DNA of 50,152 bases from Actinomycetes bacterium (lineage in GTDB: Bacteria > Actinomycetota > Actinomycetes > S36-B12 > UBA5976): NCBI GenBank assembly GCA_014190035.1, contig BJFU01000004.1, positions 1 to 50,152 of the forward strand. The letters run 5' to 3'. The translations under genes were made by a program, and so were the position numbers. This document shows, piece after piece, positions 1-50,152 of this stretch; the first letter of the stretch is position 1; each line of letters opens with the position of its first letter. The notes beneath the pieces were generated by a model. That model did not search any database. It was not told the DNA's origin and saw only the letters and a list, made by a program, of their open reading frames with translations.

Positions 1-1
1 C

Positions 2-1654
2 GCTTGGATGAGACGCGGTTTACCAAATAATGCTTTTGATGGTCGTCCTCATATTGCAATAGCAAACACAGCTTCTGATCTTGCTCCATGTAATTCTCAT
101 TTAAATGAAGTTATGGAATATGTAAAAAATGGTATTTGGGAAGCAGGTGGTGTTCCTTTAAATATGCCAGCTGTTTCTTTAGGTGAGACTCAAGTTCGCC
201 CAACTGCAATGTTGTGGCGCAACATGTCTGCCATGGCAACAGAAGAATTACTTCGCGCAAATCCAATTGATGGTGTTGTGTTACTCGGTGGTTGTGACAA
301 AACAATTCCAGCACTATTAATGGCAGCAGCTTCAGTAGATTTACCAGCAATTGTGGTTCCAGGTGGACCAATGCTTACTGGAACTTACAAAGGAAAACCT
401 TTAGGTTGCGGTACAGATGTTTGGAAATTCAGCGAAGAATTACGTGCTGGAAAAATGAGTGAAGAAGATTTCCTCAAATCAGAACAATCAATGATTAGAA
501 GTCGTGGACATTGCAACACCATGGGAACAGCTTCCACAATGGGTTGTGTTGCTGAAGCTCTAGGAATGACAATTCCAGGAGTTGCTGGAACTCCAGCACC
601 AGATTCAAGATTGTTACAAATTGCACAAGAAACTGGCAGATTAATAGTGCAAATGATTAAAGATGATCGAAAACCAAGTGATGTTATGACCAAGGGTTCA
701 TTTATTAACGCCATCGTTGCTCTTGCTGGAATTGGTGGTTCCACCAATGCGGTAGTTCATTTACTAGCAATTGCGGGTCGTTTAGGGATTAAATTAACTT
801 TGGATGATTTCGACAAAATCGGATCAAATGTTCCTCTACTTGCAAATTTGCAACCTGCTGGAACTCATTTAATGGAAGATTTCTTTAGAGCAGGTGGCCT
901 TCTTGCCTTACTCAAAGAATTAAAAGATTTGATGGATCCAAAGGCAATCACTGTTACAGGCAAACCCTTAGTTGATTATTTAGATGATGCAGAAATCTTT
1001 GATGAAACAGTAATTAGTAACAGAAGTAATCCTTTGAAGGATTCTGCAGGAATTGCTGTATTAAAAGGAAACCTTGCTCCCCTAGGCGCGGTTATCAAAC
1101 CAGCAGCAGCAAGTAAAGAATTACTAAAACACAAAGGCAAAGCCTTAGTGTTTGATTCCATTGAAGATTTCCATGCACGAATTGATGATCCAAACTTAGA
1201 TGTTGATAAAGATTCAGTTTTAGTTTTAAGAGGATGTGGTCCTAAGGGATATCCGGGAATGCCTGAAGTTGCCAACATGCCAATGCCACAAAAACTTCTT
1301 TCTCAAGGCGTTAGAGACATGGTCAGAATTTGTGATGGACGTATGAGTGGCACTGCTTATGGCACAGTGATTTTGCATGTTGCCCCAGAAGCAGCAGCAT
1401 TTGGTCCTTTAGCTTTAATTCAAACAGGAGACGTTATTTCTCTTGATGTTGAGAAAAGAACCTTAAACGTAGAGCTAACTGATGAAGAATTAAAAAATAG
1501 AAAACCAAGTCAAAAGATGCTCGATTCGTTAGCAAAACCAGATCGTGGTTGGCAAAAGTTGTATGTAGAACATGTAAACCAAGCAGATACTGGTGCTGAT
1601 TTAGATTTCCTAGTGGGATCAAGTGGATCCCAGGTGTTGCGTGAATCGCACTAA
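2..1654 (+). CDS. IlvD/Edd-family dehydratase, sugar-acid (L-arabinonate/AraD-like) type; 5' end probably outside the window
   Basis: GGCDKT, GHCNTMGTASTM and CDGRMSGT motifs; frame is open to the window edge. Confidence 0.88.
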   Translation, partial: AWMRRGLPNNAFDGRPHIAIANTASDLAPCNSHLNEVMEYVKNGIWEAGGVPLNMPAVSLGETQVRPTAMLWRNMSAMATEELLRANPIDGVVLLGGCDKTIPALLMAAASVDLPAIVVPGGPMLTGTYKGKPLGCGTDVWKFSEELRAGKMSEEDFLKSEQSMIRSRGHCNTMGTASTMGCVAEALGMTIPGVAGTPAPDSRLLQIAQETGRLIVQMIKDDRKPSDVMTKGSFINAIVALAGIGGSTNAVVHLLAIAGRLGIKLTLDDFDKIGSNVPLLANLQPAGTHLMEDFFRAGGLLALLKELKDLMDPKAITVTGKPLVDYLDDAEIFDETVISNRSNPLKDSAGIAVLKGNLAPLGAVIKPAAASKELLKHKGKALVFDSIEDFHARIDDPNLDVDKDSVLVLRGCGPKGYPGMPEVANMPMPQKLLSQGVRDMVRICDGRMSGTAYGTVILHVAPEAAAFGPLALIQTGDVISLDVEKRTLNVELTDEELKNRKPSQKMLDSLAKPDRGWQKLYVEHVNQADTGADLDFLVGSSGSQVLRESH

Positions 1655-4421
1655 GAACGTCAACCAGTCTTTACTTGACGATTTAAAAAAAGTTCTGCCT
1701 GACCAAATTACTGATTCCCTCTTTGATCGAGTAAGTATTGCCAATGATGCTTCTCACTACTTATTAACACCCACCATGGTGGCAAAGCCAAAAACAGCTC
1801 AGCAGATGTCAGAGATATTTAAAATCACCCAAAAACATGATCTAGGCATAACTTTTCGATCAGGTGGTACTTCTTTAAGTGGACAATCTGTAACTGATTC
1901 TCTGCTTGTCGATACTAGAAAGAACTTTAAAGAAATTGAAGTTTTAGAAAATGGGCTCAAGGTAAGAGTTCAACCAGGTTTAACTGTTAATCGAGTAAAT
2001 GCCAGTTTAAGAAAATATGGTCGAAAATTAGGACCAGATCCAGCCAGTGAAATTGCCTGCACCATTGGTGGAGTAATTGCTAATAACTCAAGTGGGATGG
2101 CTTGTGGCACAGAATTCAATACCTACAAAACCATTTCTTCCCTGGTCTTTGTTTTGCCTTCCGGAACCCTGATTGATTCAAGTCAATCCGATGCTGATGA
2201 TCAGTTAAGAATTAAAGAACCAGAAATCTATGCAGGACTAATTGCTTTAAGAAAGAGAATCGTTGAAAAACCACAATTAGTGGAAAAAATAAAGAATGCC
2301 TACGCCATTAAAAACACTATGGGCTATGGCCTTAATTCATTTGTTGATTTTGAAAGACCCATAGATATTTTGACCCATTTAATTGTGGGCAGTGAAGGAA
2401 CACTTGCCTTTATTGCCGAAGCCACCTTTAATACCTTGCCCTTGTTATCAAAATCGGCCACCAGTTTGCTCATCTTTGATGAACTAGAACTTGCTACAAA
2501 GTCCCTTCCCACACTTAAAAACAGTGATGCTGCAGTAATTGAGCTTCTGGATATTTCTTCTCTCAAAGTTGCCCAAAGAGAACACATGGCTGACACTGTT
2601 TTAAAAGACTATGAGTTTAAAAATCATGCTGGACTGTTAATTGAATACCAAGCAGAAACTGAAACTCAACTTGATGCCTTAATAAATAATGCCCATCAAG
2701 TTTTTAAAGATCTTCCAATTAAAAGTGGTGAGTTAACAAAATCAGCAGAAATTAGAAATGAACTTTGGCATGCCCGCAAAGGTCTTTATGCCGCAGTTGC
2801 TGGCAACAGACCAAGTGGCACCACTGCCCTTTTGGAAGATATTTCTGTGCCCATGAAACATTTGCATGAAACCACCACTGTTTTAAGTGAGTTATTAAAG
2901 AAGCATCGTTATTTAGATTCAGTGATCTTTGGTCATGCCAAGGATGGCAATCTTCACTTCCTTCTTAATGAAAAATTCCATGATCCATCTTCTTTGCAGC
3001 GTTACGAAGACTTCACCCAAGACATGGTGGAACTGGTTTTGTCCCATGAAGGTTCCCTAAAAGCAGAACATGGCACAGGTCGAATCATGGCTCCATATGT
3101 GAAAAGACAATTTGGCGAAGAGCTATATCAAGTAATGGTTGATTTAAAGAAACTTATTGATAAAAGAAACATCCTCAACCCTGGAATCATCATCAATGAA
3201 AATGCCAACATTCATATTGAGAACCTGAAAGTATCTCCAGTAATTGATCAAGAAGTTGATAAGTGCGTGGAATGTGGCTATTGCGAAACGGTTTGTCCAA
3301 GTAAAGATTTAACTCTGACTCCTCGACAAAGAATAACTATCCGAAGAGTTAAAAAAGATGCAGAAAAAAATAACGACCAAGAATTACTCGATGCCATTAA
3401 TGCTAATTACGACTACCAAGCAATTGATACTTGTGCAGTAGATGGCATGTGCGCCACAGCTTGTCCCGTACATATCAATACCGGTGATCTTGTGAAAAGA
3501 CTTAGAAGTGAACAACAAAGCTTTGTTTCTCAAAGTATTGGCTCATTGGCTGCGAGCAAGTGGTCAGCAGCAACTAATTTACTTTCTGGTGTTTTAACCA
3601 CTGCTAAAAATATGCCTGCCCCACTGGTGGAATCAGTAAACAAAGTACTTCGCTCCATTAGTGGTGAAAATTCCATGCCGATGTGGAATAAGACTTTGCC
3701 TATTGGTGGCAAAGAGCGCTCATCTTTGAAATCAAATAATCCTGATTTGGTTTACTTTCCATCTTGTGTTAATTCCCTATATGGAGAAAGTGATATTCAA
3801 AAGGCCTTCTTGAATTTATGTGAAAAAGCAGGATTAAACGTATTGATTCCTGAAGGAATTCAAGATCTTTGCTGTGGCACTCCCTGGGCATCAAAAGGAT
3901 TAACCCAAGGCTATGAAGTTATGGCGCTAAAAACTAAAAAGGAAATCATGCGCCAAGTTACTAAAGAGAATTTGGTCGTAGTTTCTGATGCCACTTCCTG
4001 CACACATGGCTTAACCCAGATATTTGGGGAAACCCAAATCCCTGTTGTGGATGTTTTGCAATTTGTGAACGAGAGAATTCTTCCTAACTTGAAAATAAAA
4101 ACCAAGCTTTCCTCTTTGGCTCTTCATCCCACCTGTTCGGGGGTAGAACTAGGGATTAATAAACACATGACTTCATTAGCTGAAGCAATAAGTGAACAAG
4201 TAATAGTGCCCCTTGATTGGTCTTGCTGTGGTTTTGCCGGAGATCGAGGATTGCTTCATCCAGAACTCACCAAATCCGCTACTAAAACCCAAGCCCAAGA
4301 ATTAAGTGGTCATAAATATGTGGCCTATGCCTCTAGTAATAGGCCTTGCCAAATTGGGTTAAGTATTGCCACCGGTCAAAACTATGTTCACTTAATTGAA
4401 CTAGTCGACCAAGTTTCTTAA
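1641..4421 (+). CDS. FAD-binding and Fe-S/CCG-domain 2-hydroxyacid dehydrogenase (Dld-II-like D-lactate/glycolate dehydrogenase)
   Basis: FRSGGTSLSGQ, GSEGTL, AEHGTGR FAD-oxidase motifs; CVECGYCETVCP and CAVDGMCATACP Fe-S motifs; two CCG motifs. GTG at 1641 chosen as start, overlapping the upstream stop. Confidence 0.85.
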   Translation: MNRTKNVNQSLLDDLKKVLPDQITDSLFDRVSIANDASHYLLTPTMVAKPKTAQQMSEIFKITQKHDLGITFRSGGTSLSGQSVTDSLLVDTRKNFKEIEVLENGLKVRVQPGLTVNRVNASLRKYGRKLGPDPASEIACTIGGVIANNSSGMACGTEFNTYKTISSLVFVLPSGTLIDSSQSDADDQLRIKEPEIYAGLIALRKRIVEKPQLVEKIKNAYAIKNTMGYGLNSFVDFERPIDILTHLIVGSEGTLAFIAEATFNTLPLLSKSATSLLIFDELELATKSLPTLKNSDAAVIELLDISSLKVAQREHMADTVLKDYEFKNHAGLLIEYQAETETQLDALINNAHQVFKDLPIKSGELTKSAEIRNELWHARKGLYAAVAGNRPSGTTALLEDISVPMKHLHETTTVLSELLKKHRYLDSVIFGHAKDGNLHFLLNEKFHDPSSLQRYEDFTQDMVELVLSHEGSLKAEHGTGRIMAPYVKRQFGEELYQVMVDLKKLIDKRNILNPGIIINENANIHIENLKVSPVIDQEVDKCVECGYCETVCPSKDLTLTPRQRITIRRVKKDAEKNNDQELLDAINANYDYQAIDTCAVDGMCATACPVHINTGDLVKRLRSEQQSFVSQSIGSLAASKWSAATNLLSGVLTTAKNMPAPLVESVNKVLRSISGENSMPMWNKTLPIGGKERSSLKSNNPDLVYFPSCVNSLYGESDIQKAFLNLCEKAGLNVLIPEGIQDLCCGTPWASKGLTQGYEVMALKTKKEIMRQVTKENLVVVSDATSCTHGLTQIFGETQIPVVDVLQFVNERILPNLKIKTKLSSLALHPTCSGVELGINKHMTSLAEAISEQVIVPLDWSCCGFAGDRGLLHPELTKSATKTQAQELSGHKYVAYASSNRPCQIGLSIATGQNYVHLIELVDQVS

Positions 4422-4449
4422 ATTCAAAGTTCACTAAACTAAAGCCTCC

Positions 4450-5742
4450 ATGTCTCAGCCTAAAAAACGCATCCGTATTGATATTTCTGCCTTAAGGGCA
4501 TCACGAGATTTTCGATTAGTTTTTTCAGCAGGAGTCATTTCCAATATCGGTTCCATGATGACCTATGTGGCAATGCCATTTCAGATCAAAGAATTAACCA
4601 ACTCCTACCTCTGGGTTGGGGCAGTGGGATTTGTGGAAACTGTGCCCCTAATAATTTTTGGTCTTTATGGCGGAGTACTTGCTGATGCTTTTGATCGCAA
4701 AAAAATGATTCTAATTTCAGAATTCGGGGCGATGCTGGTTTCTATCGGTTTGTTATTAAATGTGATCTCAGGTTTTAACTCCCCTGTTTTGATTCTGATT
4801 CTGGCCATGATTTTTGCTGCCACCGATGGCATCTTTCGACCAGCAGTAGATGCCATGATTCCCCAAGTTGTGCCTTATCAAAAACTTCCTTCTGCTGGAG
4901 CCCTAAATTCTTTGCGCCATCAAACCTCTTCCATTGCCGGTCCCATGATCGGAGGCATCATTTTGGCATCCGGTGGAATTGCTTTTGCTTATTCTTTGGA
5001 TGTTTTATCTTTTGTAGTTTCTTTATTTTTATTAATCAGAATAAATTCTGCCAAACCAATTCACGGTGCTGAAAAACCATCACTTCATCGAATCAAAGAA
5101 GGCATCAAATATGCCTTATCCCGTAAGGATTTATTGGGCACCTACCTAGTTGATCTTTCTGCCATGTTCTTTGCTTTTCCATATGCCTTGTTTCCATTCG
5201 TAGCAGATGAATTAGGTGGTGCCTGGACTCTTGGTTTTCTCTACGCTGCCATCCCAGCTGGTGCATTAATTGCCACATTGACAAGTGGTTGGTCCAATCA
5301 TGTATCTCGACATGGACGAATCATTGCCTTTGCTGCTGCAGGTTGGGGTTTTGGAATTGTGTTGTTTGGTTTAGTGCACTCTTTGTTTTTTGCAATCATT
5401 GGTTTGATGATCGCTGGCTTCTTTGATCAAATCTCAGCCATATTTAGAGGTCTTATTTGGAACCAATCAATACCTGATCACCTGCGAGGACGCCTTGCCT
5501 CGATTGAAATGTTGAGCTATTCGGTTGGACCGCAGATGGGACAGGTGCGAGGTGCACTTTTTGCACGCGCTTTTGGACTGGAATTCTCATTAATTTCCGG
5601 TGGAATATTAACAATTATTGCATCTGCATTAGTTAGCGGAATGTTAAAAGATTTCTATAAATATGATGTAAATACCAATGTTTTTGCAAAAAAATTAAAA
5701 GATTTTCGTGAAAAAAATGCAAAAATTGACCACAATATATAG
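4450..5742 (+). CDS. MFS transporter (EntS/DHA3-like)
   Basis: About 12 hydrophobic segments; motif A GVLADAFDRKK; C-terminal PDHLRGR. Confidence 0.85.
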   Translation: MSQPKKRIRIDISALRASRDFRLVFSAGVISNIGSMMTYVAMPFQIKELTNSYLWVGAVGFVETVPLIIFGLYGGVLADAFDRKKMILISEFGAMLVSIGLLLNVISGFNSPVLILILAMIFAATDGIFRPAVDAMIPQVVPYQKLPSAGALNSLRHQTSSIAGPMIGGIILASGGIAFAYSLDVLSFVVSLFLLIRINSAKPIHGAEKPSLHRIKEGIKYALSRKDLLGTYLVDLSAMFFAFPYALFPFVADELGGAWTLGFLYAAIPAGALIATLTSGWSNHVSRHGRIIAFAAAGWGFGIVLFGLVHSLFFAIIGLMIAGFFDQISAIFRGLIWNQSIPDHLRGRLASIEMLSYSVGPQMGQVRGALFARAFGLEFSLISGGILTIIASALVSGMLKDFYKYDVNTNVFAKKLKDFREKNAKIDHNI

Positions 5743-5899
5743 CACTTTTTTCACACTTATATATTTAATGTGAATAATGTGACTTGGCAAAAACCCCCTC
5801 TGACCTGCGAAAATGCACCCTTTTTTCAATTATTTTTAATTAAATTATTAACAAAAAATTTGTGTTTAAAACATTAAAAATTAGTGAAAAAATAGTTGC

Positions 5900-5912
5900 G
5901 ACACGGCGTGTC
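5900..5912. promoter_or_regulatory. Inverted GACAC-ggc-GTGTC site upstream of the protamine-like gene (candidate WhiA-type site)
   Basis: GC-rich palindrome in a very AT-rich intergenic region; GACAC is the reported Streptomyces WhiA core. Confidence 0.4.
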
Positions 5913-6014
5913 AAAATACGCGCTACATAGTGACAATATGCATTTCTTCTGGAACGATTGTTCTTAACGTTCTTCTGTGATTTCCGGAACAGAAGACACT
6001 CGCCAGGAGGAATT

Positions 6015-6242
6015 GTGGCTAAAAGAAGAAAAAAAGCAGCAAAGAAAGCAGCACCAAAGCGCCGTCGTAAGAAGGCAGCAGCTGCACCAAAGCGCCGTCG
6101 TCGTAAAAAAGCAGCAAAAGCTGCTCCAAAGCGTCGTCGTCGTAAAAAAGCTGCAAAGAAAGCTGCACCAAAGCGCCGTCGTCGTAAAAAAGCAGCAAAA
6201 GCTGCTCCAAAGCGTCGTCGTCGTCGTAAAAAAGCTGCGTAA
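6015..6242 (+). CDS. 75-aa protamine/histone H1-like basic repeat protein
   Basis: AGGAGG at 6005-6010, GTG at 6015, repeats of PK-R(3-5)-KKAA(K/KK)AA, synonymous variation between repeats, own terminator downstream. Confidence 0.85.
   Translation: MAKRRKKAAKKAAPKRRRKKAAAAPKRRRRKKAAKAAPKRRRRKKAAKKAAPKRRRRKKAAKAAPKRRRRRKKAA
6081..6224 (+). repeat. Exact 63-bp duplication (6081-6143 and 6162-6224, period 81 bp) within a 33-42 bp coding tandem repeat
   Basis: GCTGCACCAAAGCGCCGTCGTCGTAAAAAAGCAGCAAAAGCTGCTCCAAAGCGTCGTCGTCGT occurs twice. Confidence 0.9.
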
Positions 6243-6260
6243 CCTTTACAGGTTTGCTAG

Positions 6261-6291
6261 AAAAACCCCGGTGCTTGCACCGGGGTTTTTT
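6261..6291. terminator. Bidirectional intrinsic terminator
   Basis: AAAAACCCCGGTGC-TT-GCACCGGGGTTTTTT between convergent genes. Confidence 0.9.
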
Positions 6292-6309
6292 ATATGTCTA
6301 TATAAATAG

Positions 6310-6558
6310 TTAAGAAATCCGGCGGCGATATATCGCCCAGATCCCACAAGCAATGGCAAAGACGCCCATCAGTCTGGCACCTATTCCAATTGAAAGACCG
6401 GCTAACCAGATTCCGGTGATTATCGCCAAAGAGCCAAAGAAGAAAGTCAAAATCCTGGCCCACATTTTCTTGCTAGCAAATGAGAAGGCAATGGCAATTG
6501 GACCGAATAAAAGTACTGACAAAAGTATCAGGCTCACAAGAAGCGCTAAAGATTCCAT
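6310..6558 (-). CDS. 82-aa small membrane protein (about 3 TM), unknown function
   Basis: MESLALLVSLILL... with three hydrophobic stretches and a basic C-terminus; fills the gap between terminator and protease. Confidence 0.65.
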   Translation of the reverse strand: MESLALLVSLILLSVLLFGPIAIAFSFASKKMWARILTFFFGSLAIITGIWLAGLSIGIGARLMGVFAIACGIWAIYRRRIS

Positions 6559-6577
6559 TAAAGTAGTCTTACAGCAG

Positions 6578-7633
6578 ATGAAAAAAATATCTAGTGCATT
6601 TATCGCAATTTTCACCTTATTTATAGGTCTTATTTCAACTCCCGCAAATGCTGTTGTTGGTGGAGCAGATGCCACAGGATCAGGCTTTGTGGTTGCAGTT
6701 CGCGTTGATTTGCCTGGAGATTTGCAAACTGCATGTACTGGTGGTTTATGGAAACCAAAGATAGTTGTCACTGCTGCTCACTGTGTTGTCGCTGAAGGAA
6801 CTTCCACGGTTGCCAATGCCTCCGAGGTTCATGTTTATGCCCAAGGAGCAAACGTTTCAGGAGCACGACCTGCAGCAAATACAACAGCAATTATTTTGAC
6901 TGGCGGATATTCCAATTCCAGCACCGGATTTGTGGAAGCAAATGATTTAGCGTTTCTGATTCTGGATAAAGAAATTGGCACTCCCCTGATCTCTCGTTTA
7001 GCTAGCGAATCCGAAGCTGCTGCTGCCACAGTCTTGGGTAAAAAAATGAACTTTTTTGGCTATGGCCAAACGGCAAAAGTAAGTGATGTTTCCTTGATCC
7101 CGCTAACTCTTTCCCAAACCCCATTTCAGTTCTTAGGTGGCAAGACTTATCTATATGGCAAATCAGCAACAGGAACAGGTGCTTGCTTTGGAGACAGTGG
7201 TGGTCCAGTTATTTTGCAAACCGAAACTGAAAACCTTTTAATTGGACCAGTTGCAGGAGGCAGTGGATCTCCTTGTTATCCAGAAATAAAAGAGCGTGCA
7301 GTGTTGGGACTAGTTGCCAGTAATTTCACAGCGCTAGTTAAAACTGCCCTTACAACCGCAGGTTATTCAGCAGATGAAGCCTTTACAACTCCTAGACCAA
7401 GTCTTAATAAGGGCACTTTCACTGCCAAAACTGTTCTTAAAAAGATCGGGGTTACTACCTCTGGTTCTACCAATGTCAGATTTGTGGGAGTAAAAGCAAA
7501 ACCTAAGAATGCTTGTGTTGCTACCGCAACTTCAGTAATAGTTAATGCCAAGGGAACTTGTACCTTGACCTTTACTGTTAAAAAATCAGGCAAAACTGCA
7601 AGGACTGCAAAAACAACTTTCGATATTGGCTAG
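6578..7633 (+). CDS. Secreted trypsin-like (S1) serine protease with a Lys-rich C-terminal domain
   Basis: Signal peptide ending ANA, mature VVGG start, TAAHC, NDLAFL, GDSGGP. Confidence 0.9.
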   Translation: MKKISSAFIAIFTLFIGLISTPANAVVGGADATGSGFVVAVRVDLPGDLQTACTGGLWKPKIVVTAAHCVVAEGTSTVANASEVHVYAQGANVSGARPAANTTAIILTGGYSNSSTGFVEANDLAFLILDKEIGTPLISRLASESEAAAATVLGKKMNFFGYGQTAKVSDVSLIPLTLSQTPFQFLGGKTYLYGKSATGTGACFGDSGGPVILQTETENLLIGPVAGGSGSPCYPEIKERAVLGLVASNFTALVKTALTTAGYSADEAFTTPRPSLNKGTFTAKTVLKKIGVTTSGSTNVRFVGVKAKPKNACVATATSVIVNAKGTCTLTFTVKKSGKTARTAKTTFDIG

Positions 7634-7645
7634 GTTTATTTTCCT

Positions 7646-8479
7646 ATGAGCACCACTTTTAAAACAGTTCCAGTAAATATCCCTCGTCCTGAATATGTGG
7701 GCAAGAAAGCCCCTACTGCCTATAAAGGAAGCGATGTTCAGACTTCTGAAGTAATAGAGAAAATGCGCATTGCAGGAACTATTGCAGCTGATGCCATGCA
7801 TTTAGCTGGATCTCAAATAAAAGATGGCATGACCACAGAAGATTTAGATGCGATCGTGCACGAATACATCTGCGATCAAGGCGCTTATCCTTCCACTCTT
7901 GGTTATCGAGGGTTTCCTAAATCTTTATGCACCTCAATTAATGAAGTAATTTGTCATGGAATTCCATCAGAGCAAATAATCAGAGAAGGAGACATCGTCA
8001 ATCTTGATGTCACTGCTTATAAAGATGGGGTTCATGGAGATACCAATTACACCTTCTTAGTAGGAGAGGTAAAAGAAGAAGTAAAACTTCTGGTGGAAAG
8101 AACTAAAGAAGCTCTAGATCGAGCAATCCAAGCCGTAACTCCGGGAAGACCAATCAATGTAATTGGTCGAGTAATTGAAAGTTATGCCAAAAGATTTAAC
8201 TACGGTGTGGTCAGAGATTTCACAGGCCATGGTGTGCACACCTCATTTCACTCAGGATTAGTTATTCCTCATTTTGATGATCCAACTGCCACTCAGTTAA
8301 TGCAAGAAGGAATGACTTTCACAATCGAGCCCATGCTTAATTTAGGAACCCATGATTACGACATCTTGGATGACACTTGGACTGTGTTAACAAAGGATAG
8401 AAAGATGTCTGCCCAGTTTGAGCACACGCTTGTGGTGACTAAAACTGGGGCAGACATTCTTACATTGCCTTCTAGTTAA
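7646..8479 (+). CDS. map: Type I methionine aminopeptidase
   Basis: [30 protein letters not shown] motifs. Confidence 0.96.
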
Positions 8480-9305
8480 CGACTACTTCTCCCACTATTT
8501 TATTACCGATCTTGAAAATGATATTTCCGCCTTTCTTTAATTTCATTTTTGTTTTAACTGAAATATCACCTTTCTTATTTGCCTTCTCAGTCACTATCTT
8601 GGTCAATTTACCTGTTGCGGATTGATAGAAAACATCAATTTTTTTACCCTTCATCGCCGGTTCAAGATTAAGCTTGATTGATCTTGCCCCAGTAATAGTT
8701 TTAATGATTGTGGCTGTTGGTTCCTTTACGACTGGAATTGTGACAGGTGCTGCAACATTGGTACCACCTCTTGATGGCTCATTTGTAATTAGGAGATTTG
8801 CCAATTTCACGCATTCCACCCGATCACTTGCCCCACCTGCAAACTGTAAAACAACTGCCACTCTTGCTTTGCCTCTTTCAAATGCAGAAGAGGGACAAAG
8901 AGTTGCAAAATCTGAAGATCCGGTTGGTACATAAAGACTTGTAGCGTTATTCCAATCTTGATTTGGTCTCCAGCCGATTACTGCTGCATCTTTTACCAAC
9001 ATTGATGCATCTCCACAGGCAGATTCAGTCCATGAAGTTGTTGTCAAAGCTGATGTAAAATAGTTTGAACATCCAGAATTGGAATTCCAAACTGAATTTC
9101 CAAGCCAAAAACCCCAATAGGATCTAGGACCAGAATCTTTATATCCATCAATAGTGTCCACAAAACCACCAGGTGCAGAAACACTTGCAGCAATTGAAAG
9201 CGCTTCGGCTGCTGTTGGATAAAGTACTGTTTCCCCTGCTCGAGCGGGAGAGATGATTGCAGCACTAACGATAAGTGCAATTGCAGTTGTAAATATTTTT
9301 CTCAT
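8472..9305 (-). CDS. Secreted protein, putative cobalamin-binding (DUF4430/transcobalamin beta-domain- and SCO2322-like)
   Basis: Signal peptide ending ARA; [25 protein letters not shown] pattern; GGAGG RBS at 9313-9317; downstream of a cobalamin riboswitch. Family assignment is from motif recognition only. Confidence 0.65.
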
Positions 9306-9362
9306 TTATTTTCCTCCGGTTAATGCCGAGTTTGGAGGAACGGAATTACACAAAAAGGCAAC

Positions 9363-9390
9363 AAAAAAACCCTGACAAATACGTCAGGGG
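9363..9390 (-). terminator. Intrinsic terminator in the riboswitch expression platform
   Basis: Minus strand CCCTGAC-GTATTT-GTCAGGG followed by T7, located between aptamer and start codon. Confidence 0.85.
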
Positions 9391-9459
9391 ACGAAAGTTA
9401 CCTTAAAAATCGTAACCCCGCCCCGCTTTCCACGACGGTGCGAAATATTTGACTAAACC

Positions 9460-9597
9460 ACTTCAGGTAACCCGACTTATCGCTTTTACTTATATGGCCA
9501 CAAATTTTCACTTGTGAGCGATCCACGGTTGCGGGACAGCGTCAGCTTCCGACTGACTTCCCCTGATCAAGCATTGGGTTTTTGTCCTTGCTTGAAA
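9460..9597 (-). ncRNA. Cobalamin (B12) riboswitch
   Basis: Minus strand CAGGGGAA-GTCAG-TCGGAAG-CTGAC-GCTGTCCCGCAACCGTG ... AAGTCGGGTTACCTG matches the B12-element core and B12 box; 5' TCAAGCA/TGCTTGA stem. Confidence 0.9.
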
Positions 9598-9598
9598 C

Positions 9599-9626
9599 AC
9601 ACTATTTAAATTTTTAGTTTTTACAA
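9599..9626 (-). promoter_or_regulatory. Candidate housekeeping promoter of the riboswitch leader
   Basis: TTGTAA-16 nt-TAGTGT directly before the aptamer. Confidence 0.45.
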
Positions 9627-9690
9627 GTGAATCGACTTAAAACACGCAACTGTTTCATATGATGAAGCAAGCCCCTTAAAGAAAAGAAAC

Positions 9691-10218
9691 ATGACCACAC
9701 CAAAGCATCTTGAGTATGCACATTCAAGAATTTCTAATGTTCCAGATTTTCCAAAACCTGGAATTCTTTTCAAAGACATAACTCCAGTTTTGCAAGATCC
9801 AAGGGCATTTAATGATGCTGTTGAAGATCTGGCATCTCATTTAAATGGGGCCAATATTGTGGCTGGTATTGAATCAAGAGGATTTATCTTTGCAGCAGCA
9901 ATTGCTGCAAAAAATAATTTAGGTTTAGTTTTATTAAGAAAACCAGGCAAACTTCCCCGCGAAACTCACGTTGTCCAATATCAACTTGAATACGGTTTTG
10001 ATTCTCTTGAAATGCATCAAGATGCCCTCGATAAAAATGATTCAGTTTTATTAATTGATGATGTTTTAGCAACAGGTGGAACACTTTTAGCAGGATCTGA
10101 ATTAATTGCTAAAACTGGTGCCAAATTAACAAATTGTGCTGTGTTTATTGAGATTTCAGCATTAAATGGCCGCAATCGCCTATCTTCAATACCCGTTCAT
10201 TCCAGCATCATCGTCTAA
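9691..10218 (+). CDS. apt: Adenine phosphoribosyltransferase
   Basis: PDFPKPGILFKDITP, IESRGF, LIDDVLATGGT. Confidence 0.96.
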   Translation: MTTPKHLEYAHSRISNVPDFPKPGILFKDITPVLQDPRAFNDAVEDLASHLNGANIVAGIESRGFIFAAAIAAKNNLGLVLLRKPGKLPRETHVVQYQLEYGFDSLEMHQDALDKNDSVLLIDDVLATGGTLLAGSELIAKTGAKLTNCAVFIEISALNGRNRLSSIPVHSSIIV

Positions 10219-10251
10219 ATTCATTACTAATTCAATAAAAGGAGTTAGTAA

Positions 10252-10905
10252 ATGATAAACGCACCTGCCCGTTTAATGGCGGAATTTGTAGGAACCTTTG
10301 CACTGGTATTACTTGGTGCAGGATCAATTTTGAGTGGTGCTGATATCACCGGTATTGCACTTGCTCACGGTATTGCCATCTTTGTTTCTGTATCAGCTTT
10401 TGCTCACATTTCAGGTGGAGCATTTAATCCAGCTGTGACAATTGCGCTTTGGGCAACTAAAAGAATGAAATCTCTAGATGCACTTGCCTACATTGTTACC
10501 CAATTACTTGGTGGATTATTAGCAGCTTTTCTTTTGAAACTTGCTTATGGTTCATTTGCTCAAAACGTTGGTGTTCCATCACTTGCTCAACCAATCAAAC
10601 CACTTTATGGTTTGTTAATTGAAGCAGTTGCCACATTTCTTTTGATGATGGTAATCATGGGAGTAGCAATTGATTCTCGTGGCACATTCTCAGCTGTTGC
10701 AGGACTTCCAATCGGTTTAATCATCACTGCCGACATCTTGTTCTCAGGTCCATTAACTGGTGGAGCAATGAACCCAGCTCGTTGGTTTGGTCCAGCAATT
10801 GCCTCAGGACAATTAGCAAACTTCTGGATTTGGATTCTTGGTCCAATTCTTGGAGCCCTTGCTGCAGTATTTCTTTACGATGCTCTAGTTAAACCAAAGA
10901 AGTAA
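10252..10905 (+). CDS. MIP-family aquaporin
   Basis: AEFVGTF, SGGAFNPAVT and second NPAR motif. Confidence 0.93.
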   Translation: MINAPARLMAEFVGTFALVLLGAGSILSGADITGIALAHGIAIFVSVSAFAHISGGAFNPAVTIALWATKRMKSLDALAYIVTQLLGGLLAAFLLKLAYGSFAQNVGVPSLAQPIKPLYGLLIEAVATFLLMMVIMGVAIDSRGTFSAVAGLPIGLIITADILFSGPLTGGAMNPARWFGPAIASGQLANFWIWILGPILGALAAVFLYDALVKPKK

Positions 10906-10923
10906 CTAGTACATAATTAGTTC

Positions 10924-11682
10924 ATGATCAATTGGCCAGCCGATACTTTGACGCTGGCCATTGACATTGGTGGTTCAGGAATTAAAGCCAGCGTCATAAA
11001 TAAAGATGGCGAAATGGTTTGTGAACGAATTCGTATGGAAACTCCTTATCCATCTCATCCAGCAGGTTTCTCTCAAGTAGTGGCAGATTTTGTGAAAGAT
11101 TTACCCAAAGCACAACGTGCCAGTGTGGGTTTTCCTGGTTTAGTTCGAAATGGAATTGTGGTTATGGTTCCTTCCCTTTCTCGATTAGTTAAAGATGGGC
11201 CAAAAGATCCAGAATTAGTTAAAGCGTGGAAAAACTTTGATTTACAAACTCCTATGACAAATGCTCTAGGAATTCCCACCAAGGTTGCAAATGATGCAGA
11301 CATTCAAGGAGCAGCTGTAATTAAAGGTGAAGGCCTGGAATTTGTAATGACACTAGGAACTGGTGTTGGTACAGCTTTATTTCAAAATGGAATATTGCTT
11401 CCCCACTTAGAACTAGGGCATGCTCCTTTTAGACAAAGTGAAGAATTTGAAGAACAAATTGGCAATGCTGCGCGGGAACGAATTGGTGTTGAAAGATGGA
11501 CTAAGAGAGTAATAAAAGCTATTGCTAAATATGATCAATTTCTTTATTACGATCATTGTTATGTTGGTGGCGGAAATGCTAAACACATTAAAGGTTTAGA
11601 TCTAGGACCAAAAGTAACCAGGGTTAGCAATAAAGCAGGTCTTTTTGGTGGAGCAAGAATTTGGGACTTAGAAGCTAGTTAA
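10924..11682 (+). CDS. ppgK: ROK-family polyphosphate glucokinase-like kinase
   Basis: DIGGSGIK, NDAD, TLGTGVG, LELGH, GGGN. Confidence 0.75.
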   Translation: MINWPADTLTLAIDIGGSGIKASVINKDGEMVCERIRMETPYPSHPAGFSQVVADFVKDLPKAQRASVGFPGLVRNGIVVMVPSLSRLVKDGPKDPELVKAWKNFDLQTPMTNALGIPTKVANDADIQGAAVIKGEGLEFVMTLGTGVGTALFQNGILLPHLELGHAPFRQSEEFEEQIGNAARERIGVERWTKRVIKAIAKYDQFLYYDHCYVGGGNAKHIKGLDLGPKVTRVSNKAGLFGGARIWDLEAS

Positions 11683-11684
11683 AA

Positions 11685-12518
11685 CTAGTCTTCGTCGCCT
11701 TCGTTTTCTTCTTCTTCATTTTGAGAATTGTTGTTTGCAATGGCTTGTGGAGTGGGAAGAGTATCAATAGTTGTCCCCAATGCTCCAATGATGAAACCTT
11801 CTAAAGTTCTATTTGGTTTAGCTGATTGGCCATGTTGATTTGAAAATGCTGAGGTTGCATCAGTTCCACATAATTTAGTTATATTTACAGATCCACCAGG
11901 ATGTGCTGCAATGTAGGCAGTCAAGTTATAAACATTATTAGAAACTACAGCCCAACAGTTTTCTGGAGTATTTTTCTGAGCAACTGTTTGCATGGAAAGT
12001 TCAATGGGGCCGGTTGATTCTGATGGGGCTGAGCTCGTTGTTTCACCAGCAATAGTTTCTACCGAAACAGGATTAAGTCTTTTTTCCCATGTGGCCTTTG
12101 CTCCAGAGTGGCCTGCTAAGTAGGAAATCACTAATGCGGCAACTGCCAAGATGATGGCGATATAGCCAACAATCACATTAAATTTATTTTTTTTCTTCAA
12201 CATAAAATACCAAATTAAGGAAGCTATAAAAAGCAATCCTGCAATAATTACAACTTTTTCGCCCCACTCTATGTGCTGAGCTGGGCTGCCAACTCTAACG
12301 CTGAGGGCTTCGCCTGATTGTTTAGCAATAAAAGCACTTACGAGCGAAACTGCTAAACCAATCAAAGTCAAGACGAAATAATGCTTTCTAAACTTTGGGA
12401 AGAAAAAAAGTAAACTCAACGCTATTGCTGAAATCGGAAGAACAACTACGACAACATGAGTAATTAAAGTATGAAGAGGTAAGCCAAGGAATAGATCAAA
12501 AATTCCATTTGAATTCAT
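11685..12518 (-). CDS. DUF2231-like 4-TM domain fused to a cytochrome b5-like heme domain
   Basis: GLPLH..ITH and GHSGAKATW in the membrane part; CWAVV..VYNLT.YIAAHPGG...GTDAT.AF..QH in the C-terminal part. Confidence 0.8.
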   Translation of the reverse strand: MNSNGIFDLFLGLPLHTLITHVVVVVLPISAIALSLLFFFPKFRKHYFVLTLIGLAVSLVSAFIAKQSGEALSVRVGSPAQHIEWGEKVVIIAGLLFIASLIWYFMLKKKNKFNVIVGYIAIILAVAALVISYLAGHSGAKATWEKRLNPVSVETIAGETTSSAPSESTGPIELSMQTVAQKNTPENCWAVVSNNVYNLTAYIAAHPGGSVNITKLCGTDATSAFSNQHGQSAKPNRTLEGFIIGALGTTIDTLPTPQAIANNNSQNEEEENEGDED

Positions 12519-13213
12519 ATAATCATATAATCATGTTGAAAAGTTTTCCAACTAACCCGGTGATATTTTGTGGCCCCAAAACTCTTTATTGCCTCTAAAT
12601 GTTCAGGTGCTGCATAACCTTTATTGTCTGCCCAAAAATAATTTGGAAATTCTTTACTTAATTCAGTCATCATTTGATCTCTAGTAGTTTTTGCCACAAT
12701 TGATGCTGCAGCAACTGAGGCACAAGTCATGTCTGCCTTTATTTGAGTAATTATCTCTAAATCAGCAGATAAAGGTCCATCGTCAAACTCTTCTTCAAAC
12801 ATGTTTTGGGTTTCTTTTTCAGGCATTAACCAGTTGTGTTTACCATCCAGTATTAAATGATCTGGTTTAGTTGTTAAACCCGCTAAAGCACGCCTTCCAG
12901 CACGTCTTAAGGCCCTTGTTAGCCCTATTTCATCTATCTCTTGATTTGTAGCGTGACCTACAAATGAATCAATCACCCAAGATTTAACAAGGGGCAATAG
13001 TTCTTCTCTTTGTTCATGAGTTAAAAGTTTTGAATCAGCTAAATTTTCTGGTGGATTAACACAATCAATATTTATTACAGCCACACCCACACTTACTGGT
13101 CCTGCTAAACAACCTCGTCCAACTTCATCCATGCCAGCAACTAATTTGGCACCACGAGAAAAGAGATTATTTTCGAAATCGAGTGTAGGTCGATTCTTTT
13201 TAGCTCTTGGCAT
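12515..13213 (-). CDS. rnhB: Ribonuclease HII
   Basis: GMDEVGRGCLAGP, DSKLL, VAAASIVAK, NKGY; follows lepB. Confidence 0.95.
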   Translation of the reverse strand: MPRAKKNRPTLDFENNLFSRGAKLVAGMDEVGRGCLAGPVSVGVAVINIDCVNPPENLADSKLLTHEQREELLPLVKSWVIDSFVGHATNQEIDEIGLTRALRRAGRRALAGLTTKPDHLILDGKHNWLMPEKETQNMFEEEFDDGPLSADLEIITQIKADMTCASVAAASIVAKTTRDQMMTELSKEFPNYFWADNKGYAAPEHLEAIKSFGATKYHRVSWKTFQHDYMII

Positions 13214-13859
13214 CAGGAATTGCTTTAAACGCATCGGGAATACCTAAAGTTGCAAATCTGTTAAAAGGCCAAATTCTTAATTGCACAGGTCCAACCACAT
13301 TTTTAACTGGAACTGTTCCATAAGCCGTTTCTAAATGAAATCTGGAATCTCTGCTATCTGGTCTATTATCACCCATCACAAAGATCCTGTTTTTTGGAAC
13401 TGTTATTTCAAATTTAACTTGATTAGTTTCAACCCCGGGCTTAATAAATTCATCATCAATTAGTTCTTGTCCATTAATAATAATTTTGCCATTTTCAGAA
13501 CAACACTTAACAGTGTCTCCTTGAATTCCAATGACTCTTTTGACTAAATCATCTCCTGCATCAGATGGAAGTAATCCCACCACACTTAGAAGGTGCAGAA
13601 ATGTGTTTCGATCTGTTTCAAATTCTGGTAACCAATCACCTGGATCTTTAAAGACCACAATTTGACCACGTTGAATATCAGTAAATGGTTTAGTAATTTT
13701 AGTAGCAATTATTCGATCTTCTAATAAAAGAGTGTCTTCCATGGAAGCACTGGGAACATAAAAAGCTTGAAAAATAAATGCGCGCACAATGGATGAAAGA
13801 ATTAATGCAATTCCAACAACGATCAGCAGTTCACGAACTGCTGCCCAAAGGGCGCGCAA
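13200..13859 (-). CDS. lepB: Signal peptidase I
   Basis: PSASMEDTL, VKRVIG, MGDNR.DSRDSR. Confidence 0.95.
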   Translation of the reverse strand: MRALWAAVRELLIVVGIALILSSIVRAFIFQAFYVPSASMEDTLLLEDRIIATKITKPFTDIQRGQIVVFKDPGDWLPEFETDRNTFLHLLSVVGLLPSDAGDDLVKRVIGIQGDTVKCCSENGKIIINGQELIDDEFIKPGVETNQVKFEITVPKNRIFVMGDNRPDSRDSRFHLETAYGTVPVKNVVGPVQLRIWPFNRFATLGIPDAFKAIPDAKS

Positions 13860-13864
13860 TTTAA

Positions 13865-14416
13865 TTATTTGTCAGTATCAGCAGGTGCATCAGTAGCTGG
13901 TGTTCCAGCAACTTCGGCAACTGGTTCTGCGGCAGGAGTTTCAGCAGCAACTTCCTCTTTTGCTACAGGTGCTTCTGCTTTAACTTCTTCAATAACTTCA
14001 TCGTTTTTAACTTCAACTGTTTCATCAATTGCTAATTCAACATCTTCATCAGCAACAACTGCTGCAGCTAAATCGCCACGAAGTTCTTTAATCTTGGAAG
14101 CTTTACCACGAAGATCGCGTAGGAAGTACAACTTGCCACGACGAACATCACCACGTGAAACAACTTCAATTTTTTCAATAGTTGGAGTGTGAATTGGGAA
14201 AGTTCTTTCTACACCTGTTCCAAAAGATACTTTTCGAACAGTGAACGCTTCTGAAATTCCTGCACCTTGTTTTCTAATAACAACGCCTTGGAATAACTGA
14301 ATACGGGAACGAGTACCTTCAATAACTTTCACATGTACTTTGACTGTGTCACCAGTTCTAAAAGAAGGGACACCTTTTTTAAGACTTGCTTTGTTTAATG
14401 CATCTAAACGATTCAT
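13865..14416 (-). CDS. rplS: 50S ribosomal protein L19 with acidic C-terminal extension
   Basis: [40 protein letters not shown]. Confidence 0.97.
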
Positions 14417-14570
14417 ATTTACTCTTCTGATCTGCAACGCTCACAGGTCGTTCAGTCTTTGTTCGGTTAAAGCCGGATTCTTAACTACTTATATAGCTCT
14501 TATATTCCCCTGTGGCGAAATATTGAACTCATCTAAATCCGTGAAGCACCTATTCTGCCAAGACCTTTCT

Positions 14571-15278
14571 TCAAGCCTGAAGGTCGGGTCGAAACTTCCT
14601 CGTACGCTTTATGGCCTCGTCTTTTCGCCATTGGGCAATCTTGGCGTGATCCCCACTAATGAGCACTTCAGGTACGTTTAGGCCCTGCCATGAGGCAGGA
14701 CGGGTGTAAATAGGGCCTTCTAAGAGGTTTTGCATCGCACCTGGGGCAAATGAGTCATCTGTTACTGAGTCTTCATTTCCTAAAACTCCATTGATCAATC
14801 TTGATGTTGCTTCCAAAATTACTAAGGAAGCTACTTCACCACCTGCGAGCACGTAATCACCAATACTTATTTCTAATACTTCACTAAATTCTCCACTTTG
14901 TTGATAATGCTCAACCACTCGTGAATCAATTCCTTCATAGCGACCGTTGATAAATACCAGATGTTCAAATGAAGCTAATTTGATTGCCATTTCTTGATTA
15001 AAAACTTTTCCTGAAGGAGTTGGCACAACCAATACTGGTTTAGTTTTTGCTTGTCTTAAGACTGAATCAATGGCATCTCCCCACACCACAGGTGACATAA
15101 CCATTCCTGGTCCTCCGCCATAGGGGGCATCATCAACGGTTTTATGTTTATCAAGAGTGAAAGCTCTTAAATCATGAATTTCTACTTCAACTAAGCCTGC
15201 TTCTTGAGCTTTGCCAAATAAAGATAATTTTAAAGGGGCAAAATAGTCAGGAAAAATTGTTATCAGATCAACGCGCAT
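14571..15278 (-). CDS. trmD: tRNA (guanine37-N1)-methyltransferase
   Basis: VDDAPYGGGPGM, GRYEGID, SIGDYVLAGGE. Confidence 0.97.
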   Translation of the reverse strand: MRVDLITIFPDYFAPLKLSLFGKAQEAGLVEVEIHDLRAFTLDKHKTVDDAPYGGGPGMVMSPVVWGDAIDSVLRQAKTKPVLVVPTPSGKVFNQEMAIKLASFEHLVFINGRYEGIDSRVVEHYQQSGEFSEVLEISIGDYVLAGGEVASLVILEATSRLINGVLGNEDSVTDDSFAPGAMQNLLEGPIYTRPASWQGLNVPEVLISGDHAKIAQWRKDEAIKRTRKFRPDLQA

Positions 15279-15795
15279 CTTCAGCATTTTCTTCATCAAA
15301 TAAGCCACTTGGTGGATTCATCACAACTCGTTTGTTCTTGATATCAACTTCTGGAACTAGTTGATTGACAAAGGGAACCATTACTTCTTTATTATCAACA
15401 GTTTTAACCACAATTAAAGATTGAGCAGATCCGGGTAATACTTCTTTGACTACCCCAAGTTTTTCATTATTTGTATTAAAGACTTCTAAATCAATTAGTT
15501 GGAATTCATAAAATTCGTTATTTCCTAATGTTGCTTCTGCTGGATCTACTTCAACCACTAATAGTTTTCCTCGAACTTGATCAACTTGTGTGCGGTCTTG
15601 AATTTCTTCAAATTTTATTAATAATCTTGATAAATGCCACCTTGTAGAGGCAACTGTAAGTTTTTGATTATTTTCTTTGACTGTGATTTTCGCACCGATG
15701 GCAAATCTATTTTCCGGATCATCGGTGCGAACTTCAACACTTATTTCGCCATGAACACCGTGCGGGCGGCCAAGTCGGCCAACAACAACGTCCAT
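15268..15795 (-). CDS. rimM: Ribosome maturation factor RimM
   Basis: VGRLGRPHGVHGE, PRC barrel, synteny. Confidence 0.95.
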   Translation of the reverse strand: MDVVVGRLGRPHGVHGEISVEVRTDDPENRFAIGAKITVKENNQKLTVASTRWHLSRLLIKFEEIQDRTQVDQVRGKLLVVEVDPAEATLGNNEFYEFQLIDLEVFNTNNEKLGVVKEVLPGSAQSLIVVKTVDNKEVMVPFVNQLVPEVDIKNKRVVMNPPSGLFDEENAEDAR

Positions 15796-15809
15796 ATTGG
15801 TTGCGCTTT

Positions 15810-16049
15810 TTATTGCGCGTCTACGTCCACGAAATCAATTCGAGTACTGCGGCCACCTTGTAATGCATTAACCACAGTTCTAATGGAAGTTGCAGTGCGA
15901 CCATTTCGACCAATTACTCGGCCCAAATCTTCGCCATTAACTGTAACTTCTAAAGTACGACCACGCTTTGTTGTCTTTTGTTCAACTTCAACATCAGATG
16001 GGTGATCAACAATTCCTTTTACCAAATGTTCTAGAGCGTCTTCAATCAT
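15810..16049 (-). CDS. khpA: KH-domain RNA-binding protein KhpA
   Basis: [13 protein letters not shown]; between rpsP and rimM. Confidence 0.92.
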
Positions 16050-16609
16050 TCTGATTTAGCCTCTTCTGCAACTGGTGCTTCTGCTGGAGTTTCTTCTGCT
16101 GGAGTTTCAACAACTTCGGCAACTGGTTCTTCAGCTTTAACTTCTTCAGCTACTGGTGCTGCTTCTTCTTTTACTTCAGCAACAGCTTCTTCTGCTTTTG
16201 GTTCTTCAACTTTGGCAGCAACAACTGGTTTTGGTCTTGGATTCTTTTCTTCTTCTTCTCTTTCAGCCAAGTTTTCTTTCAAAGCTTTTTCGTATTTTGC
16301 AGCATGATCTGCTTTTGGTGGAGCAACTCTAACTTTGCTGGTGGTGTCTTTTTCACCTTTAAATTTTTGCCAGTCACCTGTTAGTTTTAGTAGTGCTACA
16401 ACTGGTTCAGTAGCTTGTGCACCTACTCCTAACCAATAAGCAACACGATCTGCATCAATTCTGATAATTGATGGATCTTCTTTTGGTTGGTAAATTCCAA
16501 TTTCTTCAATGGCACGACCATTGCGTGCGGTACGAGAATCAGCCACAACAACGCGATACATCGGTTGGTGGATCTTGCCTAAACGCTTTAACTTGATTTT
16601 TACGGCCAC
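16046..16609 (-). CDS. rpsP: 30S ribosomal protein S16 with acidic C-terminal extension
   Basis: [29 protein letters not shown]; GTG start at 16609. Confidence 0.97.
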
Positions 16610-16699
16610 GAATTTATTCTTTTCTGCTTGGGAGGTGTTTAACCTTGGAAGACCAATAATGGCAGAAACTAATCTCAGACACCCCAAATACCCCTACCT

Positions 16700-16725
16700 T
16701 ATAGAATATATATGTTCTATATACT
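16700..16725 (+). promoter_or_regulatory. Palindromic operator and leaderless -10 box of the XRE gene
   Basis: TATAGAATATA/TATGTTCTATA near-perfect 22-bp palindrome (16700-16721); TATACT at 16720-16725, 6 nt before ATG. Confidence 0.6.
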
Positions 16726-16731
16726 GGGAAA

Positions 16732-16947
16732 ATGGACTTAGATTTAGAGAATTTAAGACTTAGATTGCGTTTAACTCAGTCAGAATTAGCTGAAATCATG
16801 GAAATTTCGCAAAGAAGGGTCTCAGCCATAGAAAATGGCCCTGACATCCAATTGAGCACTTTAAGAAATTATGTGGAATCTCTTGGTGCAAATCTGGAAG
16901 TAAACGCGATCATGCGAGGCGAACGTATTGCAATTTTGTTGGATTAA
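16732..16947 (+). CDS. XRE-family HTH regulator (HigA-antitoxin-like), orphan
   Basis: LTQSELAEIMEISQRRVSAIENG..LSTLRNYVESLG. Confidence 0.85.
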   Translation: MDLDLENLRLRLRLTQSELAEIMEISQRRVSAIENGPDIQLSTLRNYVESLGANLEVNAIMRGERIAILLD

Positions 16948-18413
16948 CTTAAATTAAATCCAGAACCCATTTCATTTTCTTCCGGTAATTTTATTCCTTG
17001 TTCCTGCAATGCTCTTTTAGCTGGATTACCGCTTCGTTTAGCACCCTTACCGGGTTTTTGTTTTTGTTTTTGTTTTACAAATGTTTGTCCACCCATTCCA
17101 GGAATGCCACCTCCTGCTTGAGCTCTTTTCATCATCTTTTGGGCTTCCGAGAATCTATTGATTAAAGAATTAATATCCTTAACTTCGCAACCTGCTCCTT
17201 GAGCAATCTTTATCTTTCTTGCCGCATCAATACCTTTAGGGTTTTGTCTTTCTTCTGGTTTCATTGACTGAATGATTGCTTCAATTCTTGTTACTTCGCG
17301 ATCATCAAAGTTTTCTATTTGTTTCTTAGCTTGTTGCATGCCAGGAAGCATGCCTAGCATTTTTGACATTGAACCCATCTTCTTAATGGATTGCAATTGC
17401 TCTAGAAAATCATCCAGGGTAAAAGATTCACCACTGGCAAGTTTTGCTTCAAATCTATCTTTTTGTCCTTGATCAAATACTCGTTCAGCTTGTTCAATCA
17501 GAGTTAAAACATCACCCATATCCAGCAGGCGATTAGCTAAGCGGTCTGGATAGAAAATATCGAAATCATCTAGTTTTTCACCATTGGAAGCAAACATCAC
17601 AGGTTTGCCAGTTATTTCTCTTAAAGAAAGAGCAGCTCCTCCTCGAGCATCACCATCTAATTTGGTTAAAACAATTCCATCAAAACCAACTTTGTCTAAA
17701 AAGTTTTGTGCGGTGACAACAGAGTCTTGACCAATCATGGAATCAATTACAAGCAATGTTTCTTGTGGATTAACTGCTTTTCTAATGCTTTGGGCTTGTT
17801 TAGTTAATTCATCATCAATAGCCAGGCGACCTGCAGTGTCTATGATGACCATGTCGTGCAGATTCTTTTCTGCTACTTTCATTGCTTCTTTTGCAACTTT
17901 TACAGGATCTCCCACACCGTTACCTGGTTCTGGGGCAAATACTTGAACACCTGCTTGGGAGGCAACAATTTTTAATTGATCAACGGCATTTGGTCTTTGT
18001 AAATCTGCTGCGACTAATAAAGGAGTGTGGCCATCTCTTGCTAAGTACTTTGCTAGTTTTCCAGCCAAAGTAGTTTTTCCAGCACCTTGCAGACCCAACA
18101 ACATAATTACTGTTGGGGGATTTTTTGCAAAAGTTAATCTTCTTGCATCTCCACCCAAGATATTTACTAATTCTTGATGGACAATTTTGATGACTTGCTG
18201 AGCAGGATTTAAGGATTGAGAAACTTCAATTCCCAAAGCTTTTTCACGTATTTTTTCACTGAAACTATTTGCCACAGAAAGGGCAACGTCAGCATCAAGT
18301 AAGGCTGTTCTGATCTCTTTGACGGTGTCATTTATGTCTGATTCAGACAAACGACCCTTAGTTTTAAGAGCTTTAAAGGTGTTATTTAAGCGATCAGAGA
18401 GCTGTTGGAACAT
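16944..18413 (-). CDS. ffh: Signal recognition particle protein
   Basis: GLQGAGKTT, DTAGR, TKLDGDARGG, M domain. Confidence 0.97.
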   Translation of the reverse strand: MFQQLSDRLNNTFKALKTKGRLSESDINDTVKEIRTALLDADVALSVANSFSEKIREKALGIEVSQSLNPAQQVIKIVHQELVNILGGDARRLTFAKNPPTVIMLLGLQGAGKTTLAGKLAKYLARDGHTPLLVAADLQRPNAVDQLKIVASQAGVQVFAPEPGNGVGDPVKVAKEAMKVAEKNLHDMVIIDTAGRLAIDDELTKQAQSIRKAVNPQETLLVIDSMIGQDSVVTAQNFLDKVGFDGIVLTKLDGDARGGAALSLREITGKPVMFASNGEKLDDFDIFYPDRLANRLLDMGDVLTLIEQAERVFDQGQKDRFEAKLASGESFTLDDFLEQLQSIKKMGSMSKMLGMLPGMQQAKKQIENFDDREVTRIEAIIQSMKPEERQNPKGIDAARKIKIAQGAGCEVKDINSLINRFSEAQKMMKRAQAGGGIPGMGGQTFVKQKQKQKPGKGAKRSGNPAKRALQEQGIKLPEENEMGSGFNLS

Positions 18414-20696
18414 GATTGCAAGCGTAGTCAAGAGCTTTAACTAATTGGGCAGAGCGCTCTTTACTCAAGATTTCACCACTTGGCTCTTTAACATAAAACA
18501 CATCAACCACTTCTGAACCCAGTGTTTCCACTATGGCTGCGTGAATATCAACACCATTTTCAGTTATGACATGAGCAATTTTTGATAAGAATCCTGGTTC
18601 ATCGTGAGCTCGTACCTCAATTACAGTTGCTGTTTCACTTACTCCATTAATCTCTAAAACTTTGGATGAAGTTCTATTGTGCGGTTTAGGTAAGTACTGG
18701 GCTCTTAAAACGAGTTTTTCAAAAACATCAAGTGAACCATTTAGGGCTAATCGCAATGATTCTTGCAATTGCATTAGATCTGGCGCATCACCAAATTCAG
18801 GACTAACTCTCCACGTTGTAACTGCTCGTTTGTTGATTGTTTCAGTTTTTGCACTTCGAACCAATAATCTATGCAGGGAAAGCACACCAGCAATTAGTCC
18901 TAATAAACCAGTTGAATCATCTGCCACCACGGTAATTGCCAAACCTTGATCAATTGGTGTTGCTTCAACAACAACGTCTTCCTTTCTATTTGCAAGAGCT
19001 TGCTTGTCTTTACTTAGATGAGGATCAATTTCTTTACGTTCTCCCCTGATTTCATTTTTAACTCGGGCAACTAGTTCTCCAATCAAGCTTTGACGCCAAT
19101 CACTACTAGCAATTGGCCCAGTGGCAATTGCATCAGCAATTGTTAATGCGTGTAGTAGTTCAAGGAAATCTTCTGTTTCAACTTTTTCTACAACTGATTT
19201 AATGGTTAAAGGATCATCTAAATCTCTTTTTGTGGCGGTTTCTGGCAATAACAAGTGATGCTGAACTAATCGTTCTAGTGTTTTTGAATCCTCTGCATTA
19301 AATCCCATATGAGGCGCGAGTGATCTTATAATTTCTGCTCCTTCATCTGAGTGGTCTTTTAAACCACCTTTACCAATGTCATGAAAAAGAGAACCAACGA
19401 GTAATAAATCGGGTCTGGAAACGTCACGTGTGAAATTATTTGCACTTATTGCTGTTTCTAATAAATGCCTATCAACTGTGAATGAATGAACTTGGCTAGA
19501 TTGCGGACATCCTCTAACTCGATCCCAGATTGGTAACCATTTACTAATCATTCCAGCAAAATCTATGGACTCCCAAATCGGAATTAATTGTCTGCCAGAT
19601 CCAAGTAAAGAGACAAAAGAATCTTTAGCATCAGTTGGCCAAGGAATTGTTAGTTCCGGCAAATCATTTGCCAAACGCTCCAAAGTATGTGGTGAAATTA
19701 AATAACCTGATTGAGCACTTGCTGCTGCTAAACGAAGACCCAGGCTTGGATCTTTTTCAGGTTTGGCATCGCGGGCTAAAACTACGTAATCATTTTGTAC
19801 CACAACACCATCAGCTAATGGACTTCTATTTTCACCTTTTAGTTTGGTTAACAAGCCTGTCTTTTTAGTGCTGCTATTTACACGATGCCAGGTGACGTCG
19901 CTGTGATGAGCAATTATTCTTGCCAAAGAAGAAACTTCTCTAATTAGTTGATCAGCATCATTTAGTCCCAACTTTTCAGCAACTATCGGTTGCTCTTGGC
20001 GGATTAATTTTTCTGAAGGCTTTTCTAAAACAGTGTGCAATGCATCTCTAACATCCAATAATTTTTCATTCACTTCATCCAAAATTGCTTTTGGAATATC
20101 TGTTTTCCAAGAAGCAGCTAATGCTCTTAAAACAGCAACATCTCTTAAACCACCATAAGATTCTTTTAAATCTGGTTCAATCAATTGAGCAAGTTCCCCA
20201 AATTTTTCTTTTCGATCCATAACCATTTTGTAAAGTTCAGGTAGTCGTTTATCAGCAAAAGCTCTCCATTCTTGTAAGACTGCAGAACTAATCTCTTTTT
20301 CCAAATCCGCATTTCCTGCAATAGTCCGGGCATCCAGCCAACCCAAGACAACTGCAATATCCTCAGCAGCCATATTTCTTACTTGAGCTGGAGTTCTTAC
20401 TGAATGATCAAGTTTTAAACCTAAATCCCAAATTGGATACCAGATTTTTTCAGCTATTTCATCAATTTTGAAACCATCTTCATGAATTAAAACAAGATCT
20501 AAATCTGAACCAAGTGTCATAGCTTGTCGACCACTGCCGCCTACTCCTATTAAGGCAACTTTCTTTAAATCTTTTTCACTTACCGCTTTGTTGAATGTTT
20601 CACTTAAAAACTCATCTGTTAAGTCCGACAAATGACGACGACGCGCTGCTCCAATTGGGGCAGCGCGCAGTTCGATTCTTTCTTTTAAGTAATCCA

Positions 20697-20697
<1 letters not shown>
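18394..20697 (-). CDS. glnD: PII uridylyl/adenylyltransferase
   Basis: GSDLD NTase motif, KES.GGLRD, HDIGKG HD domain, ACT domains. Confidence 0.95.
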
Positions 20698-22348
<1,651 letters not shown>

Positions 22349-22442
22349 AAATAAAATTCACATCCTTTAAATATTGGGATTTAATTTCTAAACCATCACG
22401 CGCCATTGCGACCAGGTATGAAAGAAATATTGCCCTAGATAA

Positions 22443-22490
22443 GTTTCTTAAGGGGGTAATTAGTGTTACGAGATTGTTAAATTTTGTAAC
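22443..22490 (-). promoter_or_regulatory. GlnR-box-like array upstream of amtB
   Basis: Minus strand TTAAC-n6-GTAAC-n6-TACCC-n6-GAAAC, preceded by GTTAC; resembles gTnAc-n6-GaAAc. Confidence 0.6.
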
Positions 22491-22888
22491 ACGCGCTTTG
22501 GGCTCTGCTGAGGGTTTAGCAGCCCTGAGGTGATAAATAGATCAGCTGTGGCCCTGTTGCAGGCTGTTGGAATATTTTTCAAAACAGCCATGCGCAATAA
22601 GGCTTTAACATCTGGATCGTGTGGTTGTGGCTCTAAAGGGTCCCAAAAGAAAATCAAGACATCTACTTTGCCTTCCACCATTTGTGAACCGATTTGTAAA
22701 TCTCCCCCATGGGGTCCGCTTTCAACTACTTCGATTGGTAGACCTGACTCTAATTTGATTAATTTGCCTGTTGTGCCAGTTGCCACAAGCTCAAATTCAC
22801 TTAAGACACTTTGATTTGCTAAAACCCAAGCTAGAATATCGCTTTTTTTCTTATCGTGAGCAATTAAGGCAATTCTTTTTGTTTTCAT
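22466..22888 (-). CDS. mgsA: Methylglyoxal synthase
   Basis: IALIAHD.KK, ATGTTG, SGPHGGDLQIG, FFWDPL..QPHDPDVKALLR. Confidence 0.95.
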   Translation of the reverse strand: MKTKRIALIAHDKKKSDILAWVLANQSVLSEFELVATGTTGKLIKLESGLPIEVVESGPHGGDLQIGSQMVEGKVDVLIFFWDPLEPQPHDPDVKALLRMAVLKNIPTACNRATADLFITSGLLNPQQSPKRVLQNLTIS

Positions 22889-22939
22889 GACTAAAGACTA
22901 CGTAATCATTGTGACTAGTGTGTTAAAACGAGGTTATCT

Positions 22940-23920
22940 CTACATTAATATTTCTTGTTTTACCGGGCTTCTCCAAGCAAACGAAATATTAAAAACATCT
23001 TCTGTGTCTAAAGAAGTATTTCTAATTGCTTTATAACCGTCTTCAAAAAGATTAAGTAGCACAATTTCAAGATAAATTTTAAGTCTGATGGCATATCCAG
23101 ATGAGATTGAACCTAAGCGAAGAGCATCTTTAATTAATAAATAAATCAAAGCGGGCAGCAAATCTATGCTTCGACGAGCAAACCACTTGAAGCCATTAGT
23201 GAGAAGCCAAATTGTCTTTGCTTTTGTCTCCTGATTTGAGTGTGTTGGCAATTTTTCTTTTGATCTTCTAGGAAGAGAAAGCTCGCGTCTAACTAAATCA
23301 GCCAATATTTGATGTCCTCTTGGGCCAGGGTGCATGCGATCGATGTGCCAATTCTTTCTGTCATAAATTTCTTCTCTATCAATGGTTTCAATCAAGACTG
23401 CGTTTGTTTTTGAGGTAGCCCATCTCAGAGCAACATTTACTTGTAATGCTCTATCTAAAAGAACACACTTGATTGCTTTGGGAGCAGGTGCAATTCTGGA
23501 TGGGTCGTGAATCGCCAAGAGCACAACAACTGTTCCATTTGCTTCTAGTTCACTAATAACTTTATAAAGACTATGAGCAACTTTCACTGGATCAAAATTG
23601 TTTCTCAGTGCATCATTACCGCCCACGCAAATCAAAGCCAGATCTGCACGAACAGCTAATGCGCTAGGAAGTTGTTCATTTAATACATCTGATGCACGTG
23701 CCCCGTTCTTGCTCAGATTTAAATATTTTGTTGCTTGCAAATCATGAGCCAGACGACCTGTCCATCCATATCCAACTTGAGATTCCTTACCACCCAGATC
23801 ACCAATTCCATAAACTGAACTATCTCCCAGTGCCACGACTCTTAAATTTTGCTTAAGACGTAACTTCAACACCCTTTGACCAACTGAATTTAGATCAAGT
23901 ACGCCGTTTAATGCGTTCAT
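22940..23920 (-). CDS. SGNH/GDSL hydrolase
   Basis: LGDSS, GGND and DRMHP catalytic blocks. Confidence 0.88.
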   Translation of the reverse strand: MNALNGVLDLNSVGQRVLKLRLKQNLRVVALGDSSVYGIGDLGGKESQVGYGWTGRLAHDLQATKYLNLSKNGARASDVLNEQLPSALAVRADLALICVGGNDALRNNFDPVKVAHSLYKVISELEANGTVVVLLAIHDPSRIAPAPKAIKCVLLDRALQVNVALRWATSKTNAVLIETIDREEIYDRKNWHIDRMHPGPRGHQILADLVRRELSLPRRSKEKLPTHSNQETKAKTIWLLTNGFKWFARRSIDLLPALIYLLIKDALRLGSISSGYAIRLKIYLEIVLLNLFEDGYKAIRNTSLDTEDVFNISFAWRSPVKQEILM

Positions 23921-25038
23921 GCGACTAACTCCTTTTCTAGTTGGGTTACTTGGTAGAGCGCAATCAATTCACTTGCTGTTTTGTGCCATGAGTAATTTCT
24001 TGAGTTTTCTAGTGCTCTTTTTCTATTTTCTGGATTTGTTGAAATTACGCATACAGATTCAACCCAATTATCAATTTGGTCATCGACGTACGCCCCACCA
24101 CCATTAACTAAAATTTCTTTCAAAGCACTTTTATCTGAAGCGATCACAGGGGTTCCACAAGCTAACGCTTCTAACGCTGCCAAACAGAAAGTTTCATTTG
24201 GTCCTGGGGCTAACACAACATCTGCTGAGGCTAAATATTTTGCGACCTCTGATCTGTTTTTGATGAACCCAATAAACTCAATTGGTAAGTTTTTATATTT
24301 TTTCATTAATTTCTTTTTTAAAGGTCCAGCGCCCATCACAAACAGACGAGGGTTTAAACCTTGCTCAACTAATTCAGCTAGAACCTTGAAAGCAACTTCT
24401 GGATTCTTTTCTTTAGATACTCTGCTACAGAGAACTAATTTGGGGAAACTGGTATGTGTTCTCAATTCTAAATCTACTCTGTTTTCATTAAAAATTTCTG
24501 AATCTACTCCCAGGGGGACTATAACTAGATTATTAGCTTGTACTTTCTTAAATTCCTGACCTGCAAATTTTGTTGTAGCAATTACGTAATCAAATTTTCT
24601 AAAGGTGTTTCTATTGTGTCTTGCAACGAGTGCAGACAAATTTGGAATAAATGGAAAAAATGCTTTTAAAACATTTGTGAGTATTTCGTGTGCAAAAAGG
24701 ACTGTTTTTATACCTCTTTGTTTAGCCCAAGGTGCTATCCCGATTAATGTCAATCGATCGTTAATTTCTATTACATCGGGTGAGAAGTCCGACAGAATCT
24801 TCTTAATTTTACTAGTCTTAATTATCATTCGGTATCCACCACTAAATGGAATTTTCCAACTTGGAATAGTTATTACATCTGCATAACTAGTTGAAGTGTG
24901 AGTGAAATATATTCCTGGAATAATTTGTAAACAGTTAATATCACGAGAACTATATTGTTTAGCCAGTTCGATCATGCTGGTCTTTAGTCCACCTGATTTA
25001 GGCCCAAAAAAATTGGCAATTTGAACTATTTTTGTCAT
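23917..25038 (-). CDS. GT4 glycosyltransferase
   Basis: ANFFGPKSGGLK, SRVSKEK, ETFCLAALEALACGTPV. Confidence 0.88.
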   Translation of the reverse strand: MTKIVQIANFFGPKSGGLKTSMIELAKQYSSRDINCLQIIPGIYFTHTSTSYADVITIPSWKIPFSGGYRMIIKTSKIKKILSDFSPDVIEINDRLTLIGIAPWAKQRGIKTVLFAHEILTNVLKAFFPFIPNLSALVARHNRNTFRKFDYVIATTKFAGQEFKKVQANNLVIVPLGVDSEIFNENRVDLELRTHTSFPKLVLCSRVSKEKNPEVAFKVLAELVEQGLNPRLFVMGAGPLKKKLMKKYKNLPIEFIGFIKNRSEVAKYLASADVVLAPGPNETFCLAALEALACGTPVIASDKSALKEILVNGGGAYVDDQIDNWVESVCVISTNPENRKRALENSRNYSWHKTASELIALYQVTQLEKELVA

Positions 25039-26159
25039 CAGGCCACACTTGCCAATTTTTTACCCAATGCGTTTCCGTAATGGGTCAGGAGCTGTTGGCA
25101 GACATTGTCCCAGGTATTTTCTTCAACTGAAGATCTAGCACTCAGTGAAATTCTTTGCAGTAAATTCGGATCACTTAGCAAGTTTTTGAAAATATATTTA
25201 AAAGATTCATCACTGACGTTGTTGTAAATAAAACCTGTTTCATTAGGAATTATTAGTTCGTGAGTTGCTCCTTGCTCCGGGGCAACCACACATAATCCAG
25301 CAGCCAATCCTTCTTGAGCCACTTGGCAGAAAGTTTCGTTTCTTCCTGGAGCCATTAATACATCAAGTGAAGCGTAGGCCTGATTTAACTGATCTCCAGT
25401 TAATCTCCCAGTGAATATTGCATTAGGCATATCTTCTTCTAATTTGCATCTACTTGGTCCATCCCCAATTACTATTACTTGAATTCGAGGTGAATCAGGA
25501 ATGTATTTGAGATCTTCAATGTTTTTCTCAGGAGCTAATCTTCCAACATAACCAACGAAAATGTCAGCACGTTCATTCCATTTAAGTCTTAGACTCAAGT
25601 CTCTATTTTTTGGATTAAAGGCATTGGTGTCAACACCTCGGCCCCAGATGTTTAAGTTTTTAACGTTTAGTTCTTCAAGCTTTGTCATTGCCCAGTTTGA
25701 TGGAACCAAATTCAAAGTTGCCAAATTATGAATGTGGCTTAACCATAAGTCAGAGAATTTTGAGACTGTAGAATATCCATAGTATTTAGCAAATCCTGTA
25801 ACATCTGTTTGATAAACAGCAACAGTTGGTATTTCTAATACTTTGGCTGCACGAAGCGCAATTTCACCTAGAACAAAGGGTGATGCAATATGTAAAAGCT
25901 CAAACCCTTTTTTCTCAAATATTTTTTCTAATTGTCGTTTTGTAGTAATAGCCAGGTCGTAATCATGAATGGAGGGAACCGTGATGCTGTTAATTCTGAT
26001 GACCTCGACATCAAGGGGTTCTTCAGTTTGATTTTGACCAGCGGCAATTACTATTACTTCATGACCTTGTGACTTTAAGTATTTGGCGGTGCGCAAAACA
26101 GAGTTTGATACACCATTGATTCTGGGCCAAAATGACTCGGTCACTATTCCAATTATCAC
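25038..26159 (-). CDS. GT4 glycosyltransferase, MgtA/Agt-like glycolipid synthase
   Basis: TESFWPRINGVS, HIASPFVLG, YQTD, WGRGVD, YVGRLAPEK, ETFCQVAQE. Confidence 0.85.
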   Translation of the reverse strand: MIIGIVTESFWPRINGVSNSVLRTAKYLKSQGHEVIVIAAGQNQTEEPLDVEVIRINSITVPSIHDYDLAITTKRQLEKIFEKKGFELLHIASPFVLGEIALRAAKVLEIPTVAVYQTDVTGFAKYYGYSTVSKFSDLWLSHIHNLATLNLVPSNWAMTKLEELNVKNLNIWGRGVDTNAFNPKNRDLSLRLKWNERADIFVGYVGRLAPEKNIEDLKYIPDSPRIQVIVIGDGPSRCKLEEDMPNAIFTGRLTGDQLNQAYASLDVLMAPGRNETFCQVAQEGLAAGLCVVAPEQGATHELIIPNETGFIYNNVSDESFKYIFKNLLSDPNLLQRISLSARSSVEENTWDNVCQQLLTHYGNALGKKLASVA

Positions 26160-26180
26160 ACCATAATTGACTCAATTTTA

Positions 26181-26231
26181 GGTCAAATCTTGTCGATATT
26201 TAGGTTAAGTGTTTGTTAACGAATATTGAAT
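26181..26231 (-). promoter_or_regulatory. 11-bp periodic PHO-box-like direct repeats
   Basis: Minus-strand units starting at 26231, 26220, 26209, 26198, 26187: ATTCAAT, GTTAACA, CTTAACC, TATCGAC, TTTGACC; TAAAAT -10 at 26175-26180. Confidence 0.45.
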
Positions 26232-26290
26232 ATCAAGATTTGGACAGTTTCGCCGTTTCCTGCAATGGAAATATTTGAAAAGATTACGCC

Positions 26291-26974
26291 ATGAGCGTAG
26301 CTTTCTTCGATTTAGATAACACCCTGGTTAAGGGTTCCTCTATGTTTTATTTCGCTAAACATTTGGTCAAACAAGGATTCTTTACTAAGCGAGAATTAGT
26401 CAAATTTGCTACTGCCCAGGCAAGATTTATTAGAACTAGAACTGAAAATAAACGAATCCAAGAAATTATCACCGAAAAAGCCTTGAGGCTGGTGGCTGGT
26501 AGAGAACGAACCGAATTAATTCAGTTGTGTGAATCATCTTTAGCTGATTCTTTAGGTGAAGCTTTGTATCCAGAGGTTTTAGCCTCGTTGAAATGGCACC
26601 AAGACCGTGGTCAACAAACTTGGATTGTTACCGCAAGTCCCATTGAAATAGCCAGCGGAATTGCGACTCGATTGAATATGACAGGGGCGTTGGGAACTAT
26701 TGCCGAAATCGAAAACGGAAGATATACCGGAAAACTGCGCAGTGGAGTATTGCATGGAAAAAATAAGTCCAAAGCTGTTATAAAGCTTTCTGACTCAATG
26801 GGGATCGATCTTGATCATGCTTATGCATATAGTGATTCTTTAAATGATCTTCCACTTTTGAGTGCTGTTGGAACACCTATCGTGGTTAATCCGAATAAAG
26901 AGTTGTTAAGAATTGCCCGAAAAAATGACTGGCAAGAGATCATCACTGATCCGAAATTTTCGAAATCGGCTTAA
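26291..26974 (+). CDS. HAD-IB family hydrolase (SerB-like)
   Basis: FFDLDNTL, IVTAS, AYSDSLNDLPLL..VG.P.VVNP. Confidence 0.9.
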   Translation: MSVAFFDLDNTLVKGSSMFYFAKHLVKQGFFTKRELVKFATAQARFIRTRTENKRIQEIITEKALRLVAGRERTELIQLCESSLADSLGEALYPEVLASLKWHQDRGQQTWIVTASPIEIASGIATRLNMTGALGTIAEIENGRYTGKLRSGVLHGKNKSKAVIKLSDSMGIDLDHAYAYSDSLNDLPLLSAVGTPIVVNPNKELLRIARKNDWQEIITDPKFSKSA

Positions 26975-26976
26975 TC

Positions 26977-27732
26977 GTGGACAATACAGTCGCTGAATAT
27001 TTGATCCTGGCATTACTTTCATTTTTTGCTGGCGGTTTGACTCTTTTTACAGGTTTTGGATTAAGCACGATTTTACTCCCAGTTTTTATTATTTTTTTCC
27101 CAGTAGCTATCGCAGTGCCCTCCACTGCGATAGTGCACTTCTTAAACAACTTCTATAAATTATTTATTTACTTTAAAAAAATCAACCTTAAAATTCTTAT
27201 ACGATTTGGTGTTCCTGCCTTGTTTGCCTCCATATTTGGTGCTTATCTATTGCAAAAGTTATCCAGCAATGAAAGAAACTTAGAAATACTCCTAGGAATC
27301 TTGATAATTACTATTTCATTTCTAGAAATGTTTCCTGCTATAAGAAATCTAACAATTGGTATTAAATGGGCACCGCTTGGTGGAGTGATATCCGGATTCT
27401 TTGGAGGATTGAGTGGTCATCAAGGTTTATTTAGATCTGCATTTTTAGTAAAGAGTGGTCTAAGTAAAAATAGCTTCATTGCCACAGGTGTTGGTATTGC
27501 GGTTCTTGTAGATATTACACGTTTAAGTGTTTATGGTTCAACTATTTTTACAACCTCAATAATTTCATCAGATGGTTTTTGGTTACCGGTGATAATTTCT
27601 ACGACATCTGCACTATTTGGAGTTTTCCTAGCAACCGATCTGGTCAAGAAAATGACAATTGCTTTGATAAGAAATATGGTTTTTGTATTAATTTTTATAT
27701 CAGGCTTGCTCTTAATCTTGGGAAAGATTTAG
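26977..27732 (+). CDS. TauE/SafE (TSUP) family membrane protein
   Basis: TGFGL, SGFFGGLSGHQG, about 8 TM segments. Confidence 0.8.
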   Translation: MDNTVAEYLILALLSFFAGGLTLFTGFGLSTILLPVFIIFFPVAIAVPSTAIVHFLNNFYKLFIYFKKINLKILIRFGVPALFASIFGAYLLQKLSSNERNLEILLGILIITISFLEMFPAIRNLTIGIKWAPLGGVISGFFGGLSGHQGLFRSAFLVKSGLSKNSFIATGVGIAVLVDITRLSVYGSTIFTTSIISSDGFWLPVIISTTSALFGVFLATDLVKKMTIALIRNMVFVLIFISGLLLILGKI

Positions 27733-28256
27733 TTTTCGTATCCTTTAGGCATACTTTTCTCATGCTCTGCAGGCACACAAAGTCTTTTAATGTCCTCTGC
27801 TCGATCAGGAAAATCGTTAATCAAATCAGAGAAATAGCCACCTTCAAATATTTCTCCAGTAAAACCAGGAGACATGGTGCAACCAAAGAGTCCCCACTCT
27901 CCCCCTTTGACGATTTCTCCTGCTTGCCACACATTTTCAGGAACTGTGAATTGAATTAATTCACCCTTTGTGAAATCCGAACCAAGTATTACTTCTTTAG
28001 TGGTTTTATTTGGGTAAAGCAAAACTAATCTGATGGGATCTCCTGCATAAAAATGCCAAACTTCTTCATATTTCAATCTATGAAACAAAGAACAGCTTCT
28101 AGGTTCATCTGAATAAAGTGCGATGATGGCGCTGCCATCAGCGGATCCGTCTGCTCTGCTGGTTTTTGATCGGTAAGTTTTAACAAAAAAGGTACTTTCC
28201 ACAGGCAAAGTTGTCATTTGAAAGTGTTCAATAACTTGTTTTGTGGTGGGTCTCAA
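27729..28256 (-). CDS. Cupin_5 (DUF985) protein
   Basis: FHRL..EEVWHFYAGDP, VPENVWQAG, GCTMSPGF. Confidence 0.85.
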   Translation of the reverse strand: MRPTTKQVIEHFQMTTLPVESTFFVKTYRSKTSRADGSADGSAIIALYSDEPRSCSLFHRLKYEEVWHFYAGDPIRLVLLYPNKTTKEVILGSDFTKGELIQFTVPENVWQAGEIVKGGEWGLFGCTMSPGFTGEIFEGGYFSDLINDFPDRAEDIKRLCVPAEHEKSMPKGYEN

Positions 28257-29158
28257 TTAAGTAATCCATCCACAAAGTCTTCAGCGTTAAATTCAATTAA
28301 ATCATCAATTCCTTCACCAATTCCAACAAACTTCACGGGAACTTTTAATTCTCTCTGCACAGCAATCACAATTCCACCTTTAGCAGAACCATCTAATTTT
28401 GTTAAGACAATTCCTGTTACTTCAACTGCTTCGGTGAAAACTCTTGCTTGAATTAATCCATTTTGGCCAGTGGTGGCATCAATTACTAATAAAGTTTCTG
28501 TGACTGTGGCATGTTTTTCAATCACTCTTTTTACTTTGCCCAATTCATCCATCAATCCCGCTTTTGTGTGCAATCTTCCTGCGGTATCAATAATTACAAC
28601 CTTGGCACCGATTGCTAATCCTTCTTGAACAGCATTGAATGCAACAGCTGATGGCTCAGAATTCTCAGGACCAACAACTACTGGAACAGAACTTCTTTCT
28701 CCCCAAGTTTGTAGTTGCAGACTAGCTGCGGCACGGAAAGTATCAGCAGCGCCTAAAACACATTTATTACCAGCTTTACTTAATTTATGAACAAGTTTTC
28801 CTACGGTGGTGGTTTTACCTGTGCCATTAATTCCCACCATCATGATCACTGAAGGAGTTGCTGAAATATTTAGACTTCTATTACTTGTTGCAAGGGATTC
28901 AATTAATTGATTCCTTAATACTTCTTTTCCTTCTTCAGCACTATGAGCACCTTTTAAAGTTGGATTGTTCTTTAATTCTTGAACTATTTCTTGAGTAGTT
29001 TTTATTCCCACATCCGCCATAATTAAAGTGTCTTCAATTTCTTGCCAAGCTTGATCATCGAGAGTAGATCGAGAAAAAATATTAAGTAAACTAGAGCCAA
29101 ATGTTGATTTGGTTTTTAAAGGTTTTTCTTCCTTGTTTTTCCTACTAAAGATTCCCAT
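28253..29158 (-). CDS. ftsY: SRP receptor FtsY
   Basis: GINGTGKTTT, DTFRAAA, DTAGRL, TKLDGSAKGG. Confidence 0.96.
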   Translation of the reverse strand: MGIFSRKNKEEKPLKTKSTFGSSLLNIFSRSTLDDQAWQEIEDTLIMADVGIKTTQEIVQELKNNPTLKGAHSAEEGKEVLRNQLIESLATSNRSLNISATPSVIMMVGINGTGKTTTVGKLVHKLSKAGNKCVLGAADTFRAAASLQLQTWGERSSVPVVVGPENSEPSAVAFNAVQEGLAIGAKVVIIDTAGRLHTKAGLMDELGKVKRVIEKHATVTETLLVIDATTGQNGLIQARVFTEAVEVTGIVLTKLDGSAKGGIVIAVQRELKVPVKFVGIGEGIDDLIEFNAEDFVDGLLN

Positions 29159-29167
29159 GACCAGAGT

Positions 29168-32100
29168 TTATGCTGGTTGATCTTCTCGTACTTCACGAAT
29201 TCTTTGACTTACAACTGTTGAAATACCATCGCCACGCATTGATACTCCATAGAGAGAATCACAAATTTCCATAGTTCTCTTTTGATGTGTAACAATAATC
29301 AACTGAGAGTTTTGTCTTAGTTCTTCATAAAGTTCAAGGAGACGACCAAGGTTGGTGTCATCAAGTGCTGCTTCAACCTCATCAAGAATGTAGAACGGGG
29401 ATGGTCTGGCTTTGAACAATGCAACTAAGAATGCAACGGCTGCCAAAGATCTTTCTCCACCAGAAAGAAGTGAAAGTCTTAAATAACGTTTACCTTGTGG
29501 TTTAACTTCGATATCAATTCCAGTGGTGAGCATGTTTTCTGGATCAGTCAGAACTAATCTTCCTTCTCCGCCTGGGAAAAGTCTTGGCAATACTGTTTCA
29601 AATTCACGTGCCACGTCTTTATAGGCCTCGTTGAATACTTGTTGCACTCTTTGTTCTACTTCAGCAATTACTTCTAACAAATCTTTTCTGGTCTTTTTCA
29701 CATCTTCTAATTGCTCTGTTAAGAATTGGTTTCTTTCTTCCAAAGCACTGAATTCTTCCAATGCTAGTGGGTTAATTCGACCAAGCAGGGCTAACTTCTT
29801 TTCTGCATCAAGAGCACGTTTTTCTTGCTTCTCTCGAACATATGCTTCTGGTTCTTTTGGTGCAGGAATTGGCATATCAGGATCTGCATCTTCATCAATA
29901 TGCACAATTTGAGGTACTAATTGATCTGGACCGTATTCCTTCAATAAGGAATCGGCTTCAATACCGTAATCTTCCAAACCTTTGAGCTCAATTTGTTCAA
30001 TTCTTAATCTTTGTTCCATGCGGGCAACTTCATCACGATGCACTGTATCTACCAGGCGTTCTAATTCTGAACCTAAATCTCTAATGGTATGGCGTACTTG
30101 TTGCACTTCTTGTTCCATGGATTGTTGAAGTTTGGTTGCTTCATCTCTTTCATGCTCTGCGGTGATTAAAGAATTTTCCAGATAAGACATGGCTGTTTCC
30201 ACACCTTGAAATACTGCATTGGCAATATGGGCTTCGCGTCTTCTTTGTTCACGACGCTCCATGGCCTTAGAGCGAGACACTCTTTCACTGCTTGCTGTTC
30301 TTTCAAGTTGTTCTGCTCTTTGAACAACAGCAGCCAATCTTTCTTCAGCTGTTCGCATTGCAAGGCGGGCATCAACTTCTGCAGCTCTGGTGGTTTCAAG
30401 CAGTGTTCTTAATCTTTCTAATTCTGAAGCATCTATTTCAATTACTTCTTCAGGTTCAGTTCCAGAATCAGCTAAACGGGTTTCAATTTCACGAAGCACT
30501 CTTTCATCATCAGCACGAGCGGTGTGAGATGCGCGAAGCAAACTATCTAATCTTTCTGCCTCTGCTTGGGAAGATCTGTTTTGCTCACCCAATGCTGCTA
30601 GTTTTTCAGCAATTGCTGCTAGTTCTGCATCTGATTCGTAAAGCAACGCAAGGGCTGCTTCAACTTTTTCAGCAGCGCGTTTTTGTTCATCTTTGGCATT
30701 TTGTAATTCAAATCTAAGTTGATCAGCAAGTGCACTTGTTTGATCTCTTTCGGTTTCAGCTTTTTCAACATTAACTTTTGCTTCAATACGAGAACGAGTA
30801 TTTACTGTTCCACCAATTACGTAATAAGAAGTTACTTTGTCGCCATCTCTGGTTACAGCAGTAAGTCTTGGTTGTAATCTCACTGCTTCTTGAGCATTTT
30901 CCAGAGTTTCAACAATTACTACATCACGCAGTAATTTCTTTAAAGCATTTTGTAATTCATAAGGAGCATTTACTAATTCAATTGCGCTTCTGGAAAACGG
31001 TGGAGCAGCTGGTGCATTGTTTTGTTCATAAAGGGCATCAGCTAATAAAACTGCGGCTCTACCAGTTTTATTGTTCTTAAGTTTGTTAATGGATCTAATT
31101 GCGTCATTTACTGATTTTGCAGCAATTGCATTTGCAGCATCTCCTAGTGCAACAGAAACTGCTGATTCCCAACCACTTTCAATTCTTAACAATGTAGAAA
31201 GAGAACCAATTAATGAATCATCACCAGAACTTAATAATGAATCTCCACCGTCAACTTCTTCTAACAAAGATTGTTGTAAAGCTTCTGCTCTTGCTGTCAA
31301 TGCTGCTTTTGATTTTGCGGTTTCTTGAGATTTAATTTCTAGTTCAGCAACTTTTGTATCCGCTGCTGCTAATTCTTTTGAAGCTTGTTCGTATTGAGTA
31401 TCTAATCCTTTTTCAACACCATCAAGTCCTGCAATTTGAGATTCAAGGGATAAGAATTCTGTTTTTGCTTTTTCAGCACGTTCGCGTGCTTCTCTAACTT
31501 CAACTTCTAATCTTGTCGCTTCACTGGCACGAGCTTCAATACGAGATTTTGCGGCATTAACTTGTCCATTTAATCTGGCAAATTCTTCGCGCTTGTCAGC
31601 TGCAGATTTAATTGCATTGGTATGACGAGCTTGTTCTGTTTGAAATAACTCTTCGGTGGCATTTCTTTCACCCGATGATTTACTTAAGAAGTTTTTAGCA
31701 ACTTCAACATCTTTTTGTAATTCATAAGAATTTTCTCTAGTTGACTTAGCTTCCTTTTCTAACGCTTCAGGATCTGCCCCTGTGGTTTGTTCTTGAATTT
31801 CTTCTTCCACGAGTTTTGCTCGCTCCATAGCAAGGGATCTGGTACCAAAAAAGCGTTCTCTTAAAGATGCAAGTTTGAACCAAGTTTGTTGAGCAGTTTG
31901 TACTCTGGGAGTTGCCTCTAATAATAATCTTTCCAATTCTGATTCGCGAAGTTTCTTGACATTCATTTTGCTTTCAACTTCTGCTTGCTTTTCTCTCAAA
32001 ATTGTTTCGTCAGCAACTTCTTTCATCATGTTGATACGCATTTGAGTCAAGTCATCAGCCAAGATACGCAATTTTGCATCTCTTAGCTCTGCTTGAATTG

Positions 32101-32749
32101 TTTGAGCTTTTCGTGCAACATCTGCTTGTCTAGCCAAAGGTTTAAGTTGTCTTCTTATTTCATTTGTTAAGTCTTGTAAGCGAAGCATGTTTGCTTGAGT
32201 GGCATCAAGTTTTCTTTCAGCTTTTTCTTTTCTTCTTCTATGTTTTAGAACTCCGGCTGCTTCTTCAATAAATCCTCGACGATCTTCAGGCGTTGCACTT
32301 AGAACAGATGCAACTTGACCTTGACCAACGATCACGTGCATTTCTCGACCAATTCCAGAATCAGAAAGAAGTTCCTGCACATCAAGAAGTCGTGAAGCAT
32401 TTCCGTTAATGGCGTATTCAGATCCACCATTTCTAAATAAAGTTCTGGAAATTGTTACTTCTGCATAATCAATTGGTAATGCGCCATCAGCGTTATCAAT
32501 AGTTAAAACAACTTCAGCTCTACCTAAGGGTGCACGACCTGCTGAACCTTTAAAAATAACATCGTCCATCGTGCCACCACGTAATGTTTTGGCACCTTGT
32601 TCACCCATTACCCATGCAATTGCATCTACAACGTTTGATTTACCAGAACCATTTGGTCCAACAACTGCAGTAATTCCTTGTTCAAAATTAAGTGTTGTAG
32701 CAGAAGCAAATGATTTAAATCCGCGAATAGTCAGACTCTTTAAATACAA
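29168..32749 (-). CDS. smc: Chromosome segregation protein SMC
   Basis: GPNGSGKSN, coiled coils and hinge, LSGGE, LDEVEAALD. Confidence 0.97.
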   Translation of the reverse strand: MYLKSLTIRGFKSFASATTLNFEQGITAVVGPNGSGKSNVVDAIAWVMGEQGAKTLRGGTMDDVIFKGSAGRAPLGRAEVVLTIDNADGALPIDYAEVTISRTLFRNGGSEYAINGNASRLLDVQELLSDSGIGREMHVIVGQGQVASVLSATPEDRRGFIEEAAGVLKHRRRKEKAERKLDATQANMLRLQDLTNEIRRQLKPLARQADVARKAQTIQAELRDAKLRILADDLTQMRINMMKEVADETILREKQAEVESKMNVKKLRESELERLLLEATPRVQTAQQTWFKLASLRERFFGTRSLAMERAKLVEEEIQEQTTGADPEALEKEAKSTRENSYELQKDVEVAKNFLSKSSGERNATEELFQTEQARHTNAIKSAADKREEFARLNGQVNAAKSRIEARASEATRLEVEVREARERAEKAKTEFLSLESQIAGLDGVEKGLDTQYEQASKELAAADTKVAELEIKSQETAKSKAALTARAEALQQSLLEEVDGGDSLLSSGDDSLIGSLSTLLRIESGWESAVSVALGDAANAIAAKSVNDAIRSINKLKNNKTGRAAVLLADALYEQNNAPAAPPFSRSAIELVNAPYELQNALKKLLRDVVIVETLENAQEAVRLQPRLTAVTRDGDKVTSYYVIGGTVNTRSRIEAKVNVEKAETERDQTSALADQLRFELQNAKDEQKRAAEKVEAALALLYESDAELAAIAEKLAALGEQNRSSQAEAERLDSLLRASHTARADDERVLREIETRLADSGTEPEEVIEIDASELERLRTLLETTRAAEVDARLAMRTAEERLAAVVQRAEQLERTASSERVSRSKAMERREQRRREAHIANAVFQGVETAMSYLENSLITAEHERDEATKLQQSMEQEVQQVRHTIRDLGSELERLVDTVHRDEVARMEQRLRIEQIELKGLEDYGIEADSLLKEYGPDQLVPQIVHIDEDADPDMPIPAPKEPEAYVREKQEKRALDAEKKLALLGRINPLALEEFSALEERNQFLTEQLEDVKKTRKDLLEVIAEVEQRVQQVFNEAYKDVAREFETVLPRLFPGGEGRLVLTDPENMLTTGIDIEVKPQGKRYLRLSLLSGGERSLAAVAFLVALFKARPSPFYILDEVEAALDDTNLGRLLELYEELRQNSQLIIVTHQKRTMEICDSLYGVSMRGDGISTVVSQRIREVREDQPA

Positions 32750-32792
32750 GATCTGCCTCCGGATTTAGTGGGTTTGTCTTAACCCTCTAACT

Positions 32793-33665
32793 CTATCTAT
32801 GAGGGCGTATGTGAGGTTGGCAATTTGGACAGATTGTTGAACTTCTGTTGTTAGAAAAGGCTTCTCGGACCATTTCCAAATCACACCTGTAACACCTTTC
32901 ACCTTCGCGACCATATGCGTTCAATTCGTTTTCGAAGTAACCACTTTCGCCATTTACGTCAATATAGAGATCATCAAAGGAGGTTCCCCCTTTTTCTAAC
33001 GCTTTAGACATGACTTCTTTGGCACTTAACAAGATTTCTTTAATTTTTTTCTCATTTAAATCTTCACAAATATTTGCCCAATGCGTTTTTGCTAACCACA
33101 AAGCCTCATCAGCATAAATATTTCCTATTCCTGCCACAATTTCTTGATTTAGAAGTGCTTGTTTGATTCCAGTTTTTCTTCTCTTTATATTGGCAATTGT
33201 TTTATCCATATCAAATGTTTCTTCAAATAAATCAGGTGAAATGTGTAATACCGATTGCGGAACTAAGCGGTTATCTTTAGCCTCCACTAATTCTTCTAAG
33301 TTAATCCAACCAAAGGTTCTTTGATCAATAAAGTGCAAACTTCTTTTCTTGTCGGCAAAATCAAAAGTAACTCGAGCATGAGTTGATGGCTTTTCATCAT
33401 GTTTGACCATCAGCATTTGTCCACTCATGCCTAAATGTGCACTGATGGCTTGTGAGGAGTTCTTCAGCGTCATCCATAAGAATTTGCCTCTACGCTCAAC
33501 TGAGTTGATTGTAAAACCGGAAACTGTTTTCTCAAATGTTTTCGTGCTGAATTCAAAGTTTCTCAAAGCTCTATTGTTTCTTACTTTAGCTTTTTCAATC
33601 TTTCTATTTTTTATGTGCTTAGCTAAGCCTTTACGAACTACTTCAACTTCTGGTAATTCTGGCAT
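32793..33665 (-). CDS. mutM: Formamidopyrimidine-DNA glycosylase
   Basis: PELPEVE, RRGKF, GIGNIYADE, C-terminal zinc finger. Confidence 0.96.
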   Translation of the reverse strand: MPELPEVEVVRKGLAKHIKNRKIEKAKVRNNRALRNFEFSTKTFEKTVSGFTINSVERRGKFLWMTLKNSSQAISAHLGMSGQMLMVKHDEKPSTHARVTFDFADKKRSLHFIDQRTFGWINLEELVEAKDNRLVPQSVLHISPDLFEETFDMDKTIANIKRRKTGIKQALLNQEIVAGIGNIYADEALWLAKTHWANICEDLNEKKIKEILLSAKEVMSKALEKGGTSFDDLYIDVNGESGYFENELNAYGREGERCYRCDLEMVREAFSNNRSSTICPNCQPHIRPHR

Positions 33666-34343
33666 TTAAGGTCTTAAATTATTTATCTCAGTGTAAGCAG
33701 AACTAGCTGCATGCTGTTCTGCTTCTTTTTTACTTTTACCTTCGCCATTGCCATAAATTTGTTCACCAATTTTAACTTTAGCGGTGAATCTTTTGTCATG
33801 ATCTGGACCAGATTGTTCAATCGCGTATTCAATTGCACCTAAAGACTTAGAATTTACAAGTTCGGCCAAACTGGTTTTCCAATCAAGACCTGCTCCTAAT
33901 TCTGCACTTGCAGCCAAAATTGGTGCAAAAAGTTGCAAAATAACTTCACTTGATTTTTCAATTCCATGCTCAACATAAATTGCGCCGAGTAATGCTTCAA
34001 CTGCATCAGCCAAAATACTTGATTTATCTCGACCACCAGTTGCTTCTTCACCTTTACCAAGTAGAAGAAATTCACCCAAACCTAAAGTTCTTGCCACATC
34101 AGCTAATGCTTTGGCGTTAACAACAGCAGCACGAAGCTTTGCTAATTGACCTTCTTGCGCATCAGGATTTTTTCTATAAAGTTCATCAGTGACAACAATT
34201 CCTAAAACGGAATCACCTAAAAATTCAAGTCTTTCATTTGTGGGGATACCACCATTTTCATAAGAAAATGATCTATGCGTAATGGCTTGTTTTAATATTT
34301 CTTCCGATAGTTCAACGCCTAGGCGCGCTACTAGTTCGCGCAT
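33666..34343 (-). CDS. rnc: Ribonuclease III
   Basis: NERLEFLGD signature and dsRBD. Confidence 0.97.
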
Positions 34344-34356
34344 ATTACAAATTTAT

Positions 34357-34530
34357 TTATGGATTTGTAACTTGACGTTTTGCGTATGTACCACATGTTG
34401 GGCATGCAGTGTGAGGAAGTTTTTCTGAACGACAACGATCACAAGTAACTAAAGTTGGAACAGTTGCTTTCCATTGTGCGCGACGATTGCGTGTATTAGA
34501 ACGCGACATTTTTCGTTTTGGTACTGGCAC
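34357..34530 (-). CDS. rpmF: 50S ribosomal protein L32 (57 aa, absent from the ORF track)
   Basis: Manual translation from GTG: [57 protein letters not shown]. Confidence 0.96.
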
Positions 34531-34536
34531 TTTTCT

Positions 34537-35079
34537 CTACTTCTCTTCCTTTAATTGCGATAGCTTTGACCATCGCGGATCAATTATTTCGTGCTTATGT
34601 TCAGGATCCTCTTCGAGACGAATTCCGCACTGGGCACAAAGTCCAAGACAATCATCATTGCAAAGAGGTCTAGTTGGTAGTTCAAGCACCACCGCATCTA
34701 TGAGGGCGGGCTCAAGATCTATCAAATCTCCTTGCATCCTTCTAATCTCATCTGCTTCGTCATCATCGGTAATTTCTTTATCTTCATAGACATATAAATC
34801 TGTAACCTGCGCATCTATTTCATACTTAACCGGATCTAAACAGCGAGAACATTCTGTTTCTGCTTCGAAATAAACTTCCCCAGTAACTAGCACTCCATCA
34901 ACGACAGCTTCAAGTAAAAGATCTAAATCAATCTCGGTTTCTGCAGGAACTATTACTGGGCCATTAGTTAATGAATTAGGTAATTTAATGGTGATATCAA
35001 TTTTCTTTGATTCACCAGCTCTTCGAGGCAATTCGTGAACATCAAGCACTAAGGGATCTCGTGCGTCCAATTTCTTCAT
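34537..35079 (-). CDS. YceD/DUF177 family protein
   Basis: CSRCL and LC..DC.GLC..CG, DPRW; upstream of rpmF. Confidence 0.92.
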   Translation of the reverse strand: MKKLDARDPLVLDVHELPRRAGESKKIDITIKLPNSLTNGPVIVPAETEIDLDLLLEAVVDGVLVTGEVYFEAETECSRCLDPVKYEIDAQVTDLYVYEDKEITDDDEADEIRRMQGDLIDLEPALIDAVVLELPTRPLCNDDCLGLCAQCGIRLEEDPEHKHEIIDPRWSKLSQLKEEK

Positions 35080-35083
35080 GGAA

Positions 35084-35551
35084 TTAACCTAAATCGTTAA
35101 AGGAAGAATTACCACTTATTTTTTCTCTGCCACGCCTTACTGCTAACAAGGTTCTATTCAGAGTGATTTCAAAGTTTGCTAGACGAGCATCGATGTATTC
35201 ATCTGTTTCATTGCGCATTGAATTTAGTTCTTGGTCTACTTGTTGCAAAATTTCTTGAGCTCTTTGAGTGGCTGATTGAACAATTTCAGTTTGCGAAATA
35301 AGTCGGTTAGCTTCTGCTCTTGCTTGTTCAATCACAGCTTGACCAGCCATTCGACCTTCTTCGATCACTGCTTCTTTGTTGTCTAGTAAGTGATTTGCCT
35401 GCAAGATATCTTCTGGAAGCTTCTTCTTTAATTCATTCAATAAATTAATCATTTCTTGACGGTTAACTAAAGCACCATCACGAGATAGCGGCACTGAGCG
35501 TGCTTCTGCAATCTCGTTTAAAATCTGTTCGATTATTTGTAAGGATTCCAT
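35084..35551 (-). CDS. sepIVA: SepIVA-like coiled-coil cell division protein
   Basis: EARSVPLS N-terminus, coiled coil, YIDARLANFE; position between coaD and DUF177. Confidence 0.7.
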   Translation of the reverse strand: MESLQIIEQILNEIAEARSVPLSRDGALVNRQEMINLLNELKKKLPEDILQANHLLDNKEAVIEEGRMAGQAVIEQARAEANRLISQTEIVQSATQRAQEILQQVDQELNSMRNETDEYIDARLANFEITLNRTLLAVRRGREKISGNSSFNDLG

Positions 35552-35555
35552 AGTT

Positions 35556-36032
35556 TTATTTCTGATATTTCGCTTTCAACGCTTGGGCTACTGGTTTTGG
35601 TACTGAGGTTGAAATATCTCCCCCATGTCGTGCCACTTCTCTAACCAAACTTGAGGAAAGAAATGAGTACAGCGGATTTGTGGCCACAAACAAAGTCTCT
35701 ACAGGTCCTAATTGATAGTTCATCTGAGACATCTGTAATTCGTAGTCAAAATCACTTACCGCTCTTAAACCTTTAACGATTGCAGTTACCCCGCGATCTC
35801 TACAGAAATCAACCAATAAACCATCAAATGTTTCAACAATTACTTTAGGTAAATGTTTACAAGATTCTCTAATTAATTCAACGCGTTCTTCAATAGTAAA
35901 TAGTCCAGCTTTGGTGTGATTAACCAAAACAGCCACCACGACTTCATTGGAAATATCTGAGGCTCTTTTGAATACATCTATGTGGCCATTGGTTACAGGA
36001 TCAAAGGAACCGGGACAAACTACTTTTTGCAT
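35556..36032 (-). CDS. coaD: Phosphopantetheine adenylyltransferase
   Basis: PGSFDPVTNGH, KGLR..SDFDYE, SSSLVRE. Confidence 0.97.
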   Translation of the reverse strand: MQKVVCPGSFDPVTNGHIDVFKRASDISNEVVVAVLVNHTKAGLFTIEERVELIRESCKHLPKVIVETFDGLLVDFCRDRGVTAIVKGLRAVSDFDYELQMSQMNYQLGPVETLFVATNPLYSFLSSSLVREVARHGGDISTSVPKPVAQALKAKYQK

Positions 36033-36589
36033 ACTTGACCGTACCAAACACACGTATCGCCATAACTCTTATCTCTAATGCTTTCGAAGCCATCAGGCCA
36101 AACAAAGTCACCAGATCTCTTAGAAGTTTCCACAACCAGGATGGCGTCATCAGAAAACCAAGAATTAGCAAGACCCTGCGTTATGACTTTTGAGATTTGT
36201 ACCAGTGGCATTTCATAAGGTGGATCTAGAAAAATCAATTGCGCAGGCATTTTTAGTTTTTCTGCAGGTTTTGCCGAAAAGAGTGTTTCAACTTTGGCAT
36301 CAACAACGTGAGCATTAACTTTTAAGTCTTCAATATTTTTGTTAATCACAGCAACCGCATTTTTATTGTCTTCTACAAATACACAATGATTTGCCCCTCT
36401 AGAAATTGATTCAATTCCAAGAGCACCACTTCCTGCAAAAAGATCAAGCACACTTACTTCAGCAATTGCATCAAGAGAAGTAAGACTAGAAAAAACGGCT
36501 TCGCGAACTCTTTCCGCAGTTGGTCTTGTTCCTGCATCTGGTACTTTCAGAGCTCTTCCTCTAAGTTCTCCAGCAATAATTCTGGTCAT
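36020..36589 (-). CDS. rsmD: 16S rRNA m2G966 methyltransferase
   Basis: RIIAG..RPT..RVRE, LDLFAGSGALG, DPPY. Confidence 0.95.
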   Translation of the reverse strand: MTRIIAGELRGRALKVPDAGTRPTAERVREAVFSSLTSLDAIAEVSVLDLFAGSGALGIESISRGANHCVFVEDNKNAVAVINKNIEDLKVNAHVVDAKVETLFSAKPAEKLKMPAQLIFLDPPYEMPLVQISKVITQGLANSWFSDDAILVVETSKRSGDFVWPDGFESIRDKSYGDTCVWYGQVCKK

Positions 36590-38794
36590 TTAGTTTTTCT
36601 CCAAGAATTCTGTTTCTGCTTCTTTTTCTATTTCTAATACTGCTTTTTGTAAAGCTGGCACTTGCGCAAGTGTGAAATCTTGTTCAACTAGTTTCTTGCA
36701 GGCATCTCTGGCTAATTCTACTAATTCCACATCTTTGACAACTTGTAGTAATTTCAAAGAAGATTTTCTACCAGATTGTCTTGAACCTAGAACATTTCCT
36801 TCTCTTCGAATTTCTAAATCAAGTTGTGCTAATTCAAAACCATCAGTAGTTGATGCCACTGCTGCCAGTCTTTCCCTTGCAGGAGAATCTTCAGGAGATT
36901 CTGTAACAAATAAACAAATTCCAGGTTCTTTGCCTCGACCAATTCGACCACGTAACTGATGCAATTGGCTAACCCCAAATCGATCAGCATCAAGAATAAT
37001 CATCATCGTCGCATTTGGTACATCCACACCAACTTCAATAACAGTTGTGGAAACTAAAACATCAATGCCATCTTTAGCGCTTGGTCCTGCATTAAATCTG
37101 CGCATGATGTCATCTTTTTCTTCACTTGACATTCGTCCATGTAAAACTCCAACTCTGACATCTTTTAGTGGACCACCAGAAAGCATTGGTGCAACTTCTA
37201 ATACAGCAAGTGGTGGACGTTTCTCATCTTCTGTTTCTAAATCTGTGTCATCTTCTGCAGATGCTCCACCAATGCGAGGTGCAACTATATAAACCTGGTG
37301 ACCATTTTTAACTTCTTCAACAACTCTTTGCCATCCTCTTTCTAAGTGTCCTGGTTTTTCGACAGATAAAACAACATGAGTTGTAATCGGACTTCTTCCT
37401 TGCGGTAATTCTTTTAGTGAACAAATATCTAAATCCCCAAAGACTGTCATTGCCACAGTTCTTGGAATTGGAGTTGCTGTCATTACTAAAACGTGTGGTC
37501 TTTTATCGCCAGGAGATTTTGCAGCAAGCGCTGCACGTTGCTCAACACCAAATCGATGTTGTTCATCAACTACAACTAAAGCTAAATCTTTAAACTTCAC
37601 ACCTTCTTGAATAATGGCGTGAGTTCCCACCACAATTCCTGCATCACCATTTGCAATGTTTGCTAACACATTTGATCTGCTGGCACCAGTTACTGATCCA
37701 GTTAATAACTCAACCTGGGTGCCAAGTTCACTTCCCCCAAGCTCTCCCTTGGTAGCAAGTGAACCCATTAATTTCTTTATTGTTCTTAAATGTTGTCCAG
37801 CTAAAACTTCCGTTGGTGCAAGCAATGCTGCTTGTCCGCCTGCATCAACTGCTGCGAGCATTGCTCGAAGTGCCACGATTGTTTTTCCACTTCCCACATC
37901 TCCTTGAAGTAATCGATGCATGGGGTGAGTTTGACCAATTTCTGCAAATAATGCTTCGCCTATTTCTTTTTGTCCATTGGTTAATTCAAAAGGTAAATTC
38001 TTATCAAATTCCGTTACTAGACCATCTGTTACTTGCTTTCGAGCAGTTGCAGGTAATTGTGATTCTTTTGCTCGTCTTTGTAATAAAACAGTTTGCAAAA
38101 CAAATGCTTCATCAAATTTCAATCGATTTAAGGCCATTGCTACTTGTTCAAAGGTTTCTGGTTCATGAATCCAGGTGATGGCTTGCTTAAAAGAAATAAG
38201 TCCTAATTCTTCCTGCATAGATTTAGGAACCACATCATCGTCTTCTTGGATTTCTAATTGACTCATCACAAACTTGATTGCTTTGGCTGTTCTCCAACTA
38301 GGAACAGAACCTGTTGCTGGATATACCGGAATTAACGCTTTGGCAAACATTTCTATTACATCTGGATCTGTTTCTTCGCCTTGTTGAGCTGTCAAAATAT
38401 ATTCAGGATGAATTAATTGTTTTCTACCTCTGTATTCCTGAACTTTGCCAGCAAATAAACCTTGGATTCCTGGAATCAATCTTTTCTTGTGCATGCTTGC
38501 CATGGCAAAGAAAGCTAAATCAATTGTTTTCTTTCCATCTGTTACTACTACTTCTAGACGTGTTGTGCGTCTGCCTTTCATAGGTGCCTCTTTGGCAGAA
38601 GCAACTTCAGCTAGAACTGTTGCGTGCTCACCAATTCTTAAAGATTTAAGATCAGTTAATTCACCACGTTTGGCATAACGCCTTGGATAGTGGCGCACCA
38701 AATCTTCCACTGTTTCATAACCAAAAGCAGTGGATAAAAGTTTTGCTGACCGACCGCCTAAGACATCAATCAGCGAGGAATTTAGGTGAACCAT
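36590..38794 (-). CDS. recG: ATP-dependent DNA helicase RecG
   Basis: [36 protein letters not shown]. Confidence 0.97.
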
Positions 38795-38906
38795 CGTTGG
38801 TTCCAGCCTAGGCTTAGTGGGTGCTTTCAAGGCGCATTCAATGCCTTGGGTAGGCTCTTACAAGTTGCTAAAAGTGCAATTAAATAAATCGGGAGTGAAA
38901 TTACAG

Positions 38907-39092
38907 ATGGCCGCCAAGTGCGATGTTTGTGGCAAAGGACCAGGATTTGGTCACCAAGTTTCACATTCCAACGTTAAAACTAAAAGACGTTTCAATCCAA
39001 ATATTCAAAGAGTTAAAGCAATCATTAAAGGAACACCAAAGCACGTTAATGTTTGCACTTCCTGCCTTCGCGCAGGCAAAGTAACTCGCTAA
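38907..39092 (+). CDS. rpmB: 50S ribosomal protein L28 (zinc-ribbon form)
   Basis: [24 protein letters not shown]. Confidence 0.96.
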
Positions 39093-40055
39093 CTAAATCT
39101 TAAAGTGATCGTGGCCTTTGGGGCCTAGAAAATGTCTACCATCAATTGTTACTTGGGCTTTTCCTTCAAATACTTCACCAATTACTTTGAATCCATCTGG
39201 CACTTGTCTAGATCTTGGAAGAGTTGCGACAAAAGCATGATCATCTCCCCCAGTCATTACCCAAATCATGGGATCAACATTTAAAGCTGCTGCTACATCT
39301 AATATTTCTTGTTCAGGAATTAAGGCAGTAGTTTTAATATCAATGTGAACTTCTGATGCTGTGGCAATGTGACCTAAATCTTGCAATAAGCCATCGGAAA
39401 CATCAATCATGGAAGAAACAAAGTCTTTAGCAATAGTTCCAGCAAAGTAAGGAACTTTTGGTCTTCTATGTGCATCGCAAACTATTTTTGGTGATTTAAA
39501 TCCTCGACGCAATGCACTTAAACCAGCTTCAGCCCAACCTAATCTTCCTGCCATTATTACTAAGTTTCCAGGTTCTGCCCCACTTCTTTTTAATGGCGCT
39601 TGGGATAAACCAGCATCACTTATATTTCCTAAAGCAGTAATAGAAATAGTTAAATTCTCAGATTTGGTGGTGTCTCCACCTACAACTGCAGCATTTACTA
39701 ATGCTGCTTCTTCACAGATTCCATCTACAAGTTCAATTAACCAATCAACTTTAGTTGTTCCAGGAATTGCTAAACCAATAAGTAATGCAGTTGGTGTTGC
39801 ACCTGTTGCCACAATGTCAGCTAAATTTGCAGCAGCTGCTCTATGCCCAATATCTCTGGCACTAGACCAATCTCTTTTAAAGTGTTGACCTTCAACCAAC
39901 ATGTCAGTTGATGCCACGACTCGAGCTGAATCTAATTGCACGATTGCAGCGTCATCACCTAAACCAAGGATTACTTGAGAAGCAGGAGCTAGACGAGATT
40001 TCAATAATTCAACAAAGCCAAATTCACCCAAGTCGGCGATTGTTTGCTCACTCAT
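39093..40055 (-). CDS. thiL: Thiamine-phosphate kinase
   Basis: GEFG, GDDAA, VGGDT, IDVSDGL. Confidence 0.94.
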   Translation of the reverse strand: MSEQTIADLGEFGFVELLKSRLAPASQVILGLGDDAAIVQLDSARVVASTDMLVEGQHFKRDWSSARDIGHRAAAANLADIVATGATPTALLIGLAIPGTTKVDWLIELVDGICEEAALVNAAVVGGDTTKSENLTISITALGNISDAGLSQAPLKRSGAEPGNLVIMAGRLGWAEAGLSALRRGFKSPKIVCDAHRRPKVPYFAGTIAKDFVSSMIDVSDGLLQDLGHIATASEVHIDIKTTALIPEQEILDVAAALNVDPMIWVMTGGDDHAFVATLPRSRQVPDGFKVIGEVFEGKAQVTIDGRHFLGPKGHDHFKI

Positions 40056-40132
40056 CTTGATCTCCCCCTTTTCAATTATCCAACTTAAATGTAAGTTTAT
40101 GCTCACTATTAGATAAAGAAAGTTGAAAAATA

Positions 40133-40369
40133 ATGAGTGTTCAGGCCTACATCTTGGTACAAACCGAAGTCGGTAAGTCCGATGAGGTAGCTCAGGCAAT
40201 AAATGCTATTTCTGGTGTTATGAATGCTGAACACGTAACTGGACCCTATGACGTCATTGTTAGAGCAGAAGCCAAATCCATTGACGATTTAGCCAAAGTG
40301 GTTTTAGCAAAAGTTCAAACTGTTAAGGGAATTACTAGAACTCTTACTTGCCCAATAGTTAACTTGTAA
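40133..40369 (+). CDS. Lrp/AsnC ligand-binding-domain protein
   Basis: VQAYILVQTEVGK, VTGPYDVI, GITRTLTC; usual position beside thiL. Confidence 0.9.
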   Translation: MSVQAYILVQTEVGKSDEVAQAINAISGVMNAEHVTGPYDVIVRAEAKSIDDLAKVVLAKVQTVKGITRTLTCPIVNL

Positions 40370-41449
40370 TTAGTGCAGACCAATTGGTCTGTTCAAAGCC
40401 TCTTGAATCAAGTAATCAACTAATTCGTCATATTTCACACCACTTGCTTCCCACATACGAGGAAACATAGAAATTGAAGTAAAGCCAGGCATGGTGTTGA
40501 TTTCATTAACAATTATTTCGTCATCTTTTGTTAAGAAGAAATCAACTCGAGCTAAACCTTCACAATTAAAGTAATCAAATACTCGTGCTGCCAGAAGTTG
40601 TAAATCGGCTTGGATTTTTTTATCAAGTTTGGCTGGCACAATTAGATCTGCTGAATCATCCATGTACTTTGCTTCAAAGTCATAGAATTCATGGCTTTTT
40701 TTAACAATGATTTCAGCTGGCAGAGATGATCTGGCTGCTTTCTTATCTTCTCCAGTTATAACTGCACATTCAATTTCACGAGCATTTTCAATACTTGCTT
40801 CCACAATAATTCTCTTATCGTGCACACGGGCTTCTTCAATTGCTGCTTCTATTTTGGAAGCATCTTTAATCTTTTGAATACCTAAAGAACTTCCAGCTCT
40901 GGCTGGTTTCACAAATACTGGTAAACCTAATTCTGAGATCTTCTTTAGGATATTTTGCTTGTCGTTTTTCCATTGTGAATCAAGGATGGTCACAAAGTCT
41001 CCCACTGGAAAACCAGCAGTTTTTAGTAAAGTTTTTGAGGTAGTTTTGTCCATGCCAATTGCAGAACCCAAAACACCTGATCCAACAAAGGCAATGGAGT
41101 GCAAATCAATTAGTCCCTGAATTGTTCCATCTTCACCATATGGGCCATGAAGAACTGGAAAAATCACATCCAGAGTTATTAAATCATTTGGGGGAAATTT
41201 TGAAAAAGAAACTGGTTTATTGGATTGAATTCCCTCTTTTGTTACTTCAGGAAGTTCACCCTTAGCCAAAGTTAAAAACGGATTTTTGTCTTCAAAAACT
41301 ACCCATGAATTATCAGAGGTAATTCCCATTGGTACAACTTCATATTTATTTCGATCAAGCACATTGATTATGGAATTTGCTGAAATGCAAGAAATCGAAT
41401 GTTCAGAGGAACGACCTCCGAATAAAACACCGACTCTTATTTTCTCCAC
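40370..41449 (-). CDS. ddl: D-alanine--D-alanine ligase
   Basis: FGGRSSEH, LHGPYGEDG, GSSLG, NEINTMPG. Confidence 0.96.
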   Translation of the reverse strand: MEKIRVGVLFGGRSSEHSISCISANSIINVLDRNKYEVVPMGITSDNSWVVFEDKNPFLTLAKGELPEVTKEGIQSNKPVSFSKFPPNDLITLDVIFPVLHGPYGEDGTIQGLIDLHSIAFVGSGVLGSAIGMDKTTSKTLLKTAGFPVGDFVTILDSQWKNDKQNILKKISELGLPVFVKPARAGSSLGIQKIKDASKIEAAIEEARVHDKRIIVEASIENAREIECAVITGEDKKAARSSLPAEIIVKKSHEFYDFEAKYMDDSADLIVPAKLDKKIQADLQLLAARVFDYFNCEGLARVDFFLTKDDEIIVNEINTMPGFTSISMFPRMWEASGVKYDELVDYLIQEALNRPIGLH

Positions 41450-41459
41450 AGACTTGATT

Positions 41460-42479
41460 CTATTCGTTCTCTGCTGTGATTGGTTGATCAAGGAGTGCTG
41501 CCATTACATCGTGAGCATCATCCCCATCGCGAATAACTCTTAATACTTGAGCAGCAATGGGCATATCTAATTCATATTTGGCAGCGATTGCTAAAAGTGG
41601 TGCCAAACTTTTCGCACCTTCTACAGTTCCGTGTGCTTTTAATTGTGCTTCTTCAATAGTTTTACCTTGACCAAGTGCTTCCCCAAAAGTTCTGTTTCTT
41701 GACAATGGGGATTGAGAAGTAGCAATCAAATCACCGATTCCTGCTAAACCTAAAAAGGTTTCAGTCTTGGCACCAAGAGCAACTCCTAATCTGGTCATTT
41801 CTGCTAAACCTCTAGTAATTAATGCAGATTGTGTATTTTCCCCAAGACCTAAACCAACCGCAATTCCATTTGCAATAGCCACAATGTTTTTCACCGCACC
41901 TGCTAATTCAGTGCCAATAACATCTGTAGTCCAAAATGCTCTGAAGTAATTTGTTGCTAAAGCATTTGCCACATCTGCTGCCACATCTTCATCGGCACAG
42001 GCAATTGTCGTTGCTGTTGGTTGGCGATGAATAATTTCTCCAGCCAAGTTAGGACCACTAACTACTGCCACTCGATTTTCTGAGCATTTCAAAACATCAA
42101 TAATAACTTCAGAGATTCTCATTTTTGTTGAGTTTTCAACACCTTTAATCAAGGAAACATAAACTGCTGTTGGGGAAACAAAGTCTTGCCATTCCTCTAA
42201 GTTTTCTCTTAAAGATTGTGCAGGAACGGCAAAGAAAACTAATTCTTTTTTATCAAGGGCAACTTGAGCAGAAGTAGTTGCTGAAATTCGAGATGAAAGT
42301 TTTACTCCAGGATGAAACTTAGAATTCTTATTATTTTCATTTATGTCATTAACAACTGCTTCACTTCTGGCCCACAACACAACATTGTGTCCAGCGTCAG
42401 CTAAGACTTGACCACAAGCTGTGGCCCAAGCGCCACCACCCATTACCGCAACAGTTTTTATGGTCTTTCCTTTGTCCAA
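41460..42479 (-). CDS. gpsA: NAD(P)H-dependent glycerol-3-phosphate dehydrogenase
   Basis: GGGAWA, SGPNLA, AVKN, GIGDL, SRN. Confidence 0.95.
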   Translation of the reverse strand: MDKGKTIKTVAVMGGGAWATACGQVLADAGHNVVLWARSEAVVNDINENNKNSKFHPGVKLSSRISATTSAQVALDKKELVFFAVPAQSLRENLEEWQDFVSPTAVYVSLIKGVENSTKMRISEVIIDVLKCSENRVAVVSGPNLAGEIIHRQPTATTIACADEDVAADVANALATNYFRAFWTTDVIGTELAGAVKNIVAIANGIAVGLGLGENTQSALITRGLAEMTRLGVALGAKTETFLGLAGIGDLIATSQSPLSRNRTFGEALGQGKTIEEAQLKAHGTVEGAKSLAPLLAIAAKYELDMPIAAQVLRVIRDGDDAHDVMAALLDQPITAENE

Positions 42480-43180
42480 GGCATTCTTTGTGCCGGTGGG
42501 GTTTCGTTTCTAATCTGAGCTAATTCATTTGTGATTGCATCCATAATTCTAGATGTAGCAATCTTTAGCACTTCCCCTGTGATCTCTTGACCGTAAAGAT
42601 CACTCAGATCAACCGGTTTTCCAGCTTGGACAATCATGGTTTTTCGGGGAAAAAGTTTTAGTTTCTTGGAATAAGGAGCAAGCACAAATTGTGCTCCCCA
42701 ATGAGCAACTGGAATAACTGGTGTTTTGGTGGCAAGAGCAATTCGTGCTGCTCCAGTTTTTCCATCCATAGGCCAAAGATTTGGATCTCTGGTTAATGTT
42801 CCTTCTGGACTTAACACAATTGCTTCACCTCTTTCCACTCCACTTATTGCCCCGCGCACTGCAATTTTTGCATGACGAGAATCTCTATAAACAGGAATTT
42901 GTCCAGCTAAATAAACTAATTGACCAATTACTGGAATTTTAAATATGCCAGATTTAGCTAAGAATTTTGGTGGACGATCGTTGTCCCACATAAATTGTGC
43001 GACCACAAAGGGATCAAACCAAGAGTTATGATTCATGGCTGCAATAATTCCGCCGTCAAAGTTTAAATTTTCTACACCGCGGTAATCGCGTTTAGTTATT
43101 AAAACTAATAATGGACGAAGAATAACTACGATTAAACGATAAACAAATCCCAAACGAGACTTACGAGAGACGCGGGCCAT
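42458..43180 (-). CDS. Lysophospholipid acyltransferase (PlsC family)
   Basis: NHNSWFD, FLAK, PEGT. Confidence 0.92.
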   Translation of the reverse strand: MARVSRKSRLGFVYRLIVVILRPLLVLITKRDYRGVENLNFDGGIIAAMNHNSWFDPFVVAQFMWDNDRPPKFLAKSGIFKIPVIGQLVYLAGQIPVYRDSRHAKIAVRGAISGVERGEAIVLSPEGTLTRDPNLWPMDGKTGAARIALATKTPVIPVAHWGAQFVLAPYSKKLKLFPRKTMIVQAGKPVDLSDLYGQEITGEVLKIATSRIMDAITNELAQIRNETPPAQRMPWTKERP

Positions 43181-43199
43181 AACCTGTATCCAATCAGCA

Positions 43200-43234
43200 T
43201 GATGCCCGGTAGCAGAATCTGCGACCGGGCATCA
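43200..43234 (-). terminator. GC-rich hairpin downstream of hup (terminator or stabiliser; no clear U tract)
   Basis: TGATGCCCGGT-A-GCAG-AAT-CTGC-G-ACCGGGCATCA. Confidence 0.65.
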
Positions 43235-43251
43235 ACTTAAAAATCAGCGAT

Positions 43252-43647
43252 TTAGCGCTTCTTTTTTGCTTTTTTCTTTAGGCCTAGAATTGATTTACCC
43301 TTTGAAGCTTTTTTAGTAACTTTTTTGGTTTTCTTGGCAGTTACTTTTTTAGCTTTCTTTGCTGCTCTTTTTCCACCAAGCACGATTGCTTTGAAATCTG
43401 CTGCTGGACGGAATTTTGCAACTGTTTTGGCAGGAACTTTAACTGGAGCACCAGTCATAGGGTTACGTGCCATTCTTGCTGGGCGGTTTTTCTTTTCCCA
43501 GATACCAAATCCTGCGATTGAAACCTTGTCACCTGATGCAACTGCGTTGGTGATCGTGTCAAAAAAGATGTCTACGAAATCTAGAGCTTGACGACGGTTG
43601 GCTTCAAAATGTTGTTGCACTAAGTCTGCTAAGTCTGGCTTCTTCAA
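43252..43647 (-). CDS. hup: HU family DNA-binding protein with short Lys-rich tail
   Basis: IAGFG, R.ARNP.TG, FRP motifs; follows leuD. Confidence 0.94.
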   Translation of the reverse strand: MKKPDLADLVQQHFEANRRQALDFVDIFFDTITNAVASGDKVSIAGFGIWEKKNRPARMARNPMTGAPVKVPAKTVAKFRPAADFKAIVLGGKRAAKKAKKVTAKKTKKVTKKASKGKSILGLKKKAKKKR

Positions 43648-43842
43648 CTTTTTGAACCTTTCTAAAGTTCTTTAGCTTTTTATGGCTGGCAATAAAAGAT
43701 TTTTATTGCTGGGTCTAAAATTACGCAATAAAATAAGGGATATTTGCACGACACACCGAAAAAGTTCTTATTTTATAAGGAAAATTTTAATCAATATTCG
43801 AAAAATCGAAGATTTATCGAAGGAAAATGTTACTGGTGGGAC

Positions 43843-44430
43843 TTAGACAGTTTGAGGTTTGTAACTTGGACGAGACTTTTCAAACTCTGTAATCTTTGAT
43901 TCGTGACGAAGTGTCAGGCCAATGTCGTCCAAACCTTCCATTAAACGCCATCTGACGTAGTCATCAATTTGGAAATCTGCCACTAAATCCCCGGCTTTTA
44001 CTTGTCTTTTATCCAAATCAACTGTGATTTGGGTATTTGCGTCTTTTTCAATAAGTGCCCAAATCTTTTCAATCACATCTTGGGAAACTTCGGCTGTAAC
44101 TAAACCTGCTTTGCCAGAGTTACCACGGAAAATATCTGCATAACGAGATGACAAAACCACTTTGAAGCCATAATCCATCAATGCCCAGACTGCATGTTCG
44201 CGAGATGATCCGGTACCAAATTCAGGTCCAGCCACCAAAATAGTTGCACCCTTGTATTCAGGCTTATTTAAAACGAAGTTTGGGTCTTCTCTCCAGGCTT
44301 TAAATAGAGCATCTTCAAAACCATGACGAGTAATGCGCTTTAGATATTCAGCAGGAATGATTTGATCGGTGTCGACGTTGCTTCTTCGAAGAGGAAGAGC
44401 AGAGCCAGTATGGGTGAGAAATTTATCCAT
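43843..44430 (-). CDS. leuD: 3-isopropylmalate dehydratase small subunit
   Basis: [20 protein letters not shown]. Confidence 0.97.
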
Positions 44431-45830
44431 TATTTAATTTCATCTGGAGTTGAAAGATGACCTGTAATGGCAGTTGCGGCAGCTACTAATGGAGAAACTA
44501 AATGAGTTCTTCCACCTGGACCTTGACGTCCTTCAAAGTTTCTGTTTGAAGTTGAAGCAGCACGCTCTCCTGGTTTCAACTTGTCAGGATTCATTCCCAA
44601 ACACATTGAACAACCTGCACTTCGCCAATCTGCACCTGCTTCTTTAAATATTGCTGGCAAACCTTCGTGTTCTGCTTGAATAGCAACTTTGGCACTTCCT
44701 GGAACTACCATCATGCGCACACTAGAAGCAACTTTTTTACCTTTCAAAATTGCTGCTGCTGCTCTTAAATCCTCGATACGACCATTGGTGCATGAGCCAA
44801 GAAATACTGTGTCAACTTTGATGTCACGCATTTTGGTTCCAGCTTTTAGATCCATATAGACAAGTGCACGTTCTGCTGCTGTTTTCTCTGTTGGATCAGA
44901 AAATGAATTTGGATCTGGCACAACATCATCAATTGATACGCCTTGCCCAGGATTTGTTCCCCAGGTGACAAAAGCGGTTAATGTGTTGGCATCAATTATT
45001 ACTTCAGCATCAAATTTGGCATCATCATCAGTTTTTAAAGTCTTCCAATAAGCAACGGCGTCATCCCAGTCTTTGCCTTTTGGAGCATGCTCTCGACCCT
45101 TTAAGTATTCAAAAGTGGTTTCATCAGGAGCGATCATTCCTGCACGAGCACCTGCCTCAATACTCATGTTACAAATCGTCATTCGACCTTCCATTGAAAG
45201 TGAACGAATGGCTTCACCGCGATATTCCAAAACATAACCTTGACCGCCACCGGTACTAATTTTGGCAATCACAGCCAAAATAATGTCTTTAGCAGTTGAA
45301 CCTTGCGGAAGTTTTCCATTAACAGTTATGGCCATAGTTTTAAATGGTTTTAAAGGCAAAGTTTGAGTAGCAAGCACATGTTCTACTTCACTAGTACCAA
45401 TACCAAAAGCAAGAGCTCCAAAAGCTCCATGAGTTGAAGTGTGGGAATCTCCACACACCACAGTCATGCCAGGCTGAGTTAATCCAAGTTGAGGACCAAC
45501 AACGTGCACAATTCCTTGATCAACATTTCCCAGTGAAAAAATCTTTAAGCCAAATTCTTTAGCATTATTTCGTAATGCGTCTACTTGAGCACGAGATACC
45601 AAATCTGCAATTGGTTTATCAATATCTTGAGTTGGAACGTTGTGATCTTCAGTTAAAAGTGTTAAGTTGGGACGACGAACTTTTCTATTCGCTGCTCTTA
45701 AGCCATCAAATGCTTGTGGAGAAGTAACTTCATGAACTAAATGAAGATCAATAAAAAGTAAATCTGGTTCACCACTTGCTTGGTGCACAATATGTGCATC
45801 CCAAACTTTTTCTGCAAGTGTTTTACCCAC
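44430..45830 (-). CDS. leuC: 3-isopropylmalate dehydratase large subunit
   Basis: [34 protein letters not shown]. Confidence 0.97.
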
Positions 45831-45865
45831 TTTTTATTTCTCCTTTTCTTTTATTTCGCCTCGTG

Positions 45866-45938
45866 TAGCCCCGACGGGATTCGAACCCGCGCTACCGCCT
45901 TGAGAGGGCAGCGTGCTAGGCCGCTACACAACGGGGCT
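45866..45938 (-). tRNA. tRNA-Glu (CTC)
   Basis: Cloverleaf AGCCCCG/CGGGGCT, anticodon arm CTGCC-CT-CTC-AA-GGCGG, T loop TTCGAAT; CCA not encoded. Confidence 0.95.
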
Positions 45939-45994
45939 GTAGGAAAATCCGTTTCCTTAATTCTAACAGCGTAAAGAAAAAGAGAAATTCGTAG

Positions 45995-47212
45995 TTAGCG
46001 AATTCTCACACGATCAGGTGTTAGTTCATCCAACTTTGTGATGCCCAGAAGTCTCATCGACATTTCGATTTCGGCTTTTAGTAATGCCACAACTCGATCA
46101 ACACCTTGTTCGCCACCTGCCATTAAACCGTATAAATAAGCTCTGCCGATTAATACCGCGTTTGCACCCAATCCAATTGCGGCCAAAATATCTGTTCCAG
46201 CCATTACACCACCGTCAATCAAAACTGTGAAATCTTTACCAACTGCTTTTCTAACTTCTGGAAGTAGTTCTAGTGGCACAGGAGCTTTATCCATTTGTCT
46301 GCCACCATGAGTGGAAAGAATTACTCCATCAACACCTGCATTTTTTAGCATTACGGCATCTTCAACAGATTGCACACCTTTAATTAATAATTTTCCATTC
46401 CAAACTGATTTAAGCCATTTAATATCTTCCAAAGTAATTGAGGGATCAAAAATCTTTGACAACAAATCAGCAACAGTTCCGCCACTGTCTTTCATGTCAA
46501 GGGAGGCAAAAACAAGTGGTTCAGTAGTTAAAAGATTCATCCACCATTTTGGGTATCTAGCCATACCGATCAGTGTTTTTAAAGTCAATTTAGGTGGAAT
46601 TGTTAAACCATTTTTAACGTCTCTGTATCTAACTCCACCAACTACAGTGTCAACTGTTAAAACAATGGTTTCATATCCTGAAGCTTTTACTCTTTCAATT
46701 AACTTCTCATTTGGTTCTCTTTCGCGTCTTACATATAACTGGTACCAACGACGCACATTTGGAACTTCTTTAGCTAAATCTTCTGGTGAAGTTGTACCAA
46801 GAGTTGATAAGCCATAAAGAATTCCATATTTTTCTGCCACTCGAGCAACTGCTGGTTCGCCTTCATAACCCATCATGCGAGTAAAACCAGTTGCAGCAAA
46901 TGCAAAAGGCAAAGCATTCTTTTTACCTAAAATATCTACAGAAGTGTCAACATTTGTGACATCTCTTAAAACACGAGGTGAGAATTCAACATTGTTAAAT
47001 GTTTCTCTTGCTCTATTAAGACTTGCTTCAGAACCAGATGCACCATCGGTGTAATCAAATACTGAACGAGGAGTTCTCTTGGAGGCTAATTCTCGAATAT
47101 CCCAAATGTTGGTTGCTTTATTAAGTTTTACTTGTTTTCTATTTAAGTTTGGCCATCTAAAACCAATTAGGGAAATTACTTCTAGGGGACGAGGAAGCCT
47201 GCGCTTAACCAT
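45995..47212 (-). CDS. lldD: FMN-dependent L-lactate dehydrogenase / alpha-hydroxy acid oxidase
   Basis: FDYTDG, LTVD, IKGVQ, STHGGRQ, IGRAYLYGL. Confidence 0.88.
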   Translation of the reverse strand: MVKRRLPRPLEVISLIGFRWPNLNRKQVKLNKATNIWDIRELASKRTPRSVFDYTDGASGSEASLNRARETFNNVEFSPRVLRDVTNVDTSVDILGKKNALPFAFAATGFTRMMGYEGEPAVARVAEKYGILYGLSTLGTTSPEDLAKEVPNVRRWYQLYVRREREPNEKLIERVKASGYETIVLTVDTVVGGVRYRDVKNGLTIPPKLTLKTLIGMARYPKWWMNLLTTEPLVFASLDMKDSGGTVADLLSKIFDPSITLEDIKWLKSVWNGKLLIKGVQSVEDAVMLKNAGVDGVILSTHGGRQMDKAPVPLELLPEVRKAVGKDFTVLIDGGVMAGTDILAAIGLGANAVLIGRAYLYGLMAGGEQGVDRVVALLKAEIEMSMRLLGITKLDELTPDRVRIR

Positions 47213-47269
47213 GAGGTCCTATTCCAGAGTAAAAGTTGTATACCAAAAATTACTACATCACTTGCTTTG

Positions 47270-47341
47270 CTGGGGTACTAGGACTCGAACCTAGACGAGC
47301 GGATCCAGAAACCGCTGGGCTGCCAATTACCCCATACCCCA
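47270..47341 (-). tRNA. tRNA-Gln (CTG)
   Basis: TGGGGTA/TACCCCA acceptor, GCGGT-TT-CTG-GA-TCCGC anticodon arm, CTAGG-TTCGAGT-CCTAG T arm; CCA not encoded. Confidence 0.93.
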
Positions 47342-47346
47342 CTGGC

Positions 47347-48825
47347 TTATTTCTTTAAGTGTTTTTCAATTCTTGAAATTACTTTTTCCCGTCCCATGAT
47401 TTCCATTGATTCAAACAATGGTGGAGAAACCCTTCTCCCAGTTACTGCTACTCGTAGCGCTGTAAAAACTATGCGAGCTTTTAAGCCCATTTCTGTGACT
47501 AAAACTCTATTTAATTCATCATGCAACTTTTCAGTTTTAAACTCTGGTAATTCCTTTATTATTTTCACACTTGCTTCTAGTGCTGGCAAAATATCGTGGG
47601 TTAAAGATTTCTCAGCATCCTCATGATCTACGACAAAATCTTTTTCTTCAACAAACAAGAAAGACAGCATTCCTGGAACTTGAGAAAGAGTTTCTAATCT
47701 TTCATGAACTAAAGGTGTGGCTGCCAGAAGCAAGTCTTTTTGTTCTTTACTTGGAGAATTTGGCAATACTCCAACTTCGATTAATTGCTTTTCCATACGA
47801 TTTGCTAATTCTTCAACGGAGAGTTTTCTGATCCAGTCGGCATTGATTGCGGTGCACTTTTTGATATCAAATCGGGCAGGATTAGCACTTACTCTGCTGA
47901 TTTCAAAGTTATCGGCCATTTCTTTCATGGAGAAAAATTCAATGTCATCACCAAATGACCAACCAAGAAGGGCCAAGTAGTTAAGTAATCCCTCTGGTAA
48001 GAATCCTTCTCTGCGATACATCAACAAGCTTGATTCTGGATCTCTCTTAGAAAGTTTTTTGTTTCCTTCACCCATTACATAAGGAAGATGTCCAAATTCT
48101 GGAGTAATACCTTGTCCTACTCCAATTTGTTTGAAAGCTTCATAAAGAGCAATTTGTCTAGGAGTGGAAGACAATAAGTCTTCGCCACGCAATACATGTG
48201 TAATTTCCATAAGTGCATCATCTGTTGGATTTACCAATGTGTAAAGAGGATCACCATTTGCTCTAACTAAAACATAATCAGGAATATGTTCGTGTTCAAA
48301 ACTTAATTCGCCACGTACTAAATCATTCCAAGTAATGGTTTTACTTGGCATTCTAAATCTTAAAACTGGTTCGCGACCCAATGCTTTAAAGTCTGAGACT
48401 TGTTTGTCAGTTAATTCACGACAATGAGCGTCATAGCCTGGTGTTTGGCCTTTTTCTTTTTGAGCTTTTCTTCTTTCCTCAACTTCATCTTGAGTGCAAT
48501 AACAGTGGTAGGCAAAACCTTTTTCATGAAGTTTTTTTGCAACATCTTTGTAAATATCCATGCGTTCACTTTGTCGATATGGTCCAAATGGTCCACCAAC
48601 TTCTGGGCCTTCATCCCAATTAAGTCCTAACCAGCGCATTGAATCTAGAAGAGCTTTATATGACTCTTCACTATCTCTTGCTGCATCTGTGTCTTCAATT
48701 CTAAAAACAAATGTTCCGTTGTTATGTTTTGCAAATGCCCAGTTAAAAAGTGCAGTTCTAACCATTCCCACATGTGGATCTCCTGTGGGAGATGGACAAA
48801 AGCGAACGCGAACTTTATTTGACAT
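47347..48825 (-). CDS. gltX: Glutamate--tRNA ligase
   Basis: RFCPSPTG.PHVG, RIEDTD, KKLSKR. Confidence 0.97.
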   Translation of the reverse strand: MSNKVRVRFCPSPTGDPHVGMVRTALFNWAFAKHNNGTFVFRIEDTDAARDSEESYKALLDSMRWLGLNWDEGPEVGGPFGPYRQSERMDIYKDVAKKLHEKGFAYHCYCTQDEVEERRKAQKEKGQTPGYDAHCRELTDKQVSDFKALGREPVLRFRMPSKTITWNDLVRGELSFEHEHIPDYVLVRANGDPLYTLVNPTDDALMEITHVLRGEDLLSSTPRQIALYEAFKQIGVGQGITPEFGHLPYVMGEGNKKLSKRDPESSLLMYRREGFLPEGLLNYLALLGWSFGDDIEFFSMKEMADNFEISRVSANPARFDIKKCTAINADWIRKLSVEELANRMEKQLIEVGVLPNSPSKEQKDLLLAATPLVHERLETLSQVPGMLSFLFVEEKDFVVDHEDAEKSLTHDILPALEASVKIIKELPEFKTEKLHDELNRVLVTEMGLKARIVFTALRVAVTGRRVSPPLFESMEIMGREKVISRIEKHLKK

Positions 48826-50152
48826 TTGCTTTTAGCAATCCGTAGGTAACAGCATCTGAAATTGCATTCCAAGAAGCAGCAATAACGTTTTCATGAACTC
48901 CAACGGTGTCCCATTGGGAATTGCCATCAGTAGTTTCAATCAAAACTCTTGTTACTGCCCCTGTGCCTTTAACGCCTTCTAGAATTCGAACTTTGTAATC
49001 AATAAGTTCTAACTTGGCTAATTCTGGATAAATCTTTTCTAAAGCTGCTCTTAAAGCTTTATCAAGTGCGTTTACTGGACCATTTCCGCGAGACGTTTGC
49101 TCCAGAAGTTTTCCACCAGCATTAACTTTTACTACTGCCTCAGTTGTAACTTCGCCACTTTCTGATTGTTCAACTGTGGCTTTCCAGGATTCAACGGTGA
49201 AATATTTTGGATCATGTTCACCTAATTCATTTCTTAATAACAATTCAAATGAGGCATCTGCTGCTTCGAAGGTATAGCCGCGAGATTCCATCTCTTTAAC
49301 TTTTTCAACAACTGAAGTCAAAACCTCTTTGTTGCCTTCCAAGTTGTATCCCATTTCTTTACCTTTTAATTCAATGGAAGCTCTGCCTGCCATGTCAGAA
49401 ACTAAAGTTCTCATGTCATTTCCAACAAGTACTGGATCTATGTGTTGGTAAAGCATTGGATCAATCTTTACCGCACTGGCATGTAATCCTGCTTTATGCG
49501 CAAATGCTGAAAAGCCAACGTATGGTTGATGTTGATTTGGATTGATATTAGTAATTTCACTTACCGCGTGTGCAATACGAGTCATTTCTTTAATTGCATC
49601 ACTTGGCACAACAATTTTGCCTTTTTTGAATTGCAAGTTTGCAACAACGCTAAATAGATTGGCATTACCACTTCTTTCGCCATAACCATTTGCTGTTCCT
49701 TGAACATGGGTTGCGCCTGCATCAACTGCAGACAAAGTATTTGCTACGGCACAGTTGGTGTCATCATGGCAATGAATTCCGATTCGCGCTTTTGTAGCAC
49801 TTAAAACTTCATGAACAACTTCACCCAATTCGTTTGGAAGCATTCCCCCATTTGTGTCACACAGAGCAACTATTTCTGCTCCACTTTGAGTTGCAGCATT
49901 AACAACTTCTAGAGCAAAATTCTTATTACTTCTATAACCATCAAAGAAGTGTTCTGCATCAAGAAAAACTCTTCTTCCTTCAGCAGTTAAGAATGCCACA
50001 GTGTCTTTAATCATGGCAATGTTTTCTTCCAATGAAGTTTTCAAAGCTAATTCAACGTGACGATCAAAAGACTTATCAACTAAAGTAATTACTTGAGCTT
50101 TTGAATCAAGTAGATCTCTTACTTGTGGATCATCTGGTGCTTTTACATTTGG
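48815..50152 (-). CDS. cimA: Citramalate synthase (5'-truncated by window edge)
   Basis: DAEHFFDG, LCDTNGG, GYGERSGNA, AHKAGLH, GNGPVNALD; frame open to 50152. Confidence 0.9.
   Translation of the reverse strand, partial: PNVKAPDDPQVRDLLDSKAQVITLVDKSFDRHVELALKTSLEENIAMIKDTVAFLTAEGRRVFLDAEHFFDGYRSNKNFALEVVNAATQSGAEIVALCDTNGGMLPNELGEVVHEVLSATKARIGIHCHDDTNCAVANTLSAVDAGATHVQGTANGYGERSGNANLFSVVANLQFKKGKIVVPSDAIKEMTRIAHAVSEITNINPNQHQPYVGFSAFAHKAGLHASAVKIDPMLYQHIDPVLVGNDMRTLVSDMAGRASIELKGKEMGYNLEGNKEVLTSVVEKVKEMESRGYTFEAADASFELLLRNELGEHDPKYFTVESWKATVEQSESGEVTTEAVVKVNAGGKLLEQTSRGNGPVNALDKALRAALEKIYPELAKLELIDYKVRILEGVKGTGAVTRVLIETTDGNSQWDTVGVHENVIAASWNAISDAVTYGLLKANVK

Follow-up and report, generated by a model that had tools for sequence, protein, structure and literature searches.

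Is a short open frame that encodes only lysine, arginine, alanine and proline after its initiator a real gene, is it a new one, and what would such a product do in the cell? These questions are raised by a frame in the window, by which we mean the whole stretch of 50,152 nucleotides of actinobacterial DNA that was analysed (Table 1). The 75-residue product contains 24 K, 23 A, 22 R and 5 P in addition to the initiator. It is 61% basic (K 32%, R 29%) and 31% Ala, with no acidic, aromatic or other residues, and arithmetic from the sequence gives a net charge of +46 and a mass of ~8.7 kDa. A degenerate N-terminal AKRRKKAA is followed by five P-K-R(3,4,4,4,5)-K-K-A-A units, also written PK-R(3-5)-KKAA(K)AA; all 75 residues belong to the repeat and there is no second domain. 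Tandem Repeats Finder resolves the gene into periods of 39 nt (5.2 copies) and 81 nt (1.9 copies, 96% matches). None of the residues is capable of contributing to a hydrophobic core, and a globular domain, a signal peptide and a hydrophobic segment are all absent from the sequence. The ESM Atlas model of the exact sequence has a mean pLDDT of 0.32, and the product is predicted to be intrinsically disordered. A sequence-only reading of the locus had described 75 residues of this composition, five units, an AGGAGG and a terminator, and both translation and RNA folding agree with that description. It had also supposed a very small host; the gene is present as a single copy in a genome of 1.26 Mb at 89% completeness (38.6% G+C).

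Table 1. Elements of the locus and the HU gene of the host, in window coordinates.
Feature	Position	Strand	Remarks
Conserved upstream box	5796..5819	+	CCCTCTGACCTGCGAAAATGCACC, 24 nt; ~215 nt 5' of the start codon; same-genus alignment
Conserved promoter-proximal block	5896..5959	+	Contains the palindrome GACACGGCGTGTC (5900-5912)
5' leader hairpin	5971..5996	+	8-bp stem TCTTCTGT/ACAGAAGA, loop GATTTCCGGA; ends 9 nt 5' of the Shine-Dalgarno
Shine-Dalgarno (SD) AGGAGG	6005..6010	+	Sequence reading; 4 nt 5' of the start codon
CDS, K/R/A/P polycation, 75 aa	6015..6242	+	GTG start at 6015, TAA stop at 6240-6242
Small stem-loop	6241..6254	+	ACCTTTACAGGT; directly after the stop codon; seen in fold
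Intrinsic terminator hairpin and U tail	6260..6291	+	RNA folding of 6240-6300
HU gene	43252..43647	-	Single HU gene of the host; Lys-rich tail of ~40 aa

Comparison with relatives argues that the frame is a genuine protein-coding gene, and the gene is monocistronic. It was found in 14 of 18 further genomes of the genus (g1), as an open frame in 13 and, in the fourteenth, as the leader and first 19 codons at a contig end. Five g1 genomes gave no first match: one is this genome with the gene at a contig end, in three the contigs stop early and one has no match to methionine aminopeptidase (MetAP) at E ≤ 1e-60; for these reasons the four g1 genomes without the gene are not counted as losses. Among nine aligned orthologs the variable sites are distributed 14/11/40 over codon positions 1/2/3, 26 variable columns are synonymous-only versus 14 that change a residue, and every indel inside the CDS is of 3 or 45 nt. 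Frameshifted repeats in relatives, a possibility raised by the sequence-only reading, were not found, all internal indels being multiples of three. The SD and a GTG-GCN start are invariant among the g1 orthologs. The frame remains open 5' of the GTG, where the protein it would encode is not conserved whereas the SD is. Since frame, start context and terminator are all kept in relatives, the feature is more than a product of chance, and the earlier description of a gene that stands alone, with a ribosome-binding site and a terminator to itself, holds good. In one g1 genome (G002) an in-frame TAA would shorten the protein to 55 aa, and one g2 genome has a TAA within the match; either may be real or due to faulty assembly of a repeat.

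That the open frame was made by the DNA repeat, or that the locus is a non-coding RNA, is hardly credible, although over the repeat no frame but this one is needed for openness on either strand, the antisense frame gives weak self-matches and HMMER-based searches return almost no relatives. The excess of third-position substitutions and the indel lengths speak against both ideas. The SD and start are conserved across widely diverged nucleotide sequences, this is the sole frame in which the K/A/P/R composition persists, the arginine codons are selected for CGY (see below) and no Rfam family reaches its gathering score.

The elements that flank the gene differ in how well they are conserved. The upstream box has 0-3 mismatches in same-genus loci, and the AT-rich spacer around it is poorly conserved. 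Because the box is kept in one locus (L015) in which panB replaces the MFS gene upstream, it is taken to travel with the gene; it may be a distal promoter or a protein-binding site. The promoter-proximal block is nearly invariant among 12 aligned same-genus upstream regions. A sigma-70 consensus scan found no promoter near the gene or in this block, the sole site lying at 5750-5778. The leader hairpin folds in all 12 distinct leaders (from four genera and one MAG) at -8.3 to -11.4 kcal/mol; taken one by one these folds are weak, being matched by 3-38 of 300 shuffles. Its stems vary among genera, with one swapped pair in g1 (T-A versus A-T) and one in g2, and the loop motif UCCGGA is common to both genera. 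The leader segment UUUCUUCU pairs with codons 4-6, which contain the only AGA codons of the gene, in the minimum-energy fold of four of the six g1 leaders folded; as an alternative, the same segment could pair with the SD region.

Downstream, the small stem-loop retains its CCT/AGG stem in relatives, with a variable loop. The terminator folds at -26 kcal/mol (z -4.9; none of 200 shuffles was as stable), and two groups of g1 genomes differ in its stem by a compensatory change, T-A to G-C. A consensus terminator scan did not list this hairpin, which was found by folding instead. Rfam gave only weak matches over 5000-7000, all of them over the terminator and none at the gathering score.

Codon use points to a high demand for the product. 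Arginine is encoded by CGT 17 times, CGC three times and AGA twice (codons 4 and 5), that is by CGT/CGC in 20 of 22 cases; genome-wide, AGA accounts for 52% of arginine codons, CGT for 16% and CGT/CGC together for 27%. The CGT + CGC fraction of the gene is 0.91 versus a median of 0.25 for 944 ORFs, and when ORFs are ranked by CGY fraction, the top 20 contain those for seven ribosomal proteins, EF-Tu, two GroEL, GrpE, SSB and a cold-shock protein. Since its arginine codon choice is that of highly expressed genes, the gene is probably very highly expressed; the level to which the product is translated is predicted on the same grounds.

Sequences like the gene also occur in RNA libraries. Seventeen RNA-type runs contain 10-21% of the words sampled from a 1.3-kb stretch around the gene, and contigs were compared for four of these runs, from four studies. 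All four metatranscriptome runs yielded contigs with a likeness of 90% or more over the CDS (23, 195, 44 and 33 contigs), with a summed word depth of 50-158,000 over the CDS versus 0-29 over the flanks, a figure that is a sum over many related organisms and is inflated by the internal repeats. One contig of 103 nt (depth 475) covers 5999-6101, including the SD and start, with two differences. These assembled contigs carry no strand, start, end or level information, DNA carry-over in RNA libraries is a possible source of them, and in one run (X3) 82 of the 195 contigs fit two places. Loose contig ends in the RNA runs represent further variants of the gene with different starts and ends, a sign that the family is diverse in these communities.

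Whether the protein is new depends on how it is searched for. No Pfam family matches it at E ≤ 0.01 or at E ≤ 10, and no NCBIfam family at E ≤ 10. Its composition, as the sequence-only reading noted, is protamine-like (Lys + Arg). The HC2 family (PF07382) matches neither the protein nor three relatives at E ≤ 10; since the composition filters of HMMER penalize such sequences, the missing match lowers the case for membership but not the likeness. HU (PF00216) is likewise not matched by the protein at E ≤ 10. A PDB sequence search returned a single match, eukaryotic ribosomal protein L36, at E 3.2, which is far below significance. Three matches were obtained among 8000 scored candidates in a homologous-protein search, three at E ≤ 0.001 with phmmer over 1.84 billion representatives, and 599 in a pattern search of genome contigs, of which two were confirmed. 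Because low-complexity sequences are penalized, the sparse results of profile searches are uninformative about rarity. The exact 75-aa sequence is absent from a 15-billion protein collection; the ESM Atlas holds it, identical letter for letter. Its 30 nearest feature clusters there are unannotated small proteins, mostly from Actinomycetota, and of the clusters annotated with any Pfam family, the closest has HC2 on 23% of members (score 0.89), which we treat as a lead only. The claim that annotation easily misses the protein does not hold as worded, given the ESM Atlas entry and the related proteins on record, unnamed or as 'hypothetical protein'. A literature search, supplementary files excluded, found no paper on the protein, its orthologous group, the map/panB synteny or the arginine-rich form. 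Stand-alone bacterial H1-like Lys/Ala proteins are themselves an already known kind, comprising Hc1/Hc2, AlgP-type repeats and actinobacterial tails.

Relatives were recovered stepwise. With the window protein as query, two of the eight genera of the family gave matches (g1, 13 of 18 genomes; g2, 5 of 8), and these were the sole matches among 47 genera when 301 genomes of the order were searched. The g2 form as query matched seven of the eight g2 genomes and gave a weak match in g6, a 135-aa stand-alone Lys/Ala protein. This protein in turn retrieved stand-alone K/A/P-rich ORFs in g6 (five genomes), g5 (four) and g7 (one, cut at a contig end such that its start lies outside the contig), together with Lys-rich tails from HU and from further proteins of larger size. 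Wherever the start context is on the contig it reads (C)AGG(G)AGG, four bases, GTG GCN, giving V-A-[AVK]; the SD-N4-GTG-GCN start is common to g1, g2, g5, g6 and another family of the order (f7). Downstream terminators are seen in g1, g2 and g6.

Gene order tells the same story. The window has MFS-gene-(trypsin-like)-MetAP and another g1 genome (G005) panB-gene-MetAP, and one or other of the orders MFS-gene-MetAP and panB-gene-MetAP was found by tblastn in g5, g6, g7 and the families f7 and f9. The exceptions are g2, with ppk1 downstream, and a separate MAG lineage (L022), with an M13 peptidase downstream. Among other families of the order, an H1-like gene lies upstream in two of the four MetAP loci examined, in genomes of 52% and 71.5% G+C. 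From the shared start context and MetAP synteny, the window gene emerges as the local member of an old and conserved group of orthologs, each a stand-alone H1-like gene. Judged by these comparisons it is the g1 ortholog of a stand-alone histone-H1-like Lys/Ala/Pro-repeat gene that mostly lies upstream of the methionine aminopeptidase gene; start, repeats, terminator and position all agree with the group as we define it here, stand-alone H1-like genes upstream of map. The suggestion of an undescribed system therefore has to be given up, since positional orthologs rich in Lys/Ala/Pro and H1-like in character extend across the family and into two others. Across genera the locus is a conserved chromosomal one among housekeeping genes, and the immediate neighbours differ between lineages.

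We also considered whether the gene might be a split-off HU tail that compensates for a tail-less HU. This was rejected, as in g1 the gene coexists with a tailed HU. In g6 the gene is present in five genomes, and a K/A-rich tail was found at each of the three HU loci read. In g5 all 30 HU loci read are tail-less, yet the gene is present in at least four genomes. Between the g2 ortholog and the HU tail of a related genus there is a weak match (E 0.026). Lsr2 was not found in the host genome (89% complete).

The orthologs differ in the balance of their two basic residues (Table 2). Arginine runs of 3-5 are confined to g1, g2 (runs of 2-3) and L022 among the orthologs recovered, and repeat number is polymorphic among orthologs, even inside g1. 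The most Arg-rich loci have the lowest G+C (0.38-0.42), the g1 locus being the lowest among the genera compared, and the outgroup of 71.5% G+C stays Lys-dominant. A gain of arginine would thus run counter to the mutational bias, which suggests selection. The direction of change, presumably from lysine to arginine, is read from the Lys-dominant outgroups of two other families. The g1 form would accordingly have been shortened and raised in charge density, with about half of its lysines replaced by arginine runs.

Table 2. Basic residues and length of the orthologs by lineage.
Lineage	R/(K+R)	Length	K+R fraction
g5	0.02-0.09	102-160 aa	0.38-0.46
g6	0.08-0.17	109-135 aa	0.47-0.48
g2	0.25-0.29	65-92 aa	0.52-0.56
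g1 (window genus)	0.44-0.48	57-75 aa	about 0.60
L022 (separate MAG lineage)	0.50	74 aa	0.59

As to function, analogy with characterized H1-like proteins makes it reasonably probable that the protein, the g1 form of the H1-like gene, is an abundant nucleoid-associated polycation that neutralizes and compacts DNA. It would bind polyanions without sequence specificity, through multivalent contacts between Lys/Arg and phosphate; the variable repeat number between orthologs points to such a polyelectrolyte, with multivalent non-specific contacts and no fixed site. The main target would probably be the chromosome, on which the protein would neutralize charge and compact or bridge DNA, like the H1-like modules of DdbA, HupS/HupB and AlgP. 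The choice of chromosome as principal target is by analogy, since the composition fits RNA, ribosomes or polyphosphate equally. Disorder, binding target and condensation are accordingly to be read as predictions for this protein. Among actinobacteria there is a direct precedent in DdbA, whose Lys-rich H1-like domain is described as binding and condensing DNA in vitro and as affecting nucleoid compaction (PMC3643593; for the Lys-rich tail of TopA, PMC5714199). KPAA-repeat peptides of AlgP are described as binding DNA (PMC9239181). Runs of arginine would bind phosphate more tightly than lysine; an arginine-specific attraction to polyphosphate ions has been demonstrated for another protein, according to PMC8045028.

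None of the known systems compared matches the protein in every respect. The H1-like domain of DdbA and the tails of HupS/HupB and TopA are likewise actinobacterial, Lys/Ala-rich and repetitive. These segments are appended to folded domains (DksA-like, HU and topoisomerase, respectively), whereas the 75-aa protein has none. Its runs of 3-5 arginines are absent from the K/A/P-rich orthologs and tails that were recovered from relatives. It cannot be classed with HU proteins that carry a Lys-rich tail, as the HU/IHF fold is absent from the polypeptide. Chlamydia Hc2 and Hc1, which condense DNA, are likewise stand-alone proteins with Lys/Ala(/Arg)-rich repeats. Chlamydia has a developmental cycle, whereas the window host is free-living with none known. 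Hc1 and Hc2 are histone-H1-like nucleoproteins, of which Hc1 is cited in PMC3643593. AlgP and PhaF share with our protein disordered H1-like polycationic repeats that vary in number (for AlgP, PMC9239181). AlgP, though, has 352 aa with a helical N-terminal domain of 124 aa and KPAA repeats with Lys-based variants, for which the passages of PMC9239181 on the repeats name no arginine. Since KPAA (KPVA, KTAAA) repeats and a structured N-terminal domain are both absent, the 75-aa protein does not belong to the AlgP/PhaF class.

Arginine-rich proteins provide the other comparison. ScvA is a very short Arg-rich peptide of Coxiella. Together with Hq1, it is described as a small basic DNA-binding protein of a small cell form with a condensed nucleoid (PMC4766238). 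Both are stage-specific in an intracellular pathogen, whereas the window gene has a constitutive-type codon bias and a housekeeping locus, and the likeness is one of description only. Sperm protamine-like (PL) proteins, in the definition of PMC11607694, are rich in both arginine and lysine, are 6-40 kDa in size and have a proposed origin in H1. The 75-aa protein falls within this composition class (K 32%, R 29%, ~8.7 kDa, by the definition in that source), but not among the true protamines, which have up to 80% Arg according to the same source, because Ala (31%) and Lys remain major components. The shift of a Lys-rich H1-type relative towards arginine parallels the origin of PL proteins and protamines from H1 that PMC11607694 presents as a proposal. 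There is no homology to the animal proteins and no winged-helix precursor, and the relatives are bacterial; common descent is therefore not indicated, and the likeness to sperm PL proteins is at most convergence.

The same polycation could serve other polyanions. It might coat or scaffold polyphosphate (polyP), or link polyP granules to the nucleoid in the manner of Pseudomonas AlgP, with DNA binding secondary. PMC9239181 describes AlgP, of net charge +55, as enriched with polyP granules, to which its H1-like repeats bring it, and as needed for their spacing, and the attraction of arginine to polyphosphate noted above would act in the same direction. PPK1 is encoded in the genome of the window, and the g2 order is panB-gene-ppk1 on one strand, with ppk1 just downstream in six genomes (full in five); seven g2 genomes have the gene, and contigs broken inside it (G046 and G047) are compatible with this adjacency. 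Being confined to one genus, the adjacency to ppk1 represents a single inherited event. Elsewhere, in the window genome and in those of g5, g6 and g21 that were checked, ppk1 is on one contig and panB on another, and it is MetAP, not ppk1, that is the conserved neighbour family-wide. With the KPAA repeats and structured N-terminal domain of AlgP lacking as well, we regard polyP as unlikely to be the primary partner. We consider it quite unlikely that the protein is instead an RNA- or ribosome-associated polycation, whether as an RNA chaperone, a ribosome-bound filler, a hibernation factor or an rRNA counter-ion that takes the place of polyamines in so small a cell. In codon use and RNA depth the gene does resemble the translation apparatus, ribosomes typically include small, very basic proteins, and the lone PDB match, however far below significance, is ribosomal protein L36. 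However, orthologs that range from 57 to 160 aa with polymorphic repeat number are ill-suited to a fixed rRNA site, no ribosomal family in NCBIfam or Pfam is matched at E up to 10 and the gene lies outside any ribosomal-protein operon. Small basic ribosomal proteins have a fixed length and match a family model, neither of which applies to the 75-aa protein. Neither role need exclude the nucleoid role that we prefer.

Very improbable, in our view, is some other task for a cationic peptide, as a secreted or surface antimicrobial-type peptide, an anti-phage DNA binder or a nitrogen store. Polycationic Lys/Arg peptides can be antimicrobial (for protamine-like proteins, PMC10253609), and arginine is rich in nitrogen; the product, however, has neither signal peptide nor hydrophobic segment, and its gene occupies a conserved housekeeping locus across genera, not a mobile or defence island.

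Combining the nucleoid role with the lysine-to-arginine gradient, we speculate that in those lineages of this freshwater actinobacterial family with the most reduced genomes and the lowest G+C, selection has remodelled an ancestral Lys/Ala H1-like protein into a short, protamine-like polycation with arginine runs, against AT pressure and at a cost in nitrogen, and that the product ranks with the cell's most abundant proteins and is the main condenser of its nucleoid (perhaps also of polyP or RNA). This scenario is possible but doubtful as a whole. If true, the remodelling would be a bacterial, convergent replay of the H1-to-protamine-like transition of sperm, tied to extreme miniaturization of the cell. 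The ortholog series, from long and Lys-rich to short and Arg-rich, can in any case be regarded as a natural experiment on arginine versus lysine in the dense packing of polyanions, the same question that sperm protamines pose. The protein is invisible to Pfam and NCBIfam, and tryptic proteomics would destroy it. If its abundance matches what codon use and RNA depth suggest, the chromatin or cytoplasm of these cells has a protein without a name as a major component. The hosts, widespread freshwater bacteria, are of the small-genome, low-G+C planktonic actinobacterial type. Metatranscriptomes of rivers, lakes and other waters, produced by many studies, contain sequences related to the gene.

The surroundings of the polycation gene, which encodes the 75-aa K/R/A/P protein, differ between genera. 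In g2, the ortholog lies on one strand in the order panB – ortholog – ppk1 (polyphosphate kinase) at five loci (L016, L025, L026, L027 and L063), and L016, the sole g2 locus with downstream sequence read, has a terminator-like hairpin 3' of the ortholog. MetAP (methionine aminopeptidase) is directly downstream of the polycation gene in the g5 and g6 loci examined; the trypsin-like protease gene that separates the two in the window was found, among the loci seen, in g1 (the window's genus) only.

Features in the window and on a second contig of the same genome (G000)
Feature	Position	Strand	Remark
Conserved 24-nt box	5796-5819	+	~215 nt 5' of the polycation gene
Trypsin-like serine protease gene	6353-7633	+	between polycation gene and MetAP
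Ribosomal protein L19, long C-terminal extension	13868-14437	-	Glu/Ala/Pro/Val-rich
Ribosomal protein S16, long C-terminal extension	16049-16687	-	Glu/Ala/Pro/Val-rich
HU gene (PF00216)	43252-43647	-	only one in genome; Lys-rich C-terminal tail of ~40 aa
Second stand-alone small polycation, 107 aa, Lys/Ser-rich	contig C19:1960-2283	-	outside the window

The 24-nt box is retained across g1, even where the upstream gene is a different one, and its 13-nt core, TGACCTGCGAAAA, has one further occurrence in the genome (a partial second copy at C25:11232). The polycation gene has just two AGA codons, codons 4 and 5, which are conserved in g1. These codons, within 6024-6031, are able to pair with the conserved leader segment UUUCUUCU (5943-5950), and the predicted pairing encloses the ribosome-binding site of the gene. 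One ortholog is split: at L012 (genome G002, contig C165, ~11111-11356) an in-frame TAA divides it into a 55-aa part and a second repeat part, the latter in the same frame and stopping at the usual stop codon. This TAA is either a true truncation or an assembly error within the repeat.

HU lacks the tail in g5 (30 of 30 loci read) and carries long K/A-rich tails in the three g6 loci read; longer open frames suggest that the HU proteins of g21 and g3 may be likewise tailed. Low-complexity tails of the opposite charge to the 75-aa polycation also occur in the window, the S16 and L19 extensions being acidic. Two window ORFs on the minus strand gave no Pfam family, one of 277 aa (8472-9305) at E ≤ 0.01 and one of 155 aa (35087-35551) at E ≤ 1e-5.

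The 107-aa protein has a non-basic, conserved C-terminal end (...PSPFNPLSW), and its g2 relative (L131, genome G043) ends in ...PLPNLPTW; its family is distinct from that of the 75-aa polycation. The proteins encoded at two g6 loci (L127, L128) combine a long N-terminal region rich in Lys and Ala with a four-cysteine motif at the C-terminal end, an arrangement that, judged by eye alone, resembles the H1-like plus DksA-like domain architecture of Streptomyces DdbA.
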